Shown: positions 1 through 64,000 of the stretch, in pieces | Position numbering within the stretch: position 1 is the first letter of the stretch | How the letters are laid out: every line of letters begins with the position of its first letter | Assembly (NCBI GenBank): GCA_022710715.1 | Contig: JAKLGJ010000004.1 | Span: forward strand, 192,166 to 256,165 | Direction of reading: 5' to 3' | Length of the DNA: 64,000 nt | Source: Candidatus Omnitrophota bacterium | GTDB lineage: Bacteria > Omnitrophota > Gorgyraeia > Gygaellales > Profunditerraquicolaceae | Position numbers and translations under genes: made by a program | Notes under the pieces: generated by a model | Database searches by the model: none | Seen by the model: the letters and a program-made list of their open reading frames with translations, nothing else | What the model was told of the DNA's origin: nothing

Positions 1-965
1 GGTATCAGGGGCCGGTATTCATCCAGGCGGATCACGTTCAGGTCAACGCCAAGAAATACGCCGAAGACCCGGACAAGGAGCTTGAAGGTATCAAAGCTTT
101 GATCGCCGACGCGGTCGCGAACCATTTCTATAACATCGACATCGATTCTTCCACCGTCGTGGACCTGTCCAAGTCGGACCTGAAGAAGCAGCAGTTGCAT
201 AATTATAAAGTCTGCGCCAAGCTGACCCAGTTCATCCGTCAGATCCAGCCGCGCGGGATCATGGTTTCGGTGGGCGGCGAGATCGGCGAAGTCGGCCATA
301 AGAATTCCACGCCCGAGGATATGCACGCGTTCATGGCGGGGTATAAAGAGAGCCTGCGCAAAGGGCTGGTGGGTATCAGCAAGATCAGCGTGCAGACCGG
401 CACTTCTCACGGCGGCGTGGTGCTGCCTGACGGCACGATCGCCCAGGTCAAGCTTGATTTCGACACGTTGAAGACGATCTCCGAGATCGCCCGCGCCCAG
501 TACGGCATGTGCGGAGCGGTGCAGCACGGCGCGTCTACGTTGCCCGGGGAAGCATTTAATAAATTCCCCCAGACCGAGACCGGCGAAGTGCATCTGGCCA
601 CCGAGTTCCAGAATATGATTTATGACAGCAAGCATTTTCCGGCAGCGCTTAAAGCCCGGATGTACGAATGGCTCAAGGTGAATGCCGCCGGCGAGAGAAA
701 AGAAGGCGATACCGAAGATCAGTTCTTCTACAAAGCCCGCAAGAAAGCGCTGGGCCAGTTCAAAAAAGATATCATGGGTCTGCCTGCGGATGTGCGCGCC
801 GCCATTGCCGCGGAGATCGAGGCGAAATTCGAGTTCCTTTTCAAACAGCTCAATGTCGGCAATACCAAGCAGTATGTCGATAAATTCGTTCCTTTGAAAC
901 GGGTTATCGTGCGTAAGCGCAAAGAGGGCGAAGCGGTGGTTCACGACGGCGAAGGCGCCGACTAA
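1..965 (+). CDS. Class II (metal-dependent) aldolase family protein, likely fructose-bisphosphate aldolase; 5' end lies outside the window
   Basis: Open frame runs from position 3 with no upstream start in the window. Motifs such as VSVGGEIGEVG and TSHGG resemble class II FBA. Stop TAA at 963-965. Confidence 0.5.
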   Translation, partial: YQGPVFIQADHVQVNAKKYAEDPDKELEGIKALIADAVANHFYNIDIDSSTVVDLSKSDLKKQQLHNYKVCAKLTQFIRQIQPRGIMVSVGGEIGEVGHKNSTPEDMHAFMAGYKESLRKGLVGISKISVQTGTSHGGVVLPDGTIAQVKLDFDTLKTISEIARAQYGMCGAVQHGASTLPGEAFNKFPQTETGEVHLATEFQNMIYDSKHFPAALKARMYEWLKVNAAGERKEGDTEDQFFYKARKKALGQFKKDIMGLPADVRAAIAAEIEAKFEFLFKQLNVGNTKQYVDKFVPLKRVIVRKRKEGEAVVHDGEGAD

Positions 966-1042
966 AAGGGGACGTTCCCCGGGGTACCACCCCTGAACCG
1001 AAAATGAGACGTTAGCTGTTGTTCACTCAAGAGGGAAAGCGT

Positions 1043-2695
1043 ATGCGATCAGATACGATTAAAAAAGGATTGGAACGGGTGCCGCATCGCGCGTTGCTGC
1101 ATGCGACCGGTTTGAGCCGTAAAGATCTGGAGCGTCCGTTTATCGGCGTGGCCAGCTCGTTTACCGATCTGGTGCCGGGTCACGTGGGGATGCGCGATCT
1201 GGAACGATATATCGAGCGCGGTATCTGTTATGCCGGCGCGGTGCCGTTTTTCTTCGGCATCCCGGCTATCTGCGACGGTATTGCCATGGGCCATCTGGGC
1301 ATGTGCTATCCGCTGGCTTCCCGCGAACTGATCGCGGATTCCATCGAGTCGGTTTGCAACGCGCATCAGCTCGACGGCATTGTCTGCCTGACCAACTGCG
1401 ACAAGATCACCCCGGGTATGATCATGGCCGCGGCGCGCCTGAATATCCCGACGCTGATCGTGACTGCCGGCCCGATGCTTTCCGGTCGTTTCCGCAAGCG
1501 CAAGCTGGCGTTCGTGCATGATACCTACGAGGGGCTGGCGCGCGCCAAGAAAGGCGATATTTCGGAGGAGGAACTGACCTGCCTGGAAATGGAAGCCTGT
1601 CCGGGCGCCGGTTCCTGCCAGGGATTGTATACCGCCAATACCATGGCGTGCCTTACCGAAACCATGGGCATGTCTATGCCTGGCTGCGGCACCGCCCTGG
1701 CGGTTTCCGCCAGGAAGCGGCGCATTGCCCAGGCCAGCGGCGAGCGGATTGTGGAGATGGTCAAAAAGAACATCAAGCCGCGGGATATCATTACCGCGGA
1801 ATCGATCGAGAACGCGATCACCGTGGATATGGCGCTGGGCGGTTCCAGCAACACCGTGCTGCATCTGATGGCGATCGCTCATGAAGCCGGCCTGAAGCTG
1901 GAACTCAAGAAATTCGACGAGATCAGCAAACGGGTGCCGCATATCACCAACCTGGAACCTGCCGGGCCGCATTTTATGGAAGACGTGGAATTCTCCGGAG
2001 GGATCCCGGCCGTGCTCAAACGCTTGAAGGCGCAGCTGCACAATACCACCACCGCCAGCGGCAGAAAGATACACGAGATCGCCGATAGCGCGGAAATCGC
2101 GGATGAAGAAGTGATCCGTTCTTTCGGGCGGGCCTACCACAAAGAGGGCGGGATCGCCGTGCTCTACGGTAATCTGGCTCCCAAGGGAGCGGTGGTGAAA
2201 CAGTCCGGCGTGAATCCGCAGATGATGACGTTTACCGGTAAAGCCTGTGTTTTCAACCGGGAAGAGGAGGCCATGCAGGCGATCCTCAACGGCAAGATCA
2301 AGAAGGGCGATTGCGTGGTGATCCGTTACGAAGGGCCTTCGGGCGGCCCGGGCATGCGCGAGATGCTCGCGCCCACCGCCGCGATCGTGGGGTTAGGGCT
2401 GGCTAACGACGTGGCCCTTATTACCGACGGTCGGTTTTCCGGAGGGACCAAAGGACCGTGCATCGGGCATATGTCGCCTGAAGCGGCAGCCGGCGGCCCG
2501 ATTGCTATTTTAAAGAATGGTGATATAATTACCATAGATATTCCCAATCGTACCATTGCGGTGAAACTTACCCGGGCCCAGATACGCAAACGGTTCAAGA
2601 GCTGGAAACCTGTTCCGCCTAAGATCAAAACAGGATATCTCGCCCGTTACTCGCGTATGGTCAGCTCGGCAGATAAAGGAGCGGTTCTTTTCTGA
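1043..2695 (+). CDS. ilvD: Dihydroxy-acid dehydratase
   Basis: Full-length IlvD/EDD-family similarity ([12 protein letters not shown]). ATG at 1043 is preceded by a GAGGGAAAG RBS; the ORF-track start at 1019 is TTG. Confidence 0.9.
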
Positions 2696-2721
2696 AAACG
2701 GTCGAACCGCGCACACAGACT

Positions 2722-4392
2722 ATGTTAATGACAGGTTCGGAAATATTACTGGAGTGTTTGAGACGCGAAGGCGTGGAAGTGATCTTCGGCTATCCCGGCG
2801 GACAGATCCTGCCCACGTTCGATAAGATCTACGACATGGAGATGCGTTTCATTCTCACGCGTCACGAGCAGGCTGCCGCGCACGCCGCGGACGGCTATGC
2901 CCGCGCTACCGGAAAAACGGGGGTGTGTTTGTCGACTTCCGGTCCGGGCGCGACCAATCTGGTCACCGGCATCGCCAACGCTTTTATGGATTCCATTCCC
3001 ATGGTGGCGATCTCCGGGCAGGTCAAGACAACGTTGATCGGCAACGATGCGTTTCAGGAAGCGGATGTAACCGGGATCACCCGGCCGATCACCAAGCATA
3101 ATTATCTGGTCAAAGACGTAAAGGATCTGGCGCAAACCGTGCGCGAAGCTTTTTACATCGCTTCTACCGGCCGGCCCGGTCCGGTGTTGATCGATTTCCC
3201 TTCGGACGTGCAGAACGCCAGGACTGAATTCGTGTGGCCGGAAAAAGTATCCTTGCGCAGCTATAAACCGACGATGTTCGGTCATCCCGGACAGATCAAG
3301 AAAGCGGTCAGGATGATTTGCAGCGCTGAACGTCCGGTGATCTATGCCGGCGGCGGAGTGATCCTGTCCAACGCCAGCGATGAATTGCGTCAGCTGGCGG
3401 AAACGATCAAAGCGCCGGTGACCATGACGCTTATGGGGCTGGGTGCTTTTCCCATCACGCACCCGTTCTGTCTGGGCATGCTCGGTATGCACGGGACGGC
3501 GTACGCCAATCACGCGATCATGGAGTCCGACCTGATCATTGCCGTCGGCGCGCGTTTCGACGACCGGGTTACCGGCAAGCTCGACGCGTTCGCGCCGCAC
3601 GCCAGGATCATCCATATCGATATCGATCCGTCATCGATCAGCAAGAATGTCGGCGTGGATATCCCGATCGTGGGCGACGTGAAGAACGTGCTCGGCCAGT
3701 TGCTCGAAGAATTCAAGAAAACTCCGGACACCGCCGAGTGGTTGAAAGCGGTCGAGGCGTTAAAGAAGAAATTCCCGTTGAAATATACGGATAAAGCGAA
3801 GCTGAGTCCGCAGTATATACTCCAGCAGATAGATGAGGCTACCGGCGGCAACGCCATCATCTGCACGGAAGTAGGCCAGCACCAGATGTGGTCGGCGCAA
3901 TGGTTCAAGTTCAGCCATCCGCGCAGCTTTCTCACTTCCGGGGGGCTGGGCACAATGGGTTTCGGCTTTCCGGCGTCAATGGGCGCCAAGGTCGGCTGCC
4001 CGGACAAAACGGTATTCAACATCGCCGGCGACGGATCGATCCAGATGAACATCCAGGAACTGGCTACCTGTGTCTGTAACAAGATCCCGGTGAAAGTGGC
4101 TATTCTCAACAACGGTTTTCTGGGTATGGTGCGCCAGTGGCAGGAGCTTTTCTATAAGCACCGTTACTCGCATACCACACTCTATAATCCCGATTTTGTC
4201 AAGCTTGCCGAAAGTTACGGAGCGGCGGGGTTGCGCGTGACCAGAAAAGAAGACGTGCGGCCGGCGATCGATAAAGCCATCAAAACGGATAATGTCGTGT
4301 TCATGGATTTTCATATCGAGCCGGAAGAGAACGTGTTTCCGATGGTGCCGGCCGGAGAAGCGCTGAACCGGATGATCGAAGGGCTGGCGTAA
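2722..4392 (+). CDS. ilvB: Acetolactate synthase large subunit (TPP-dependent)
   Basis: N-terminal GYPGG, a GSDG-class thiamine-diphosphate-binding motif (here GDGS) and the FAD domain; 556 aa; ilv operon context. Confidence 0.9.
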   Translation: MLMTGSEILLECLRREGVEVIFGYPGGQILPTFDKIYDMEMRFILTRHEQAAAHAADGYARATGKTGVCLSTSGPGATNLVTGIANAFMDSIPMVAISGQVKTTLIGNDAFQEADVTGITRPITKHNYLVKDVKDLAQTVREAFYIASTGRPGPVLIDFPSDVQNARTEFVWPEKVSLRSYKPTMFGHPGQIKKAVRMICSAERPVIYAGGGVILSNASDELRQLAETIKAPVTMTLMGLGAFPITHPFCLGMLGMHGTAYANHAIMESDLIIAVGARFDDRVTGKLDAFAPHARIIHIDIDPSSISKNVGVDIPIVGDVKNVLGQLLEEFKKTPDTAEWLKAVEALKKKFPLKYTDKAKLSPQYILQQIDEATGGNAIICTEVGQHQMWSAQWFKFSHPRSFLTSGGLGTMGFGFPASMGAKVGCPDKTVFNIAGDGSIQMNIQELATCVCNKIPVKVAILNNGFLGMVRQWQELFYKHRYSHTTLYNPDFVKLAESYGAAGLRVTRKEDVRPAIDKAIKTDNVVFMDFHIEPEENVFPMVPAGEALNRMIEGLA

Positions 4393-4428
4393 TGAGTTAC
4401 GGAGACAGCGCATAATGTCAGGAAAATT

Positions 4429-4902
4429 ATGAGACATACTATATCGGTACTGGTTGAGAACAAGTTCGGCGTGCTGGCGCGCGTGGCGGGATTGTTCAGC
4501 GCCCGCGGGTATAATATCGCTTCGCTGGCGGTCAGCGAAACGCTGACGCCGGACATTTCGTATATGACCATCGTAGTCGAGGCTAAAGACGAGAGGGTGC
4601 TTGAGCAGATCAAGAAGCAGCTCAATAAGCTTATCGACGTGATCTCGGTAACCGATTTCACCAAGAAAGAGCATCTGGACCGGGAGCTGGTGCTGGTCAA
4701 GGTCCGTTACGGCGCAAAAGAGAAAACCAAGCTTGAATCTATCGCCAAGAAATTCTCCGCAACGGTGGTCAAGTGCAAGGCGGATTGCCTGATCATCCAG
4801 GCGGTAGGCGATCAGCTGCAGATAAAAGGTTTATTGGAAGCACTGGGGCATTACACCATCCAGGAATTGATCCGGACCGGCCGTATCGCGCTGACGTATT
4901 AG
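4429..4902 (+). CDS. ilvN: Acetolactate synthase small (regulatory) subunit, ACT domain
   Basis: ACT-domain start (HTISVLVENKFGVLARVAGLFSARGYNI), 157 aa, directly downstream of ilvB. Confidence 0.88.
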   Translation: MRHTISVLVENKFGVLARVAGLFSARGYNIASLAVSETLTPDISYMTIVVEAKDERVLEQIKKQLNKLIDVISVTDFTKKEHLDRELVLVKVRYGAKEKTKLESIAKKFSATVVKCKADCLIIQAVGDQLQIKGLLEALGHYTIQELIRTGRIALTY

Positions 4903-4938
4903 CGACGGGTCCACTAATCGAGAGAAAGGGGTAAGATC

Positions 4939-5931
4939 ATGGCAAAAGTTTACTATGACAAAGACGCGGATTTAGGATTGCTTAAAGACAAGACCGTGGC
5001 TATCATCGGGTACGGTATCCAGGGAAGAGGTCAGTCGTTGTGTTTGCGTGATTCGGGGGTGCGCGTGGTGGTTTCCGAGATGGAAGGCACGCCGAATTTC
5101 CAGAAGGCCAAAGAGGACGGCTTCACTCCGGTTTCCGCGGCGGAAGCAGCCCGGGCGGCTGATATCATCCAGATCCTCACCCAGGATCACGTGCAGGCCA
5201 AAGTATACGTCGATGCGATCAAGCCGAATTTGAAAAAAGGCAAAGCCCTGTGTTTCTCTCACGGGTTCAATATCCATTTCAAGCAGATCAAGCCGCCCAA
5301 GAGCGTGGATGTTTTCATGGTCGCTCCCAAAGGTCCCGGCGCGCTCGTGCGCAAAATGTATGAAGAAGGCAAAGGCGTGCCTTCGCTGGTGGCGGTGTTC
5401 CAGGATGCTTCCGGCGAAGCGCTGAAGATCGCGCTGGCTTACGCCAAGGCGCTCAAAGCCACGACCGCCGGAGTCATCGAGACGACATTCAAGGAAGAGA
5501 CGGAAACGGATCTGTTCGGCGAGCAGGCAGTGCTCTGCGGCGGAGTTTCCGCTCTGATCAAAGCCGGGTTCGAAGTGCTGGTGGAAGCCGGGTATCAGCC
5601 GGAGATCGCTTATTTCGAAGTGCTGCATGAATTGAAACTGATCACGGATATCATCCAGGAAAAAGGCATCAGCGGCATGCGCCGCGGCGTTTCCAACACC
5701 GCCTGCTACGGGGATATTACCCGCGGTCCGCGCATCGTCACTGACAGGACCAAGAAAGAAATGCAAAAGATCCTCAAGGAGATCCAGAAAGGCAAGTTCG
5801 CCAAGGAATGGATCGCCGAGAATGAGCAGGGGCGTCCGAATTTTAACCGCCTGCTTGATGAAGGCGACAAGCACCAGATCGAACAGGTTGGAAAACAATT
5901 GAGAGATATGATGCCATGGATGAAAAAATAA
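4939..5931 (+). CDS. ilvC: Ketol-acid reductoisomerase
   Basis: GYGxQG Rossmann motif; 330 aa class I KARI. Confidence 0.9.
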
Positions 5932-7424
5932 TAATCTTCGATACCACGTTACGCGACGGAGAACAGGCGCCCGGGGCGACCCTCAACCAGAAAGAAAAGA
6001 TGGAGGTTGCCTGCGCGCTGGCCGATCTGGGCGTGGATATCATTGAGGCCGGTTTTCCTGTTTCCTCAAAAGGCGATTTTGAGTCGGTTAAGGAGATCGC
6101 CCGCCGGATCAAGGGGCCGGTGATCGCCGGGCTGGCGCGTTGCGTGAACAAAGACATCGAGGCCGCGGGGCTGGCGTTAAAACCCGCCAAACGGCCGCGC
6201 ATCCATGTTTTCCTGGCTACTTCCAAGATCCACATGAAGTATAAATTGAAGAAAGCCGAGGATGAGATCCTGCGGCTGGCCGTGGAAGGGGTAAAGTACG
6301 CGCGTAAATTCTGCCGCGACGTCGAATTCTCCCCCGAAGACGCTTCGCGTACCGAACGCGATTTTCTCTGCCGCGTGGTCGAAGCGGTTATCGCTGCCGG
6401 CGCTTCGACGGTGAATATTCCCGATACCGTCGGTTACAGCGAGCCCGAGGAATTCGGCAGCGTGATCGATACGGTGGTCAACCGGGTTCCCAATATCGAT
6501 AAAGCGATTATTTCCGTACATTGCCATAACGATCTCGGCCTGGCCGTGGCTAATTCGCTGGCAGCGGTCAAGAACGGCGCCCGTCAGGTGGAATGCACTA
6601 TCAACGGTCTGGGCGAGCGCGCCGGAAACGCTTCTATGGAAGAAGTCGTCATGTCCATCAGGACGCGCAGGGATATCTATCGCGGACTGTCCACCAATAT
6701 CAGGACGGAACAGTTGACCAAGGTTTCCCGGCTGGTAAGCAAGCTGACCGGCTTCGTGGTCGCTCCCAACAAAGCGATCGTCGGCGCGAATGCCTTCAGG
6801 CACGAATCCGGCATCCATCAGGACGGCGTGATCAAAGAACGCAGCACCTACGAGATCATCGATCCCAAAGAAGTCGGGTTCGCCGGCGGCGAAGGGCTGG
6901 TGCTGGGCAAACATTCCGGCCGGCATGCATTTGACCAGCGCCTGCAAGCCCTGGGGTTCCAATTGAAAGAAGAGCCGCTTAACCGCGCTTTCGAACGCTT
7001 CAAGGACCTGGCGGATAAGAAAAAAGATATTTACGATGACGATCTGCGCACGATCGTCGAAGATCAGATTACCGTGATCGAGCCGGTCTGGTCGCTCGAC
7101 AGCTTTGAAGTGTATTCCGGAACCAGCCTGACGCCCAGCGCCATAGTCAAGTTGAAGAAAAAAGGAAAAGTCCTCAACGGCGCCTCGGCCGGCGACGGCC
7201 CGGTAGACGCGTGTTTCAAAGCCATCGATAAGGTCACCAATCTTCAGGCGAAGCTGTCTGATTTTCGCCTTGAGGCGGTAACGTCTGGAAAAGACGCCCT
7301 CGGCCATGTCAGTCTGAAATTGACGGCCAGAGGGGCGACCAAGATCGGCGGCGGCTCAAGCACGGATATCATCGAAGCTGCGATTAAAGCTTATCTGGAC
7401 GCCGTCAATAAGTTCGAAGATTAG
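5916..7424 (+). CDS. leuA: 2-isopropylmalate synthase
   Basis: [10 protein letters not shown] and HxH motifs of the DRE-TIM family plus the C-terminal LeuA dimerisation domain. Overlaps the ilvC 3' end by 16 nt. Confidence 0.88.
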
Positions 7425-7432
7425 TGAGCCCA

Positions 7433-8266
7433 ATGCGCATGTACGGTTTGCTCGGGTGGCCGGTTAAACACAGCTTTTCTCCGGCGATGCATAACGCCGC
7501 TTTCAAGGCATTGGGCATCAATGCCGAGTATAAGCTCTTCCCCGTAGCTCCGGACGACATCGACACCTTCCTCGGGAGCCTCGATCCGCAATCCGTGTCC
7601 GGGCTCAACGTCACTGTCCCCTATAAAGAAAAAGCGCTCGCGTTCGTGACCCTTGATCAGGAATCTTTGTTCCTGAAGCAGATCAAGGCGATCAATACCA
7701 TTGTCAACAGAGATGGCCGCTGGCTGGGATTCAATACCGATATCCCGGGGTTCAGCCGGCACCTCCTGCAACAGCGCAATCCCGCGGGCAAGAATGTCGC
7801 CATCCTTGGCGCCGGAGGCGCTTGTCGGGCTGTAGCGTATGTCCTCGCGCAGTGCCGGGCCCGGCAGATCAGTATCTTCGACATAGACCGGCAAAAAGCG
7901 GACGCGATCGTGGAGATGATCAAAGATATCTTCAGCGGGTTTCCCATCCATTCGGCGGCGCATCTTGAAGAACTGGATATCCCTCATCAGGATATCCTCA
8001 TCAACGCTACGCCGGTGGGATTAAAGGAAACGGATCCGCTTCTGGTCGAGCCTCTGTGGTTGCATCGGGATATGTTTGTTTACGATCTGATCTACAATCC
8101 GGCGCAGACCAGGTTGTTGCGTGCCGCCAGCGAAAACGGTTGTCAAGTCTCCAACGGTCTGGGCATGCTCTTATACCAGGGTATGCTTTCATTCCAGATC
8201 TGGACCGGGGCCGCTGCGCCGGAGGAAGTATTTCGCACCGCTTTAGAGTCGGCGTTAAGGCATTGA
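7433..8266 (+). CDS. aroE: Shikimate dehydrogenase
   Basis: N-terminal YGLLGWPVKHSFSP motif. The GTG at 7424 overlaps the leuA stop; the first ATG is at 7433. Confidence 0.85.
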   Translation: MRMYGLLGWPVKHSFSPAMHNAAFKALGINAEYKLFPVAPDDIDTFLGSLDPQSVSGLNVTVPYKEKALAFVTLDQESLFLKQIKAINTIVNRDGRWLGFNTDIPGFSRHLLQQRNPAGKNVAILGAGGACRAVAYVLAQCRARQISIFDIDRQKADAIVEMIKDIFSGFPIHSAAHLEELDIPHQDILINATPVGLKETDPLLVEPLWLHRDMFVYDLIYNPAQTRLLRAASENGCQVSNGLGMLLYQGMLSFQIWTGAAAPEEVFRTALESALRH

Positions 8267-8324
8267 GTACCCCTTGCGCAGATCGGAATTGCGCAAGGGT
8301 TGTCCCCGTGGACAAGGAGGCCCG

Positions 8325-8870
8325 ATGTTACTGATAATGGTTATTGCCGCGTTCTGCGGATTGCTCGGCGCAGTTCTGTATAACCACCTGGTGCGCGACC
8401 GCATGCTGGTGCGTGAGGCCTGGAGCGGCATCGACGTGCAGCTCAAGCGCCGCCACGATCTTATCCCGAACATCGTGGAATCCGTCAAGGGCTATATGGG
8501 TTTTGAGCAGAAAGTCCTTGAGGATGTTACCCGCCTGCGCTCGCAGCTGGATACCGTTGTCGACCAGAACGACAAGGCCCGGATGGAAAACAGCCTTTCC
8601 CGCGGGTTAAAAAGCATCTTCGCACTCGCCGAGAATTATCCCGATCTTAAAGCTAACAAGAGTTTCCTCGAACTTCAGAATACGCTGATCGCTGTCGAAG
8701 ACGAATTGCAGCTGGCCCGGCGTTATTACAACGGGACCGTGCGCAATTACAACATCATGGTGGAATCTTTTCCCAGCGCGATCGTCGCGATGCTTTTTCA
8801 TTTCCCGCCCGCTGCATTCTTCGAGATAGAATACGCTACAGAACGAAAAACACCCGACGTAAAATTCTAA
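8325..8870 (+). CDS. lemA: LemA family membrane protein
   Basis: N-terminal TM helix followed by the LemA-domain core. GGAGG RBS lies 5 nt upstream of the ATG at 8325. Confidence 0.8.
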   Translation: MLLIMVIAAFCGLLGAVLYNHLVRDRMLVREAWSGIDVQLKRRHDLIPNIVESVKGYMGFEQKVLEDVTRLRSQLDTVVDQNDKARMENSLSRGLKSIFALAENYPDLKANKSFLELQNTLIAVEDELQLARRYYNGTVRNYNIMVESFPSAIVAMLFHFPPAAFFEIEYATERKTPDVKF

Positions 8871-8882
8871 CCAGGAGATCTC

Positions 8883-10841
8883 ATGCGCGCAAGGAACAGT
8901 ATTCGGATCCTGATGCTGGGGATGGTTGCTTTTTTCGCGGGCGCGCTTACGCTGTGCGCCCAGAACACCGCGGAGCGGATCACGTCTTTTTCCAGCTCTA
9001 TCCGCGTTCACGAGGACAGCACCATGACGGTCACCGAGACCATTACCGTGCAGGCTGCCGGAGAGAACATCCGTCACGGCATCTACCGGGATTTTCCCAC
9101 CCGCTATAAGGATTATCTGGGCAATACCTATGTGGTCGATTTCCAGGTCCGGCGGGTCTTCCGCGACGGACTTTCCGAGAACTTCTGGGTGGAGCCGCTT
9201 GCCAACGGGAAGCGCGTGTATATCGGCAGCAAGCATGCGGTTCTTTCGCCCGGCGAGTACACGTATATCCTGGAATATCAGACCAATCGTCAACTGGGTT
9301 TTTTCCGCGATCACGACGAACTCTACTGGAATGTGACCGGCAACGGCTGGGGGTTCGAGATCGAAAAAGCGCAGGCGGTGATCGAGCTGCCGGGCGGCGC
9401 CAGGCAGCAGGTCGGCGCGCTGGAAGCGTTCACCGGTCCGCAGGGGGCCCGGGGCAGGGACTATGTAACGGGCCGCGACGCAATGGATGCTGTTACTTTT
9501 TCGACCTCCCGTCCTTTGCAGCCGGGGGAAGGTCTCACCATCGTCGTAGCCTGGCCCAAAGGTTTTGTTCGCGAGCCGGACCTGCGGCAGAAAGCGGTCT
9601 ATTTCTTCAGGGATAATCTGGGCAGCCTGGTTGGTTTTATCGGTTTGCTGGCGGTGCTGGCCTATTATCTGATCGTCTGGGCCTGGGTCGGCAAGGATCC
9701 CGCCCGGGGGACGATCATTCCGTTGTATAATCCGCCCGCGCCGCTTGATCCGGCGGCAGTGCGTTATATCATGCGCATGGGGTTCGACCAGAAATCATTT
9801 GCCGCGGAGATCATTAATATCGCGGTCAAAGGTTACATTACCATTGATGAGGCGAACGGCGGCTATATGCTCAAGAAGACCGGCCGCGCCGCCGCAGAAC
9901 TGAATGCCGGAGAATCGTTATTGTGTACCACGCTGTTCGGTTCGCGCGCCACACTCATGATCGCGCAGGAAAATCATTCGGAGATCAGCCACGCCATTGC
10001 GCAGTTGAAACAGATACTCAAGAATAATTATGAGAAGTCCTATTTTTTGACCAATATCGGATATTTTGCCGCGGGCGCGGTCATTTCCGCGGTGGTGGTC
10101 GGGATTGCGGCGCTCCTGCAGGCCAGCGAGAAACTGCCCATCGCTCTTTTTATGAGCGTGTGGTTGACCGGCTGGTCGGTGGGCGTGACGGTATTGCTCT
10201 CCCAGGTGGTTACGCAATGGAAGATCGTGTTGCGCGGCGGGAGCGGCCGCTTAGCCGCAACAGGAGGAGCGATTTTTATGAGCCTGTTCGCGTTGCCGTT
10301 CCTGGCGGGAGAGATCTTCGGCCTGGCGACGCTGGTTTACGCTACGTCCGCCACCGTGGTCCTGATCCTTTTTCTGGCCATGGGTATTAATGCGCTTTTT
10401 TATCATCTGCTCAAATCTCCCACGCTGGCCGGCCGGAAAGTCATGGACAAGATCGAAGGTTTCAAAATGTTCCTGGAGGCGGCAGAAAAAGACCGTATGA
10501 AGATCCTGTATCAACCCACAAAAACGCCGGAACTGTTCGAAAAATATTTGCCGTACGCTCTGGCGCTGGATGTGGAACAGGCCTGGGCTGAACAGTTCGC
10601 CGGCGTGCTGGACAAGGCCGCTACCGCGGAAGGCAAACACTATTCGCCGGCCTGGTATGCCGGCGCGCACTGGTCGAATCTGGGCGCCGCAGCTTTTGTT
10701 TCCAGCCTGGGCAGTTCTTTCGCCGGCGCAATATCCGCCGCTTCGCACGCACCCGGGTCGAGCTCGGGTAGCAGCGGTGGAGGGGGTGGCGGCGGTTCTT
10801 CCGGCGGCGGCGGCGGTGGCGGCGGTGGCGGCGGCTGGTAA
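8883..10841 (+). CDS. DUF2207 domain membrane protein with C-terminal Gly/Ser-rich tail
   Basis: Signal peptide, DUF2207-like N-terminal domain, multiple TM helices and a terminal SSGSSGGGGGGGSSGGGGGGGGGGGW tail. Canonical partner of LemA. Confidence 0.75.
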   Translation: MRARNSIRILMLGMVAFFAGALTLCAQNTAERITSFSSSIRVHEDSTMTVTETITVQAAGENIRHGIYRDFPTRYKDYLGNTYVVDFQVRRVFRDGLSENFWVEPLANGKRVYIGSKHAVLSPGEYTYILEYQTNRQLGFFRDHDELYWNVTGNGWGFEIEKAQAVIELPGGARQQVGALEAFTGPQGARGRDYVTGRDAMDAVTFSTSRPLQPGEGLTIVVAWPKGFVREPDLRQKAVYFFRDNLGSLVGFIGLLAVLAYYLIVWAWVGKDPARGTIIPLYNPPAPLDPAAVRYIMRMGFDQKSFAAEIINIAVKGYITIDEANGGYMLKKTGRAAAELNAGESLLCTTLFGSRATLMIAQENHSEISHAIAQLKQILKNNYEKSYFLTNIGYFAAGAVISAVVVGIAALLQASEKLPIALFMSVWLTGWSVGVTVLLSQVVTQWKIVLRGGSGRLAATGGAIFMSLFALPFLAGEIFGLATLVYATSATVVLILFLAMGINALFYHLLKSPTLAGRKVMDKIEGFKMFLEAAEKDRMKILYQPTKTPELFEKYLPYALALDVEQAWAEQFAGVLDKAATAEGKHYSPAWYAGAHWSNLGAAAFVSSLGSSFAGAISAASHAPGSSSGSSGGGGGGGSSGGGGGGGGGGGW

Positions 10842-11120
10842 TTCGCAGGCGCTTTCCCCTGTTGAAATCGTTTTCAGAAGATTTCCTCCCGGGGCTTGAA
10901 AAACGCCGGATAGTCAGGTATATTCTTTACAAGAAGACAGGGATTTCTCTTTTAAGCTTCACAGACATGGGGTCTGTATAAAAAAGAGGATGCATCAACT
11001 GATGGGCAGAGTTGATGGATCGGTTCTTTTTAGACCGCAGTGTCAGTGAAGCATTTTTTTATCGCATGGGTAGGGGTACCCGCACACAAGGAGGATGCAT
11101 GAGCCAAAAGAGGTAATACA

Positions 11121-13970
11121 ATGCACAGCCACGGAGCCCGTAGGTCTTTCCCCGCTACTTTCTTTTCAGCATTCTCGCCGCTATTCTTAACTACTAGGTT
11201 GTTCTTCAGACAAGTACTTATTTTAAGCATGATTGTTGCGGTTATTTTTTCTCCGGCAGCGGGTTATTGTTTTGACTTTTCCGGAACGACCGCAACCCGA
11301 ACGCAGAACCGGCTGGCCACGAGCTTCACGCCGGTGCAGGCAACGACGGCAGCAGCGGCAGCAACGCGGCCGAACTGCGCGGCGAATGCGCTGTCCCATA
11401 TCCTCCAGGGAGTTTCTCCGGAGATGCTTCAGCAGGAGTTGAAGGGTTACACCGCCGGCCGTCAAACCACCATGCTGGGGATGCAGCAGGTAGCGATGAT
11501 CAACGGCACGGACATGCGCGGAGCGGCGTTCAGCTATGACGATCTGCGTCAGGCGCAAGGCGCGGTGATCGCGCATATGGATCTGGGAGAGGATCGAGGT
11601 CATTATGTGGATGTGCTCAAGGCAACCGCGTACGCGGTTACCTATATAGATAATCAGTCGGTGACCACCGTGTCGCGTGACGAATTCGAATCATTGTGGA
11701 CGGGAGCAGTCCTGACCGAGGATACGCAGCGGGGCAGGGATCTCACTGCGACGGAGATGCAGGAAATCAGCGGCGGTTGGGATATCGTGGGGGCGATCGG
11801 AGGTGCCGTCAGCGGCATCGCTTCCGCGGTCACCTCAACCGCCGGCGCAGTGGTCTCTGCGGTACAAACAGGTATCTCCGCCGCAGCTTCAACCGTACAT
11901 TCGATCGGCGCCGGTTTATCGAGTATGGCCAGTTCCGGCGCAGGCAATGCCGCGTCTAACACCTGCGGAAATACCGTCGGCGCCAGCCAGGGTAATACTT
12001 CTGGATCGCTCCCGGGTATCGGCGGCATTCTGACCAAAAGTACTGTCAGTCTGTCCAACAGTACCGGCGGGTCGAATTCTTCCGGTTCAGGCGTTCCCTT
12101 TGCGTATACCCCTTCTAACGGCTCGTTATTGAAAGACCTGATCAGCGCAACGACGGTTTCAGTGCAACCTGCAGCCGCCTCAAAGCAACCTGTTACCACT
12201 TCGGCTTCCGGGTCAGGCGCCTATGTTGATCAGCAGGGCCGAACCGTGCAGGTGACCACTGACGGTTTATCATATGAAGCCAGGGACAGCCGGGGCATGA
12301 TCGTGGCCAGCGGTTCCTGCGGCTCCTGGGGCAACGAGATCTACAGCCAGTCGTTGGAACCGATGGTAACTGCTCCTGCGGGTGTTTCCGGCGCGCCGGA
12401 AGCCGGCCAGCGCCCGGAAGTTCAGGCGCCGACGTCGGTGATCGATCTCGACCGGCAGGACGCGGCCAAGATCAACGCCAGCCAGCTCGCCGACGGACAG
12501 ATCGTTCGTCTGCCCGGCAATGCCCTATTGAAGGATCAATATTTCCAGTGGGATGCCGCCAAGAATGAATTTTATGAGGTTCCCCGTCCTGAAGGCGTCG
12601 AGCCGTCCAGGAACGTCAGCACCGCAGGAATCAATCTGCCTGAATTCAACGGATTGTCCGGGTTGTCGAAGAACAATCGGACAGAGACGGGCGTAAACAA
12701 TGTGATCACGCGCACTGAAGTAGTCAAAGTCAAAGAAACTGTTATTGACGGTGACGGCGGCGATTTGTATCAGGATCCCGACGGCAACATCGTGTCGGTT
12801 TCGCGCAACGGCAGCGCCTATGAAGTAAGGGATAGCCGCGGCAGTATCATTTCCAGCGGATCGGGCGGAAGCTGGAGGCAGGATCCCTATTCCGCGGCGC
12901 TGGTGCCGGTTCAGCGCACGAAGGCTGCATTGAGCAAAGAGATGCTCGACGAGAAGACAATGAATGAGAGCATGGCTGTCTGTTCCGCGGCCATGAGTAA
13001 GGGACAGCTTGAGCAGATGGCGCTGACCCGGGATGATTCTTCGGGTTTTCTGGAAAAGCTGTCAGAACTTTTTATGCCTTCGCCGCAGCAGGCGGTTTCC
13101 CGTCTTCTGGCTAAAGTTGAAGGCGCCGGCACCATTGATGCTAAAAAAGATGCCGCGACGGATATCACGCATCTCTACCGTTCAGCGGATGATCCAGGCG
13201 ATCAAGCCGTCATCAACAATGCGTTGCTCAATTCCGATGCCGGATTGATCAATGAGCGTAACCAGGCTATCTGGGAGAAGCACGGGGTGATCGTTCTGGA
13301 ATTCCAGCGGCAGTTGACGCCGGAAGAAGCCGCGACCATTGATTCCACGCTAAGCGCTTTACCGCAGGATAAAATGCCGGAAGTGATCTCTCTGGAAGCG
13401 GAATCCGCAATACAGGATCGCATTGGCGAATACCAGGCAGACAGCAGGGCTATCGTTATTTTCGCAAATGTCGCTCCCGGTGGAGCATACTGGACTGAAG
13501 ACCAGTACCGCCGCACGCTGGTTCATGAGATCGCGCATTACAATGATTTTGCCCGCAGGAGCGAGCCATTTTCCTTAAAACTTGACGGCGCAATTTCGTA
13601 TGCGTCTGACCCGAAGGTTTATAACTATGCCGAAGCATACGGCCAGAAAAACAAACTGGAAGATTATGCGACTATGCAGGAAGCCTACTTCGAGGATTCC
13701 GAATCCGTATTCTCTCGCGGTGTGGGAAATATGCTCGAGTATGAGGACGATACGTTTTTATCGAAAGTCAGCAATGTCGCTTCTTCGTACCAGCATACCC
13801 GGCAGCTTTCCGACGGTCAGACAGTGAAATGCACGTACACCTACGCTATTGACCCGGAAACCGGTGATGTGACCCGCAGCGAAGTCGCGTTGAAGGATAT
13901 GATCATAGAGGGCGAGTCGTTCCTGCTTCCGGATTTCGGCCAGACCTACGAAACCATCCGCCTTGTTTAG
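11121..13970 (+). CDS. Secreted multidomain protein: N-terminal C39-like (papain-fold) cysteine peptidase domain, Gly/Ser/Ala-rich linkers with internal repeats, C-terminal HEXXH zinc metallopeptidase domain
   Basis: Hydrophobic signal/anchor. NCAANALSH...GHYVDV matches the C39 Cys/His blocks. HEIAH lies at residues 802-806 with downstream Glu residues. AAGAGG RBS 7 nt upstream of the ATG. Confidence 0.6.
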   Translation: MHSHGARRSFPATFFSAFSPLFLTTRLFFRQVLILSMIVAVIFSPAAGYCFDFSGTTATRTQNRLATSFTPVQATTAAAAATRPNCAANALSHILQGVSPEMLQQELKGYTAGRQTTMLGMQQVAMINGTDMRGAAFSYDDLRQAQGAVIAHMDLGEDRGHYVDVLKATAYAVTYIDNQSVTTVSRDEFESLWTGAVLTEDTQRGRDLTATEMQEISGGWDIVGAIGGAVSGIASAVTSTAGAVVSAVQTGISAAASTVHSIGAGLSSMASSGAGNAASNTCGNTVGASQGNTSGSLPGIGGILTKSTVSLSNSTGGSNSSGSGVPFAYTPSNGSLLKDLISATTVSVQPAAASKQPVTTSASGSGAYVDQQGRTVQVTTDGLSYEARDSRGMIVASGSCGSWGNEIYSQSLEPMVTAPAGVSGAPEAGQRPEVQAPTSVIDLDRQDAAKINASQLADGQIVRLPGNALLKDQYFQWDAAKNEFYEVPRPEGVEPSRNVSTAGINLPEFNGLSGLSKNNRTETGVNNVITRTEVVKVKETVIDGDGGDLYQDPDGNIVSVSRNGSAYEVRDSRGSIISSGSGGSWRQDPYSAALVPVQRTKAALSKEMLDEKTMNESMAVCSAAMSKGQLEQMALTRDDSSGFLEKLSELFMPSPQQAVSRLLAKVEGAGTIDAKKDAATDITHLYRSADDPGDQAVINNALLNSDAGLINERNQAIWEKHGVIVLEFQRQLTPEEAATIDSTLSALPQDKMPEVISLEAESAIQDRIGEYQADSRAIVIFANVAPGGAYWTEDQYRRTLVHEIAHYNDFARRSEPFSLKLDGAISYASDPKVYNYAEAYGQKNKLEDYATMQEAYFEDSESVFSRGVGNMLEYEDDTFLSKVSNVASSYQHTRQLSDGQTVKCTYTYAIDPETGDVTRSEVALKDMIIEGESFLLPDFGQTYETIRLV

Positions 13971-14096
13971 CAGACGCTTTCCCTAAACCATGGCGGTCTA
14001 AAGGTTTGCGATAATATTATTCTTGCCTCGATAATTGTCGCGTTAATAATATTTTTGTAATTCGTTGCCAGCCATGAAGATGGGGAAAGCGTCTGC
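13970..14096. repeat. 127 bp TIR-flanked (MITE-like) element, copy A
   Basis: Left end GCAGACGCTTTCCC and right end GATGGGGAAAGCGTCTGC form an 18 bp terminal inverted repeat. Internal AATATTATTC and AATAATATTTTTGTAA blocks are shared with the copy at 62646-62772. The element begins at the G of the TAG stop codon. Confidence 0.6.
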
Positions 14097-14140
14097 GAAT
14101 TGTCTTGAGCCTGAAGGCAAAGCGTGTTACAATTCCCTCT

Positions 14141-14983
14141 ATGCTCGAGCGTATTGTTATTTTTATTTTCGGTTCGATCGTGGGCAGCTTTTTGAATGTC
14201 TGTATCCATCGCCTGCCGTTGAATGAATCCATCGTCTGGCCGGGTTCACATTGCCCCCAATGCAACAAACCCATTCCCTGGTATCTTAATATCCCGCTGG
14301 TCAGTTATCTGGCGTTGCTGGGTAAATGCCGTTACTGCAAGAAGCCCATTGCCTTCAGATATTTCCTGGTCGAACTGCTCACCGCGTTGACTTTCCTGGT
14401 ATTCTTCATGCGTTATGAACTGAAGTTCGAATTCTTTTTCTATAGCTTGTTTGTCTGCGGCTTGATCATTTCCACGTTCGTCGACATTCAACACCGCATT
14501 ATTCCCGACGAAATCTCGGTCGGCGGAATGATCGCGGGGTTTGCTCTGGTTGTCCTCAAAACCGCCTGGAGCGGTTTCCAGACAGCGGGCTTGCGTCCGG
14601 CGCAGTGGGGCTGGTTCCCGGCGTTTGATTCGTTGGCCGGCATCATTGTCGGCGGCGGGGTCATCTACGCCACGGGATTCCTGTTCGACCTGGTTTATTT
14701 CAAGCTGCTCAAGAAACCGCCGATACAGGGGGAGACCGAATCCATGGGCGGGGGAGACGTCAAGCTCCTGGCGATGATCGGAGCGTTCCTGGGCTGGCAG
14801 AATGCGCTGCTCACTTTTTTCCTGGCGCCGTTCTTCGGATTGATCGTCGGCGCAGCCAATATGCTGATCAAGAAAGATCACACTATCCCTTACGGGCCGT
14901 TCCTCTCGCTGGCGGCGGTGATCGTGCTTTTCTGGGGACCGATCATCATCCGACCGTTTATCTACCTGCCCTGTCCGTATTGA
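14141..14983 (+). CDS. pilD: Prepilin peptidase (type IV leader peptidase / N-methyltransferase, A24 family)
   Basis: N-terminal CxxC...CxxC zinc motif (HCPQCN...CRYCK), 6-8 TM helices and GGGDVKL catalytic Asp box. Confidence 0.85.
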   Translation: MLERIVIFIFGSIVGSFLNVCIHRLPLNESIVWPGSHCPQCNKPIPWYLNIPLVSYLALLGKCRYCKKPIAFRYFLVELLTALTFLVFFMRYELKFEFFFYSLFVCGLIISTFVDIQHRIIPDEISVGGMIAGFALVVLKTAWSGFQTAGLRPAQWGWFPAFDSLAGIIVGGGVIYATGFLFDLVYFKLLKKPPIQGETESMGGGDVKLLAMIGAFLGWQNALLTFFLAPFFGLIVGAANMLIKKDHTIPYGPFLSLAAVIVLFWGPIIIRPFIYLPCPY

Positions 14984-14987
14984 TCCT

Positions 14988-15707
14988 ATGGCTGTCCTCC
15001 AAGGTCCTGAATTCTATATTTCCAAACGCGCCGGTCGGGCGATCATCGATCATGCGTTGATCGATGAAGGCGACACTATCCTGGTCGCTCTTTCCGGCGG
15101 CAAAGACAGTCTGACCTTGCTGCAGATCCTGCGCGATCGTCAGAAATTCGTTCCTATCCGCTACCGGCTGGTTGCCGCGCATATCGATTTCGGGTTCCAC
15201 GCCTCGCTCCCCGGGCAATTGTCAAGGCACTGTAAAAAGCTGGGCGTGCCCTTTCACCGGGTGAAACTCGATGTCCTGCGCAAAGCTCCCCGGGAGAAGA
15301 TCAACTGTTTCTGGTGCTCCTGGAACCGGCGCAAAGCGCTGTTTCAACTGGCTGACCGTCTGGGGATACGTAAGATCGCTTTCGGCCATCACAAGGACGA
15401 TATCGCCCAGACCATGCTGATGAACCTTTTCTTCCACGGAGAGATCTCCACCATGTGCCCCCGTCAGGAATTATTCCGGGGAAAGATCGTGATCATCAGA
15501 CCGCTGGCGTATGTCGATGAATCGATGATCCGGACCTTCGCCCGCAGGATGCGATTCTCCGTTCAGACCTGTCGTTGTCCCCGGGGTGATCTGTCTCAAC
15601 GGCATACGGTCGCCGGCATCATCCGCGATCTGGAAAAAATCTGCCCCGAAGTCAAAACCAACCTTACCAAAAGCACCGGCCGCATCAAGCAGGATTATTT
15701 GGGTTAA
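14988..15707 (+). CDS. ttcA: tRNA 2-thiocytidine synthetase TtcA-like PP-loop ATPase
   Basis: SGGKDS PP-loop and CxxC...C Fe-S cysteines (CFWCSW). Confidence 0.75.
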   Translation: MAVLQGPEFYISKRAGRAIIDHALIDEGDTILVALSGGKDSLTLLQILRDRQKFVPIRYRLVAAHIDFGFHASLPGQLSRHCKKLGVPFHRVKLDVLRKAPREKINCFWCSWNRRKALFQLADRLGIRKIAFGHHKDDIAQTMLMNLFFHGEISTMCPRQELFRGKIVIIRPLAYVDESMIRTFARRMRFSVQTCRCPRGDLSQRHTVAGIIRDLEKICPEVKTNLTKSTGRIKQDYLG

Positions 15708-15737
15708 CATCCGCACGATTAGTGATATAATTTGAGT

Positions 15738-15956
15738 ATGAGAATATCTGTCCGGGTTGTTCCCAGGGCCAGCCGCACCGCCGTCAAAGAAGAGAACGGC
15801 GTGTTGAAAGTATATCTGACCCGTCCGGCTCAAGACGGCCAGGCCAATGCCCAGCTCATCGCAGTGCTGGCCGATCATTTTCAGGTTAAAAAATATCAGA
15901 TCGGCATTGTTGCCGGGCAAACCTCCCGTACTAAAATCGTGGATATCCAGCCGTAA
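15738..15956 (+). CDS. yggU: DUF167 (YggU/UPF0235) family protein
   Basis: About 73 aa with the YggU-like motif. Confidence 0.7.
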   Translation: MRISVRVVPRASRTAVKEENGVLKVYLTRPAQDGQANAQLIAVLADHFQVKKYQIGIVAGQTSRTKIVDIQP

Positions 15957-15958
15957 GC

Positions 15959-16711
15959 ATGTCAGAGATCATTTCCGCAGATCAGCAGCACATACAGTTC
16001 AACACCGGATCGTGCGCCGGGCCGGTAGCTGTTTTCAGCCGCAAGCTTGACGGGAATATGTCCCTGCATCATGGCGATACCGGCGCTTCGCTGGAGCACC
16101 GCAAAACGTTTCTTGAGGCGTACGGGATCGATTACCGGCAGCTGGTGTGCGCCCAGCAGGTGCACGCGTCGGGCGTGTACCGGGCGCAGGCGCAGGACCG
16201 GGGCAGGGGGGCGATGGAATACGCGACCGCATGTCCCGCAACCGACAGCTTTATCACCGGCGAAAAAAATATCCCTCTGGCGATCTTCACCGCGGACTGC
16301 CTGCCGGTTTTTCTCTACGCTCCGCAGTATCCGTGTATCGGCCTGGTCCACGCCGGTTGGCGCAGCACTGCCGCCGGGATCGTGGCCAAAACGCTGGCGT
16401 GCATGCGCGAAGCGTTCGGCGTGACGGCGCAACAGGTTTACGCGGGATTCGGCCCGGCGATCCGGCAGTGTTGTTATGAAGTCGGCGCGCAGTTCAGGGA
16501 TACGTTTCCCGGCCAGGTCAGCGAGCGCCAGGGGCGACTGTTTTTCGATCTGGTCGCCGCGAATACCGCTCAATTGCTCGCAGCCGGCGTCCGCCGGGAG
16601 TTCATCAGCGACTGCGGTATCTGCACCGGTTGCCGCTGCCGGGATTATTTCTCGCATCGCCGCCAGCCGCTGCCCGGCGGCAGGATGCTTTCCGTGATGA
16701 TGCTGCGATGA
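15959..16711 (+). CDS. pgeF: YfiH/PgeF (DUF152) family purine nucleoside phosphorylase / peptidoglycan editing factor
   Basis: Conserved His/Cys residues of the YfiH fold (HAGWRS, FTADCLPV). yggU-yfiH adjacency is common. Confidence 0.75.
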   Translation: MSEIISADQQHIQFNTGSCAGPVAVFSRKLDGNMSLHHGDTGASLEHRKTFLEAYGIDYRQLVCAQQVHASGVYRAQAQDRGRGAMEYATACPATDSFITGEKNIPLAIFTADCLPVFLYAPQYPCIGLVHAGWRSTAAGIVAKTLACMREAFGVTAQQVYAGFGPAIRQCCYEVGAQFRDTFPGQVSERQGRLFFDLVAANTAQLLAAGVRREFISDCGICTGCRCRDYFSHRRQPLPGGRMLSVMMLR

Positions 16712-17385
16712 TACTTCCTTTACGAGACGAGAATCCTACCCGGACCGTTCCTTTTATTACGGTCGCCATCATCATCGCCAATGCCCTGGTGTTCTTCTAT
16801 GAGCTGCAACTGGGCGCGTACCTGGAAGGTTTTGTCAAGGTTTTCGGGATGGTGCCGAATAACCTGATGCACCTGCGGGATCCCTCCGCGTTGATCACGC
16901 TGGTTACCTGCATGTTCGTGCATGGAAGTATCGTGCATCTGGTCGGCAACATGCTCTACCTGTGGATATTCGGCAATAATATCGAAGACCGCCTGGGACA
17001 TCTGCGGTTCATCTTTTTCTACCTGCTCTGCGGCCTTGCCGGCTCTCTGGGCCATATCGCTTCCTCGCCGTACTCCACGGTGCCTACGATCGGAGCCAGC
17101 GGAGCGATTTCCGGAATACTGGGAGCCTATCTGGTAGTCTATCCCCGGGCCAAAATACAGACGCTGTTTTTTGTCGTCTTTTTTGTCCGCCTGGTTACCA
17201 TAGACGCGCGGTGGTTCTTGCTGGTATGGATCGCGTTTCAGCTCGTCAGCGGGGTTTCTTCCTATACGCTGGCCGGTTCCGGCGCGCAGGACGGGGTGGC
17301 CTGGTTTGCGCATTGCGCCGGATTCTTTGCCGGGGTGATCGGGGTGTTTTTGCTGGCTCCCCGTCGGCTTCAACGGGAAGAGTGA
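16708..17385 (+). CDS. Rhomboid family intramembrane serine protease
   Basis: Six TM helices, catalytic GASG Ser motif and a His in TM6 (HxxGxxxG). Confidence 0.8.
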   Translation: MILPLRDENPTRTVPFITVAIIIANALVFFYELQLGAYLEGFVKVFGMVPNNLMHLRDPSALITLVTCMFVHGSIVHLVGNMLYLWIFGNNIEDRLGHLRFIFFYLLCGLAGSLGHIASSPYSTVPTIGASGAISGILGAYLVVYPRAKIQTLFFVVFFVRLVTIDARWFLLVWIAFQLVSGVSSYTLAGSGAQDGVAWFAHCAGFFAGVIGVFLLAPRRLQREE

Positions 17386-17392
17386 GAAGCGT

Positions 17393-18238
17393 ATGCTGAA
17401 AAAAAAAGAAAAAGACCTGGTCAAACGCTGTTTTCTCGACGGTAAAGTCGTTTTCCTGACCGGCGCCGGCATTTCGCTGGAATCCGGCATTCCTACTTTC
17501 AGGGGCAAGGGCGGACTGTGGGAACGGTATGATCCGGATACCTACGCTACCATCGAAGGCCTGGCGAGCGTGCTGCGCCGCACGCCGCGGAAATTCGTGC
17601 GTTTTGTCGAGGAATTTTACGAGGCGCTTTTGCAGGCCAAACCCAATCCGGCGCACCTGGCGCTGGCAGCGCTGGAGAAATCCGGGATCATGTCGGGGGT
17701 GATAACCCAGAATATCGATAACCTGCATCAACGCGCCGGCTGCCGTACGGTGGTGGAATTGCACGGCAATGCTTTCCGCGTCCGTTGCCAGCGTTGCGCA
17801 ACGGGGATCCCTCTGGAAGCGCAGCGGATCAGGGAAATGGTCAGCCTGCTGGGTAAGAACGCTCATTCGTATCGCAGCCTGCTTTCCATTTTCGCCCGCT
17901 ATTGCCCGCGCTGCGGTGTTGCCCTGTCGGGCGCTGCCGGGAATTGCGCCGGCAGGTTCCGTATCGACGTGGTTTTTTTCGGCGAGATGCTCCCCGAACA
18001 GGAGGTTGCCCGGGCCTACGCACTGATCGATCGCTGCCGGACGCTGGCGGTTGTCGGCAGTTCTCTGGTGGTGTATCCGGCGGCGTCATTGCCGTTATAT
18101 GCCAAACAGAGGGGGGCGAGGGTCATCGAGATCAATGCCGAACCGTCGGCGCTGTCTGCGCAGATCGACTATTCATTTACGGGTAAAGCCGGCGTCATTC
18201 TGCCGGAAATACTGGATGTGCTCAAGATCGCGGGATAA
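17393..18238 (+). CDS. cobB: NAD-dependent protein deacylase (Sir2 family)
   Basis: GAGISxESGIPTFRG motif, QNIDNLH motif and a CxxC...CxxC zinc ribbon. Confidence 0.85.
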   Translation: MLKKKEKDLVKRCFLDGKVVFLTGAGISLESGIPTFRGKGGLWERYDPDTYATIEGLASVLRRTPRKFVRFVEEFYEALLQAKPNPAHLALAALEKSGIMSGVITQNIDNLHQRAGCRTVVELHGNAFRVRCQRCATGIPLEAQRIREMVSLLGKNAHSYRSLLSIFARYCPRCGVALSGAAGNCAGRFRIDVVFFGEMLPEQEVARAYALIDRCRTLAVVGSSLVVYPAASLPLYAKQRGARVIEINAEPSALSAQIDYSFTGKAGVILPEILDVLKIAG

Positions 18239-18268
18239 TCGTATCCACCCTATGCTCAAGGAGGTCCT

Positions 18269-18745
18269 ATGGCCAGAATACTTATCGTTTACTATTCACG
18301 CAGCGGCAATACCAGGAAAATGGCGGAGTTGATCGCCGAAGGAGCCGAAAAACAGGGGGGAGTCGTGACGGTGAAAGACGTTAAAGCGGTTGCGGCAAAA
18401 GAGCTTATCGAATTCGACGCTTTGATTATCGGTTCCCCGGCGTATTACGGCACCATGGCTGCGCCGCTCAAGCAACTGCTTGATGATTCGGTGAGTTTAC
18501 ACGGCAAGCTCGACGGTAAAATCGGGGGCGCTTTTTGTTCCAGCGCTAATATCGCCGGAGGCAACGAAACCACCATCCTAGATATCTTGAATGCGTTATT
18601 GATTCATGGTATGATACTGCAAGGTGATCCTCAAGGAGATCATTACGGTCCGGTTGCCATCGGCGCGCCGGATCATCGCGCAAGCAAAGAATGTCTGCGT
18701 TTCGGAAGCAGGATTGCCGCGTTAACCATGAAACTGCATGGCTGA
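18269..18745 (+). CDS. Flavodoxin-like fold NAD(P)H-dependent oxidoreductase
   Basis: Flavodoxin-like SRSGNT phosphate-binding loop. Confidence 0.65.
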   Translation: MARILIVYYSRSGNTRKMAELIAEGAEKQGGVVTVKDVKAVAAKELIEFDALIIGSPAYYGTMAAPLKQLLDDSVSLHGKLDGKIGGAFCSSANIAGGNETTILDILNALLIHGMILQGDPQGDHYGPVAIGAPDHRASKECLRFGSRIAALTMKLHG

Positions 18746-19070
18746 AAAAAAGCACGTCATTATTTTCATTACCGTTGCCGGCGTTAAGCAGGCTAACGGG
18801 ATCGCCGAGGCTCTGGTGCGCCAGCGGCTGGCGGCATGCGTGAATATCGTCAAAGGAGTCACCTCGGTATTCCGGTGGCAGGGAAAGATCGACCGGGCGC
18901 AGGAGGTGTTGTTGATCGTAAAGACTACCGCCGCCCGGATGGAACCGCTCATGCGCTGCGTGCGCACCCTGCATAGTTATGAAGTCCCGGAGATCATCGC
19001 GGTCCCGATTGTCGCCGGTCATCAACCTTATCTGGAGTGGATTAATGCATCTGTCGGGAAACCCGCTTGA
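18738..19070 (+). CDS. cutA: Divalent-cation tolerance protein CutA
   Basis: CutA1 fold signature; immediately upstream of a DsbD-type gene as in the E. coli cutA-dsbD operon. Confidence 0.8.
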   Translation: MAEKKHVIIFITVAGVKQANGIAEALVRQRLAACVNIVKGVTSVFRWQGKIDRAQEVLLIVKTTAARMEPLMRCVRTLHSYEVPEIIAVPIVAGHQPYLEWINASVGKPA

Positions 19071-19713
19071 TTACCTGATCGTCTTTCTGGGGGGAATCAC
19101 CTTGAGCTTCACTCCATGCGTCTACCCGTTGATCCCGGTAACCACGGGGTATATCGGCCTTAATGCCGGCGGCTCGAAACTCAAGGCTTTCAGCTTGAGC
19201 TTCGTGTATGTCAGCGGCATAGCCGTCACCTACGCCGCTCTGGGATTGCTGGCTTCTTTGACCGGAAAGCTGTTCGGCCGGATCAGCGCCCATCCGGCGA
19301 CGTTGATCGTGGTAGGCGCGGTGTTCGTTCTTTTCGGCCTTTCGATGCTCGATGTTTTTGCGGTTTATTTCCCCGCGGTCAGCCGTCTGGAGAAGATCAA
19401 AGGTCACGGATATCATTCGATCTTTCTGCTGGGGCTTTTTTCCGGATTGATCGCTTCGCCCTGTGTGGCTCCGGCGCTGGGCGCGATCCTGGTTTTTATC
19501 GCCACCACCAGAAATGTCGTTTATGGCACCAGCTTATTGCTGGTATTCGGTTACGGTATGGGGCTTTTGCTCATTCTGGCTGGGACGTTCAGCACAGTGT
19601 TGCTGCACCTGCCTAGATCAGGGAAATGGATGGTTTATGTGGAGAGGGTCTGTGCCGCAGTGTTGATGGGCACCGGAGCCTTTTTCATCATAACAGGCAT
19701 AGGGAGATTATGA
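19045..19713 (+). CDS. ccdA: Cytochrome c biogenesis protein CcdA / DsbD transmembrane domain
   Basis: Two conserved cysteines in TM helices (FTPCVYPL, SPCVAP). Overlaps the cutA 3' end. Confidence 0.8.
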   Translation: MHLSGNPLDYLIVFLGGITLSFTPCVYPLIPVTTGYIGLNAGGSKLKAFSLSFVYVSGIAVTYAALGLLASLTGKLFGRISAHPATLIVVGAVFVLFGLSMLDVFAVYFPAVSRLEKIKGHGYHSIFLLGLFSGLIASPCVAPALGAILVFIATTRNVVYGTSLLLVFGYGMGLLLILAGTFSTVLLHLPRSGKWMVYVERVCAAVLMGTGAFFIITGIGRL

Positions 19714-20186
19714 AGATGCGTACATTTATCGGATCGCTCGTCGTCGCCGCTTGTGCATTGTCGCTGCTGGCCACCGCTGCTGCTGAAGAGCTCCAGCCGG
19801 CCGTCGATTTCTCGCTCAATGATTTGCAGGGTCAACAGGTGCAGTTGAGTTCTTTCAAAGGGAAACAGTCGGTCCTGCTTTTCTTCTGGACCAGCTGGTG
19901 CCCTTTTTGTTTGAAAGAGATCAAAGCGCTTAATGAGAAACGGCAGGCGTTTGAAGCCAGGAATATCCGGATCCTGGCCATCAATTCCGGAGAATCGAAA
20001 GCAGTGGCGCAGCGCCTGGTGAAAAACTACACGATTTCCCTGCACGTGCTGCTGGATGAGGATGGCCGGGTAAGCGATACGTACCATGTCCTGGGCGTTC
20101 CGACGCTGGTGTTGATCGACAAATCGGGTCTCGTCCGCTTTACCGGTCATGCCGAGCCTAAAGAGGAAATTGAATCGTTGCCATGA
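19710..20186 (+). CDS. tlpA: TlpA/ResA-like periplasmic thioredoxin (thiol-disulfide oxidoreductase)
   Basis: Signal peptide and a WCPFC thioredoxin active site. AGGGAG RBS upstream. Confidence 0.85.
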   Translation: MKMRTFIGSLVVAACALSLLATAAAEELQPAVDFSLNDLQGQQVQLSSFKGKQSVLLFFWTSWCPFCLKEIKALNEKRQAFEARNIRILAINSGESKAVAQRLVKNYTISLHVLLDEDGRVSDTYHVLGVPTLVLIDKSGLVRFTGHAEPKEEIESLP

Positions 20187-21544
20187 AAACAGTTCCTCCC
20201 CGCCATTCTGCCCTGCTGGTCGATCTTTACGAGTTGACCATGGCGCAGTGTTATTTCCGCTATAAACAACACGCCCACGCCACCTTCGATCTGTTTGTCC
20301 GGCAAATGCCCAGGAATCGTTCGTTCCTGATCACGGCGGGGCTCGAAGATATCCTGCAGTACATCCGGCAGTTGCATTTCGGCAGCGACGATATCAAGTA
20401 TCTGCGCAGCCTTAAGTTTTTCTCCGAGGCGTTTCTCGAGTATCTGGCGGATTTCAAATTTCACGGCGACATCTGGGCCATGCCCGAAGGAACGGTTTTC
20501 TTTCCCCAGGAGCCGGTGATCCGGGTGACCGCCCCGATCATGGAAGCCCAGTTGATCGAAGGCTTCCTGCTTAATACCATCAATATCCAGACGATGATCG
20601 CCAGTAAAGCCGTGCGTTGCGTGCTTGCCGCCGGCGGCAAAGGTCTGTTTGATTTTTCGCTGCGCCGGACTCACGGGCAGGACGCCAGCCTGAAAGTTGC
20701 GCGTTCCTCGTACCTGGCGGGTTTTGAGGCGACGTCTCACGTGCAGGCCGGTTATTACTACGGTATCCCCCTGGCCGGCACCATGGCGCATTCGTTCGTA
20801 ATGTCCTTCGCCAGCGAGATCGAGGCTTTTTTTGCCTACAGCAGCACCTTTCCGCAAAAAACGGTGCTGCTGGTGGACACGTACGACGCCAGAAAGGGAA
20901 TACGCAAAGCCGTCAAGATCGGACAGGAACTTGCCAAACGGGGCCATCGGCTTGTCGGTATCCGGCTCGACAGCGGCAATATCGTCGCGCTGGCGCGTTT
21001 TGCCCGCAAGGCGCTGGATGACGCCGGGCTGCAGTATGTAAAAATCATCGCTTCCGGCAACCTGGATGAGTATAAGATCGCCGATATTCTGGGCAAAGGG
21101 GCGGCGGTGGACGGTTTCGGCGTCGGCACGCACATGGGCACCTCCAGCGACGCGCCCGTGCTGGACGTGATCTATAAACTAAGCGAAGTCGGCGACAACA
21201 AACATTCGCTGATGCCGGTGATGAAATTAAGCACGGGTAAAGTTACCTATCCGGGACGCAAACAGGTGTTCAGGATCAATGATCGCAAGGGCGTATTCGT
21301 TAAAGATATACTCGGTCTGGAAAAAGAAACGCCGGATGGTCAGCCGTTGCTGGAAAAAGTGGTTGACCGGGGCAAGGTCCTTTACGTTTGCCCGGCTCTT
21401 GAGCATATCCGCGCGCGCGTCCGGGAAAGTCTGAATGCGCTGCCTGCGGCGATCAAAGAGCTGCGTAAAGTGCAGATGTATGCGGTTGAGATCAGCCCGG
21501 CGCTGCGGGCGTTGACCGTTGACGTGAGCCGGCGGTTGGCGTAG
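20183..21544 (+). CDS. pncB: Nicotinate phosphoribosyltransferase
   Basis: Full-length NAPRTase family similarity (YELTMAQCYF N-terminus). Confidence 0.85.
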   Translation: MKTVPPRHSALLVDLYELTMAQCYFRYKQHAHATFDLFVRQMPRNRSFLITAGLEDILQYIRQLHFGSDDIKYLRSLKFFSEAFLEYLADFKFHGDIWAMPEGTVFFPQEPVIRVTAPIMEAQLIEGFLLNTINIQTMIASKAVRCVLAAGGKGLFDFSLRRTHGQDASLKVARSSYLAGFEATSHVQAGYYYGIPLAGTMAHSFVMSFASEIEAFFAYSSTFPQKTVLLVDTYDARKGIRKAVKIGQELAKRGHRLVGIRLDSGNIVALARFARKALDDAGLQYVKIIASGNLDEYKIADILGKGAAVDGFGVGTHMGTSSDAPVLDVIYKLSEVGDNKHSLMPVMKLSTGKVTYPGRKQVFRINDRKGVFVKDILGLEKETPDGQPLLEKVVDRGKVLYVCPALEHIRARVRESLNALPAAIKELRKVQMYAVEISPALRALTVDVSRRLA

Positions 21545-21552
21545 GTGATCCG

Positions 21553-22125
21553 ATGAAAACAAAAACGGCATTTTTCGACATCGATACCCAGTTCGATTTC
21601 ATGCGCCCGCGGGGCGCGTTGTATGTCAAGGGCGCAAGCGGGATCACCGCGCGGCTGCGCAGGTTGACCCGTCTGGCTGACCGCTGCCGCATTCCCGTGA
21701 TTTCATCCCTCGACCGGCACACGCGCAACGATCCCGAGTTCGCCCGCTTCCCGCCCCATTGCGTACGGGGGAGCCGCGGGCAAAAGAAGATCGCGGAAAC
21801 CATGGCCGGCGTCACCCGGCAGACAGGTATCTCCAAGTGCACGTTGGACGTGTTCGCCAATCCCCGGACCGAGAAGCTCCTTCGTCGTTTCGACCGGGTG
21901 TATGTATACGGGGTGGCGCTGGATTATTGCGTCAAAGCCGCGTGCCTGGGGGCGGTCAAACGGGGGCTGCAGACCTATCTGGTCACTGACGCCACTGTCG
22001 CGGTTTCCCGGCTTGCCGGCCGACAAACGTTGCGGTTATTGCGGCGCAGGAAAGTGATATTCACGACGGTCAACGCGGTGGAAAAGGAATTCCTTTCATG
22101 CAGAAAAACGCTCAAGAGTTCTTAA
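21553..22125 (+). CDS. pncA: Isochorismatase-family hydrolase, likely nicotinamidase
   Basis: Isochorismatase fold with a catalytic Cys (YGVALDYCV), adjacent to pncB. Confidence 0.7.
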   Translation: MKTKTAFFDIDTQFDFMRPRGALYVKGASGITARLRRLTRLADRCRIPVISSLDRHTRNDPEFARFPPHCVRGSRGQKKIAETMAGVTRQTGISKCTLDVFANPRTEKLLRRFDRVYVYGVALDYCVKAACLGAVKRGLQTYLVTDATVAVSRLAGRQTLRLLRRRKVIFTTVNAVEKEFLSCRKTLKSS

Positions 22126-22724
22126 AGAATCTGGCGCGGCGTCAGATCAGCGGGCTCTACTGTGAAACGCGCCAGCAGGCGATCGAGGCTGTCGTGCAGC
22201 GCATACCGGCTTCAGCCACGGTCGCTTTCTCCGGTTCGCTGACGCTGCATCAACTGGGAATAATTTCTTTGCTGGAATCAAAAGGTTTACAGGTGTATAA
22301 TCATACTAAGCCGGGATTGAGCCGGCAGGAAGCCATGCAGCTGCGGCATCAGGGGGTGCAGGCGGATTTTTATCTGACCAGCGCGAATGCTCTTTCCCGT
22401 GACGGTAAGATGGTTTTTTTCAGCGCCTGGGGCCACCGTATCGCTGCAATCGCCGATGCCCGGCAGGTGATCGTTGTTTGCGGTATCAATAAATTGACCG
22501 GCTCTCTGGATGAAGCGCTCAAGCGCGCACGCGAGCTCGTCACTCCGCTTAACTGCAAACGCTTGAACTGGAAAACGCCGTGCTCCGACGGTGGTCTGTG
22601 CCGGCAGGAAGACTGTTTCGCACCGGAATATGCCCGGATGTGCTGTCAGATCCTGGTCGTAGAAGCTGACATGCTGCCGTCGCGGATGACGGTTATCCTG
22701 GTGGGGGAATCCCTGGGATTCTAA
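22098..22724 (+). CDS. LUD-domain (DUF162, lactate utilisation LutB/C-like) protein
   Basis: LUD domain similarity with C-terminal cysteines. Confidence 0.6.
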   Translation: MQKNAQEFLKNLARRQISGLYCETRQQAIEAVVQRIPASATVAFSGSLTLHQLGIISLLESKGLQVYNHTKPGLSRQEAMQLRHQGVQADFYLTSANALSRDGKMVFFSAWGHRIAAIADARQVIVVCGINKLTGSLDEALKRARELVTPLNCKRLNWKTPCSDGGLCRQEDCFAPEYARMCCQILVVEADMLPSRMTVILVGESLGF

Positions 22725-22744
22725 CCGAGAACAGGTGAGAGGCG

Positions 22745-23209
22745 ATGCTTAGAAAAACGGTGGCTGAAGCTTTGAAGAAACGGCATTTTATCAACGTCGC
22801 CAGTTCTGATTTGCACGGAAAACCCAATGGCGTTTCGAAGTTCATTCTCAAGAGCGATACAAGCTATATATACCTGGTGGATTATTCCTTGAGCCGGACG
22901 TATTCCAATATCAAGACCAATCCGCGCGTTTCCCTTTCTTTTTTCGACGTCGAGGCTTTGCTGGGATATCAGATCAACGGTCCGGTCGAAATCATCGAAG
23001 CCGGCAAGGAGTATGATGATATTTCCGCCGAATTGCTCGAACGCGAGATCAGCCTTTCCACCGAGCGGATCATCAAAGGCGTGAGTACGGGGAAAAAACA
23101 CGAGCATTTTGAGGTTGCAAATCCCAAAAAATTTGTTATATTCAAGGTCAAGATGGATGAAATAGCGGAAGTAACCTATAGCGGCGAGATCCGCAGGGAG
23201 AAATCGTAA
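22745..23209 (+). CDS. Pyridoxamine 5'-phosphate oxidase-like FMN-binding split-barrel protein
   Basis: Weak PNPOx-like fold similarity. Confidence 0.45.
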   Translation: MLRKTVAEALKKRHFINVASSDLHGKPNGVSKFILKSDTSYIYLVDYSLSRTYSNIKTNPRVSLSFFDVEALLGYQINGPVEIIEAGKEYDDISAELLEREISLSTERIIKGVSTGKKHEHFEVANPKKFVIFKVKMDEIAEVTYSGEIRREKS

Positions 23210-23228
23210 GCGTTGAAAGGGATCGCGT

Positions 23229-23522
23229 ATGTTCGATAATATCAAAGCTTTGTTCGAGATGCAGAAGAAGATGCAGGAAGTCAAACGTGAACTTGATAAA
23301 ACGACCTTTGCCGTCGCCAGTTCCGACGGACTGGTCAAGATCACCATGAACGGTTCGCAGGAGATACAGCAGGTGGAATTTCCCGCGGGGATGCCCGGCG
23401 GGGATCCCGCGCAATTCGGGCAGACCATCAAAGATACCTTCAATCGTTCTATCAAACGTTCACAGGAAATAGCGGCGCAGAAAATGAAAGAAGTCGCCGG
23501 TTTGAACCTGCCGGGGAAATAA
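23229..23522 (+). CDS. ybaB: Nucleoid-associated protein YbaB/EbfC
   Basis: About 97 aa with the characteristic MQKKMQE...GGDP pattern. Confidence 0.85.
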   Translation: MFDNIKALFEMQKKMQEVKRELDKTTFAVASSDGLVKITMNGSQEIQQVEFPAGMPGGDPAQFGQTIKDTFNRSIKRSQEIAAQKMKEVAGLNLPGK

Positions 23523-23555
23523 AACCGGTGGGGGAGCCGCGGGGGGCGTCGTTCC

Positions 23556-23933
23556 ATGAGCGAACAAAAAAGTTTTTACCAGGTGGTGGAAGAGATCTGC
23601 GAGAAGGATGCGCGCTATAAGCCGGATAGTTACGAATTTGTCCTGCAGGCGCTGCATTTTACCCAGAAGAAGCTCGCCCGGAACGGGCACGTTACCGGGC
23701 AGGAGCTGCTGGAAGGCATTCGCGAACACGCCTTGAAGCAGTTCGGGCCGATGGCGCGGACCGTGCTGAACTACTGGGGGATCACCAAGACCGGCGATTT
23801 CGGCGCTATCGTGTTTATCATGATCGAGCATAAGCTGCTTTCCAGGACAGAGCAGGATACGCTGCAGGATTTTGAGGACGTCTACGATTTCGATAATGCC
23901 TTCAAGCATACGGTAACCGATATCGTCATTTGA
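23556..23933 (+). CDS. Conserved hypothetical protein (possibly Minf_1886-like family)
   Basis: 125 aa with no recognisable catalytic motif. Confidence 0.4.
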   Translation: MSEQKSFYQVVEEICEKDARYKPDSYEFVLQALHFTQKKLARNGHVTGQELLEGIREHALKQFGPMARTVLNYWGITKTGDFGAIVFIMIEHKLLSRTEQDTLQDFEDVYDFDNAFKHTVTDIVI

Positions 23934-23970
23934 GGCTTTTCCCTCCCGTGTACGGCGTGAAAGGAACCCC

Positions 23971-24999
23971 ATGAAATTCACAGGTCTTGCTACCGGCATC
24001 GGCAGCCTGCCCTATACCGATCCCTTTGCGGCGGTGAATCTGATTTCTACCCATCTGCCTGCCGTACCCTTCTGGCCCCAGCTGCCCCGGCGTGATCACC
24101 GGGAAGGTATGGTGGCGCAGTTCGCGGAGCGGCTTCCCTGCATCAAAGTCAGCGATGAGGGGGTTTTCTTTGACGACCGCGAAGCGGACAAAGAGCTGGA
24201 AGCGTTCTATGACCGGATCATCTCCCAGGATGTGGATTATTTCCGGATTTCCCGGGAACACGCGGCGGGATTATACGCTTTCCACGAACAGCTAAGCGAT
24301 ACGAATCTTAGAAATATAGCCTGTATCAAATGCCAGATCACCGGACCGTTCACGTTTGCCGGCAGCATTAACGACGCCCAGGGGAATCCGCTGGTGTTTA
24401 ACGAGATTTTCATGCAGGTGATCGTCAAAGCTTTGATCATGAAGGCTCTCTGGCAGATCAAGCTCTTCCGGCATTTCGGCAAACCCATACTGGTTTTTCT
24501 GGATGAGCCCTATCTGGGCAGCTTCGGTTCAGCCTATACGCCTCTGGATCGGCAGGATGTGATCAGCGTGTTGACTGAATGCACGCAGCCTTTGAAAGCG
24601 CCGGATGTGCTTATCGGGGTCCATTGCTGCGGGAATACCGATTGGTCCATTTTCACCGATGTGCCGTATATCGACGTGATCAATTTCGACGCGTACAGCT
24701 TCCTGGATAAGATCTTGCTGTATGCGGATCCGCTCAAAACGTTCTTCCAGCGCAGCGGCTTGCTTTGCTGGGGGGTAGTGCCGACCCAAGAGTTCAGCGA
24801 TGCGGTTACTCTCGGGGTATTGAAGAATAAGGTGGATCAGGGGATGGAAGCTCTGGCGCGCAAGGGGCTCGATCGCGCTTTGATCGCGGAAAATCTGATG
24901 TTGAGCCCGAGTTGCGGTTTAGGGACACTTAAAGAAACCCAGGCGCAAAAGATACTTAAGTTGTTGTCGGAATTATCGTTACAGTTTAGGGGTAAATAA
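23971..24999 (+). CDS. Cobalamin-independent methionine synthase (MetE C-terminal domain)-like / URO-D-CIMS-like short methyltransferase
   Basis: N-terminal TGIGSLPYTDP resembles the MetE 'TTxGSxPR' motif; His/Cys zinc ligands appear later in the sequence. Confidence 0.5.
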   Translation: MKFTGLATGIGSLPYTDPFAAVNLISTHLPAVPFWPQLPRRDHREGMVAQFAERLPCIKVSDEGVFFDDREADKELEAFYDRIISQDVDYFRISREHAAGLYAFHEQLSDTNLRNIACIKCQITGPFTFAGSINDAQGNPLVFNEIFMQVIVKALIMKALWQIKLFRHFGKPILVFLDEPYLGSFGSAYTPLDRQDVISVLTECTQPLKAPDVLIGVHCCGNTDWSIFTDVPYIDVINFDAYSFLDKILLYADPLKTFFQRSGLLCWGVVPTQEFSDAVTLGVLKNKVDQGMEALARKGLDRALIAENLMLSPSCGLGTLKETQAQKILKLLSELSLQFRGK

Positions 25000-25004
25000 T
25001 CTCC

Positions 25005-25033
25005 TTGACAACGCCTGGTAAAAAGAATAGAAT
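25005..25033 (+). promoter_or_regulatory. Sigma70-like promoter for the por operon
   Basis: TTGACA at 25005-25010, a 17 nt spacer, TAGAAT at 25028-25033, and an AAGGAG RBS before the ATG at 25071. Confidence 0.5.
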
Positions 25034-25070
25034 ACAAAATATTTTCATTTAACCATAAGGAGTCAGTCAA

Positions 25071-25628
25071 ATGAAAGAAATCCGTATTCACGCCCGCGCC
25101 GGGCAGGGGGCGATCACCACCGCAACGCTGTTGGGCAACGCTTATTTCCAGAAAGGAATGTATCCGTACGCATTCCCGCATTTCGGAGCCGCCCGCATGG
25201 GCGCGCCGATGAACGCTTTTGTCCGGGTTGATTCCGTTCCGGTCAGGTTGCGCAGCCAGATCTACGAACCGGATTACCTTATAATTGTGGATGCCACCCT
25301 GATGCGCGGCTTCAATTGTTTTTCCGGCCTGCAAGAGAACGGTATCGCTATTATAAACCATCGGGAAGGGGTTGAAGTGCCGAAAGTCGGCGCCCGCCAG
25401 AAAACCTACGTGGTTCCGGCCAACGATATCGCCATGAAGACCATCGGCAGACCGCTGGGCAATACCGCATTGCTGGGCGCTTTCTGCGCGGCAACCGGTG
25501 ATCTTGATCTAGACAGCCTCAATGTCGCGATCAAAAAGAGATTCGCCGGCAAGGCCCAGGAAGGCAATCTCGAAGCGATCAAGCTGGGATACGCATTTGT
25601 CAACGATCTTAAGAAGTCCACTACCTAA
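25071..25628 (+). CDS. porG: Pyruvate/2-oxoacid:ferredoxin oxidoreductase gamma subunit
   Basis: POR gamma domain; first gene of the four-gene por operon. Confidence 0.85.
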   Translation: MKEIRIHARAGQGAITTATLLGNAYFQKGMYPYAFPHFGAARMGAPMNAFVRVDSVPVRLRSQIYEPDYLIIVDATLMRGFNCFSGLQENGIAIINHREGVEVPKVGARQKTYVVPANDIAMKTIGRPLGNTALLGAFCAATGDLDLDSLNVAIKKRFAGKAQEGNLEAIKLGYAFVNDLKKSTT

Positions 25629-25639
25629 GGAGCAAAACG

Positions 25640-25909
25640 ATGTTCGGCCCATTAAATTGTAAAGCAGGCACAAGCAAAAAGAACAAGACGGGCGCGTGGC
25701 GGGTAGAGTTGCGTCCGAAATACCTGCACCAGAATTGCATCGCCTGCAAGCTCTGCGTGACGGCGTGCCCGGAAGGCTGTATCATTCCCGGCGAGAAGAA
25801 TGCGTTCGAATTCGATGCGGCTTATTGCAAAGGCTGCGGGCTGTGCGCTGCGATCTGTCCTAAAAAAGATATCGCGATGGTCAAAGAAGAAGAGCAGAAA
25901 TCTAAATAA
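25640..25909 (+). CDS. porD: Pyruvate:ferredoxin oxidoreductase delta subunit (2x[4Fe-4S] ferredoxin)
   Basis: Two CxxCxxCxxxCP motifs. Confidence 0.85.
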   Translation: MFGPLNCKAGTSKKNKTGAWRVELRPKYLHQNCIACKLCVTACPEGCIIPGEKNAFEFDAAYCKGCGLCAAICPKKDIAMVKEEEQKSK

Positions 25910-25932
25910 GCATAGAAGAAAGAGGATTACCT

Positions 25933-27114
25933 ATGAAAGAGTTTCTTGAAGGATCGATGGCAGTAGCCAGAACGGTACAATTGTGTAAACCCGGAGTCAT
26001 TTCCGCGTATCCGATCACTCCCCAGACGCATATTGTCGAAGAGCTGGCGCAGATGGTCGCTGACGGCCACCTGAACGCCGAGTTCGTGAACGTGGAATCG
26101 GAACATTCCGCGGCTTCGGTGGTCCTGGGTGCTCTGGCTGCCGGCGTGCGCGCCTATACCGCTACCAGTTCGCAGGGATTGCTGCTTATGAGCGAGGTTA
26201 TTTTCAATATCGCGGGTATGCGTTTGCCTCTGGTTCTCACCGACGCCAACCGCGCGATCTCCGCTCCGATCAACATCTGGAACGATCAGCAGGATACGGT
26301 TTCCCTGCGCGACGCCGGATGGGTGCAGTTGTATGTGGAGAACCTGCAGGAGACCGTCGATTTCCATATCATGGCCTACAAACTCGCCGAAGACAAGAAT
26401 ATCATGCTCCCGGTAATGGTCTGTATGGACGGATTCATCCTTACCCACGGCATCGAATCGGTGGATATGCCGTCACAGGAGCAGGTCGATAAATTCCTCC
26501 CTCCGTATAAAGCTCTCTACAAGCTTGACGTGGACAATCCCATGACCCTGGGCCCGCTGGCTGATCCGGATTATTATACCGAAGCCCGGTATGCCATTCA
26601 GGAAACGCAGAAAAAGGTCCTGGAGGTTATCCCCAGGCTGACCGCTGATTTCGCCAGGGCTTTTGGCCGTACCTACAACGGTCTGATCGAAGAATATCAT
26701 ACGAAGGACGCCGAGCGGGTTATCGTGGCCATGGGATCGGTGTGCGGCTCGATCAAGGACGTCGTCGACGAACTGCGCTCCAAAGGCAAGAAGGTGGGGT
26801 TGCTCAAGATCGTTTCCTACCGTCCGTTCCCGGCCCAGGAGATCTATGATGCTTTGAAGAACGTATCGAAGGTCGGGGTTGTCGACCGGGCCGTTTCTCT
26901 CGGTTCATTCGCCCCGCTGGCTTCGGAGATCAAAGCCACTTTCTTCGGGAAGAAGAAAAAACCCGATACCATCAGCAGCTTTGTGGTCGGGTTGGGCGGT
27001 CGCGACATCACCAAGGATTCGATCAAAGAGATCTTCCGGATGCTGACGCAGAAGGAAAAGACGGGAGAATTTATCGATTTGAAACCTGAACTGTTAAAGG
27101 AGAATTATGAGTAA
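25933..27114 (+). CDS. porA: Pyruvate:ferredoxin oxidoreductase alpha subunit
   Basis: Full-length POR alpha similarity. Confidence 0.88.
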   Translation: MKEFLEGSMAVARTVQLCKPGVISAYPITPQTHIVEELAQMVADGHLNAEFVNVESEHSAASVVLGALAAGVRAYTATSSQGLLLMSEVIFNIAGMRLPLVLTDANRAISAPINIWNDQQDTVSLRDAGWVQLYVENLQETVDFHIMAYKLAEDKNIMLPVMVCMDGFILTHGIESVDMPSQEQVDKFLPPYKALYKLDVDNPMTLGPLADPDYYTEARYAIQETQKKVLEVIPRLTADFARAFGRTYNGLIEEYHTKDAERVIVAMGSVCGSIKDVVDELRSKGKKVGLLKIVSYRPFPAQEIYDALKNVSKVGVVDRAVSLGSFAPLASEIKATFFGKKKKPDTISSFVVGLGGRDITKDSIKEIFRMLTQKEKTGEFIDLKPELLKENYE

Positions 27115-28000
27115 CCATCTGTATGCTCCGGGACACACCGCCTGTTCGGGGTGCGGACAGGCTATGGCGGTGCGCTACGTACTGGATGCCGCCGGCAAAA
27201 ACACCATGGTGGCCAATAACACCGGCTGCCTCGAGGTTTTCTCGACAAAATATCCGGAATCCGCTTTTGAAGTTCCTTTCGTGCATTCCCTGTTCGAGAA
27301 CTGCGCGGCCGTGGCTTCGGGAGTGGAGGCTGCTTTGAAATACCTGGGCAAAAAGGATTCGATCAATGTGATCGCCGAGGCCGGCGACGGCGGCACCGCA
27401 GATATCGGGTTGCAGGCGCTTTCCGGCATGCTCGAAAGAGGCCACGACATCCTCTACGTCTGTTACGACAATGAGGCTTACATGAATACCGGAATTCAAA
27501 GAAGCGGGCTGACGCCGTTCAAGGCCAATACCACCACCAGCCCTAAAGGCGCCAAATCCTTCGGCAACCTCCGGTACAAGAAACCCATGCCGGAAATCGC
27601 CCTGGCGCACGGCATACCGTACATGGCCACCGCTACCGTCGGATACCCGCAGGATCTGCAGCGTAAAGTCAAAAAGGCTTTATCGATCAAAGGGCCGAAA
27701 TATATCCAGGTGCACGTTCCGTGCCCGCTGGGATGGCAGCATCCTTCGAATCAGACGTTCGATGTCGCCAAACTGGCGGTGGAAACCGGCCTGTACCCGC
27801 TGGTGGAATTCGAGAACGGCAAACTCATCGGGGTGCGCAAGATCAAGGCTTTGCCGGTGGAGGAATATCTCAAAGTGCAGGGAAGATTCAAGCATTTGCT
27901 GGGCAATGCCGAGGAAATCAAACTGGTGCAGGATGTCGCTAACGCCAGTATCGCGAAGTATAATTTGAAAATAGAAGCCGATACCGCCCAACCGGCTTAA
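27107..28000 (+). CDS. porB: Pyruvate:ferredoxin oxidoreductase beta subunit (TPP-binding)
   Basis: TPP-binding GDGG motif and N-terminal cysteines for the Fe-S cluster. Confidence 0.88.
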   Translation: MSNHLYAPGHTACSGCGQAMAVRYVLDAAGKNTMVANNTGCLEVFSTKYPESAFEVPFVHSLFENCAAVASGVEAALKYLGKKDSINVIAEAGDGGTADIGLQALSGMLERGHDILYVCYDNEAYMNTGIQRSGLTPFKANTTTSPKGAKSFGNLRYKKPMPEIALAHGIPYMATATVGYPQDLQRKVKKALSIKGPKYIQVHVPCPLGWQHPSNQTFDVAKLAVETGLYPLVEFENGKLIGVRKIKALPVEEYLKVQGRFKHLLGNAEEIKLVQDVANASIAKYNLKIEADTAQPA

Positions 28001-28033
28001 TGGACCGCGCAAGCGGCACGCATGGAGGAAAAA

Positions 28034-28216
28034 ATGGCCAAAGTTACTGTTGATACGGGTACCTGTGTCGGATGCGGTCTCTGCGAACAGATGTGTCCGG
28101 ATGTTTTTAAAGTCGAAGGCGACGGACTGGCGCATGTCAAAGCCCAGGAATGCAAAAGCTGCAACCTGGCCGATGTGGCGGGTCAGTGTCCGGTGAGCGC
28201 GATTAAAGTGAGTTAG
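28034..28216 (+). CDS. Small single-cluster [4Fe-4S]/[3Fe-4S] ferredoxin
   Basis: CxxCxxC...CP pattern in about 60 aa; likely electron acceptor for POR. Confidence 0.75.
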   Translation: MAKVTVDTGTCVGCGLCEQMCPDVFKVEGDGLAHVKAQECKSCNLADVAGQCPVSAIKVS

Positions 28217-28251
28217 ATCGAAGCAGCGGTTCTATGCCTGAACATGCGAAC

Positions 28252-28279
28252 GGGGACGTTTCTTTGAAGAAACGTCCCC
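28252..28279. terminator. Bidirectional hairpin between convergent genes
   Basis: Perfect 13 bp palindrome GGGGACGTTTCTT/AAGAAACGTCCCC between the ferredoxin (+) and ppiD-like (-) genes. Confidence 0.55.
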
Positions 28280-28297
28280 GGTGCATTTACAGAGAGT

Positions 28298-29710
28298 TTA
28301 CCTGCCCAGCGCTTTTGTCTTGATCTCTTTTACGAAGTCGGCAAAGGCCGCTTCTTTCTTGCGCGAGAGGATTTTTTCGCTGAAAGCGGGCTTTTCTTCG
28401 AGAAATTTCTTCTCGTCTACGGGCACGATGGACTGGCGCTTGACGATATAGAAACCGGTAGGCATTTCGATGGGGTCGCTGAATTCGTTATCTTTGAGCT
28501 TGGAAGCGGCGGTGAAAAAAGCGTCTGACGCCCCGATGCCCTGGATATAACTGCCGAATTTGAAAGGATCGGTGACATTCGTCTTCAAGCCGGCGGCCTG
28601 GGCGATCGCGTTCAGATTGATCCCTGCCGCATTGACCGACGCGCTTTCCTTGATGGTTTTAGCCGCTTCCTCGATCCTGGCTTTAGCCAGTTCTTTGGAT
28701 TTTTTCTCGGTGAGGGTTTCCTTGACCAGTTCGCGGATACTCTCGAAGCCGGGGATGGAAGCTTCTTTATGTTCTTTGAGGCGCAGGACGAAATAACTTT
28801 TGTCGACCTGGACCGGAGGGAGTATCTGCCCCGGCTGTAATGCGGGCAGGGTCATGGCGATGTCCTGAACCCATCCGATGCCCGGCACCGGGTCATTCTG
28901 GCTGAACCAGCCGGTTTGCTGGATCTGCGCATTCAATCCCGCAGCGATATCTTCGAGCGATTTTTTCTGTTCGATCAGCGAGCTGGCGCCCACGGCGTGA
29001 GCTTCGTTATCGAGTTTGATGTATTCCATGGCGTACGATTCCGGCTGCTTGAACTCTACCGAATTCTTGGCGTAGTATTCTTTGAGCTCTTCGTCGGTGA
29101 AGGTCAGCCCCGCGATGAAGTCCGACGGTTGCGAGACCAGATAGGCGATGCTCATCTGCTGGTTCTCTTTTTCGTATTCCGCCCGGACGTCCGCATCGGT
29201 GATCGCCACCGCACGGGTTATCTCGTCAAAAAGTTTCTTCAGGACCAGGTTCTGGCGGATCTGCTCTTCGTAAGCGCGCTTGGGCATTTTGAAAGCGAAA
29301 CGCAGGACCTGATCGTAGGTCCCCTGATCAAAGACGCCTTTGCGCTGGAAGATGGGGTTGGAGAGGATGGTGTTTCTGACATCATCGTCGTTGGCGCGGA
29401 TCTTCCGGTTTGCGGCTTCGCGCAGCAGCATGATGCGTTCCAGAGCCAGTCCGTTGAAATCCAGCATTTTTTCGAGCTGGGTGAAATTATCGCCGAATTG
29501 CATCATCATCTGCAATCTGATGGCGGCGAGCGATTGCTGGAGCTCATCCGGGGAGACCGGTTTTCCGAATAACGCGCCTACGGGTTTTGTTTCCTTGCGG
29601 CTGGAGACATAGCTGCCGATGCCCCAGAAGAGAAACGCGGGCATGACGGTGAAAAGCAGCACCAGCCAGACTTTTTTCTGAAAATCCTTATTATACATTC
29701 TTTCCCACAT
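28298..29710 (-). CDS. ppiD: Periplasmic chaperone PpiD/SurA-like protein (N-terminal anchor, SurA_N domain)
   Basis: Only convincing minus-strand gene. N-terminal TM anchor and a PpiD-like architecture. The start is uncertain; alternative ATGs lie at 29698 and upstream. Confidence 0.65.
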   Translation of the reverse strand: MWERMYNKDFQKKVWLVLLFTVMPAFLFWGIGSYVSSRKETKPVGALFGKPVSPDELQQSLAAIRLQMMMQFGDNFTQLEKMLDFNGLALERIMLLREAANRKIRANDDDVRNTILSNPIFQRKGVFDQGTYDQVLRFAFKMPKRAYEEQIRQNLVLKKLFDEITRAVAITDADVRAEYEKENQQMSIAYLVSQPSDFIAGLTFTDEELKEYYAKNSVEFKQPESYAMEYIKLDNEAHAVGASSLIEQKKSLEDIAAGLNAQIQQTGWFSQNDPVPGIGWVQDIAMTLPALQPGQILPPVQVDKSYFVLRLKEHKEASIPGFESIRELVKETLTEKKSKELAKARIEEAAKTIKESASVNAAGINLNAIAQAAGLKTNVTDPFKFGSYIQGIGASDAFFTAASKLKDNEFSDPIEMPTGFYIVKRQSIVPVDEKKFLEEKPAFSEKILSRKKEAAFADFVKEIKTKALGR

Positions 29711-29809
29711 GGTAACCTCATAGTGTGCCGCATTGGGCGGCAGGTGGTTGATGAATGAAGCGCGCAGTAAAACTATTATAATAGAATTTCGCGACAATAC
29801 AATTTTTTC

Positions 29810-29838
29810 TTTACAAAATAAAAGGCCGCCTGTATAAT
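29810..29838 (+). promoter_or_regulatory. Sigma70-like promoter for hisG
   Basis: TTTACA at 29810-29815, a 17 nt spacer and TATAAT at 29833-29838. Confidence 0.5.
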
Positions 29839-29873
29839 AACAAGCTGTGTTCAGTTAAGAAAGGATTGAGGTT

Positions 29874-30758
29874 ATGAATTCCAGGAAGTTGAAACTCGGC
29901 CTGCCTAAAGGAAGCTTGCAAGAGTCGACGTTCAAGATGTTCAAGAAGGCAGGCTTTAACGTTAATGTTTCCTCCACGCGTTCGTATTTCCCGTCTATCG
30001 ACGATCCGGAGATAGAGCCGGTACTTTTGCGCGCCCAGGAAATGTCGCGGTATGTCCAGGACGGCGCTCTCGATTGCGGGATCACCGGCAACGACTGGAT
30101 ACTGGAGAACAAATCCGACGTGGCCAGGATCACCGATCTGATGTACGCCAAGCAGAGCTTGTCTACGATCCGCTGGGTGGTCGCTGTTCCGGAAGCTTCG
30201 GGGATAAAAACCATCAAGCAGCTTCAGCATAAGCGCATCGCCACGGAGCTGGTGGGGGTTACCAAAGAATTCTTCGCCCGGCATAAGGTTAAAGTGGAGG
30301 TGGAATTCAGCTGGGGCGCTACGGAAGTTAAAGTCGCCACCGGTCTGGTCGACGCCATTGTGGACCTGACCGAGACCGGCAGCAGTCTGCGGGCCAACAA
30401 ACTTGTGGAGATCGCCACGGTTTGCGAGTCGACCACGCAGTTCATTGCCAATAAACAGGCCTTTAAAGACCGTTCTAAACGCGCCAAGATGGAGCAGATC
30501 GCGTTGTTGCTGAAAGGGGCGATTGCCGCGGAAGAGAAAGTGGGCGTAAAGATGAACGTCCGCAAGGCAGACCTGGATAACGTGGTAAAATTACTTCCTG
30601 CTTTGAAAGAGCCGACCATTTCCGATCTCTCCGCCGGCGGCTGGTATGCGGTGGAGACGGTGATTGACGAGCGGGTAGTCAGGACCCTTATCCCTGCGTT
30701 GAAAAAAGCCGGGGCTGAGGGGATCATAGAATATCCGTTGAACAAAGTTATTTATTGA
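29874..30758 (+). CDS. hisG: ATP phosphoribosyltransferase (long form with C-terminal regulatory domain)
   Basis: HisG catalytic and C-terminal domains; 294 aa. Confidence 0.88.
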
Positions 30759-30778
30759 TCAAGAAGGAGGCAGTTTCG

Positions 30779-30880
30779 ATGCCGTGCGGCCGTAAAAGGA
30801 AGTTAAAGAAGATCCGGACTCATAAGAGAAAAAAATTACGCCGTCAGCGTCGTCACCTGAAGAAGAGAGACTGGGGTTGA
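30779..30880 (+). CDS. 33 aa highly basic protein, candidate bS22-like (AURKAIP1/COX24-type) small ribosomal protein
   Basis: Not in the ORF track because it is under 60 aa. AGGAGG lies 8 nt upstream of the ATG. The product MPCGRKRKLKKIRTHKRKKLRRQRRHLKKRDWG matches the composition and length of mycobacterial bS22. Confidence 0.45.
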   Translation: MPCGRKRKLKKIRTHKRKKLRRQRRHLKKRDWG

Positions 30881-30927
30881 TCCTCTAGTCGTTAGGCGTC
30901 AGGTGGGGCATTGGCGAGAAATGAATC

Positions 30928-31905
30928 ATGATGTCCAGGGCACTGGTAAAGCTGGGTATTCTGTCTTTATTGGTTTACGTTGCCTTCTTGCTCAAAACGC
31001 AGGTAGATGCGCTTGATAAGAAGACACATTCTGCGCTCACCCATTATATCGTGGCTGCAACGTACGAAAAAATGGGCGATATTGACAAGGCGATCGCAGA
31101 ATATCAGCAAGCTTTAAAGATAGACTATAAGAATCCGGTTATTCATGTAAGCCTCGGGGCAGCGTATCTGAAAAAGCATGAGTTTCCCCGGGCCGTTGAG
31201 GAGCTTAACCTTGCGGTTAAGCTCGACCCCGAATCGGTCGAACCCCACGCTATACTCGCGCTTTTGTATTTTTCCCAAGAAAAGCTCACCGAAGCAGGAA
31301 AAGAATACGAGCTTGCCTTGAAGAAGGCTGCGGCGCTTGAGCCCCAGAATGTGTCCATCTATAAGAGCCTGGCTGCAGTCTACCTCCAGCAAAAAGATTA
31401 TCAGGCGGCGGAAAACACCTATCAATTGATCATTAAGCTTTCTCCGAATGACGCCGAAACCCATTTCTTCCTGGGCAATGTGTATGATCTGCAGCAGAAA
31501 TGGCCGGAGACGCAGCAGGAGCTTCAGAAAGCCATCGCTTTCAAGCCGGATTATCATGAAGCGTTGAATTATCTGGGATACCTGTATGTGGAAAAGGGCT
31601 TGAACCTCAACGATGCCGAACGGCTGATCAAGCGGGCGGTGGAGCTGGAGCCGGAGAACGGCGCGTATATCGACAGTCTGGGATGGTTGTATTATAAACA
31701 GGGAAAGTTCAAAGATGCGGTCAAGGAACTGGAACGAGCCGCTGCCCTGATCGATGATCCGGTGGTTCTGGATCATCTCGGCGATACCTATCTTAAACTC
31801 AAGGATATGAATAAAGCCAGGGCGAGCTGGGAGAAATCGCTGCAGCTTGATCCTGCGCAGGATACGGTCAAGAAAAAGATCGAAGAAACCCGTCTGCACC
31901 AGTAA
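30928..31905 (+). CDS. TPR-repeat lipoprotein/periplasmic protein
   Basis: N-terminal signal/anchor followed by multiple 34-aa TPR repeats. Confidence 0.75.
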   Translation: MMSRALVKLGILSLLVYVAFLLKTQVDALDKKTHSALTHYIVAATYEKMGDIDKAIAEYQQALKIDYKNPVIHVSLGAAYLKKHEFPRAVEELNLAVKLDPESVEPHAILALLYFSQEKLTEAGKEYELALKKAAALEPQNVSIYKSLAAVYLQQKDYQAAENTYQLIIKLSPNDAETHFFLGNVYDLQQKWPETQQELQKAIAFKPDYHEALNYLGYLYVEKGLNLNDAERLIKRAVELEPENGAYIDSLGWLYYKQGKFKDAVKELERAAALIDDPVVLDHLGDTYLKLKDMNKARASWEKSLQLDPAQDTVKKKIEETRLHQ

Positions 31906-31917
31906 GTTTCCGAACAT

Positions 31918-32739
31918 ATGGTCGCTACCGATAAAAACATTGAGGATCTCCGGGGAAAAGCCAGAAACATCCGCAAGCTGATCATCCAGATGCTGGGTAA
32001 AGCTTGTTCGGGCCATCCCGGCGGAAGCCTTTCTTCCGCCGACCTGATTACCGTGTTATATTACGCGGTGCTGCGTCATAATCCGGCTCAACCGCGCTGG
32101 CCGGACCGCGACCGGTTCCATATGTCCAAGGGGCATTGCTGCCCGCTCTGGTATGCGGTGCTGGCGGAAACCGGTTATTTTCCCAAAGAAAAATTATTAA
32201 CTCTGCGTCAACTGGGGTCGATGCTCCAGGGACATCCGGACCGCAGGACTCCGGGGGTTGACGTCGCTTCGGGTTCGCTGGGCCAGGGATTATCGGTGGC
32301 CGTAGGAATGAGCCTGGCTGCCCGCCTGGATACCAAAGACTACCGGGTGTATTGTCTGATGGGAGACGGGGAGACCCAGGAAGGAAATATCTGGGAAGCG
32401 GCCATGGCGGCAAGCCACTACAAATGCGATAATCTCTGCGGGATACTCGACTATAACGGATTCCAGATCGACGGAAAGACCTGCGACGTGATGAATATTG
32501 AGCCGGTAGCGGCAAAGTGGCAGGCATTCGGCTGGCACACGATCGAGATCGACGGGCATGATATACCCCGGATCCTGCAGGCCTACGCAGAGGCGCGCAC
32601 GGTGAAAGGAAAACCGTCGATCATTATTGCGCGCACCACTAAAGGCAAGGGCGTTTCGTTTATGGAGAACGTCTGCAGTTTCCACGGTGTCGCTCCCACC
32701 GCGCCGGAAACGGAAAAAGCCTTGAAGGAGCTGGCGTAG
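31918..32739 (+). CDS. tktA: Transketolase, N-terminal (TPP pyrophosphate-binding) subunit
   Basis: Split-transketolase N-terminal half with GDG...N TPP-binding motifs. Confidence 0.85.
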   Translation: MVATDKNIEDLRGKARNIRKLIIQMLGKACSGHPGGSLSSADLITVLYYAVLRHNPAQPRWPDRDRFHMSKGHCCPLWYAVLAETGYFPKEKLLTLRQLGSMLQGHPDRRTPGVDVASGSLGQGLSVAVGMSLAARLDTKDYRVYCLMGDGETQEGNIWEAAMAASHYKCDNLCGILDYNGFQIDGKTCDVMNIEPVAAKWQAFGWHTIEIDGHDIPRILQAYAEARTVKGKPSIIIARTTKGKGVSFMENVCSFHGVAPTAPETEKALKELA

Positions 32740-32742
32740 CTT

Positions 32743-33678
32743 ATGGCGGAACTACTGTATCAGCGCGATGTATACGGCAAGACCCTGGTAGAACTGGGAA
32801 AACTCAACTGCGATGTCGTGGTAATGGATGCGGATCTGTCCAGTTCCACCCGCACCGGTCTTTTTGCCAAAGAATTCCCGCAGCGTTTTTTCAACGTCGG
32901 GGTGGCGGAACAGAACATGATGGCGATTTCCGTCGGTCTGGCCAGCTGCGGGAAGACCGTGTTCGTTTCCACGTTCGCCATGTTTGCCACCGGACGCGCC
33001 TGGGACCAGGTGCGCAACGGCGTGGCCTACAATAATTTCGACGTCAAAATCGTAGCCACGCATGCGGGGGTCAGCGTGGGGCCGGATGGCGCCAGCCACC
33101 AGGCTCTGGAAGACATTGCGCTCATGCGGGTGATTCCCAACATGACTATCGTCGTTCCCTGCGACGGACCGCAGACCAGGGAAGCGGTTCTGTGCGCGGC
33201 CAGGACCAAAGGGCCGTTTTACATCCGGTTGGGCCGGGCCAAGGTGCCGACCATCGAACAGAAAAAGGAATTTGTCCTGGGTGAAGCCCAGGTTCTCTGC
33301 GAAGGCAATGATGTCGCGATCGTTTCCTGCGGCACCATGGTAGTGGAAGCGCTGGCTGCGGTCGCCGAACTCGCCAAGCAGGGGATCAACGCCCGATTGT
33401 TGAACGTGCATACTATCCGTCCGCTGGATACGCAGGCTATTCGCGACGCGGCGAAATCCACTAAAGGCATCGTGGTTTGCGAAGAGCATTCCACCATAGG
33501 CGGTCTGGCTTCAAGCATCGATGAAGTGGTTTCAGAATCTCATCCCACCACGGTACTGCGCGTCGGTATCAAAAGCAGATTTGGGCAATCCGGAGAGCCG
33601 GAGCAGCTTTTCAAAGAATATCATCTTACCAGCGCGGATATCGTCAAAGCTGCTTTGGCGATCGTCGCACATACCTGA
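32743..33678 (+). CDS. tktB: Transketolase, C-terminal (pyrimidine-binding) subunit
   Basis: Split-transketolase C-terminal half. Confidence 0.85.
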   Translation: MAELLYQRDVYGKTLVELGKLNCDVVVMDADLSSSTRTGLFAKEFPQRFFNVGVAEQNMMAISVGLASCGKTVFVSTFAMFATGRAWDQVRNGVAYNNFDVKIVATHAGVSVGPDGASHQALEDIALMRVIPNMTIVVPCDGPQTREAVLCAARTKGPFYIRLGRAKVPTIEQKKEFVLGEAQVLCEGNDVAIVSCGTMVVEALAAVAELAKQGINARLLNVHTIRPLDTQAIRDAAKSTKGIVVCEEHSTIGGLASSIDEVVSESHPTTVLRVGIKSRFGQSGEPEQLFKEYHLTSADIVKAALAIVAHT

Positions 33679-33702
33679 AAACAGCCAGCAGGGAAGGCAG
33701 AC

Positions 33703-34578
33703 GTGTTCAGTCTGAAAGCTTACGCCAAGGTTAATCTCCATCTGTTTGTGCGCAGCAAGCGTAAGGATGGTTTCCATTCTCTGGACACCCTTTTTGAACG
33801 GATAAGCCTGGCGGATACCGTTTCCTTTTCTTCCCGTAAAGACGGTCGTATAGTATTCACCTGCACCGATTCACGCTTGCCGGTAGATCAAGGCAATCTC
33901 GTTGTCCGCAGCGCTACCCTTCTGAAAGAACGGTTTAAAGTCAAGCAAGGCGCGACTCTGCGTTTGAGCAAGCGCGTTCCTCTGGGCAGCGGCATGGGCG
34001 GCGGTTCCAGCGACGCCGCAGCCACGCTCATGGGGTTGAACCGGCTTTGGAAACTGGGGCTTAGCCGGCATCAGCTTTGTCTTCTGGGAGCGCGCATCGG
34101 CAGCGATGTGCCGTTCTTCCTCTATAATTGCTCTTTTGCCAGGGGAACCGGCCGGGGAGAGCGGATCGCTCCGCTGGCGCTAAAAAGACGTATCTGTTTG
34201 TGGCACATAATCATTGTGCCCAGAATAAATGTTTCGACCCCTCTGATCTACCGGGAATGGGATAAGCAGGGGGCTTTTAGGTTGACAAAGCCCGGTTTTG
34301 ATGCTACTATTATGTGTTTGGCAGTAAAAAAGAACGACCTTGCTGGCATAGAACAATGCCTTTTCAACAGTTTAGAACCGGTAACCAGGAACCTGTATCC
34401 TGAAGTCGGCAGAATCAGAGAAAAGCTCTGTGGTTTAGGGCTGAAATTAATACTGATGTCCGGCAGCGGTCCGGCGGTTTTTGGTTTGACGCGCTCAAAA
34501 AAGGAGGCAGTTGCAGTTCGTAAGCAGCTCATGCTCGAAGAGAAAGCGTGGTGCGTCTTTGTCGCCCGGACGGTTTAA
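33703..34578 (+). CDS. ispE: 4-diphosphocytidyl-2-C-methyl-D-erythritol kinase
   Basis: GHMP kinase motif (PLGSGMGGGSSDAAA) and an AKVNLHL N-terminus. GTG start. Confidence 0.85.
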   Translation: MFSLKAYAKVNLHLFVRSKRKDGFHSLDTLFERISLADTVSFSSRKDGRIVFTCTDSRLPVDQGNLVVRSATLLKERFKVKQGATLRLSKRVPLGSGMGGGSSDAAATLMGLNRLWKLGLSRHQLCLLGARIGSDVPFFLYNCSFARGTGRGERIAPLALKRRICLWHIIIVPRINVSTPLIYREWDKQGAFRLTKPGFDATIMCLAVKKNDLAGIEQCLFNSLEPVTRNLYPEVGRIREKLCGLGLKLILMSGSGPAVFGLTRSKKEAVAVRKQLMLEEKAWCVFVARTV

Positions 34579-34598
34579 ATTCAGCAAGGAGGTTCAAC

Positions 34599-35003
34599 AT
34601 GGAAATTACCGAGGTGAGAGTTTTTTTAAAAGATTCTCCTGACAAAAAACTCAAGGCATATGCCACGGTTACTTTCGACAATGCCTTTGTGGTTAGAAAT
34701 ATTAAAGTCATACAGGGTTCGAACGGCATCTTTATCGCCATGCCTTCGCGTAAAGTCAAGCATCCCTGTCCCAAGTGCGGTTTTAAGAACGAATTGCGTT
34801 CAAAATATTGCAATCAATGCGGCGCTTCACTGCCTGTCCCGTTGCTGCCTGAGCAGGAATCCAATGCGCAGGCTGAACATAAAGACATCGCTCATCCTAT
34901 TACGCAGGCTTTTCGCGAAGTTCTGCAGAAGAAGGTTCTGGAAGCCTTTGAGCATGAAGTGAAGAGAGGGACTCCGCCGGTAGTTTCCGCAGAAGATATG
35001 TAG
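34599..35003 (+). CDS. spoVG: SpoVG family protein with an inserted CxxC...CxxC zinc ribbon
   Basis: Conserved SpoVG N-terminus (MEITEVRV...KLKAYATVTFDNAFVVRNIKV...NGIFIAMPSRK), then an approximately 40 aa insertion (CPKCG...CNQCG) before the conserved DIAHPI block. AAGGAGG RBS upstream. Confidence 0.8.
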   Translation: MEITEVRVFLKDSPDKKLKAYATVTFDNAFVVRNIKVIQGSNGIFIAMPSRKVKHPCPKCGFKNELRSKYCNQCGASLPVPLLPEQESNAQAEHKDIAHPITQAFREVLQKKVLEAFEHEVKRGTPPVVSAEDM

Positions 35004-35014
35004 CACCATTTACC

Positions 35015-35085
35015 TGCCCGGTAGTGTAATGGTAGCACATCAGAATTTGGGTCTGACTGTCAAGGTTCGAATCCTTGCCGGGCAA
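35015..35085 (+). tRNA. tRNA-Gln (anticodon UUG)
   Basis: Hand-folded cloverleaf: acceptor TGCCCGG/CCGGGCA, anticodon stem TCAGA/TCTGA, loop ATTTGGG, T arm CAAGG-TTCGAAT-CCTTG. 71 nt; CCA not encoded. Confidence 0.8.
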
Positions 35086-35124
35086 TAGTGACGTTTGATG
35101 AGCAAGAGCGCCGGGGTGGGAACG

Positions 35125-36081
35125 ATGAAAAAGAACGATATCGCGGCAATTATACTGGCAGCGGGAAAGGGCACCCGGATGAAATCGGAGGTGCCCAAAG
35201 TGCTGCATCAGGTGTGCGGCCGCCCTATGCTGGGATACGTGCTTGATCTGCTCAAAGGTTTGCGTATTCAGCGTTCGGCGGTAGTGCTGGGTCATAAAGC
35301 CGACCAGGTGCGCAGATTTCTTCCCGCCGGGACCAGAAGCGTGCTGCAGAAGAAGCTGATCGGCACCGCGGACGCAGTCAAAGAGGCCGTGCCGGCGCTG
35401 GGCGGTTTTTCCGGGATCACGGTGATTCTTTACGGCGATACGCCTCTGCTTAAGAAAGAAACCATTGCCCGGCTCATTCACCGGCATCGCCAGACCCGCG
35501 CCGCTGCCACCATACTGACCGCAAAACTGGAATCGCCGGCCGGCTATGGCAGGATCCTGCGCGATCATCTGGGCGCTATCTACGGCATCCAGGAAGAAAA
35601 GGACGCTGACGATTTCCAGAAAGATATCAAGGAGATCAATACCGGCTTTATCTGTTTCGATACGCGTTTGCTGAAAACGATGCTGCGCAGGGTGCGGCCC
35701 AACAACCGCAAAAAGGAATATTATCTGACCGACGTTATCGGCCTGCTGTACCGGGGCGGTTATTCCGTGGAAAACGTGCTTCTGGCCGATTTTAACGAAG
35801 CGCTGGGGGTTAATTCCCGGGTCGATCTGGCCCAGGCGCAGGAAGTGATGCAAAAGCGGATACTGCAGCGGTATATGCAGGATGGGATAACCATTATTGA
35901 TCCGGCTTCCACCTGCATCGATTACGGGGTTAAAATCGGCCGGGATTCCACAATATATCCCTTTACAGTTATCGAAAACGATGTTACAATTGGAAAACAG
36001 TGTTGTGTCGGACCCTTTGCCCATATCAAGAGGGGGGCCCGGATCAAAGATCGGATGAGTGTTGGTTTGGATACCGTTTGA
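35125..36081 (+). CDS. glmU: GlmU-like UDP-N-acetylglucosamine pyrophosphorylase with a truncated C-terminal left-handed beta-helix
   Basis: LAAGKGTRM nucleotidyltransferase motif. Only about 70 aa of hexapeptide repeats follow before the stop, and just 116 nt remain before prs, so the canonical acetyltransferase domain is mostly absent. Confidence 0.7.
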   Translation: MKKNDIAAIILAAGKGTRMKSEVPKVLHQVCGRPMLGYVLDLLKGLRIQRSAVVLGHKADQVRRFLPAGTRSVLQKKLIGTADAVKEAVPALGGFSGITVILYGDTPLLKKETIARLIHRHRQTRAAATILTAKLESPAGYGRILRDHLGAIYGIQEEKDADDFQKDIKEINTGFICFDTRLLKTMLRRVRPNNRKKEYYLTDVIGLLYRGGYSVENVLLADFNEALGVNSRVDLAQAQEVMQKRILQRYMQDGITIIDPASTCIDYGVKIGRDSTIYPFTVIENDVTIGKQCCVGPFAHIKRGARIKDRMSVGLDTV

Positions 36082-36197
36082 AGCAGCAGTGTCGTAGCAT
36101 TGTGGTATTCCCGCCCGCATTGTTTACTATAACCAAACTTCCTAATCAGCCCGAACTTTGCGTTTGAACTTTGAGCGCAGGAAAGGCCACCTACACG

Positions 36198-37136
36198 ATG
36201 AATAAATTGAAGATATTCAGCGGCAATGCCAACCTGGAGTTGGCGCAGAGCATTTGCAAGGTACTGGGGGTTACGCTGGGCGACGCGCTGGTAGGCAGAT
36301 TTTCCGAAGGCGAGATCCGGGTGAAGATCAATGATAACGTGCGCGGCAAAGACGTCTTCGTGATTCAGCCGACCTGCCCGCCGACCAACGAGAATCTCAT
36401 GGAATTGCTGGTAATGATGGATGCGTTAAGGCGCGCATCCGCGCAGCGCATTACCGCGGTTGTTCCTTATTTCGGCTATGCCCGGCAGGACCGCAAGGAT
36501 CAGCCGCGCGTGCCGATTACAGCGAAACTGGTGGCCAATCTTCTGACCGTCGCCGGCGCAAGCAGGGTTCTGACCATGGATCTGCACGCCGGACAGATCC
36601 AGGGATTTTTCGATATCCCGGTGGATCATCTGTTCGCGGTGAACGTTTTTATCGATTATTTCAACGAGATCAATACCAAGAACCTGGTTCTGGTCTCGCC
36701 GGATGTCGGCAGCATCAAAATGGCGCGTTCCTACGCCAAGCGTTTCGGCGCGGGGCTGGCGATCATCGACAAGCGGCGCGATTCCCCTGAAAAGACCGAA
36801 GTCATGCATATCATGGGCGAAGTCGAGGGCAAGCACGCCATTATCGTTGACGATCTCATCGCGACGGGCAGTTCGCTGATCGAAGCGGTGGAAGCGCTCA
36901 AGCGGGCGAAATGCAAGTCCGTGCGCGCCGCGATTTCGCACGGCGTATTGTGCGGCCCGGCCATCGAGCGTATCGAAGCGTGCAAAGATCTGGAGGAGTT
37001 GATCATCACCGACAGCATTCCGCTGGATGAGAAGAAGAAACATCCGCGGATCAAGGTATTATCTATCGCCAATCTTCTGGCGGAGGCGATTAACCGGATT
37101 CATAACGAAGAATCGATCAGTTGTTTATTCTATTAA
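36198..37136 (+). CDS. prs: Ribose-phosphate pyrophosphokinase
   Basis: PRPP synthetase motifs (DLHA, the PRPP-binding loop DDLIATGSS). Confidence 0.88.
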   Translation: MNKLKIFSGNANLELAQSICKVLGVTLGDALVGRFSEGEIRVKINDNVRGKDVFVIQPTCPPTNENLMELLVMMDALRRASAQRITAVVPYFGYARQDRKDQPRVPITAKLVANLLTVAGASRVLTMDLHAGQIQGFFDIPVDHLFAVNVFIDYFNEINTKNLVLVSPDVGSIKMARSYAKRFGAGLAIIDKRRDSPEKTEVMHIMGEVEGKHAIIVDDLIATGSSLIEAVEALKRAKCKSVRAAISHGVLCGPAIERIEACKDLEELIITDSIPLDEKKKHPRIKVLSIANLLAEAINRIHNEESISCLFY

Positions 37137-37169
37137 CCAGATGATAAGAAAAGAAACGGAGACAGTGAG

Positions 37170-37877
37170 ATGGAAGAAATAATTCTCGATGCAGAAATCC
37201 GGTCGGATACCGGGAAAAATAAAGCCAATGCTTTGAGGCATAAAGGGATTATCCCGGCAGTGGTCTATGGCGAAGGGAAAGCCGGCCTGGCGATCAGCGT
37301 TTTTCGCGGGCAGTTCCTCAAAACCATTCATCAGCACCACGTTGAGAACGCCATTATTACGCTCAAGATCAAAGATGATAAGAAGAAGGGCTCGCGGGCG
37401 TGCATGATGAGGGAAATTCAGCATGATCCGGTCAAAGGAGAGGTCCTGCATATAGATTTTAACGAGATTTCCCTGACCAAGGCGATCAAGGTCAAGGTTC
37501 CGGTAGAGCCCAAGGGCGAGGCGGTGGGTGTCAAGCAGGACGGCGGCTCCCTGGAACATATCCTCTGGGAAGTCGAGATCGAGTGTCTGCCTACCGAGAT
37601 CCCGCATAAATTCGAGGTGGATGTTTCTCCGCTGAAAATCGGGGATTCCATTCATGTCAAGGATATCGCTTTTCCTTCCACGGTAAAAGTTATCACCGAA
37701 ATGGATGCGATCGTTCTATCGGTTGCCGCTCCGATGAAGGAAGAAGTCGCTCCTGTTGTCGAGGGCGAAGAGAAAGTCGAGCCGGAAGTCCTCAAGGAGA
37801 AGAAACCGGAAGCAGCTGAAGGTGCCGCAGCCGAAGGAAAAGAGAAGGATAAGGAAAAAGATAAGGATAAGAAGTAA
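37170..37877 (+). CDS. rplY: 50S ribosomal protein L25 / general stress protein Ctc with Lys/Glu-rich C-terminal tail
   Basis: L25 N-terminal and Ctc beta-barrel domains plus a terminal KEKDKEKDKDKK tail. Confidence 0.85.
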   Translation: MEEIILDAEIRSDTGKNKANALRHKGIIPAVVYGEGKAGLAISVFRGQFLKTIHQHHVENAIITLKIKDDKKKGSRACMMREIQHDPVKGEVLHIDFNEISLTKAIKVKVPVEPKGEAVGVKQDGGSLEHILWEVEIECLPTEIPHKFEVDVSPLKIGDSIHVKDIAFPSTVKVITEMDAIVLSVAAPMKEEVAPVVEGEEKVEPEVLKEKKPEAAEGAAAEGKEKDKEKDKDKK

Positions 37878-37891
37878 TCTGCTCCGCATCG

Positions 37892-38458
37892 ATGAAGCTG
37901 GTAATCGGTTTAGGGAATCCCGGCAAAGAATACGCATCCACCCGGCACAATATCGGTTCTCTGGTGGTGGCTCAATGCGCCCGCGCGTGCGGCGTTACCC
38001 TGAAAAAGGAACGCTGGATTTCTGCGGTCTGCGGCAAAGCCAGGATCTGCGGCGAAGCAGCGCTCTTTGGTATTCCGTTGACGTATATGAATCTGTCCGG
38101 CCACGCGGTCGGCCCGCTGATCAAACGGTACAAGATTCCGTTGTCCGACCTGCTGGTTGTCTACGACGATCTTGACCTGGAGTTCGGGGCGCTGAAGATA
38201 AAATCCGGCGGCGCGTCCGGCGGCCATAACGGCATGAAATCCATTATCGCGGTTTTAGGCAGCGAGGAGTTCAGCCGGTTGCGTATCGGCATCGGCAGGC
38301 CCGCGCACGCAGGGGCGGATATAGCGGATTTTGTTCTGTCTCAATTCTCCCGCAAAGAGAAGGAGACAGTTGACGAAACGATCCAGACAGCTTGTAACGG
38401 TGTGCAGGCGTGGCTGGAACATGGTGTTGTGAAAAGTATGAATATGTTTAACCGGTGA
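37892..38458 (+). CDS. pth: Peptidyl-tRNA hydrolase
   Basis: GLGNPG and HNG motifs. Confidence 0.9.
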   Translation: MKLVIGLGNPGKEYASTRHNIGSLVVAQCARACGVTLKKERWISAVCGKARICGEAALFGIPLTYMNLSGHAVGPLIKRYKIPLSDLLVVYDDLDLEFGALKIKSGGASGGHNGMKSIIAVLGSEEFSRLRIGIGRPAHAGADIADFVLSQFSRKEKETVDETIQTACNGVQAWLEHGVVKSMNMFNR

Positions 38459-38466
38459 GGGAGAGT

Positions 38467-38757
38467 ATGCATAAGTATGAAGCAATGTTCATTGTGAAAC
38501 CCGATTTGTCGGAAGAGGACCGGAACGCGCTTTTTTCCGTGATCAAGGATACGGTTGCCAAAAACGGCGGAAAAATCGCCTCGGCCGATCTCTGGTCGGA
38601 ACGAAGACGGTTGACGTTCACCATTAAGAAGCAGCAGGAAGGCGTGTATTATCTGGTGCAGTTCAGCGCGCCATCCGAAGCGGTAACCAAATTGAAGTAT
38701 GCTTTCAAATTGAACGAACTCATCCTGCGGGTAATGATCCTGCGGGTTGACGAATAA
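38467..38757 (+). CDS. rpsF: 30S ribosomal protein S6
   Basis: YEAMFIV N-terminus. ATG at 38467 with a GAGGGAG RBS; the ORF-track start at 38455 is GTG. Confidence 0.85.
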   Translation: MHKYEAMFIVKPDLSEEDRNALFSVIKDTVAKNGGKIASADLWSERRRLTFTIKKQQEGVYYLVQFSAPSEAVTKLKYAFKLNELILRVMILRVDE

Positions 38758-38784
38758 GACGTTTCGCAAGACAGGAGGAAGCGC

Positions 38785-39231
38785 ATGGCCAGTTTTAATA
38801 AAGTTTTTCTGATGGGCAACCTGACTCGTGACCCGGAATTGCGCTATACCCCCAACGGGACTGCCGTGGTTAATCTGCGTCTCGCGGTCAACCGTAAATA
38901 TAAGGACAGGAATCAGGAAATGAAAGAGGAAGTCTGCTTCCTGACTGCCGTGGTGTGGAATAAACAGGCGGAAACCTGTAATCAGTACCTGCGCAAAGGC
39001 AGCGGTCTTTTTGTCGAAGGGAGACTTCAGTCCCGTTCGTGGGAAGACGCGGCTACCGGCAAGCAGCGCAGCGTGATCGAAGTCAGAGCGGAACGCGTGC
39101 AGTTTCTGGGCGGAGGGTCTGCGGCAGCAAAGAGCGGCCCCGCCGATATAGCGGAAGAACCATCTCAAGATGCATCGGCTGATGCAGAATGGTTAGAAGA
39201 AAGCGAGGAGAAGGTCCATGAGGATCAATAA
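38785..39231 (+). CDS. ssb: Single-stranded DNA-binding protein
   Basis: OB-fold N-terminus ([21 protein letters not shown]) and an acidic C-terminal tail. Confidence 0.88.
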
Positions 39232-39478
39232 ACCGAGAAGAGGTCCGAGAAAATCGGGCATGTTTATGCAGGCGCGCAGAAAAGTCTGCAAGTTTTGCGT
39301 CGATAAGACTAAAACCATCGACTATAAAGATGCTAAACTGCTTGAGGGTTACATTAAAGAGCGCGGAAGAATCGTGTCTGCGCGTTTTTCGGGTAACTGC
39401 GCCAAGCATCAACGACAACTGACACGGGCGATCAAGAAAGCGCGTTTCATCGCGCTGGTTCCGTACGTCCGTATGTAA
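39218..39478 (+). CDS. rpsR: 30S ribosomal protein S18
   Basis: S18 motif (CKFC...IDYKD...). Part of the rpsF-ssb-rpsR-rplI block. Confidence 0.85.
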
Positions 39479-39487
39479 GGGGGTAGC

Positions 39488-39934
39488 GTGATGGAAGTAA
39501 TCTTAACCCAGGATGTTGAAAATATCGGCAAAGCCGGTCAGATCATCAAAGCCAAAGACGGGTTTGTCCGCAATTACCTTTTTCCCAAGAAGCTCGCCCT
39601 TGCGGCGACCGCGGCAAACCGCAAACGCCTTGAGGATGAGCAGAAGCAGAAGAACCAGCAGTATGAGAAAATAAAGTCCGAAGCGATGGCCCTGAAAGAC
39701 CGGCTGGAAAAATTATCCCTGACCATCCCCGTGCTGGTTCAGGAAAAAGAAAAGCTCTACGGCAGCATCAGCGCGCAGGAGTTGTGCAAAGCTTTGAATG
39801 AAGAAGGATTTCAGATCGAAGAAAAAAGCATCCTGCTCGAGGAACCGATCAAAACGCTGGGCATCTATGAGGTGCCGGTAAAATTGCACGCTGAAGTGTC
39901 TTCCCAGGTGAAGGTCTGGATCGTCAAGAAATAA
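39488..39934 (+). CDS. rplI: 50S ribosomal protein L9
   Basis: L9 N-terminal MEVILTQDVENIGKAG motif. Confidence 0.88.
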   Translation: MMEVILTQDVENIGKAGQIIKAKDGFVRNYLFPKKLALAATAANRKRLEDEQKQKNQQYEKIKSEAMALKDRLEKLSLTIPVLVQEKEKLYGSISAQELCKALNEEGFQIEEKSILLEEPIKTLGIYEVPVKLHAEVSSQVKVWIVKK

Positions 39935-39955
39935 TCCATACGTTTATTCGCCGCG

Positions 39956-41290
39956 ATGGCAACCGCCAATAAAGACTTAGTCCCGCCGCAAAATCTGGAA
40001 GCAGAGATGGCTGTCCTCGGTTCCATGCTTATCGATGACAATGCCATCGGCGTTGCCATTGAGACGCTGGAAAGTCCCGTTTTCTACAAGGACGCCCACC
40101 GCAGGATCTATGAAGTGATCTTGAGCCTGTATAACAACAATAAGGCCGTCGACCTGATCACGCTGACCGACGAATTGAAGCGTCTGGGTTTTCTGGAAGC
40201 GGTCGGCGGCGCGAGTTTTCTCACCGAGCTGGTCAATTCCGTCCCCACCGCGGCAAATATCAACCATTATGTTTCCATCGTCAAAGAGAAGAGCATCCTT
40301 CGCACGCTGATCACCAATTCCACCAGGATCGTTTCTTTGTGCTATGACAGCGACGGTAATATCGTCGATGTCGTCGATGAAGCCGAGCGGTTGATCTTCG
40401 AGATCAGCGAGAACAAGAACAAAGGCAGTTCCGTACATTTGAAGGATATCGTCAAGAGCAGCATCGAGACGATCGACCGTCTCTACCAGAAGAAGGCGCA
40501 CGTTACCGGCGTTCCGACCGGTTTTGTCGATTTCGACATGAAGACCGCCGGGTTGCAGCCATCCGACCTGATCATCATCGCGGGTCGGCCTTCGATGGGC
40601 AAGAGCGCTCTGGCGTTGAGCATGGCGGAGCACGCCGGCGTCACGTCCAAGATCCCGGTTGCGGTTTTCAGCCTGGAAATGTCCAAGGAGCAACTGGTGC
40701 AGAGAATGCTTTGTTCGCACGCGCGGGTTGACGCCAACAAAGTGCGCACCGGTTACCTGGCCGCTTCGGACTGGCCCCGTTTGACCGCCGCCGCAGGCAA
40801 ATTATCCGAGGCGCCGATCTATATCGACGATACTCCGGCTATCTCGGTAATGGAATTACGCGCCAAGGCCCGGCGTCTGAAAGCCAATTACGATATCCAG
40901 CTGATCGTCCTTGATTATCTGCAGCTGATGCGCGGCGCTTCGGGAATGGAGAGCCGGCAGCAGGAAATTTCCGAGATATCCCGGTCGCTCAAGGCGCTGG
41001 CCCGCGAACTGCGGGTGCCGATTATCGGGATCAGCCAGTTGTCCCGCGCGGTGGAATCCCGGACGGACCACAAGCCGCAATTGTCCGACTTACGGGAATC
41101 CGGCGCGATCGAGCAGGACGCCGATGTGGTGGTCCTTATCCTGCGGGAAGAGTATTATAATCCCACTCCCGAAAACAAGGGCATTGCCGAGATCATCATC
41201 GCCAAGCAGCGCAACGGCCCGGTGGGGACCGTGAAACTTACCTTCTTGAGCGAATATACCAGATTCGAAAATCTCACCCAGTCCGAATAA
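39956..41290 (+). CDS. dnaB: Replicative DNA helicase
   Basis: DnaB N-terminal domain plus RecA-like core with Walker A GRPSMGKS. 444 aa, no intein. Confidence 0.9.
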   Translation: MATANKDLVPPQNLEAEMAVLGSMLIDDNAIGVAIETLESPVFYKDAHRRIYEVILSLYNNNKAVDLITLTDELKRLGFLEAVGGASFLTELVNSVPTAANINHYVSIVKEKSILRTLITNSTRIVSLCYDSDGNIVDVVDEAERLIFEISENKNKGSSVHLKDIVKSSIETIDRLYQKKAHVTGVPTGFVDFDMKTAGLQPSDLIIIAGRPSMGKSALALSMAEHAGVTSKIPVAVFSLEMSKEQLVQRMLCSHARVDANKVRTGYLAASDWPRLTAAAGKLSEAPIYIDDTPAISVMELRAKARRLKANYDIQLIVLDYLQLMRGASGMESRQQEISEISRSLKALARELRVPIIGISQLSRAVESRTDHKPQLSDLRESGAIEQDADVVVLILREEYYNPTPENKGIAEIIIAKQRNGPVGTVKLTFLSEYTRFENLTQSE

Positions 41291-41347
41291 ACCCTCCTGT
41301 TCTCAAGAACTTCGCAACGGCCAGCGCATCTGCAGAGAGAAAAGTAA

Positions 41348-41376
41348 TTTACATTTAAAAATAAGTATGTTATACT
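41348..41376 (+). promoter_or_regulatory. Sigma70-like promoter upstream of bamA
   Basis: TTTACA at 41348-41353, a 17 nt spacer and TATACT at 41371-41376. Confidence 0.4.
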
Positions 41377-41434
41377 GATGCAATTAGTTTTTGTATGTTA
41401 ATCATGCCTGCAACTCTCGTGGAAAGAGGATGGG

Positions 41435-43813
41435 ATGAAAAAAACCGCTCTGCTGTTCGCTCTGTTTCTATGCCTCATAAACGCACGGTGTGCGTGGTCT
41501 CAAGAGAGTTCCGCCGCGAATAAAACAGAATCAAAACTTGTTTCAACGATTGAGGTTAGAGGAAATCAGAGCATCAGCACCAATACGATCGTTTCCAAGC
41601 TGCGCACGCAGATAGGCAGTCCGTTCCACGACACGATTATCAGCGATGATATCAAGAATCTCTATAAGCTGGGATTCTTCAGCGATATCAAAGTCGATAC
41701 CGCAGTCCAGGAAGACGGAGTCAAGGTTATCATTACCGTTATAGAACGCCCGATCATCGAAAAAGTCACGTTCTCCGGCAACAAGCAGTTTACCCTGAAA
41801 CAACTCGAGTCCATCGTCAAAGAGGTCCGTAAAGATAAGGCTGAAGTGCTGGTGGAAGTGCCGGAAGACGGCGCTTTCGCTTCCAAGGAAGGGCAATTCC
41901 TCGATCAACTGAATCTTGATGACGATGTGAGAGCGATCACGCGGGCCTACGAGCGCAAAGGCTACAATCAGATCCAGGTCACCCATACCAGCGATGTCGA
42001 TCTGGCGACCAACAAAGCCAGGGTTGTTTTCAAGATCATCGAAGGCAAGAAAAAACGGATAAAGGTTATTTACGTCGAAGGGAATAATACTTTTCCGGAT
42101 AACCGGATTCTCAAGCTGATCAAGACCAAGAAAGCCTGGTTGTTCAATCCGGGCATTCTCAAGGATGACGTGTTCAGCGAGGATATCGATCGCATCAAGT
42201 CTTTCTATCAGCGCGAGGGGTTTACGGATGTGACGGTTGATTCCGAGATGAAAACCGATCCCCGCGGCCGGTTCTGGTACATCTCCCTGAAGATCCAGGA
42301 AGGGAAACGTTATTATGTCGGCACCCTTACCGTCAAGGGGAATGTCGATGTTCCCGAGCAGTTGATCTTGAGCAAAGTGGAGCAATCGCTGCCCGATAAG
42401 ATCTTCAGCGCGGATCGTCTGGATGAGGATATCATGAGCATCCAGAGCGTCTATTTTGACCGCGGGTATATCGCTGCCCGGGTTGATCCCGCCACGTCAT
42501 TGAATCCGGAGACCGGGAAAGTCGATATACAGCTGCAGGTGCAGGAAAACGAGATCGCATACGTCAATAAGATCAACATCCGCGGCAACATTAAGACCAA
42601 GGATCTGGTGATCCGCCGCGAGATGCGCATCAAACCCGGCGAACGGTTTGACGGAGATAAGTTGCGTCGCAGCAAGGAGCGTTTGCAGAATCTGGGTTAT
42701 TTTGAGGAAGTCAGCTACGATACCGAAGACACCGGTGAACCGAACAAGAAAGATCTTATCGTAGACGTCAAAGAGAGTAAGACCGGAGCCTTCAGCTTCG
42801 GCGGCGGTTATTCCAGCGTCGACAATCTGGTCGGGTTCCTTGAGGTCGAACAGAAGAATTTCGACTGGAAGAACTGGCCGTATTTTACCGGAGCCGGTCA
42901 GGATTTGAAAGCGCGCGCGTCTTTCGGTTCCTATTCGCAGGGGTACGAGTTGAGCTTTACCGAACCCTGGATGTTCGATTATCCCGTTTCGTTCGGTTTC
43001 GATCTCTACAAACATAGCCGCGAACGCGAGGAAGATACCGGGTACGGGTATGATGAAGACGTTACCGGAGGCGATCTGCGGCTGGGCAAAGAACTCTCCG
43101 AATATGTCCGGGCGAATCTGACCTATACCTACGATACGATAAAGATTACCAATATTTCAACCGATGCCACCCAGGATCTGAAAGCGGAAGAAGGGACGAA
43201 TCAAGTCAGCAGCATGGAATTCGGATTGTCGTTCGACAACCGCGATAATGTTTTTGATCCCACCCGCGGGGATTTGTTGACCGGCTCGATGCAGGTTGCC
43301 GGCGGACCGTTCGGCGGAGATAAAGAGTTCTGGAAGTTTTTTGGAAGAGAATCTCATTATCTGAAGTTGTTCAAGAGAGCGGTGGTTGAATTCAAGGGCA
43401 GGGTGGGGCTGGCGGATACGTATGAGGATTCCGAACGTATTCCGATCTATGAGCGGTTTTTTGCCGGCGGCGCGTATACTGTCAGGGGATACCGCGAGCG
43501 TAAGGTGGGGCCGGTCGACTCTGTCAGCGGAGATCCGTTAGGCGGCGAGGCGCTTCTGGTCGGCAATATCGAATACCTCTATCCGGTGGTCAACTTCATG
43601 AAGCTGGCTCTTTTTTACGATGTAGGTAATGTCTGGTCCCGCTCCAGCGATCTGGGTTCAGGCGGTTTCAAGTCCTCTTACGGCTTCGGGATGCGTCTGA
43701 AAACCCCGATCGGTCCGGTCATGCTTGATTACGGCATTCCGTTGAATAAAGAATCCGGACGGGATAAGAAGGACAGCGGGCGTTTCCATTTCAGCATGAG
43801 TCATGGTTTTTAA
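41435..43813 (+). CDS. bamA: Outer membrane protein assembly factor BamA (Omp85)
   Basis: Signal peptide, five POTRA-like segments and a C-terminal beta-barrel ending in HFSMSHGF. Confidence 0.88.
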   Translation: MKKTALLFALFLCLINARCAWSQESSAANKTESKLVSTIEVRGNQSISTNTIVSKLRTQIGSPFHDTIISDDIKNLYKLGFFSDIKVDTAVQEDGVKVIITVIERPIIEKVTFSGNKQFTLKQLESIVKEVRKDKAEVLVEVPEDGAFASKEGQFLDQLNLDDDVRAITRAYERKGYNQIQVTHTSDVDLATNKARVVFKIIEGKKKRIKVIYVEGNNTFPDNRILKLIKTKKAWLFNPGILKDDVFSEDIDRIKSFYQREGFTDVTVDSEMKTDPRGRFWYISLKIQEGKRYYVGTLTVKGNVDVPEQLILSKVEQSLPDKIFSADRLDEDIMSIQSVYFDRGYIAARVDPATSLNPETGKVDIQLQVQENEIAYVNKINIRGNIKTKDLVIRREMRIKPGERFDGDKLRRSKERLQNLGYFEEVSYDTEDTGEPNKKDLIVDVKESKTGAFSFGGGYSSVDNLVGFLEVEQKNFDWKNWPYFTGAGQDLKARASFGSYSQGYELSFTEPWMFDYPVSFGFDLYKHSREREEDTGYGYDEDVTGGDLRLGKELSEYVRANLTYTYDTIKITNISTDATQDLKAEEGTNQVSSMEFGLSFDNRDNVFDPTRGDLLTGSMQVAGGPFGGDKEFWKFFGRESHYLKLFKRAVVEFKGRVGLADTYEDSERIPIYERFFAGGAYTVRGYRERKVGPVDSVSGDPLGGEALLVGNIEYLYPVVNFMKLALFYDVGNVWSRSSDLGSGGFKSSYGFGMRLKTPIGPVMLDYGIPLNKESGRDKKDSGRFHFSMSHGF

Positions 43814-43924
43814 AGGATAGCACTATCAACACCACGTCTCTGTTGCGTACAGTCTTGAAGCACTGATACCGTGTTTCGGGAAAAAGGCTTATGCGGTCAG
43901 GGATAAAAAAAGAGGAGAAGTAAG

Positions 43925-44440
43925 ATGAAAAAGCTGCACCTGTTGTTGGGAGTAAGCATGTTGGCATGGTTGATCGGCCTGGGGATCGTCAGCACTGCGC
44001 ACGCAGCGGATAAATTTGCCTATGTTGATCTGACCCGGATTTTCAGCGAATATAGCAAGACCAAGGATTATGATAAGGCTCTGGGGAATAAGCAGGATGC
44101 GTACGAGAAAGAAAGAGACAAGCTGGTCAACGATGTCAAACAATTCCAGGATAAGATGAACCTGTTGAGCGATAAAGAGAAGGAAGCCAAGAAGACCGAG
44201 CTGGAAAACAAGATCAAGAGCCTGCAGGAATTCGATCGTCAGAAGCAGACTGATCTGCGCAAAGAGCAGGATGACAAGATGAAAGAACTGCTCAAGGATA
44301 TCAACGACACCATCAAGCAATTTGCCGAGAAGGAAGGCTACACCATGGTGTTTAATGACCGCGTTCTGGTGTATCAGGATAAGAATCTGGATATCACCGA
44401 TAAAATCATCGAGCTTATTAATAAAGGCTCCAAGAAATAA
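43925..44440 (+). CDS. skp: OmpH/Skp periplasmic chaperone
   Basis: Signal peptide and a coiled-coil Lys/Glu-rich Skp-like domain, between bamA and lpxD. Confidence 0.8.
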
Positions 44441-44445
44441 TCAGT

Positions 44446-45483
44446 ATGCCCAAGACGCTCAAAGAAATTGCCCGTTTAGTGAACGGTGAGATTGTCGGCG
44501 ATGAGAACCTGAAGATCACGGGCGTAGCGGGGATCCAGGAGGCGTCTGAAGGTGATATCACCTTCCTGGCTAACCCCAAATACCTGCCGTTTCTTCCCGT
44601 GACCAGGGCTTCGGCTGTGATCACGGGACGCTCCGTCGAGTCCGGCGGCAAGACGATCCTGCGCGTCGATAATCCTTCGCTCGCTTTTACCGAAGTGGTT
44701 TCTTTCGTTCTGCCGCAGGAGAAGGTCAAACATCCCGCGGGCGTCCATCCGGGGGCGATCATCAGCGCGACGGCCCGGCTGGGAGCGGGGACGGCTGTCG
44801 GCGCCTGCGCGGTGATAGAAGACGGCGCGACTATCGGAGAGAACAGCGTCATCTACCCGGGTTGTTATGTCGGTCGCAACTGCCGCATCGGCAGCGCGAC
44901 GGTGATTTATCCGAATGTTTCTATCCGCGAGGAAGCGGTTATCGGCAGCCGGGTGATCATTCACAGCGGCGCGGTGATCGGCTCCGACGGGTTCGGGTTC
45001 GTCACGGTTGAGGGGCGGCATCGCAAGATTCCCCAGGTCGGGATCGTCGTGGTCGAGGATGACGTCGAGATCGGCGCGGGAGTGACTATCGACCGCGCCC
45101 GTTTTGATAAGACCGTCATCGGCCAGGGGACCAAGATCGATAACCTGGTGCATATCGCGCATAACGTGATCATCGGCAAGAACTGCCTTATTGTCGCCCA
45201 GGTCGGTATTTCAGGCAGCTCCAGCCTCGGTAATAATGTTATACTCGCCGGACAGGTCGGGGTGGTCGGCCATGTCCATATCGGGGATAACTCCGTGGTC
45301 ATGGCTCAATCCGGGGTGAGTAAATCGCTCGCCGAGAATAGCGCGGTCTGGGGAACGCCGGCCAGGCAAATCGACGTCGCCAAGAAGATCAGCGCGTATA
45401 TCTCGAATTTACCCAAGATGGCCGAAACGATCAAAGAATTGAAACAGAGAATCGCCGAACTTGAAAAAAAGCTAACCGCATAA
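44446..45483 (+). CDS. lpxD: UDP-3-O-(3-hydroxyacyl)glucosamine N-acyltransferase
   Basis: LpxD N-terminal domain and hexapeptide repeats. Confidence 0.88.
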
Positions 45484-45495
45484 TACAACTACGCT

Positions 45496-46812
45496 ATGGC
45501 AAAACAGAAAACAATCGCGAAGGAAACAAGCATTCAGGGCGTGGGGCTGCATACCGGCCAGCGCGCGCGCGTAGTCTTCAAGCCTGCCGCTGCCGACAGC
45601 GGTATTCAATTCGTGCGCACGGATTTGCCGGCGCAGCCGGTGATCCGCGTCGGCATGGACGCTCCCATAGAACGTTCGGGCAGCCTGCGCTGCAGTTTCC
45701 TGGGACAGGCGGAGAACCAGATCCAGACGGTAGAGCATCTGCTGGCGGCATTGAACGGTCTGGGTATCGATACCATACGCATCGAGGTCGACGCCAGCGA
45801 GATCCCGGGGATGGACGGCAGCAGCAAAGAGTTCTGCGAGCTCCTGGAGAAAGCGGGTATCCGGGAACTGGAAGCCGATGCCCGGACTATCGCCGTGAAG
45901 GAGCCGATCGTCATTCAGGACAACCGGGCCAGCATCACGGCATTGCCCTATGACGGTTTGAAGATTTCTTACACGTTGAGTTACGATCATCCTTTTCTGC
46001 AGGCCCAGTTCCTCGAAATGGAGATTACGCCTGCGGTATTCAAACAGCACCTGGCCGCCGCCAGGACCTTTTGTCTGGAAGACGAAGTGGAGCATCTGCG
46101 CACCAAAGGGTTCGGTAAAGGCGCCAATTACGACAATACCCTGGTGGTCGGCAAAAAAGGGGTGATCAGGAACAGTTTGCGTTACCCCGATGAATTCGTG
46201 CGCCACAAAATTCTCGACCTGATCGGCGATATTTACAGCCGGGGCGTGGCGGTCAAAGGTCATATTATCGCTTTGCGCAGCGGTCATTCCCTGAACATCC
46301 AGCTGGTCAAGCGGATACTGGCGCAGCAGAGTGCGGCCGTTCCCGCGGTGCCGGAATCCCGGGAAGTCATTCCGGGCTCCGGATTGGATGTCAACCAGAT
46401 CATGAAGATTATCCCGCACCGGGAACCGTTTTTATTCGTGGACCGGATCATTTCGCTGGAACCCGGCAAGAGTATCGTGGGTATCAAGAACGTCACCATC
46501 AACGATTACTTCTTCCGGGGGCATTTCCCGGGCAAACCCGTTATGCCGGGCGTGCTCATTATCGAAGCCATGGCCCAGGTCGGCGGAGTGATGATGCTTT
46601 CCCAGCCGGGCAACCAGGGAAAGATCGCTTTTTTCATGCTTATCAATAACGCTAAATTCAGGAAAGTAGTCGTTCCCGGCGATCAGCTGGTATTCGAGGT
46701 GAGGTCGCTGCGGGTAAAATCAAGGATCGGCCAGCTCTATGGCACGGCATCCGTCGACGGAAAAGTGGTCGCAGAAGCGGAATTGACCTGCGCCCTTGAT
46801 GAATCGTCTTAA
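45496..46812 (+). CDS. lpxC-fabZ: Bifunctional UDP-3-O-acyl-GlcNAc deacetylase / 3-hydroxyacyl-ACP dehydratase (LpxC-FabZ fusion)
   Basis: N-terminal LpxC (zinc ligands HKxLD) fused to a C-terminal FabZ hotdog (GHFPGKPVMPGVLIIEAMAQ). Confidence 0.85.
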   Translation: MAKQKTIAKETSIQGVGLHTGQRARVVFKPAAADSGIQFVRTDLPAQPVIRVGMDAPIERSGSLRCSFLGQAENQIQTVEHLLAALNGLGIDTIRIEVDASEIPGMDGSSKEFCELLEKAGIRELEADARTIAVKEPIVIQDNRASITALPYDGLKISYTLSYDHPFLQAQFLEMEITPAVFKQHLAAARTFCLEDEVEHLRTKGFGKGANYDNTLVVGKKGVIRNSLRYPDEFVRHKILDLIGDIYSRGVAVKGHIIALRSGHSLNIQLVKRILAQQSAAVPAVPESREVIPGSGLDVNQIMKIIPHREPFLFVDRIISLEPGKSIVGIKNVTINDYFFRGHFPGKPVMPGVLIIEAMAQVGGVMMLSQPGNQGKIAFFMLINNAKFRKVVVPGDQLVFEVRSLRVKSRIGQLYGTASVDGKVVAEAELTCALDESS

Positions 46813-46834
46813 CTCGTACAGGGGTTAACTCTCT

Positions 46835-47656
46835 ATGAATATACATCCTACGGCACTCGTTTCCCAGAAAGCGCATCTGGCCGCTGACGTGCAGGTCGGC
46901 CCGTTCGCGATCATCGAAGATAACGTCACTATCGGCAGCGGGACCAAAATCGGCGCGTATTGCCTGGTTACCGGTCACACCACTATCGGCAAGCAGTGCG
47001 AAATCTTTACCGGCGCGATCGTCGGCGCCCGCCCCCAGGACCTGAAATTCAAAGGCGAAAAAAGTTTTCTGGAGATCGGCGATCATAACACTATCCGCGA
47101 ATATTGCACGATCAATCCCGGGACAGGCGAAGGCGGTAAGACCGTTATCGGCAGTCATAATCTCTTTATGGCTAACGCGCATATCGCGCACGATTGCATC
47201 GTGGGCGACCATTGCATCATCGTCAATTGCGGCACGCTGGGAGGGCATGTTTGTGTCGAAGATTATGGTTTCGTCAGCGGATTGACCGCGGTGCATCAGT
47301 TCGTCCGGGTGGGAAAACATTCCATACTCGGCGGTTGTTCCAAGGCGATTCAGGATATCCCGCCATTTTCGACCTGCGATGGACATCCGGCCAGGGTATT
47401 CGGTCTGAACCTGATCGGCCTCAAACGCCACGGCGTTTCGGTTGAATCGATAAAATGTCTCAAACGCGCTTTTCGCGTCCTCTTTAATTCCGGCATCCCG
47501 GCCAAAAAAGCCGCGGATCAGCTCGATCCGGCATTGATGACCAATAAAGATGTTGCCTACCTGGTTGAGTTCATCAAGAATTCTGAACGGGGCGTTGCTC
47601 GCTCCTGCCAGAAGGATGATTACTCTGAAGGGGATGGTCCCGACGTCCGGATTTAA
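46835..47656 (+). CDS. lpxA: Acyl-ACP--UDP-GlcNAc O-acyltransferase
   Basis: LpxA hexapeptide repeats and C-terminal helical domain. Confidence 0.88.
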   Translation: MNIHPTALVSQKAHLAADVQVGPFAIIEDNVTIGSGTKIGAYCLVTGHTTIGKQCEIFTGAIVGARPQDLKFKGEKSFLEIGDHNTIREYCTINPGTGEGGKTVIGSHNLFMANAHIAHDCIVGDHCIIVNCGTLGGHVCVEDYGFVSGLTAVHQFVRVGKHSILGGCSKAIQDIPPFSTCDGHPARVFGLNLIGLKRHGVSVESIKCLKRAFRVLFNSGIPAKKAADQLDPALMTNKDVAYLVEFIKNSERGVARSCQKDDYSEGDGPDVRI

Positions 47657-47699
47657 GCGCTTGCCCTTTTAGGAAACCAATCACAGCGAAGGTAGAGCC

Positions 47700-48524
47700 A
47701 TGGAGAGAATCGGATTAATTGCTGGGAACAGACGTTTTCCGATTGTTTTCGCCCAGGCTGCGCGCAAAGCCCGTCAGCCGGTAGTCGCGATCGCGATCAA
47801 AGGCGAAACCTCCCGGCAATTGGCCAGGCTGGTAGAAAAGGTTTACTGGCTGTCTTTGAAGGATTTCGACCGGCTCTTCGATATTTTCCAGTCCGAAGGG
47901 ATTACCCGGGTGGTGATGGCCGGACAGATCAGCCCTTTCCGACTGTTCAGCCGGGAAGTCAGGGAGAGCCGGAGTTTACAGAAGTTGCTGGCGGCGATGA
48001 AAGACCGCAAAGCCAATACCATCTTCTCATCGATCGCCGGTCAGATGGAAAAAGCCGGGATACAGCTGATCGATTCCACCACGTTCCTGCAGGATCAGAT
48101 TCCCGGCGTCGGGGTGTTGACGCGGCGCCAGCCAACCGCCGAAGAATGGGCGGATGTGCGTTTTGGCTATGAGCTGGCTAAGAAAATCGCCGACCTGGAC
48201 ATCGGACTGACCATCGGGGTAAAGAATAAAGCCGTAGTCGGGGTTGAAGCCCTGGAAGGAACCGATAATCTTATCCGCCGGGCCGGGCGGATCGCCCGGG
48301 GCAACCTGGTGGTGATCAAAGTCGGCCGCACCGGTCAGGATATGCGTTTTGATATTCCGGTAGTCGGTCTGCAGACGGTCAAAACCCTGGTGAAGGCCGG
48401 AGCGAGCTGTCTGGCTATGGAATCCGGAACAACGCTGATTCTCGATCGGCAGGAGGTGATCCGTCTGGCGGATGCCCGCGGTATTGCTCTGGTTGCCGTG
48501 AAGGCGGTTAATAAAAATCCTTGA
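47700..48524 (+). CDS. lpxI: UDP-2,3-diacylglucosamine pyrophosphatase LpxI (DUF1009)
   Basis: DUF1009 family, immediately downstream of lpxA. Confidence 0.75.
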   Translation: MERIGLIAGNRRFPIVFAQAARKARQPVVAIAIKGETSRQLARLVEKVYWLSLKDFDRLFDIFQSEGITRVVMAGQISPFRLFSREVRESRSLQKLLAAMKDRKANTIFSSIAGQMEKAGIQLIDSTTFLQDQIPGVGVLTRRQPTAEEWADVRFGYELAKKIADLDIGLTIGVKNKAVVGVEALEGTDNLIRRAGRIARGNLVVIKVGRTGQDMRFDIPVVGLQTVKTLVKAGASCLAMESGTTLILDRQEVIRLADARGIALVAVKAVNKNP

Positions 48525-48548
48525 CACACTTTGAATATGGTGTATGAT
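48521..48548 (+). promoter_or_regulatory. Sigma70-like promoter for the CBM48-like gene
   Basis: TTGACA at 48521-48526, a 16 nt spacer and TATGAT at 48543-48548. Confidence 0.5.
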
Positions 48549-48574
48549 AACTAATTGTGACAAAGGAGGTTAAC

Positions 48575-48877
48575 ATGCCAAGAACAGGCACAGTGTCAAA
48601 AACAGATTCAAAGCCGAAGGTGGCAAAAGTTACGCAGTTCAAAATAGCCATGCCTAAGGCCAAAAGGGTCAGTGTAGCGGGGACGTTCAATAATTGGGAT
48701 ACAAACAGTCTTCTAGCCAAGAAAGACGTCAAGGGAACCTGGGCAGTTAAGGTTAACCTGACGCCCGGCACATACGAATATAAGTTCTTTGTTGACGGGT
48801 CCTGGCTCAATGATCCTCAATCCCAAGTGGTGTATAACTCTTTTGGGACCCAGAATTCGGTTATCGAAGTAAAATAG
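48575..48877 (+). CDS. Stand-alone glycogen/starch-binding CBM48 (AMPK-beta/isoamylase N-terminal-like) domain protein
   Basis: AGGAGG RBS 8 nt upstream of the ATG at 48575. The KRVSVAGTFNNWD...YEYKFFVDGSWLNDP pattern is typical of CBM48. Confidence 0.7.
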   Translation: MPRTGTVSKTDSKPKVAKVTQFKIAMPKAKRVSVAGTFNNWDTNSLLAKKDVKGTWAVKVNLTPGTYEYKFFVDGSWLNDPQSQVVYNSFGTQNSVIEVK

Positions 48878-48878
48878 G

Positions 48879-48933
48879 ATAATCCCCCACTTTCAAGATG
48901 CCTAAGCAGTTATTTTGAAACGTGGGGGATTAT
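48879..48933 (+). terminator. Long imperfect hairpin terminator after the CBM48-like gene
   Basis: 12 bp stem ATAATCCCCCAC/GTGGGGGATTAT with a structured 31 nt loop, followed by a T-rich tract. Confidence 0.5.
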
Positions 48934-48941
48934 TGTTTATT

Positions 48942-49661
48942 ATGAAAAGCATTTATGGTCCGGTGCAGTCAAGACGGTTAGGTTTCTCGCTGGGCATTTC
49001 GCTGACGCCGCATAAGACCTGCAGTTTTGACTGTGTTTATTGCCAGCTGGGGGCTTCTGCCCGCAGGACCCGGGAACGCAAACCCTACGTTCCCGTTGAA
49101 GATGTTCTGGCAGAATTGCGGGCGTGGCTGGCGGATAACGCGGCTCTGGCCGGAAAGCTCGATTATGTGACTCTTTCGGGTTCCGGCGAGCCGGTATTGC
49201 ACAGCGGTATCGGGCAGATCATTGCCGGGATCAAAGCATTGACGGCGATCCCGGTTTGTTTGATCACCAATTCTTCATTGCTGGTCGATGCTGCGGTAAG
49301 AAAATCGATCCTGGGCGCGGATGTGATCATTCCTTCTCTGGATGCGGCTACGCAGGATATTTTTGAGCGGATAGACCGGCCGATGCCCGGTATCCAGGTG
49401 GAAGATATTATCGCTGCGCTGGTCGCTCTACGCAAAGAATACGCCGGCAGGATCTGGCTGGAAGTGATGCTGGTTAAAGGTATCAATGATAGCCGCGAGC
49501 ATATCAAATTGCTGGCGCAGACGGTGAAACGCATCGGCCCGGATAAATGCCAGCTTACTTCGCCGGTGCGCTGCACCGCGGAAAAGGATATCTTTCCGGT
49601 GGAACGCGGCGCGATGGAATCGTTCTGCGCGCTTATCGGCGGCGTCTGCGAAGTATATTGA
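48942..49661 (+). CDS. Radical SAM protein (small, no SPASM domain; family unassigned)
   Basis: CSFDCVYC CxxxCxxC cluster motif near the N-terminus. ATG at 48942; the ORF-track start at 48915 is TTG, inside the terminator hairpin. Confidence 0.7.
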   Translation: MKSIYGPVQSRRLGFSLGISLTPHKTCSFDCVYCQLGASARRTRERKPYVPVEDVLAELRAWLADNAALAGKLDYVTLSGSGEPVLHSGIGQIIAGIKALTAIPVCLITNSSLLVDAAVRKSILGADVIIPSLDAATQDIFERIDRPMPGIQVEDIIAALVALRKEYAGRIWLEVMLVKGINDSREHIKLLAQTVKRIGPDKCQLTSPVRCTAEKDIFPVERGAMESFCALIGGVCEVY

Positions 49662-49684
49662 CCGGGGAACGTCCCCATAGAAGC

Positions 49685-49838
49685 GGATGATAGCTGCGCC
49701 TGTCCCTGCAGATGTGCTGCGCACATCTATGCGCAGGGACACGGCGCGAAACGGATCATAGCTGCGCCTGCCCCTGCAGATGTGCTGCGCACATCTATGC
49801 GCAGGGACACGGCGCGAAACGGATCATAGCTGCGCCTG
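49685..49838 (+). repeat. Tandem 68 bp direct repeat (2.26 copies) ending in the tRNA-Arg 5' end
   Basis: Units begin at 49685, 49753 and 49821 (period 68). Each carries GGAT(G/C)ATAGCTGCGCCTG, identical to the tRNA-Arg leader plus first 7 nt, then a 39 nt hairpin GTCCCTGCAGATGTGC-TGC-GCACATCT-ATGC-GCAGGGAC (49702-49740 and 49770-49808). The third unit continues into the real tRNA. Confidence 0.8.
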
Positions 49839-49905
49839 TAGCTCAATTGGATAGAGCGCCAGCCTTCGGAGCTGGGCGTTGCAGGTTCAAGTCCTGCCAG
49901 GCGCA
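49832..49905 (+). tRNA. tRNA-Arg (anticodon UCG)
   Basis: Cloverleaf: acceptor GCGCCTG/CAGGCGC, D stem GCTC/GAGC, anticodon stem CCAGC/GCTGG with loop CTTCGGA, T arm GCAGG-TTCAAGT-CCTGC. Confidence 0.8.
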
Positions 49906-49951
49906 TTGAGTTTGAGGAAGCCGGGAGCAGGGAAATTTTGTTGATTTGCTG

Positions 49952-49980
49952 TTGCAAATCCCGCCATTTTACGCTAAAAT
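49952..49980 (+). promoter_or_regulatory. Sigma70-like promoter for tRNA-Lys
   Basis: TTGCAA at 49952-49957 (part of a GATTTGC/GCAAATC hairpin), a 17 nt spacer and TAAAAT at 49975-49980. Confidence 0.4.
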
Positions 49981-49995
49981 AATTAAACTGATTTC

Positions 49996-50068
49996 GGGCC
50001 GCTAGCTCAATTGGTAGAGCAGGACCCTCTTAAGGTCAAGGTTCGTGGTTCGATTCCACGGCGGCTCA
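49996..50068 (+). tRNA. tRNA-Lys (anticodon CUU)
   Basis: Cloverleaf: acceptor GGGCCGC/GCGGCTC (one G-U pair), D stem GCTC/GAGC, anticodon loop CTCTTAA, T arm CGTGG-TTCGATT-CCACG. There is a 27:43 G-A mismatch. Confidence 0.65.
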
Positions 50069-50084
50069 TTTATATTCTTTCCAG

Positions 50085-50513
50085 GTGGATCAGAGCACGT
50101 TCAAGATTATCGAGCATACCGCTGATATCGGTATCGAGGTCATCGGCGCACGCCTGGCGGATCTGTTTATCCATGCGGCTGAAGCGATGTTCTCGCTTAT
50201 CGCATCGCGTAAGACAGGCGTTTCTACGCGACGGACTGCGCGCACAATTCCCATCCACCTGGAGGCGGCAGACAGCGAAGAATTATTCATCGCATGGTTG
50301 AATGAACTCCTGTCTCTATCTGCCGTTAAAAACGTCATATTCTCTGATTTTCGTATAGACACAATCGACGATACTCATCTTAAAGGATCTGTCCGGGGAG
50401 AACCTGTCGCCCGGTATCGGATCACTACCGAGATCAAAGCGGCTACATTTCATGAACTGGCTCTGGAACATAGAGGTTCTTCCTGGAAAGCCAAGGTGAT
50501 TTTTGATGTCTGA
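50085..50513 (+). CDS. Archease (RtcB activator)
   Basis: EHTADIG motif near the N-terminus; about 140 aa. GTG start. Confidence 0.8.
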   Translation: MDQSTFKIIEHTADIGIEVIGARLADLFIHAAEAMFSLIASRKTGVSTRRTARTIPIHLEAADSEELFIAWLNELLSLSAVKNVIFSDFRIDTIDDTHLKGSVRGEPVARYRITTEIKAATFHELALEHRGSSWKAKVIFDV

Positions 50514-50805
50514 AGAGAGTTCCGGCGGCGGGATGGAAAAAAGGCAATTCCCCAGGGTGGAGGTCAACACCGCGGTCAAGTTCTCTGTAGTCATGCCGGC
50601 AGTAGAAGAAGGCATTTCCAAGGACATCAGTCAGGGAGGTTTGTGCCTTCACACCAAAAGAGCCCTGGTGCAAGGAACCATCCTGCATGTGGATTTCGAC
50701 CTGCCGGGAGACCCGCCGGTGCATGTTGAAGCGCTGGGAAAAGTCGTCTGGCAGCGCACCGATCCCGACGGCAGCTTCGCTACCGGGATAAAATTTATCA
50801 GTTAA
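50506..50805 (+). CDS. PilZ domain (c-di-GMP-binding) protein
   Basis: QFPRVEV (RxxxR-like) and DISQGG (DxSxxG) PilZ motifs. The ATG at 50506 overlaps the archease stop; an alternative start is at 50533. Confidence 0.65.
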   Translation: MSEESSGGGMEKRQFPRVEVNTAVKFSVVMPAVEEGISKDISQGGLCLHTKRALVQGTILHVDFDLPGDPPVHVEALGKVVWQRTDPDGSFATGIKFIS

Positions 50806-50816
50806 ATCAGATACAG

Positions 50817-53807
50817 ATGAGCGATCTTTGGCAGGGAACGTTGGAGAAAGTCGACGATTTTCGCTGGCGCATCCCGCCTTCCTATAAGCCCGGCATGCGC
50901 GTGCCGGGCCTTATTTATGCCGACGAGAAGCTCTTAAAAGACATTCTCCGCGACAAAGCCGCGGAGCAGGTCGCCAATGTGGCGTTCCTGCCGGGGATCA
51001 TCAACGCTTCTCTGGCCATGCCGGATATTCACTGGGGCTATGGTTTCCCCATCGGCGGCGTCGCAGCGACGGATATCGAGGCCGGAGGAGTGATCTCGCC
51101 CGGCGGCGTTGGGTTCGATATCAACTGCCTTACCGCTGAATCGCGCGTCTTGCATGCTTTCGGCTATTCTCTGCGTATTGCCGATCTTGAACAGACCTGG
51201 CGGACGAATCGGTTAGCGGTCATGGATTTCCGCCGGGGCAGAAAAGAGGATGCGGCGATCTGCGCGTATATCAAGATGGCGCCGCGAGAAAAGCTCTTTG
51301 AGATAACTACGGTAACGGGGAGGAAAATAAAAGCCACGGCAGATCATCCTTTCTGGACGCAGGACGGCATGGTGCCTCTGAAACGGCTTGCGGCAGGCAA
51401 TCGTGTAGCCCTGTACCCTTTTGAAGGTGTGCCTTTCGAGAAACCGGGCGGGGAGATCATTGTCGACGAAGAAGACGTAGTGCGGTTGCTTGCAGCGCTT
51501 AAAAAGGACTCGGGCGGCAATGCCGGTATCCAGGTTTTGAATCATCTGAAAAAAAGAGGCCTTTTACCGTTGCGCTACGATTCGCCGGCGTTGCCTTATT
51601 TGATCAAGATAGCGGGGTATTGTATCGGCGACGGTAATATCCATTTTGCTAAAAGCCGCGGCAAAGGAGTGACCGGATTCTGGGGGAAGAAAGAAGACCT
51701 GGAGCTCATTCGTAAAGATGTCGCGAAAACCGGGTTCACTTGCTCGCGGGTGTACCGGCGCAACCGCCGGCATGCAATCAACACCCCCTATGATTTGGTT
51801 CAATTCGAGCATCTGGAAGAGTCCTGCAAGGTCGTTTCCAGTTCTTTTTCCGTATTATTGATCTTATTGGGCTGTCCATATGGCAATAAGGCGGAGAAGC
51901 CGTTTTCTGTTCCGCGATGGCTATTCAAAGCTCCGCTTTGGCAGAAGAGATTGTTCCTGGCAGCTTACTTCGGGGCGGAAATGTCATCGCCGAAATCTTT
52001 TCGCGAGCAGGGATATAATCTCTATTGTCCCGTAGTTTCAATGAACAAGAACGGGCTTCTAGCCGACGATGCTATCGCGTTTTTCAAAGATATTTCCACC
52101 CTGTTGACCGAGTTCGGGGTCAGGACGGTCGCGATCAGCGAAAGTCACTCCGGATTTACCAGGAAAGGGACTTTCAACTATCGTATACGGTTGATCCTGG
52201 CCAGCAAAACCGAAGATCTGATAACACTGTACAGCAGGGTAGGATTTGAGTATAATCTTCACCGCAGTTTCCTGGCTAATGCCGCTATTCAGTTCTTGAA
52301 ATACAAACAGCGGATACTCCGGGAACGCGAGGAGAAAAGCGTTCAGGCACAGCGTTTGCATGCCCGGGGCTTCAGTCCCGCCCAGATTACCGAGAGTATC
52401 GGCTCGGAATTCGTGAATCGCCGGTTCATTGAAAGATCTGTTTATGAAGGCAGGAAAACGGGCCCACGCATAAGTTCCGCGGCGTTGAATTTCGTCAGCT
52501 TTATGGATGAGAATACCGCGGGATTAGAGATGTCCGGCATGCTCTGGGACGCGATCGAGACGATCGAAGAATCGGCGTCTCCGGAGTATGTATACGATTT
52601 TACTGTAGGGCATCGGGATCATAATTTTGTTGCCGACACTTTCGTGGTTTCTAACTGCGGGGTCAGGTTGTTGACCACCAACCTGCGCTACGATGACGTC
52701 AAAGACAGGATCAAAGATTTAACCTGCCGGCTCTTTAACGCTATTCCCACCGGCGTCGGATCGAAAGGCGATATCCGGATCAGCGAGAAGGAAGAGCGCA
52801 AGCTCCTGGTCGAAGGAGCGGGTTGGGCGGTCAAACAGGGTTTCGGGGTCCAGGAAGATCTGGAGTGCACTGAAGAATCCGGCGCGATCCAGGGCGCGGA
52901 TCCCGCGGCAGTTTCCGAACGCGCCTATGAGCGCGGCAAGGCCCAATCGGGCACGCTGGGTTCAGGCAACCATTTCCTGGAAGTGCAGGTGATCGACCAG
53001 TTGTATAACCGCGACGCCTGCGATGCCCTTAATCTTGACCAGGGACAGATCACCCTCATGATCCATTCCGGCTCGCGCGGTCTGGGGTATCAGATCTGCG
53101 ACGATTACGTCCGGTCGATGGTGCGTTGTCTGGACAAGTATAAGATCGAAGTGCCGGACCGCCAGCTGGCCTGCGCGCCGGTAACCTCGCCGGAAGGGAA
53201 AGCTTATCTGGCCGCGATGCGCTGCGCGGCCAACTATGCCTGGGCCAACCGGCAATGCCTGATGCATCTGGCGCGGTTGACGTTCCAGGAGTTCTTCGGG
53301 ACTCCCTGGCAGAAGATGCAGATGCGCCTGGTGTATGATGTGGCGCATAACATCGCCAAGATCGAAAAACACACGGTGAACGGGCAGCTCAAGAATGTCT
53401 GCGTGCATCGCAAAGGGGCGACCCGCGCGTTCGGCCCCGGGCATCCGGAACTGCCGCAGCGGTATCGTCAGATGGGCCAGCCGGTGATCATCCCCGGCGA
53501 TATGGGGCGCAATTCTTACTTATTGGTCGGCACGCAGCAAGCGATGGAAGAAACATTCGGCAGCACCTGCCACGGCGCGGGCCGGGTGATGTCGCGCAGC
53601 GCCGCGACCCGGTCCATCGACAGCCGGCAGTTGCTTAAAGATCTGGAATCGAAAGGTATTACGGTGATGGCTGCCGGCAGAGGCACGCTGGTGGAAGAGG
53701 CGCCGGAAGTTTACAAGAACGTCAATGACGTGGTTGATGTAGTGCACAAGGCCGGGCTGTCCACCCGGGTGTGCAGGATGAGACCCCTGGGAGTGATTAA
53801 AGGATAA
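50817..53807 (+). CDS. rtcB: RNA-splicing ligase RtcB interrupted by a large intein
   Basis: Exteins carry GFDIN|[14 protein letters not shown] and GSTCHGAGR RtcB motifs. 996 aa versus about 480 for canonical RtcB. Confidence 0.9.
51126..52655 (+). mobile_element. RtcB intein (510 aa) with LAGLIDADG homing-endonuclease domain
   Basis: Starts with Cys (CLTAESRVL) and block B TADHPF. LAGLIDADG-like [14 protein letters not shown] and [10 protein letters not shown]. Block [16 protein letters not shown] and block G TFVVSN followed by +1 Cys. The penultimate residue is Ser rather than His. Confidence 0.85.
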
Positions 53808-53833
53808 GAGCAGCAGCGATAAGGAGCAGTCCC

Positions 53834-55102
53834 ATGCTGGATATGCGATTCATACGCGAGAACGCGGATCTGGTCAAAACGGCTTTGCAGAAGCGTAATT
53901 CCAAATTCGACCTGGACAGTGTCCTGCGGGTCGACGACGACCGGCGCAAAGTGCTGGGCGAAGTGGAAGCTTTACGCGCCCGGCAGAATAAAGCCAACGA
54001 CGAGATCAGCGCATTGTTGAAAGCCAAACAGGATCCCAAAGAAACGATCGCTTCGATGAAAGAGATCTCCCGCCAGATCAACGAACTGGAAGGCCAGTTA
54101 GCGCTCAAGGAAGCGGATCTGAACAAACTTCTTCTGACCATCCCGAACGTGCCGCATGAGTCGGTTCCCGTCGGCGCGCCGGATAAAGCGGTGATCGTCC
54201 GCAACTGGGGTACGCCCCGGCAGTTCGATTTCAAACCGCAGAGTCACGTCGAGCTGTGCGAGAATCTGGATATCGTGGATTTTGCCCGCGCCACCAAGAT
54301 CAGCGGTTCGAATTTCCTGCTTTTCAAAGGATGGGGCGCCAAGCTTGAGCGGGCGTTGTTCAACTTCATGCTCGATCTGCATACTTCCAGGCACGGATAT
54401 ACCGAGATCTTTCCGCCGTATCTGGTCAATCGTAAAACCATGACCGGGACCGGGCAGCTGCCCAAGATGGAAGAGGACATGTACCGGCTTAAAGATGAAG
54501 ACATGTTCCTGATCCCGACCGCAGAAGTGCCGGTGACCAATATCTACGGAGACGAGATCCTTAACGAGGATGATCTGCCCCGGTACCTGACCGCCTATAC
54601 CGCCTGTTTTAGAAGAGAAGCGGGTTCTTACGGCAAGGACACGCGCGGGATGATGCGCGTTCATCAGTTCGACAAGGTGGAGATGGTGAAGTTCGTCAAA
54701 CCGGAAAACTCATACGCGGAACTGGAAACGCTGGTCAATAACGCGGAGACCGTATTGCAGCTGCTGGGTTTGCCTTACCGGGTGGTGGCGTTGTCTTCGC
54801 AGGATATCAGCTTTGCCGCCGCCAAATGTTACGATCTGGAAGCCTGGGCGCCGGGCACGGATAAATGGCTGGAAGTGTCGAGCTGTTCGAATTTCGAAGG
54901 GTTTCAGGCGCGGCGGGCGAATATCCGTTTCCGCCGGAAAGATACGAAGAAAGTCGAATTCGTGCATACCCTGAACGGGTCAGGGGTAGCGCTGGCGCGC
55001 ACGGTGATCGCCATCCTGGAAAATTATCAGCAAAAGGACGGTTCCATCATCATACCCGAAGTCTTAAGGAGATACCTCGATGGCAAAGAAACCATTTCCT
55101 AG
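53834..55102 (+). CDS. serS: Seryl-tRNA synthetase
   Basis: N-terminal coiled coil and class II aaRS motifs 2/3 (FRRE, GSGxA). Confidence 0.9.
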
Positions 55103-55811
55103 GGATTTTGACGCGGGCCCGCAGGGGCAGGACGCACCTGATTTCAGTCAGCTTGATCCGGGACTCGATTCCGGCGGCGACATAAAGTCGAAAGGGAGGA
55201 TGTTCGCCGAGAAAGTCGCCAGCGTGATCAAATTCGTGCTGGGATTGATCCTGCTGGTGGTGGTTTATGCCGGCACGCGGGCGTTCCTGGATGAATTCAA
55301 TACCCTGGATAAAATGATCAAGTCGTATTTCTGGTGGGGGGTGTTGAGTTTCGTGCTTTTTCATTTCTTCGTTTTTGAGCCGGCGATCGTCTATCAAAAG
55401 GGACAGAAGCTGCTGGCGTTTGTCTTTAAATTCTTTGCGCCGCTGGTGAAAGTCGCGCCGTTCGTCCTGCCCATCTACGCCCTTGTGTTATTGTGCGTGT
55501 ATCCTTTGTTGATGCTTTTGAATTCAACGCGCCAGGATATGGTCACGCTGTATTGCGTGTTCACTCTGGGATTGACCATGGCTCTGCATATTGTTTTCAG
55601 CGCCAAGACATTGCGTTCCCGCCAGGGCGACTTTTTGAAGGCGAATTATCTGTTCGGTTTTTCGCTGGTATATGTGATCAACCTGTTTATACTGGGATTC
55701 GCTTTGAATCTGTTGTTCGCGGAGTTCTCCTTCCTGGATTTCTTCACCGGGATGTCCAGGATCGCCCACGGCATCTATTACGCGGTGGTCAAGCAGGTGT
55801 TCGCACTGTGA
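55080..55811 (+). CDS. Polytopic membrane protein of unknown function
   Basis: About 6 predicted TM helices and no known motif. Overlaps the serS 3' end. Confidence 0.5.
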
Positions 55812-55932
55812 GTCTTGTATCCCGGCTCAAGGGTGCGGTTAATCTGTCCAGCTCGTAAACGCTCAGAATTTCCTTCGGAAATTCCATCGCACTCGCTGGA
55901 CGTCACATCTGAATAAAACCTTAAGGAGTTCC

Positions 55933-55953
55933 GGTGGGGTGGCAGAGCGGTTG
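55933..55953 (+). repeat. Orphan copy of the first 21 nt of tRNA-Ser
   Basis: GGTGGGGTGGCAGAGCGGTTG is identical to 56044-56064. No anticodon or T arm follows, so this is not a tRNA. Confidence 0.8.
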
Positions 55954-56043
55954 CGACTGAGCGAAGCGCAGGAGTCCCGTGAACGCAGTGAACGGGAAAT
56001 GCGCTTGCGCATCGTCAGGCGATGCCAATGGCGGAATCTTTCT

Positions 56044-56130
56044 GGTGGGGTGGCAGAGCGGTTGAATGCGGCAGTCTTGAAAACTGTTAAGGGCGCAAGT
56101 CCTTCGAGAGTTCGAATCTCTCCCCCACCG
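56044..56130 (+). tRNA. tRNA-Ser (anticodon UGA)
   Basis: Class II tRNA: acceptor GGTGGGG/CCCCACC, 3 bp D stem with an 11 nt loop, anticodon loop CTTGAAA, 18 nt variable arm, T arm GAGAG-TTCGAAT-CTCTC. Confidence 0.8.
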
Positions 56131-56341
56131 TTTATTTTCAACGGGTTACACCATGATGTTATTGGTAAACAATTCGACGGTGTCCCCGGCAGTATGCCTG
56201 CCTCGGTTCTTTCCGGAATGTGCTTAAAAAGCGGTTCTTTCCTCCGGGCGAAGTGACGGTCGGGGCGGCAATAGTGCAGTTAAGCCTAATGCTGACAATA
56301 ACTAATATCTTTTTTTCGCATCGGGATCTTTAAACTATCTC

Positions 56342-56369
56342 TTGACAATTTTTGAAATTCTGGTATAAA
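56342..56369 (+). promoter_or_regulatory. Sigma70-like promoter upstream of the cheW-mcp genes
   Basis: TTGACA at 56342-56347, a 16 nt spacer and TATAAA at 56364-56369. Confidence 0.45.
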
Positions 56370-56500
56370 AGTGTTAATGATGAATGCTGATTATCCGGGG
56401 GTAATTGGCGTTACAAAGAAGCATTTTTTGTCTACCACCTAGCGAAGAGGTCGGTTCTTTTTCGTGGGGTGGTTTTTTTGTTCTCTAACCGGGATGATAC

Positions 56501-56986
56501 ATGGCTGAAGAGAAAGCGAAAGAGTATCAACTTGTGGTTTTTGCCGTTGGCAATGAAGAGTTTGGCGTGGATATCAGCCAGGTGCGTGAAATCGTGAGGC
56601 TCATGCAGATAGTCAGTCTTCCCAAAGCCTCCGCGTTCATTGAGGGGGTGGTTAACTTACGCGGACAGGTACTGGCGGTTATCGATTTGGCGAAGAAACT
56701 GGGCCTGACGATAAATAAGCGGGGGGATCATTCCAGGATTATCATCGTAGAGGTGGGCGGACATACGGTAGGCATGATCGTGGATTCGGTATCCGAGGTC
56801 TTGAGGCTTTCCGCAAACTGCGCTGAAGATGTCCCGAATCTGGTCAATACCGAAGTGCCGGAGCATTATATCAAAGGTATCGGCAAACTCAAGGATCGCC
56901 TGTTGGTTCTGCTTGATCTTAATAATATAATTACTCCAGAAGAGTTCAAGAACGTTGAACGTCATCTGAAAGCGGTGCCGGCTTAA
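56501..56986 (+). CDS. cheW: Chemotaxis coupling protein CheW
   Basis: CheW-like domain, 161 aa. Confidence 0.85.
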   Translation: MAEEKAKEYQLVVFAVGNEEFGVDISQVREIVRLMQIVSLPKASAFIEGVVNLRGQVLAVIDLAKKLGLTINKRGDHSRIIIVEVGGHTVGMIVDSVSEVLRLSANCAEDVPNLVNTEVPEHYIKGIGKLKDRLLVLLDLNNIITPEEFKNVERHLKAVPA

Positions 56987-57015
56987 GTCAGAAAAAACAA
57001 TAAGGAGGGTGGTAC

Positions 57016-59157
57016 ATGCTTAAAGATATCAAGCTTGGATGGAAAATAGGGGGAGGATTTGTTGCGATTCTCGGGTTATTGATGCTGGTAGGCAGCATCA
57101 CCATGTTCAATTTGAGCAAGGTTAAAATCATCTCCGGCGGGTTGGCAAATGAGAATCTGCCCAGCGTGACTATCGCCAATAAGATCGAGCGTATTACTTC
57201 CAATACCTATACATTAACGCAGGCGTATCTTGTTTCGGGTGACAAAAAGCAGGTTGTCGCGATCAAAAAAGACCTGGATGACCTTAAGAAAACCCTGGGA
57301 GAAGCCCAGACGTTGAGCGAGAAATCCGCGAAGCTCAAACAATTGCAGGACGCCGTCAGAGAGATCGACGATAAGATCAAACAATATGAGCGGGGCTTGA
57401 ATCTGATCGTCGATTTGAACAACGCGCTCAATAATGAGCGACGCAGATCCAACGACGCGGTGCGCGTGTATCTGGATGCAGCGGCGAGTTTCTTGAAGGT
57501 GCAGATCGGAGAAATGGGCGGTGAAATCGCCATCGGGGTCAAAGCCGATAAACTTGCGGACCGGTTGAATAAGATCAAACTGTGTAAAGAGCTTAATGAT
57601 CTGGGATTCAAACTGGAAAAGGTCGGGTTACGTGCCCAGGTCTCCAGGGATCCCAAGACCATCAATGATGCCAATATTCTGTTCGACAACGTTAATTCGG
57701 AGATCGACGCGTTACGCCGTATCACCAAGCATAAATCGCTGCGCAAAATGCTGGATGAATGCGAGAAGGCGGCGAACGAAACGAAAAACGCATACGGTCA
57801 GTTTGCTTTGAAATGGACGCAGAAAGAGAATGAAGTAAAGAAGATCAGCGATCTGTCGGTCCAGATCGTGGCCCTGGTCAAGGAAGCGTCGGAGATGAGC
57901 CTTAAGGATATCTCGGTGGCTTCGAATAAATCCATCAATTCCCTGTCCGGAACAGCGGCTATCCTGATCATCGGTTTCGCACTGGCGGTATTACTGGGCA
58001 TCGCGATCTCGTTCTTGCTGGTCGCATCCATCAATAAGCCCGTGAAGGCGTTGATCGACGCCAGTTTGCCGATCAGTAACGGCGATTTAACCCAGCAGGT
58101 CGCTATCAAAAGCGAGGATGAACTGGGGCTCATGGCGCGGGCTTTCAACGAAATTGTGAAATCGATGCATAAGATCGTTTCACAGGTGCGTTCGAGCGCG
58201 GATAAAGTGGCCAATTCCGCGCAGGAAATGTCCTCTTCTTCGGAAGAGATGAACGCCACTACCCAGGAAGTGTCGAGCGCGATCACCAAAGTCAGTAAGG
58301 GCGCGGACACGCAAGCCAAGCGTATCGATGAGACCTTTGCCACCATGGAGAAAACCTCCAACAGCATAAAGCAGATGGTGGAGAACGCCCAGGCGGCGAG
58401 TAAGACGGTAAAAGACGCCAGCACTACGGCTCTGCAGGGCAAAGAAGCCGCGGATACTGCTGTGGGCAAGATCGAGCAGCTGACCAATACCGTTACCGAG
58501 ACGGCGCAAGTCATCCAGAAACTGGGTCAGATGTCGCAGCAGATCGGGGAAATTACCGAGACCATTACTTCCATCGCCGACCAGACCAATTTGCTGGCCT
58601 TGAACGCGGCCATAGAAGCGGCGCGCGCGGGTGAGGCGGGACGCGGGTTCGCGGTCGTAGCCGAGGAAGTCCGTAAGCTGGCCGAAGGATCCGCTGAAGC
58701 TGTGCGTAAGATCGGCGGGTTGATCAGGTCCATACAGAGCGAGACCAATCACGCGGTCGATTCCATAGAAGTCAGCTCCAAAGAAGTTCAGGACGGCAAA
58801 ACGCAGGTCCTTAAAATATCCGAAGTGTTAAATGCAATTACGATTGCGGCGCAGAGCGCTTCAGGAGTGACCAATGAGATCGTTTCATTCGGCCAGGGGA
58901 TCATCGTCGAGGTTGAACACGTGGTCAAGAGCCTCAACGAGGTCGTATCGATCGCCCGGGAATCTGCCGCGACTGCGCAGCAGGTGACCTCCAGCACTGA
59001 AGAGCAAACGGCGTCGATGGAAGAAATGTCTGCTTCCGCGCAGGAGCTTGCGAGGCTTTCCACGGATCTGCTGGATGTGGTGAGCAAATTCAAGCTGGAT
59101 GCTTCTGCGGATATTAAGAAAACTCAACACGGAGGTGAGAAGATAAAAACTGCTTAG
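57016..59157 (+). CDS. mcp: Methyl-accepting chemotaxis protein (N-terminal helical sensor, HAMP, MA signalling domain)
   Basis: Two TM segments, a HAMP domain and the highly conserved MA-domain core ([30 protein letters not shown]). Confidence 0.88.
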
Positions 59158-59219
59158 GGGGGAGAAGTAATTGTCGTGTAGAAATATGTAGTGTAGCGTT
59201 TAACAAAGGAGAGGAACAA

Positions 59220-59711
59220 ATGAGAAGCTGGTATGGAGTAGTGATCGCGTTAGTCGTGGCAAGTCTGATGGTTGTGAGCAATGTGAGCGGGCTTCATGCG
59301 CAGGATCTGCAGGGAAAAGTCAAGACAGCTATGAAGATGCTTCAGGAAAAAACGAACTCTTTGGGTCAGCCCAAGCTTGACGGCGGCACATTGATGTTCG
59401 GAGAAGATGAAATGAACGGAAATTACGATCTGGTCGATGAAGTCGCCGATAATAACGGCTGCACCGCCACTATCTTCGCGGCGTCAGGCGATGGATTCAA
59501 GCGTATTTCTACGAACGTCATCAAGGATGGCAATAGAGCCGTCGGGACCATGCTTGACCCCAACGGAGCCGCCATCAAGAAGATCAAGAACGGCGAATCG
59601 TTCTACGGCGAAGCGGATATCCTGGGCGAGAAATATGAAACCGGATACGAGCCTATCAAAGACGCTTCCGGCCAGCCTATCGGTATCTGGTATGTAGGCT
59701 ACAAGAAATAA
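59220..59711 (+). CDS. Secreted Cache-type (Cache_3/Cache_2 fusion-like) sensor-domain protein
   Basis: Signal peptide and a single Cache-like ligand-binding domain with no output domain. Confidence 0.5.
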   Translation: MRSWYGVVIALVVASLMVVSNVSGLHAQDLQGKVKTAMKMLQEKTNSLGQPKLDGGTLMFGEDEMNGNYDLVDEVADNNGCTATIFAASGDGFKRISTNVIKDGNRAVGTMLDPNGAAIKKIKNGESFYGEADILGEKYETGYEPIKDASGQPIGIWYVGYKK

Positions 59712-59776
59712 GAGCGTAAAAGACTTTTCTTCACTCGGGCATACGCAGTCGGCCCGGATGAAAGAAAATACGCAGA

Positions 59777-59816
59777 TAGCCCTGATCGGGTAACCCGATC
59801 AGGGCTATTCTGTTTT
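59777..59816 (+). terminator. Rho-independent terminator
   Basis: 14 bp stem TAGCCCTGATCGGG/CCCGATCAGGGCTA with loop TAA, followed by TTCTGTTTT. Confidence 0.7.
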
Positions 59817-59833
59817 AAGAGGCCGGATTATGC

Positions 59834-59862
59834 TTGAAGAATACATTCGAATCAAGTATAAT
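59834..59862 (+). promoter_or_regulatory. Sigma70-like promoter for thyX
   Basis: TTGAAG at 59834-59839, a 17 nt spacer and TATAAT at 59857-59862. Confidence 0.5.
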
Positions 59863-59899
59863 ATACAACTGTTCTGTGGGTAACGCATGAAAATGACCG

Positions 59900-61705
59900 A
59901 TGCGTGTTTTGATAAGGAGCAGAGAACCGGTGTCGCAAACACAACTTGACGTCAAATTGCTGGAAGTCACCGATAACGCCCTGGCGATCATTTACGCCGC
60001 CTGCCGGCAGTGCTATTCCGATAAATTTGCCGGCGATATCTTTGACGACGGCAGCGCCGATCCCGGCAAAGCCGGGGAGTTCATCCGTAAAGTGGTCGCT
60101 TCCGGCCATGAAAGCCCGCTCGAGCATGCTAAATTCACCTTTGCTATCCAGGGCGTGTCGCGGGCGCTGACCCATCAGCTGGTGCGTCACCGGATCGCTT
60201 CTTTCTGTTTAACGGGAGATACGATAATCAAGGGAGCACGGAATGACAGTGCTCGGTCGTATAAAAAGTATACCTTGAAATCGTTGTATGAGAGAATGCT
60301 GACCCCGCACGGCAGGTCTCGTTTAAAACTGATCAGGTTGAATGCTTACGATGAGCAGGGGAAGGTATTTGATCGGGGGAAGATCAAAACAATTCTGTAC
60401 ACCGGCAGGCAAATGGTATGGCGGGTGAAGTTGACTAACGGCCAGAGCATAAAAGCCACGATTAATCATCGGTTTTTAACGCGAGATGGCTGGTTGCCTT
60501 TGGAAGATATTATACGCGTCAGACCTCAACTGGGCGTTAACGGTATTGCTTGCCGGCATCCGAGTTTTGCTGTGCTTAGAAACAGGCAATGGCTGGAGGA
60601 GCAATATAGTCTCAAGAATCTGAAGCAAGAAACTATTGCGAAGCTGATTGGATGCTCCGGTCATACGGTGAGAAGCTGGGTATTCAAGCATGGTTTACAG
60701 AAAGAAATCGGCGGTTTGCATGGGCATCCTCCCAATCGTGGATATCATTGGAAGCTTAATCGCAATCGCACCCTTGAGGAGAAAAAGGCGATTTCCGAGA
60801 GGATGAAAGGCCCGCGCAATCCTATGTGGAAGGGGGGAGTTACGCGGTTGGACGTTACCTTGCGCAAAATGGTATCTCCCGAAGTCCGTAAGGACATTTA
60901 TAGGCGAGATGGTTTTCAATGTCGCCTGTGCAAGCAGGTTGGAGGCCGTTTGACGCTGCATCATCGGGTGCCGCTCTATGTCAATCCGGTCGACCCGGCG
61001 GATACAGATAATTTAGTGACTCTTTGCAGGAAATGCCATTTTAAAGTGAACAATCATGAAATGGAATATATGAATATTTTCGGAATTGACCCTATACCCT
61101 ATCATGCCAGGTCAAGCGGTTGTTTTCGAGTCATAAAATGGGTAGAGATAGCCAGTATTGAGTGTGCAGGGATCGAAGACACGTACGATATAGAGATGCA
61201 GGCTCCGCACCATAATTTTGTAGCCAACGGTTTTGTCGTTCATAATTCACAGCAGTCGCAACGCTATGTCAAGGAGTCCCAGTTCGATTACATCATCCCG
61301 CCTTCCATCGAGAAGGATCCGCGCAAGAAAGAGGTTTTTCTCCAGACCATGAAGGAGATACAGGAACAGTACAATAAACTGCTCGCGTTGTACAAAGAAG
61401 GCGGACAGCAGGGGGAAGTCGCCAACCAGGACGCGCGTTTTGTCCTGCCGCAGGCCGCCGAGACCAAAATCGTGGTAAGCATGAACTGCCGGGAATTGCT
61501 GCATTTTTTCAAGCACCGCTGCTGCGTGCGGGCCCAGTGGGAGATCCGGGCTTTAGCCGGCCGCATGCTGGCCATGGCCAGGGAGAAACTGCCCGAAATC
61601 TTCGGCGCCGCCGGCGCGAAGTGCGAATCGCTTGGGTATTGTCCGGAAGGGGAGAAATTCAGCTGCGGTAAATATCCCTCCAAAGATAAAGTCCTGAAAG
61701 TGTAA
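59900..61705 (+). CDS. thyX: Flavin-dependent thymidylate synthase ThyX interrupted by an intein
   Basis: The ThyX signature RHRIASF|SQQSQRY is split by the insert. Remaining exteins total about 254 aa. Confidence 0.88.
   Translation: MRVLIRSREPVSQTQLDVKLLEVTDNALAIIYAACRQCYSDKFAGDIFDDGSADPGKAGEFIRKVVASGHESPLEHAKFTFAIQGVSRALTHQLVRHRIASFCLTGDTIIKGARNDSARSYKKYTLKSLYERMLTPHGRSRLKLIRLNAYDEQGKVFDRGKIKTILYTGRQMVWRVKLTNGQSIKATINHRFLTRDGWLPLEDIIRVRPQLGVNGIACRHPSFAVLRNRQWLEEQYSLKNLKQETIAKLIGCSGHTVRSWVFKHGLQKEIGGLHGHPPNRGYHWKLNRNRTLEEKKAISERMKGPRNPMWKGGVTRLDVTLRKMVSPEVRKDIYRRDGFQCRLCKQVGGRLTLHHRVPLYVNPVDPADTDNLVTLCRKCHFKVNNHEMEYMNIFGIDPIPYHARSSGCFRVIKWVEIASIECAGIEDTYDIEMQAPHHNFVANGFVVHNSQQSQRYVKESQFDYIIPPSIEKDPRKKEVFLQTMKEIQEQYNKLLALYKEGGQQGEVANQDARFVLPQAAETKIVVSMNCRELLHFFKHRCCVRAQWEIRALAGRMLAMAREKLPEIFGAAGAKCESLGYCPEGEKFSCGKYPSKDKVLKV
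60206..61246 (+). mobile_element. ThyX intein (347 aa) with HNH homing-endonuclease domain
   Basis: Starts with Cys (CLTGDTII), block B-like KATINHRF, an HNH module (CRLC...HHRVP...N...CRKCH), block F YDIEMQAPHHNFVA and block G GFVVHN followed by +1 Ser. Confidence 0.85.
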
Positions 61706-61731
61706 TCTCCGTTTGATGCTCTTGGCTCCCT

Positions 61732-62646
61732 ATGAAAGAACTCTACTACAAATTTTCCGACTATTTCCGAAAACAGGGATTTAAAGGGCGGGTGCATAAA
61801 GTAACGGTCGATGCGGGATTTTCCTGTCCCAACCGCGACGGCACGCGTTCCCGCGGAGGCTGTATCTATTGCAGCAATGAAGGATTCAGCGTGCACACCC
61901 GCGCGCCCGGTCTGGCCATCGAGCAGCAGATCGCCCAGGGCATGCAAGCTTTGAGAAAACGGTTCAAGGCGGAAAAGTTCATCGTTTACTTCCAGGCTTA
62001 TTCCAATACTTACGCTTCCGTGGATCAACTTAAGCGGGCGTATGATACCATAAAACAATTCCCCGATGTCGCGGGGCTGGCGATTGCCACCCGGCCCGAC
62101 TGTATCGACGAGCAGATCCTCGCGTTGATCGATTCCTATACCGCCAAATACGATGTCTGGATTGAATATGGGCTGCAGAGTATCCACAACCGCACGCTGG
62201 TATACATTAACCGCGGCCATTTATACGAGGATTTTCTCGATGCCGTGTATAAGACCCGGAAATTCAAGCGCATCAAAATATGCGCGCATGCGATCGTTGG
62301 CCTGCCGTTCGAAACGGAGGCGATGATTCTGGATACCGCCCGGGCAATCGGACAGCTCAAGCTGGACGGTGTCAAGATCCATCCGTTGCATGTGATCAAA
62401 GGAACGGCCCTGGAGACATTGTATCGCCGGGGAGAGTTCAAGCCGATGACGCGCGATGAATATGTCGACCTGGCGGCGAAGTTCCTGGAATACCTCTGGC
62501 CGCAAACAGTGATCCAGCGATTGACCGCGGATTGCCCGCCGGATCTGCTGGTTGCGCCGTTGTGGCTGCTGGAAAAGCAGCGCGTCCTGTCTGAAATCGA
62601 ACGCCACCTCGCGGCGCAACATACTTTTCAAGGCCGCCGCTTTTAG
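61732..62646 (+). CDS. TIGR01212-family radical SAM protein
   Basis: CPNRDGTRSRGGCIYC cluster motif and overall YhcC/TIGR01212-like sequence. Confidence 0.7.
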   Translation: MKELYYKFSDYFRKQGFKGRVHKVTVDAGFSCPNRDGTRSRGGCIYCSNEGFSVHTRAPGLAIEQQIAQGMQALRKRFKAEKFIVYFQAYSNTYASVDQLKRAYDTIKQFPDVAGLAIATRPDCIDEQILALIDSYTAKYDVWIEYGLQSIHNRTLVYINRGHLYEDFLDAVYKTRKFKRIKICAHAIVGLPFETEAMILDTARAIGQLKLDGVKIHPLHVIKGTALETLYRRGEFKPMTRDEYVDLAAKFLEYLWPQTVIQRLTADCPPDLLVAPLWLLEKQRVLSEIERHLAAQHTFQGRRF

Positions 62647-62772
62647 CAGACGCTTTCCCCATCTTTATGTGTAGCATGTAGTTACAACAATATTATTCCT
62701 GATCATTGAATTGGTTCATAAATAATATTTTTGTAAGTCGATGATCCGTCTGCGGATGGGGAAAGCGTCTGC
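62646..62772. repeat. 127 bp TIR-flanked (MITE-like) element, copy B
   Basis: Perfect 18 bp TIRs GCAGACGCTTTCCCCATC at 62646-62663 and GATGGGGAAAGCGTCTGC at 62755-62772. Begins at the G of the TAG stop. Shares internal motifs with the copy at 13970-14096. Confidence 0.65.
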
Positions 62773-62801
62773 GGTTGATTAGGAAGGGGAGATGTGATAT
62801 A

Positions 62802-63920
62802 ATGGCTACTACTATGGATATGACCCCGCAACGAGAAACTCCGCTCATCGCTGAACATCGCACATTGCAGGCAAAGCTGGCGCCGTTCGGCGGCTGGCTG
62901 ATGCCGATCCAATACGAAGGCATTCTGGCAGAACATCACTGGACGCGCAATAATGTCTGCGTGTTCGATATCTGCCACATGGGCGAGTTCCAGGTCCAGG
63001 GCGATCTGGCTTCCAGCAATCTCGACCACGTGGTAACCATCAACCTCACCGGCATGGCAACCGGGCAGTGCCGTTACGGCTTTATGCTCAATCAGGCCGG
63101 CGGGGTCATTGACGATCTGGTCGTGTACCGGCTCGGGGAAAAGGAATGGATGCTGGTCGTCAATGCCGCGACCGAGGAGAACGACGAACATCACCTTCTG
63201 CGCAATCTTTCCCGCGACATCACTTTCAAGAATATCTCCGGCCAGACCGGAAAACTCGACGTGCAGGGACCGCTGTCCGGTGTCATTCTCAAGGATCTCG
63301 TCGGCGCGGATGTCGCAAAATTAGCGTACTATACGTTCGCTAAATTCAAACTGCTCGGCGAAGACGTGATCGTCAGCCGTACCGGTTATACCGGCGAACT
63401 GGGATACGAAATTTATATTTCCAGCGCGAAAGTGGTTGAATTATGGCGGCTTCTGCTTAAGAACAGCCGGGTTAAACCCGCCGGCCTGGGCGCGCGCGAT
63501 ACGCTGCGTCTGGAAATGGGCTATCCGCTCTACGGTCAGGATCTGGATACCCAGACTACCCCGGTAGAAGCGGGGCTTTCCGGCTTTGTAGATTTCTCCA
63601 AGGATTTCATCGGGAAATTATCCCTGGTGGCCCAGAAAGACGGGGGGCCGAGTCGGCGCTTGCGCTGTTTCCAGAGCGATTCACGCCGCGCGCCCCGGCA
63701 TAATTACAAAATTTACCTTAAGGACAAGGAGATCGGCGCAGTTACCAGCGGTTCATTCTCTCCCACTCTTGGCTGCGGCATTGCCATGGGGTATGTCAGC
63801 TGCGAGCTCAAAACCGGCGAGCAGGTTAATCTTAAGGAAAATCAGATCGATATCCCCGCGCGGGTCGTGACCCGGCCATTTTACAAGCAGGGGACAGCCA
63901 AGTCGGAGGAAATCAGATGA
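62802..63920 (+). CDS. gcvT: Glycine cleavage system T protein (aminomethyltransferase)
   Basis: GcvT N-terminus ([25 protein letters not shown]). ATG at 62802; the ORF-track start at 62775 is TTG inside the repeat element. Confidence 0.88.
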
Positions 63921-64000
63921 ACGTACCGCAGCAGCTTTTCTATACCAAAGAACACGAGTGGGTCAAGATCGACGGAAAAACCGCGACATTCGGCATCACC
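63917..64000 (+). CDS. gcvH: Glycine cleavage system H protein, 5' fragment running off the window
   Basis: [28 protein letters not shown] matches the GcvH N-terminus. The ATG overlaps the gcvT TGA. Confidence 0.75.

Follow-up and report, generated by a model that had tools for sequence, protein, structure and literature searches.

In a 64,000-nt stretch of DNA from a Candidatus Omnitrophota bacterium, referred to here as the window, a 21-nt copy of the 5′ end of tRNA-Ser(UGA) is situated upstream of the complete gene. This copy is probably the original 5′ end of the gene, stranded by the insertion of a small foreign Omnitrophota cassette whose open reading frame has since been deleted, with a dead relic left in place (a probability of roughly 0.6). 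By sequence comparison, the presence of an insertion relative to close relatives, the homology of one insert module and its junction to cassettes that carry an open reading frame, and the recurrent association of this reading frame with tRNA genes and partial tRNA duplications can be taken as demonstrated.

The sequence GGTGGGGTGGCAGAGCGGTTG is present exactly twice in the 64 kb, at positions 55933-55953 and 56044-56064, even when up to three mismatches are allowed, and the mean number of matches expected by chance is 0.00 (100 shuffles). The downstream copy constitutes bases 1-21 of tRNA-Ser(UGA) (56044-56130), which scores 58.3 bits with the Rfam tRNA model and is also called by ARAGORN. The full repeat at this locus is 25 nt long, TTCC or TTCT followed by the 21 nt, with 24 of 25 positions identical, and its two copies start 111 nt apart. 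Seven independent assemblies (JGI, ENA, Logan, NCBI) agree at every base of the locus, and therefore the repeat arrangement is not an assembly artefact. A sequence-only reading of the window had proposed that the tRNA-Ser start is repeated 111 bp upstream of the gene, and the two exact copies, the shuffling result and the agreement of the seven assemblies bear this out. It had also regarded the copy as an orphan 5′ fragment. Here too the data agree: the region 55812-56060 has no Rfam match at E ≤ 10, and ARAGORN, set to permit introns of 0-200 nt at a relaxed threshold, calls the downstream gene alone (56043-56131) and leaves the fragment uncalled. Neither search finds an intron-containing tRNA at 55933-56043, the observation that the sequence-only reading had named as evidence against itself.

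The features of the locus are as follows.

55866..55884, + strand: leader hairpin GAATTTCCTTCGGAAATTC, native to the locus and ending 48 nt before the fragment; identifies the leader of the ancestral tRNA
55929..55953, + strand: repeat copy R1, TTCC and tRNA-Ser bases 1-21; read as the displaced original 5′ end of the gene
55954..55997, + strand: conserved 44-nt module, inserted after the D-loop sequence ..GGTTG, position 21
55954-55979, + strand: 26-nt 5′ arm of the module, CGACTGAGCGAAGCGCAGGAGTCCCG; its last 5 nt begin the 23-nt hairpin
55975-55997, + strand: module hairpin TCCCGT-GA-AC-GCA-GT-GA-ACGGGA, 23 nt, with internal tandem G.A mismatches
55998..56003, + strand: AATGCG, a copy of tRNA-Ser bases 22-27 directly after the module, as read from the sequence
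56004..56039, + strand: 36-nt remainder of the insert, CTTGCGCATCGTCAGGCGATGCCAATGGCGGAATCT, with a small hairpin GCATCG/CGATGC at 56009-56025
56040..56064, + strand: repeat copy R2, TTCT and tRNA bases 1-21; start of the working gene
56044..56130, + strand: complete tRNA-Ser(UGA), with no encoded CCA; identical to the tRNA of L025

The 36-nt remainder at 56004-56039 stands where intact cassettes (described below) have a GIY-YIG open reading frame, an inverse hairpin and a leader, and shows no significant similarity to any part of them. The link between the window and the cassettes consists of the 44-nt module and the junction; the other 36 nt match nothing. No GIY-YIG open reading frame is found in the 64 kb when an HMM of 120 homologues is compared with the six-frame translation. 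The tRNA bases 22-27 that follow the module were overlooked in the sequence-only reading, as was the ancestral position of the upstream copy, which is discussed below.

Upstream of tRNA-Ser(UGA) are the genes for archease, RtcB, SerRS and a membrane protein, and downstream are those for CheW, MCP, a Cache sensor, ThyX, a radical SAM protein and GcvT. In two assemblies, a spurious gene of 105 aa was called over tRNA-Ser. A scan for sigma-70-like promoters gives no prediction upstream of the fragment or between the fragment and the tRNA, and thus transcription of the tRNA probably continues from the serS operon.

Comparison with related genomes shows which of the two repeat copies is the older. 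The neighbouring membrane protein, of 243 aa, has all its relatives in Candidatus Omnitrophota, and exact-protein matches of the neighbouring gene come from identical strains only. The gene order tRNA-Arg(UCG), tRNA-Lys(CUU), archease, RtcB, SerRS, membrane protein, tRNA-Ser(UGA) is conserved phylum-wide, and tRNA-Ser(CGA) and tRNA-Ser(GGA) often come after tRNA-Ser(UGA). Of the 16 species-level relatives, 12 have a gap of 9-34 nt between the end of the membrane-protein match and the start of tRNA-Ser; in the window, 232 nt lie between the membrane-protein stop codon and tRNA-Ser. The closest relative found, L024 (relatives and loci are designated here by L numbers), has a membrane protein 87% and a SerRS 92% identical to those of the window. 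It has an equivalent leader hairpin, again 48 nt from the tRNA start, and its tRNA runs without interruption from the position at which the window has the fragment. In L025 (membrane protein 61%, SerRS 79% identical), the same leader precedes a tRNA that is also uninterrupted and is identical to the window tRNA-Ser. A three-way alignment of the window, L024 and L025 reveals a single 111-nt block, present in the window only. Presence is patchy, with the site filled in the window and empty in these close relatives. Since both relatives are uninterrupted and the 111-nt block is confined to the window, the upstream 21-mer can be taken as the stranded start of the original gene. As judged from the alignment, the window carries a 111-bp insertion at D-loop position 21/22 of tRNA-Ser, and it is the upstream copy R1, not the downstream copy R2, that occupies the ancestral position.

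The 44-nt module has counterparts in distant Omnitrophota genomes. Its 26-nt arm is identical at 25 of 26 positions to the arms in L147, L121 and L078, and at 21-23 of 26 positions to those in L022, L016 and L064. When fragment and arm are taken together, the window is identical to L147 at 45 of 48 positions and to L121 at 44 of 48. The hosts of these two matching junctions are distant from the window, with membrane proteins 25-37% and SerRS 64-65% identical (25% and 64%, respectively, in L147). Near-identity in distant hosts, together with absence from the nearest relatives, argues for an element with constrained ends that has spread horizontally and was not inherited vertically.

The module is always found within a truncated 5′ copy of tRNA-Ser, just upstream of a complete tRNA-Ser and on the tRNA strand. 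It is at position 21/22 in the window, L121, L145 and L147, and at anticodon position 35/36 in L022, L016, L064 and L078 (termed type-B loci), with a variant form in L173. In all seven of the other loci that were read through the module, which leaves aside L145 as its contig ends there, the tRNA sequence is taken up again with its next base and continues for 5-10 nt. The sequence that precedes the module is GTTG at three loci, CTTG at two, ATTG at two and CTGG at one (n = 8, all tRNA-Ser loops), and the insertion follows T-K-G in every case read through the module. The host tRNA stem is kept on both sides in all cases. Loop length and loop sequence vary freely; compared with the canonical GA hairpin, that of the window is shorter and has its G.A pairs at a different offset.

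A second copy of the module is not found in the 64-kb window with nhmmer, and no Rfam family matches it, either in a 10-kb region or in 249 nt searched with permissive filters. A pattern scan of metagenomes with GAGCGAANCGNNGGANTCCCG gave at least 119 matches, mostly chance occurrences in GC-rich coding DNA or copies of a palindromic repeat, GTCATYCYGAGCGAAGCGAAGGA..; among the matches listed, L064, L078, L121 and L145 are relevant, and possibly L124 and L126. The palindromic repeat is widespread and looks unrelated. A viral scan for the module produced one match, attributed to chance. The likeness between the module hairpin and a hairpin at 44594-44629 of the window, within lpxD, was likewise put down to chance. 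The 26-nt arm is similar to the tRNA-Ser D-arm sequence CTGAGCG[GTTG]AAGCG.

The module may represent the true left end of the cassette. It may also be a separate miniature element (MITE) that inserted into a duplicated, dispensable pseudo-copy, and the strict conservation of the 26-nt arm could reflect a host function. Related to this last point is an unlikely alternative, that fragment and module together form a conserved cis-acting or small RNA maintained by selection, perhaps a processing signal, an acceptor 3′-strand decoy or a regulator of maturation. An arm that is almost invariant across distant genomes, a constant strand, a position upstream of and contiguous with complete tRNA-Ser, and a host stem always retained on both sides would fit such a role, and the whole precursor folds somewhat better than shuffled sequences (z = -2.35). 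The folding of the 111-nt unit alone, however, does not stand out from that of shuffled sequences (z = -1.39, 18 of 200). In addition, the distribution is patchy, as the insert is missing in the two closest relatives and in most of the 16 species-level relatives; the absence of an Rfam family and the freely varying loop also speak against a functional RNA. Finally, intact copies continue with a nuclease open reading frame and repeated pieces of tRNA, and have the look of a mobile cassette.

These intact versions are found at the same syntenic site in L147, L121 and L173. They begin with tRNA-Ser bases 1-21 or 1-35, followed by the arm and a ‘GA’ hairpin (TCCC-GA-G...C-GA-GGGA) and by tRNA bases 22-31 or 36-43. 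After a further 8-12 nt come the GIY-YIG open reading frame, an inverse ‘TC’ hairpin that overlaps the stop codon, an AT-rich leader and the complete tRNA. The open reading frame encodes 86-91 aa in these intact copies, with a GIY-YIG catalytic domain (Pfam E = 1e-19), and the proteins of the family, 81-91 aa long, align end to end with the single-domain UPF0213 structures PDB 1zg2 and 1ywl. A C-terminal DNA-binding domain is absent from the cassette reading frames, which fall in the single-domain UPF0213/bacterial Slx1-like clade. The UPF0213 clade has been described as having no auxiliary domains, and its proteins have been treated as mostly vertically inherited and of repair type, not as homing enzymes (PMC1564403). 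The module is not part of the translated sequence of N-terminally extended GIY-YIG homologues.

Homologous inserts with the GIY-YIG open reading frame are present in L121, L147, L173 and L172. L173 has two perfect 439-nt units (439/439 identical), and the leader that precedes unit 1 is not the one found within the units, which indicates that the leader and the tRNA 5′ segment belong to the cassette. L172 displays the same layout in another, untyped tRNA, with the open reading frame present and a 22-nt repeat that consists of 7 nt of leader and tRNA bases 1-15. The 13 GA and TC hairpins that flank the open reading frames share an invariant TCCCGAG/CGAGGGA foot and show four covarying stem pairs, with 15 double-sided changes compared with 4.3 expected (0 of 500 shuffles). 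Because the foot served as a selection criterion, the stem covariation alone is independent evidence.

Homologues of the L121 open reading frame at 49% identity (L011) and at 65-81% identity are all beside or inside tRNA genes. The sites are within tRNA-Ser; between two tRNA-Ser genes, with no fragment (L011); in the untyped tRNA (L172); between tRNA-Val and tRNA-Asp (L151, L152 and L154); and after tRNA-Pro, with repeated 3′ fragments (L148). Partial tRNA duplications, from 22 to about 100 nt long, are found at three of these five site types. The open reading frame between tRNA-Val and tRNA-Asp is syntenic in three genomes, and thus is stable at that site. More distant homologues (48-63% identical), found on viral and other contigs, have no tRNA neighbours.

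At the type-B loci, the stranded fragment represents a different tRNA-Ser allele from that of the adjoining complete gene, and it matches the allele used by relatives at that locus: the L016 fragment is of the L015 type and the L022 fragment of the L008 type. L008 itself has a fragment of the L012/L019 type, without the module. Since the type-B fragments match the allele of the relatives, the complete gene is the newcomer. Such newcomer genes fit cassettes that bring their own tRNA or tRNA 5′ segment.

Within the window, a second locus with a repeat-insert-repeat layout is found at tRNA-Arg(UCG).

49680..49839, + strand: array upstream of tRNA-Arg(UCG), 2.35 tandem units of 68 nt, repeat-insert-repeat layout

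The two full units (49680-49747 and 49748-49815) are 96% identical, and a third start of 24 nt runs into tRNA-Arg(UCG) at 49832-49905. Each unit consists of a 24-nt repeat (16 nt of leader and tRNA bases 1-8), a 39-nt hairpin and ACGGCGC. The hairpin, GTCCCTGC..GCAGGGAC, is perfect, and its first two bases are tRNA bases 7-8; the fold has z = -5.7. In the five relatives whose fetched flank reaches the upstream stop codon, tRNA-Arg(UCG) begins 3-27 nt past that stop. Further cases with no open reading frame are L017, at tRNA-Arg(ACG), and L020, at tRNA-Lys. The inserts at these three loci cannot be aligned to the Ser module, and in each of them the tRNA start recurs in inverted form at the end of the spacer. 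Repeat lengths are 13-25 nt, and 22-25 nt in four of five loci. A shared origin of the Arg-type and Ser inserts is suggested by layout, repeat lengths, insertion in tRNA loops and the TCCC..GGGA foot alone. That 5′ fragments recur at tRNA genes, as the sequence-only reading had supposed from the tRNA-Arg array and tRNA-Ser, holds well beyond the window: fragments are present at tRNA-Arg in the window, at tRNA-Arg(ACG) of L017, tRNA-Lys of L020 and the untyped tRNA of L172, and at tRNA-Ser in L022, L016, L064, L078, L121, L147 and L173.

The array at tRNA-Arg, the two 439-nt units of L173 and three 72-nt tandem units in L154 indicate that unequal crossing-over acts on such loci. These arrays of identical units are what would be expected if local slippage, unequal crossing-over or template switching had produced the duplication, with the spacer as filler and no mobile element involved; the inverted copies of the tRNA start in the Arg, L017 and L020 spacers are likewise of the kind that quasi-palindrome template switching gives. 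As the origin of the tRNA-Ser insert this is improbable, and it is already largely refuted by homology between genomes. A local accident cannot give the same arm and the same junction in genomes whose SerRS are 64% identical, and leaves unexplained the arm after position 35 in other tRNA-Ser alleles. Moreover, the spacer sequence occurs just once in the window, and its matches lie in distant genomes. The sequence-only reading had offered two mechanisms, template switching during repair and an element that targets or duplicates tRNA 5′ halves. Of these, purely local template switching is disfavoured, given the shared arm and junction and their absence from the closest relatives; an element is favoured, as the spacer, 90 nt long, is foreign and homologous to the left end of the GIY-YIG cassettes.

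An element of a more familiar kind also appears improbable as the source of the repeats. In that case, an integrative element that targets tRNA genes would have been largely deleted since, and the 25-nt repeats would be its attL/attR cores. A direct repeat of 20-25 nt at a tRNA gene is regarded as the classic signature of such elements, and in L147 a large serine recombinase gene overlaps the 3′ end of the tRNA-Ser. However, the repeat spans -4 to +21 and thus comprises the 5′ end and leader instead of the usual 3′ part of the gene, and no tyrosine or serine recombinase or transposase is found in about 6 kb upstream and 8 kb downstream in the window (Pfam and open reading frame survey). Intact relatives have about 0.4 kb between the repeats, which codes for a GIY-YIG protein and not a recombinase. 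Removal of 55954-56064 would give the exact mature sequence, and RtcB and archease are conserved in the gene cluster, yet it is very improbable that 55933-55953 is an alternative 5′ exon from which 111 nt are cut by an endonuclease, with joining by the nearby RtcB/archease: the downstream gene is whole as it stands, with no need of splicing, neither covariance nor intron-aware searches call the fragment, the acceptor strand of type-B fragments mismatches the downstream 3′ strand, and bacteria are not known to have a tRNA splicing endonuclease.

If the 21-nt copy is indeed the 5′ end of tRNA-Ser stranded by a cassette, the cassette would have entered the D-loop after GGTTG, at position 21/22, after the split from the L024 lineage. 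It would have supplied a leader and a fresh tRNA 5′ segment, or a whole tRNA, such that a complete gene was rebuilt downstream and the original 5′ end was left as a pseudo-fragment. An essential gene can tolerate the insertion in this way, as it regains a complete tRNA downstream. The nuclease open reading frame, whose former presence we infer, and most of the window cassette would later have been deleted. What is left would be the 25-nt repeat, the 44-nt module, tRNA bases 22-27, 36 nt, and the repeat with the rest of the tRNA. With respect to the origin of the repeats, a plausible route is that the nuclease makes breaks in tRNA loops and these are repaired from a cassette with its own tRNA 5′ segment; arrays would then arise by later unequal crossing-over and relics by deletion.

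The GIY-YIG protein presumably drives this mobility. The complete tRNA keeps the putative target TTG^AA, and therefore a simple homing-immunity logic fails. Structure-specific recognition of the hairpins is likelier than classical sequence-specific homing, given that UPF0213 proteins do not possess a DNA-binding domain. The relic in the window is probably inert. Judging from general tRNA biology, it would be transcribed within the tRNA leader and removed by the RNase P cut at 56044.

A broader proposal can be put forward tentatively, and we consider it rather less probable than not. Minimal UPF0213/Slx1-like GIY-YIG nucleases may be the mobility enzymes of hairpin-ended cassettes of about 0.4 kb that insert into tRNA loops in Omnitrophota. 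Such cassettes would rebuild the gene and ride on the tRNA promoter, would leave fragments, relics and arrays behind, and would drive serial replacement of tRNA alleles; the window would then contain two dead copies, one at tRNA-Ser and one at tRNA-Arg. The family looks like a new form of homing-type selfish cassette. UPF0213-type cassettes in bacterial tRNA genes were not encountered in searches of the open literature, and the class looks to be undescribed so far.

For the window itself, the scar is harmless, and it accounts for the 232-nt gap, the spurious 105-aa call and the orphan fragment. In a wider sense, a whole uncultured phylum appears to harbour small nuclease cassettes that settle in essential tRNA genes yet leave the cell alive, as they bring a replacement for the displaced part of the tRNA. 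UPF0213/Slx1-like nucleases have so far been regarded as housekeeping proteins with no assigned function. If the broader proposal is true, this large orphan family gains a biological role, and the mobile introns of fungal mitochondria that carry gene fragments gain a bacterial counterpart. It would also provide a mechanism for the horizontal replacement of tRNA alleles, and a source of the tRNA pseudo-fragments and hairpin arrays that confuse the annotation of metagenome-assembled genomes.

Several known systems share properties with the cassettes. In E. coli tyrT, 178-bp tandem repeats each contain the last 19 nt of tRNA-Tyr. Here too, orphan tRNA fragments are repeated by a tRNA gene and amplified through unequal crossing-over, but the tyrT fragments are 3′ fragments, are found downstream of the gene and are not accompanied by a conserved foreign module or nuclease gene.

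The cassettes also resemble REP/REPIN-RAYT systems and IS200/IS605 elements, as hairpins with covarying stems and an invariant foot are oppositely oriented around a small nuclease gene, and the module, at eight sites that are all tRNA-Ser loops, appears to insert after a short motif, T-K-G, without a duplication of its own. RAYT and TnpA, however, are HUH-Y1 enzymes, and REPs are not tied to tRNA genes and carry no target-gene segments. The cassettes encode a GIY-YIG protein instead of HUH-Y1, are linked to tRNA genes and carry segments of the target gene; in the fetched loci, no gene for TnpA or RAYT was noticed beside any of them.

Integrative elements that target tRNA genes and have direct repeats there were reportedly reviewed or described by Williams in 2002. 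As in the cassettes, a direct repeat of part of the tRNA flanks the insert, and the element supplies the duplicated part and keeps the gene intact. These elements depend on tyrosine or serine integrases, extend over kilobases and in nearly all cases duplicate the 3′ part of the gene, whereas the cassettes duplicate the 5′ part, have no integrase and measure about 0.4 kb.

Among phage genes, segB of T4 is a GIY-YIG homing gene in a tRNA gene cluster (PMC2330249). Like the cassettes, it is a GIY-YIG gene among tRNA genes, has a patchy distribution and is presumed to spread by cutting alleles that do not have it, into which it would be copied together with flanking sequence. Enzymes of the SegB/I-TevI type have two domains, including one for DNA binding, and their homing does not give target duplications. 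The cassette open reading frames, in contrast, encode the catalytic domain only, and are accompanied by inverted flanking hairpins and by tRNA 5′ repeats of 22-100 nt.

Mobile introns of organelles offer a further parallel. In Allomyces, Paquin and colleagues are said to have described, in 1994, an insertion in atp6 with a GIY-YIG open reading frame and a duplicated gene end. In such organellar systems, as in the cassettes, the invaded gene has its start or end duplicated on the selfish insert, a full gene is rebuilt beside the insert, the resident piece becomes a pseudo-fragment, and foreign alleles may replace part of the host gene. The organellar cases, however, are found in organelles and mostly lie within self-splicing introns of protein genes, whereas the present case is found in a bacterial chromosome and in a tRNA gene. 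The cassettes differ in addition by having no intron ribozyme, a minimal GIY-YIG protein of the UPF0213 type and hairpin ends.

The 5′-side tRNA duplications have a counterpart on the 3′ side. On a contig from the same metagenome as the window contig (L148, 1738-2350), the final ~20 nt of tRNA-Pro(GGG) occur twice more downstream of the gene, accompanied by two GA hairpins, which represent one of the two inverse orientations of the hairpins that flank GIY-YIG ORFs, and by a GIY-YIG ORF itself, the small UPF0213-type nuclease gene of the intact tRNA-gene cassettes. The first 3′ copy is exact and includes part of the trailer; the second has diverged. Additional tRNA debris is found at the tRNA-Ser locus in other genomes. 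The 5′ half of another tRNA-Ser allele is fused to ..GAATCCCGCACC at L008 1293-1352, and a 3′-end-like motif, GGTTTCGAATCCCGCACC, which is the same as that in L008, is present between two tRNA-Ser genes at L019 4330-4369. A further locus shows a recombinase gene that overlaps the 3′ end of tRNA-Ser:

L147, 2378-3835, minus strand: gene for a large serine recombinase (Resolvase, Recombinase, Zn_ribbon_recom)

A second, unrelated element probably uses the same tRNA-Ser gene.

The 44-nt module that follows the tRNA-Ser fragment in the window consists of a 26-nt 5′ arm and a hairpin. The core of the 5′ arm is common to a palindromic repeat, GTCATYCYGAGCGAAGCGAAGGAWTCCCG..., which is widespread on non-Omnitrophota contigs from soil and sediment and is found at many loci among the matches listed (L027-L146; e.g., L042, L071, L079, L093, L096, L111, L125 and L130). 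The arm also contains GCGAAGC, a very stable DNA mini-hairpin. In addition, the arm resembles the D-arm of tRNA-Ser in a shortened form.

At the translated level, one open reading frame starts inside the fragment and spans the whole of tRNA-Ser:

Window 55939-56256: 105-aa ORF

Two public assemblies, L003 and L007, list it among their genes. It shows no Pfam match and is almost certainly spurious. An AAGGAG box is situated 5 nt upstream of a GTG at 55934, and this GTG opens an ORF of only eight codons whose stop is the TGA of the module.

The tRNA-Ser locus is flanked by two genes that have been invaded by inteins:

Window 50817-53807: RtcB, 996 aa, with intein
Window 59900-61705: ThyX, with intein and HNH endonuclease domain

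Selfish elements of the nuclease type are frequent in this stretch. Upstream of cheW (window 56343-56500) there is a promoter near consensus (TTGACA, 17 nt, TATAAA) and then a 5′ UTR of ~120 nt. The UTR is closed at about 56425-56480 by a terminator-like hairpin, ACCACC...GGTGGT plus T7, with the cheW start at 56501 just after it. The UTR has no match in Rfam; this arrangement could be an attenuator or riboswitch.

Hairpins are also repeated away from the window. At L154 247-450, three 72-nt units, each a TC hairpin (the opposite orientation) plus leader-like sequence, are in tandem upstream of the ATP synthase c-subunit gene; therefore, hairpin-plus-leader units amplify at non-tRNA genes as well. 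L174/L175 represent the 20 kb surrounding a GIY-YIG ORF between tRNA-Val and tRNA-Asp. Here a 43-nt hairpin, TCCCGGAYNN-AGATAAAAAATGGTTAACGTAAA-NNRTCCGGGA, has seven intergenic copies, in which the loop is conserved and stem changes are compensatory. It is a REP-like family with the TCCC..GGGA foot in common.

What the first reader, a model, noticed from the sequence alone, without database searches (positions are those of the whole stretch)
59900..61705. ThyX interrupted by a 347 aa HNH-intein exactly inside the RHR...S active-site signature
RHRIASF|CLTGD...GFVVHN|SQQSQRY. The insertion sits within the flavin-dependent thymidylate synthase signature, with canonical intein termini (Cys1, terminal HN, +1 Ser) and an HNH endonuclease core. 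Together with the RtcB intein this gives two homing-endonuclease inteins in 64 kb.
Basis: partly seen in the sequence, partly recalled or inferred. Interest (0 to 1): 0.7.

Follow-up and report, generated by a model that had tools for sequence, protein, structure and literature searches.

The report
HNH intein splitting a ThyX gene
The thymidylate synthase gene (thyX) of this uncultured Omnitrophota bacterium is interrupted, inside its active-site motif, by a self-splicing protein element (intein) that carries its own DNA-cutting enzyme; the reading is correct, but this is an ordinary member of a large, already known family of mobile elements.

Summary
The observation and the interpretation both hold. 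ORF 59900..61705 (true start probably GTG 59930) encodes a ThyX precursor. A 347-aa insert (window 60206..61246) sits between Phe and Ser of RHRIASF|SQQSQRY, inside the RHR-X7-S ThyX motif.

The insert has Cys1, a TxxH block B, block F/G ending in His-Asn, and Ser+1. It passes the Pfam and TIGRFAM intein models and the Pfam HNH model. Its predicted Hint fold superposes on DnaB mini-inteins. Removing it in silico gives a gapless, full-length ThyX.

It is not new in kind:
- An identical protein is already in NCBI, from a Candidatus Omnitrophota MAG.
- 117 of the 120 best database homologs carry an intein at the same site, 110 of them with the full HNH motif.
- ThyX inteins have been published since 2004 (Trichodesmium Ter ThyX; mycobacteriophages), and HNH inteins since 1997.

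Signs of mobility:
- The 120 closest ThyX relatives (66-79% identity) all lack the intein.
- Intein and extein similarities are incongruent.
- Intein GC3 is 51%, against about 70% in the exteins.

One mildly interesting extra: related HNH inteins occupy at least three neighbouring Ser codons of the same ThyX motif in different phyla. Verdict: real, new member of a known kind, low interest.

The parts
59930..61705 (+). thyX precursor CDS (591 aa plus stop). The longest ORF starts at ATG 59900.
   Evidence: The 100% identical public protein P0001 is 591 aa. The gene is called 2001-3776 in L081, which is identical to the window. AAGGAG lies at 59914..59919, 10 nt upstream of the GTG.
59930..60205 (+). 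N-extein (ThyX residues 1-92), ending ...THQLVRHRIASF
60206..61246 (+). Intein, 347 aa, Cys1 ... His346-Asn347
   Evidence: Pfam PF14890 at 2.7e-11; TIGR01445 and TIGR01443 above cutoff. AF2 model has pLDDT 80.9, and its Foldseek top hits are DnaB mini-inteins with TMt 0.79-0.88.
60206..60541 (+). Hint N-lobe (intein aa 1-112) with block A (CLTGDT) and block B (T85-I-N-H88, window 60458..60469)
   Evidence: Aligns to Ssp DnaB mini-intein 1MI8 over residues 32-89. C1 and H88 are invariant in alignment A1.
60542..61120 (+). Endonuclease module inserted in the Hint domain (intein aa 113-305): helix-turn-helix region, linker with the NPxWKGG motif, and HNH
   Evidence: phrog_8446 'HNH endonuclease' at 3e-21 covers intein aa 113-284. 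Mini-intein relatives P0021 (167 aa) and P0119 (159 aa) lack this module.
60584..60691 (+). Predicted three-helix DNA-binding (HTH-like) region, intein aa 127-162
   Evidence: Helices 127-136, 141-148 and 152-162 in the AF2 model. Weak matches to the IS630 HTH and sigma-70 region 4. Homologs carry HTH_23 and Sigma70_r4 Pfam hits.
60920..61039 (+). HNH core: C239-x2-C242 ... H252-H253 ... N269 ... C274-x2-C277-H278
   Evidence: Pfam PF01844 at 28.4 bits against a cutoff of 21.4. All eight residues are invariant in A1. The model shows a beta-beta-alpha arrangement: E249-253, E270-274, H275-281. Weak sequence matches to HNH 5H0M and to the IscB HNH.
61121..61246 (+). Hint C-lobe (intein aa 306-347) with block F (TYD328 ... 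PHHNFVANG) and block G (FVVHN)
61247..61705 (+). C-extein, starting with Ser+1 (SQQSQRYV...), plus the stop codon. It contains the invariant Ser of RHR-X7-S three residues in.

Best explanation
This is a canonical class-1, bifunctional intein: a Hint splicing domain with an in-frame HTH+HNH homing-endonuclease module. It is inserted in the thyX gene of a Candidatus Omnitrophota bacterium, between the 4th and 5th residues of the X7 spacer of the RHR-X7-S flavin/dUMP-binding motif.

Inferred mechanism:
1. The 591-aa precursor is translated. It is enzymatically dead because the active-site loop is split.
2. The Hint domain folds.
3. Cys1 performs an N-S acyl shift.
4. The Ser+1 hydroxyl attacks the thioester, giving a branched intermediate.
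5. Asn347 cyclises, assisted by His346, and releases the intein.
6. An O-N shift leaves a native Phe-Ser bond and a 244-aa ThyX.

At the DNA level, the free intein's HNH nuclease, guided by its HTH region, is expected to cut intein-less thyX alleles around CGTCACCGGATCGCTTCTTTC|TCACAGCAGTCGCAACGCTAT. Repair from the occupied allele would then copy the intein in (homing).

Shown here: the anatomy, conservation of every catalytic residue, the fold, reconstitution of ThyX, and population signatures of mobility. Inferred: actual splicing, nuclease activity and the target site.
For: Domain and motif evidence.

Reconstitution:
- The spliced product gives a single full-length Thy1/TIGR02170 hit and a gapless alignment to solved ThyX.
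- The junction RHRIASFSQQSQRY is identical to that of 20 intein-free relatives and fits RHR[ILVM]AS[YF]SQQSQRY, seen in 115 of the 120 closest.

Same-site alleles:
- 117 of the 120 best homologs have an intein at RHRxxx(x)[YF]|C...HN|S.
- 110 of them carry the complete CxxC..HH..N..CxxCH motif.

Mobility:
- The 120 closest extein relatives (66-79% identity, mostly Omnitrophota) all lack the intein.
- P0013-P0019 share 61-64% intein identity but only 43-49% extein identity. P0023 shows the reverse: 36% intein against 60% extein.
- Intein GC is 46.9% against a window mean of 53.8% (SD 2.9). Fewer than 1% of equal-length windows are as low. GC3 is 51% against 67-73% in the exteins. The same depression is seen in two other hosts.
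- Mini-intein derivatives exist, as expected from the homing cycle.

Not an assembly artefact: the protein is found on 7 contigs, and L081 is identical to the window.

Functional site: the RHR motif binds FAD and Gln103 contacts the flavin in M. tuberculosis ThyX (PMC6514825).
Against: - There is no experimental evidence for splicing or cleavage of this allele.
- Intein and extein are equally diverged (about 67%) from the nearest intein-bearing relatives P0002-P0011. This suggests long vertical residence in that sub-lineage rather than a recent invasion.
- The endonuclease could therefore be retained without currently homing.
- The HNH Pfam score is only modestly above its cutoff.
- The linker segments (aa 169-185 and 299-304) are modelled with low confidence.
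Confidence: 0.93

Rival explanations
1. The intein still splices, but its HNH domain is no longer an active homing nuclease. It would be a 'domesticated' or stranded intein that is inherited vertically and kept only because imprecise loss would destroy ThyX.
For: Intein and extein identities to the nearest intein-bearing relatives are equal, about 67%, which is consistent with co-divergence. Mini-inteins that lost the nuclease exist at the same site, e.g. P0021 and P0119.
Against: All HNH catalytic and zinc residues are intact here and invariant across relatives of 34-68% identity. The full HNH motif is present in 110 of 117 same-site inteins, which argues for continued selection on the nuclease. 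The closest ThyX relatives are intein-free, and intein and extein similarities are incongruent.
Confidence: 0.2
2. The intein acts as a conditional (for example redox- or temperature-sensitive) post-translational switch on dTMP synthesis. It would then be more than a purely selfish element.
For: The only support is circumstantial. The insertion lies in the flavin/dUMP-binding loop, so the precursor must be inactive (PMC6514825). Conditional splicing has been proposed for other inteins, as cited in bioRxiv 10.1101/2025.01.02.630785.
Against: Nothing specific in the sequence points to this. There is no Cys pair positioned for a redox trap at the junction: the -1 residue is Phe and the +1 residue is Ser. 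Insertion in active-site motifs is the general rule for selfish inteins (PMC5050341). Most close relatives do without the intein.
Confidence: 0.05
3. The insert is not spliced out. It would be a permanent domain insertion, or a pseudogenised thyX, with thymidylate supplied by another enzyme.
For: The rest of the genome was not available, so a second thymidylate synthase (thyA) cannot be excluded.
Against: The reading frame is open throughout, and every splicing residue is intact: C1, T85/H88, D328, H346, N347 and S+1. The exteins show no decay, with a full-length equivalog-level TIGR02170 match. The insertion splits a loop that must be contiguous for FAD/dUMP binding.
Confidence: 0.02

Closest known systems
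Ter ThyX intein of Trichodesmium erythraeum (InBase; Liu & Yang 2004, J Bacteriol 186:6316, cited in PMC4913046; splicing shown in E. coli, PMC3620165) and its cyanobacterial relatives
   Same: The host protein family is the same (ThyX), and the insertion falls in the same active-site motif. The architecture is bifunctional, and the residue at +1 is Ser in cyanobacterial relatives. Cyanobacterial ThyX inteins (Nostoc, Calothrix, Leptolyngbya and others) carry the same HTH+HNH module and are detectable homologs at 25-31% identity.
   Different: In the cyanobacterial alleles the intein sits immediately before the invariant Ser (THR-x8|S-x-R-Y). That is three residues downstream of the site used here. 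The Ter sequence itself could not be retrieved, so placing it at that site is an inference. The host phylum also differs.
Same-site ThyX HNH inteins in public metagenome and MAG proteins (P0002-P0120: Omnitrophota, Deltaproteobacteria, Patescibacteria, Bathyarchaeota, Gemmatimonadota, Gemmata, Armatimonadota)
   Same: The insertion point is identical (RHRxxx(x)[YF]|C...HN|SQxSQRY). Inteins are 300-430 aa with the same HNH motif, at up to 68% identity. An identical protein is already deposited as P0001.
   Different: None in kind. These records are annotated only as 'FAD-dependent thymidylate synthase', without mention of the intein.
Actinobacteriophage / mycobacteriophage ThyX inteins (PMC5050341; bioRxiv 10.1101/2025.01.02.630785)
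   Same: These are inteins in flavin-dependent thymidylate synthase at the active centre. The 2025 survey lists thymidylate synthase among hosts of non-canonical endonuclease inteins, a group that includes in-frame HNH inteins.
   Different: They are phage-borne and actinobacterial. In the phage collection only 3 records (2 distinct phages) match across the whole precursor, at 28-30% identity. Their insertion points were not compared here.
Ssp/Npu DnaB mini-inteins (PDB 1MI8, 6FRG, 4O1R)
   Same: These are the closest solved Hint domains by sequence (2.1e-14) and by fold (TMt 0.79-0.88).
   Different: The host protein differs (DnaB), and the crystallised forms have no endonuclease module.
Free-standing phage HNH endonucleases (PHROG phrog_8446)
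   Same: The whole HTH+HNH insert (intein aa 113-284) matches this family at 3e-21. This suggests the nuclease module derives from a free-standing phage homing endonuclease.
   Different: These proteins are not embedded in a Hint domain.

Membership tests
Intein (class 1 Hint-domain protein-splicing element) | N-terminal nucleophile (Cys/Ser) as the first residue, block A | tested here: met
   Cys1 in CLTGDT. It is invariant in the 15-sequence alignment A1.
Intein (class 1 Hint-domain protein-splicing element) | Block B TxxH motif | tested here: met
   T85-I-N-H88. H88 is invariant. The region aligns to block B of the Ssp DnaB intein.
Intein (class 1 Hint-domain protein-splicing element) | C-terminal His-Asn (block G), a block F Asp, and a Ser/Thr/Cys at +1 | tested here: met
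   D328, H346-N347 and Ser+1 are present. TIGR01443 scores 24.0 bits on the full precursor (21.8 on the intein alone) against a cutoff of 15.6.
Intein (class 1 Hint-domain protein-splicing element) | Hint fold | tested here: met
   PF14890 scores 44 bits against a cutoff of 35.8. The AF2 model has pLDDT 80.9, with Foldseek hits to DnaB, RecA and DnaE inteins at probability 1.00.
Intein (class 1 Hint-domain protein-splicing element) | In-frame insertion whose removal restores a contiguous host protein | tested here: met
   The spliced product matches Thy1 over 1-191/191 and aligns gaplessly to 3FNN. Its junction is identical to intein-free relatives.
Intein (class 1 Hint-domain protein-splicing element) | Autocatalytic protein splicing demonstrated | not testable with these tools
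   This needs expression followed by Western blot or mass spectrometry.
HNH homing endonuclease (PF01844, beta-beta-alpha-Me) | HNH catalytic residues with flanking CxxC zinc ligands in a beta-beta-alpha arrangement | tested here: met
   C239/C242, H252-H253, N269, C274/C277 and H278 are present. PF01844 scores 28.4 bits against a cutoff of 21.4. Nine PHROG HNH families match at E <= 1e-7. The model shows E249-253, E270-274 and H275-281.
HNH homing endonuclease (PF01844, beta-beta-alpha-Me) | Sporadic distribution and horizontal transfer typical of a homing element | tested here: met
   The 120 closest ThyX relatives are intein-free. Intein and extein identities are incongruent. GC3 is depressed in the intein.
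HNH homing endonuclease (PF01844, beta-beta-alpha-Me) | Site-specific cleavage of the intein-less allele | not testable with these tools
   This needs an in-vitro cleavage assay on an empty thyX site, e.g. the L082 allele.
ThyX, flavin-dependent thymidylate synthase (PF02511 / TIGR02170) | Full-length match above the curated cutoffs after removal of the insert | tested here: met
   Thy1 scores 240 bits against a cutoff of 24.8. TIGR02170 (equivalog) scores 205 bits against 87.9.
ThyX, flavin-dependent thymidylate synthase (PF02511 / TIGR02170) | RHR-X7-S signature | tested here: met
   RHR-IASFSQQ-S is reconstituted only after splicing.
Cyanobacterial (Ter ThyX-type) intein allele | Same insertion point in ThyX | tested here: not met
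   Cyanobacterial ThyX inteins are inserted at THR-x8|SxRY, three residues downstream: 24 loci and 106 of 120 proteins. The Ter sequence itself was not retrieved.

The most novel reading that the evidence does not exclude
One lineage of HTH+HNH inteins appears to be specialised on the ThyX RHR...S motif. It seems to have re-targeted at least three neighbouring Ser codons: positions -5, -3 and 0 relative to the invariant Ser, plus a ThyX-like THRAF|SRN site. This is seen across more than 10 bacterial and archaeal phyla, and the inteins cluster by site in an NJ tree. If this micro-scale site switching is real and undescribed, ThyX would be a natural system for studying how an intein and its homing endonuclease co-evolve a new target a few base pairs away. 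The window's intein would be one representative of the '-3' allele.
Probability: 0.3. Interest if true: 0.4.

Novelty: new member of a known kind. Interest (0 to 1): 0.2.

Why it matters
For annotation, the gene should be labelled 'intein-containing ThyX'. The mature enzyme is 244 aa, not 591 aa, and public records of this and more than 100 sibling proteins omit this. Biologically, it adds Omnitrophota to the phyla that carry ThyX inteins. It also provides another compact (347 aa) Cys1/Ser+1 intein with an HNH nuclease that could be mined for protein-engineering tools, as was done with Ter ThyX. It does not open a new question. Inteins in active-site motifs of nucleotide-metabolism enzymes, including ThyX, and HNH-type intein endonucleases are both well documented.

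Tried and rejected
1. I looked for the Trichodesmium Ter ThyX sequence to compare insertion points. The founding paper (PMC515151) is not held. Sequence figures are not in the text of PMC3620165. Trichodesmium was not among the 80 genome loci or the 120 cyanobacterial hits. The comparison therefore rests on other cyanobacteria.

2. The Foldseek search of the whole intein model returned only Hint-domain matches. The HNH module was not separately confirmed by fold search. A phmmer search of the insert against PDB gave only weak HNH hits, at 0.014-0.016.

3. The phage collection holds no close relative. The best full-length matches are 28-30% identical, so a recent phage origin could not be shown.

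4. My first regex classification of genome loci mislabelled most of them as 'other' exteins. Re-inspection and Pfam showed they are all Thy1-family proteins with different junctions.

5. I considered an assembly chimera, a group I/II intron and a BIL domain. All were rejected: the frame is continuous, the intein termini are canonical, and the sequence recurs on 7 contigs.

6. I searched for a LAGLIDADG model in the RtcB intein and found none, even at E <= 1.

Full report
**1. The observation**

The + strand ORF 59900..61705 (601 aa) is present. Its translation contains ...THQLVRHRIASF / CLTGDTIIKG...NFVANGFVVHN / SQQSQRYVKE... The middle piece is exactly 347 aa and is encoded by window 60206..61246.

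The most probable start is GTG 59930, not ATG 59900. It is preceded by AAGGAG at 59914..59919. An identical 591-aa protein is already public: P0001, 'MAG TPA: FAD-dependent thymidylate synthase [Candidatus Omnitrophota bacterium]'. Homologs place RHR at the same offset.

The same gene was found on 7 assembled contigs. One of them (L081) is base-for-base identical to the window. The structure is therefore not an assembly artefact.

**2. What it is**

On the precursor, Pfam finds:
- Thy1 split into two stretches (2.2e-64);
- Intein_splicing (8e-11, above the gathering score);
- HNH (6.6e-6, above the gathering score).

NCBIfam adds thyX TIGR02170, intein_Nterm TIGR01445 and intein_Cterm TIGR01443, all above cutoff.

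Removing residues 103-449 of the ORF gives a 254-aa protein (244 aa from the GTG start). This product has a single Thy1 hit covering profile positions 1-191 of 191 (2.3e-71) and TIGR02170 at 205 bits. It aligns without a gap across the junction to Corynebacterium glutamicum ThyX structures 3FNN/3GE9 (query RHRIASFSQQSQRY against RHRHFSFSQLSQRF).

The junction is RHR-IASF|SQQ-S. The intein therefore lies between the 4th and 5th residues of the X7 spacer of the RHR-X7-S ThyX motif, three residues upstream of the invariant Ser. In M. tuberculosis ThyX the RHR motif hydrogen-bonds FAD, and the Gln two residues after the insertion point contacts the flavin (PMC6514825). An unspliced precursor should therefore be inactive (inference).

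**3. Anatomy of the intein**

- **Splicing residues.** Block A is C1-LTGDT. Block B is T85-I-N-H88. Block F is T326-Y-D328...P-H-H336-N-F-V-A-N-G. Block G is F-V-V-H346-N347, followed by Ser+1. All are invariant or nearly so in an alignment of 15 same-site inteins of 34-68% identity (A1).
- **Closest solved relatives.** The Hint halves are closest in sequence to the Ssp DnaB mini-intein 1MI8 (2.1e-14).
- **Predicted fold.** An AlphaFold2 model built from A1 has mean pLDDT 80.9. Its best Foldseek matches in the PDB are DnaB, RecA and DnaE inteins (probability 1.00, TM-score to target 0.79-0.88).
- **Endonuclease insert.** Between the two Hint lobes lies a roughly 190-aa insert with three parts: a three-helix HTH-like region (aa 127-162), a linker with a conserved NPxWKGG motif, and a zinc-ribbon HNH core (C239xxC242...H252H253...N269...C274xxC277H278). 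The core is modelled as beta-beta-alpha.
- **Origin of the insert.** The whole insert (aa 113-284) matches a family of free-standing phage HNH endonucleases, phrog_8446, at 3e-21. This points to its origin.

**4. Relatives and signs of mobility**

- **Same-site alleles.** Of the 120 best database homologs of the precursor, 117 carry an intein at the homologous point (RHRxxx(x)[YF]|C...HN|SQxSQRY). 110 of these have the complete HNH motif. A few are mini-inteins of 159-243 aa that have lost the nuclease. Named sources include Omnitrophota, Deltaproteobacteria, Patescibacteria, Bathyarchaeota, Gemmatimonadaceae and Armatimonadetes.
- **Intein-free relatives.** The 120 closest relatives of the spliced ThyX (66-79% identity, mainly Omnitrophota) are all intein-free proteins of 237-266 aa. 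Their junction is RHR[ILVM]AS[YF]SQQSQRY.
- **Incongruent similarities.** P0013-P0019 (one labelled Deltaproteobacteria) share 61-64% intein identity but only 43-49% extein identity with the window protein. P0023 shows the reverse.
- **Composition.** The intein is compositionally distinct. Its GC is 46.9% against a window mean of 53.8% (SD 2.9), and fewer than 1% of equal-length windows are as low. GC3 is 51% against 67% and 73% in the exteins. A similar GC3 deficit is seen in two other hosts of this subclade (L083, L084) but not in high-GC Gemmatimonadota or Gemmata.

Together these are the expected signatures of a homing element that moves between thyX alleles.

One counter-indication: intein and extein are equally diverged (about 67%) from the nearest intein-bearing relatives P0002-P0011. 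Within that sub-lineage, inheritance may have been vertical for a long time.

**5. Wider family**

A genome scan seeded with alignment A1 found 290 relatives. Of the best 80 loci, 79 lie in Thy1-family genes and one in a DNA polymerase III alpha gene.

The junctions fall into neighbouring but distinct positions of the same motif:

| Site | Junction | Loci | Main hosts |
|---|---|---|---|
| a | RHRxx\|S-x-N-x-x-S-x-R-Y | 39 | Gemmatimonadota, Actinomycetota, Planctomycetota, Thermoplasmata and others |
| b (this window) | RHRxxxx(x)\|S-Q-x-S-Q-R-Y | 13 | as listed in section 4 |
| c | THR-x8\|S-x-R-Y | 24 | all cyanobacteria |
| d | THRAF\|SRNxxSSR | 3 | not examined |

In every case the +1 residue is a Ser of the motif. 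A neighbour-joining tree groups the inteins by site, with the cyanobacterial clade nested among site-a inteins. No support values were computed, so this is suggestive only.

In the 50%-identity representative library, the intein has 92 cluster representatives at E <= 1e-30 and 1059 at E <= 1e-10. The family is large.

**6. Comparison with what is known**

- The Ter ThyX intein splices efficiently in E. coli and has been engineered into split inteins (PMC3620165).
- Mycobacteriophage and other actinobacteriophage ThyX inteins are described (PMC5050341; bioRxiv 10.1101/2025.01.02.630785). The bioRxiv survey lists thymidylate synthase among hosts of inteins with non-canonical endonucleases, a group that includes in-frame HNH inteins.
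- HNH inteins were first identified in 1997 (Dalgaard et al., cited).
- NCBI already names at least one cyanobacterial protein 'thymidylate synthase (FAD), intein-containing' (P0278).

The window's element therefore meets every sequence-testable criterion of a class-1 intein, of an HNH endonuclease domain and of ThyX. It differs from the cyanobacterial (Ter-type) allele only in its insertion point, three residues upstream, and in its host phylum.

**7. Verdict**

The finding is a correct identification of an ordinary element: a new member, in Omnitrophota, of a known and abundant kind. Its practical value is annotation, since the mature ThyX is 244 aa.

The only mildly novel thread is the clustering of related HNH inteins on three adjacent Ser codons of one motif. 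I could not find this described in the searchable literature, but it may well be catalogued in intein databases.

Interest 0.2.

Noticed in passing
window 50817..53807 (+): The RtcB gene carries a 510-aa intein (protein aa 104-613). Its junction is GVGFDIN|CLTAES...FVVSN|CGVRLL, inside the conserved GFDINCG motif. The penultimate residue is Ser rather than His, and +1 is Cys. Pfam finds only Intein_splicing; no endonuclease model hits even at E <= 1. LAGLIDADG-like strings ([17 protein letters not shown]) are visible by eye only. An HMM built from the ThyX inteins finds only these two inteins in all six frames of the window.
   Followed up: partly
window 61610..61702 (ThyX C-terminus); P0121-P0240: This ThyX clade ends in a conserved Cys-rich tail, GAKCExLGYCPEGxKFxCGKYP (C-x5-C-x8-C). 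It is present in all 120 closest intein-free relatives. It lies outside the Thy1 Pfam domain, and its function is unknown to me.
   Followed up: partly
loci L001-L080 (genome contigs); P0241-P0360: Related HTH+HNH inteins sit at three or four adjacent positions of the ThyX RHR...S motif in different phyla, always before a Ser. Inteins cluster by site in an NJ tree. Cyanobacterial ThyX has THR instead of RHR, with the intein directly before the invariant Ser.
   Followed up: partly
P0034, P0064 (974-980 aa metagenome proteins): Some ThyX proteins carry a second, LAGLIDADG-type intein (PF14528) at an upstream site, AGR(L/T)|CFD...SGN|CY(L/M)SFG. This is in addition to the HNH intein at the RHR motif.
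   Followed up: no
window 60206..61246; L083 3001-4788; L084 3001-4773: Intein GC3 is 14-20 points below extein GC3 in three hosts of different genomic GC (42%, 54%, 56%). It equals extein GC3 in Gemmatimonadota and Gemmata loci with 62-71% GC. The intein GC partly tracks the host GC.
   Followed up: partly
window 59777..59816 (+): A perfect 13-bp stem (TAGCCCTGATCGG/CCGATCAGGGCTA) with a GTAA loop is followed by TTCTGTTTT, between the Cache-domain gene and thyX. It looks like an intrinsic terminator. The radical-SAM gene starts only 27 nt after the thyX stop, which suggests co-transcription.
   Followed up: no
window 57016..59711 (+): Upstream neighbours are a methyl-accepting chemotaxis protein (713 aa) and a small stand-alone Cache-domain protein (163 aa). 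Downstream are a radical-SAM protein and the glycine-cleavage T protein. In relatives L083 and L084, thyX also sits among one-carbon/folate genes: GcvP, lipoate ligase, MTHFR, GTP cyclohydrolase I and a pterin-binding protein.
   Followed up: no
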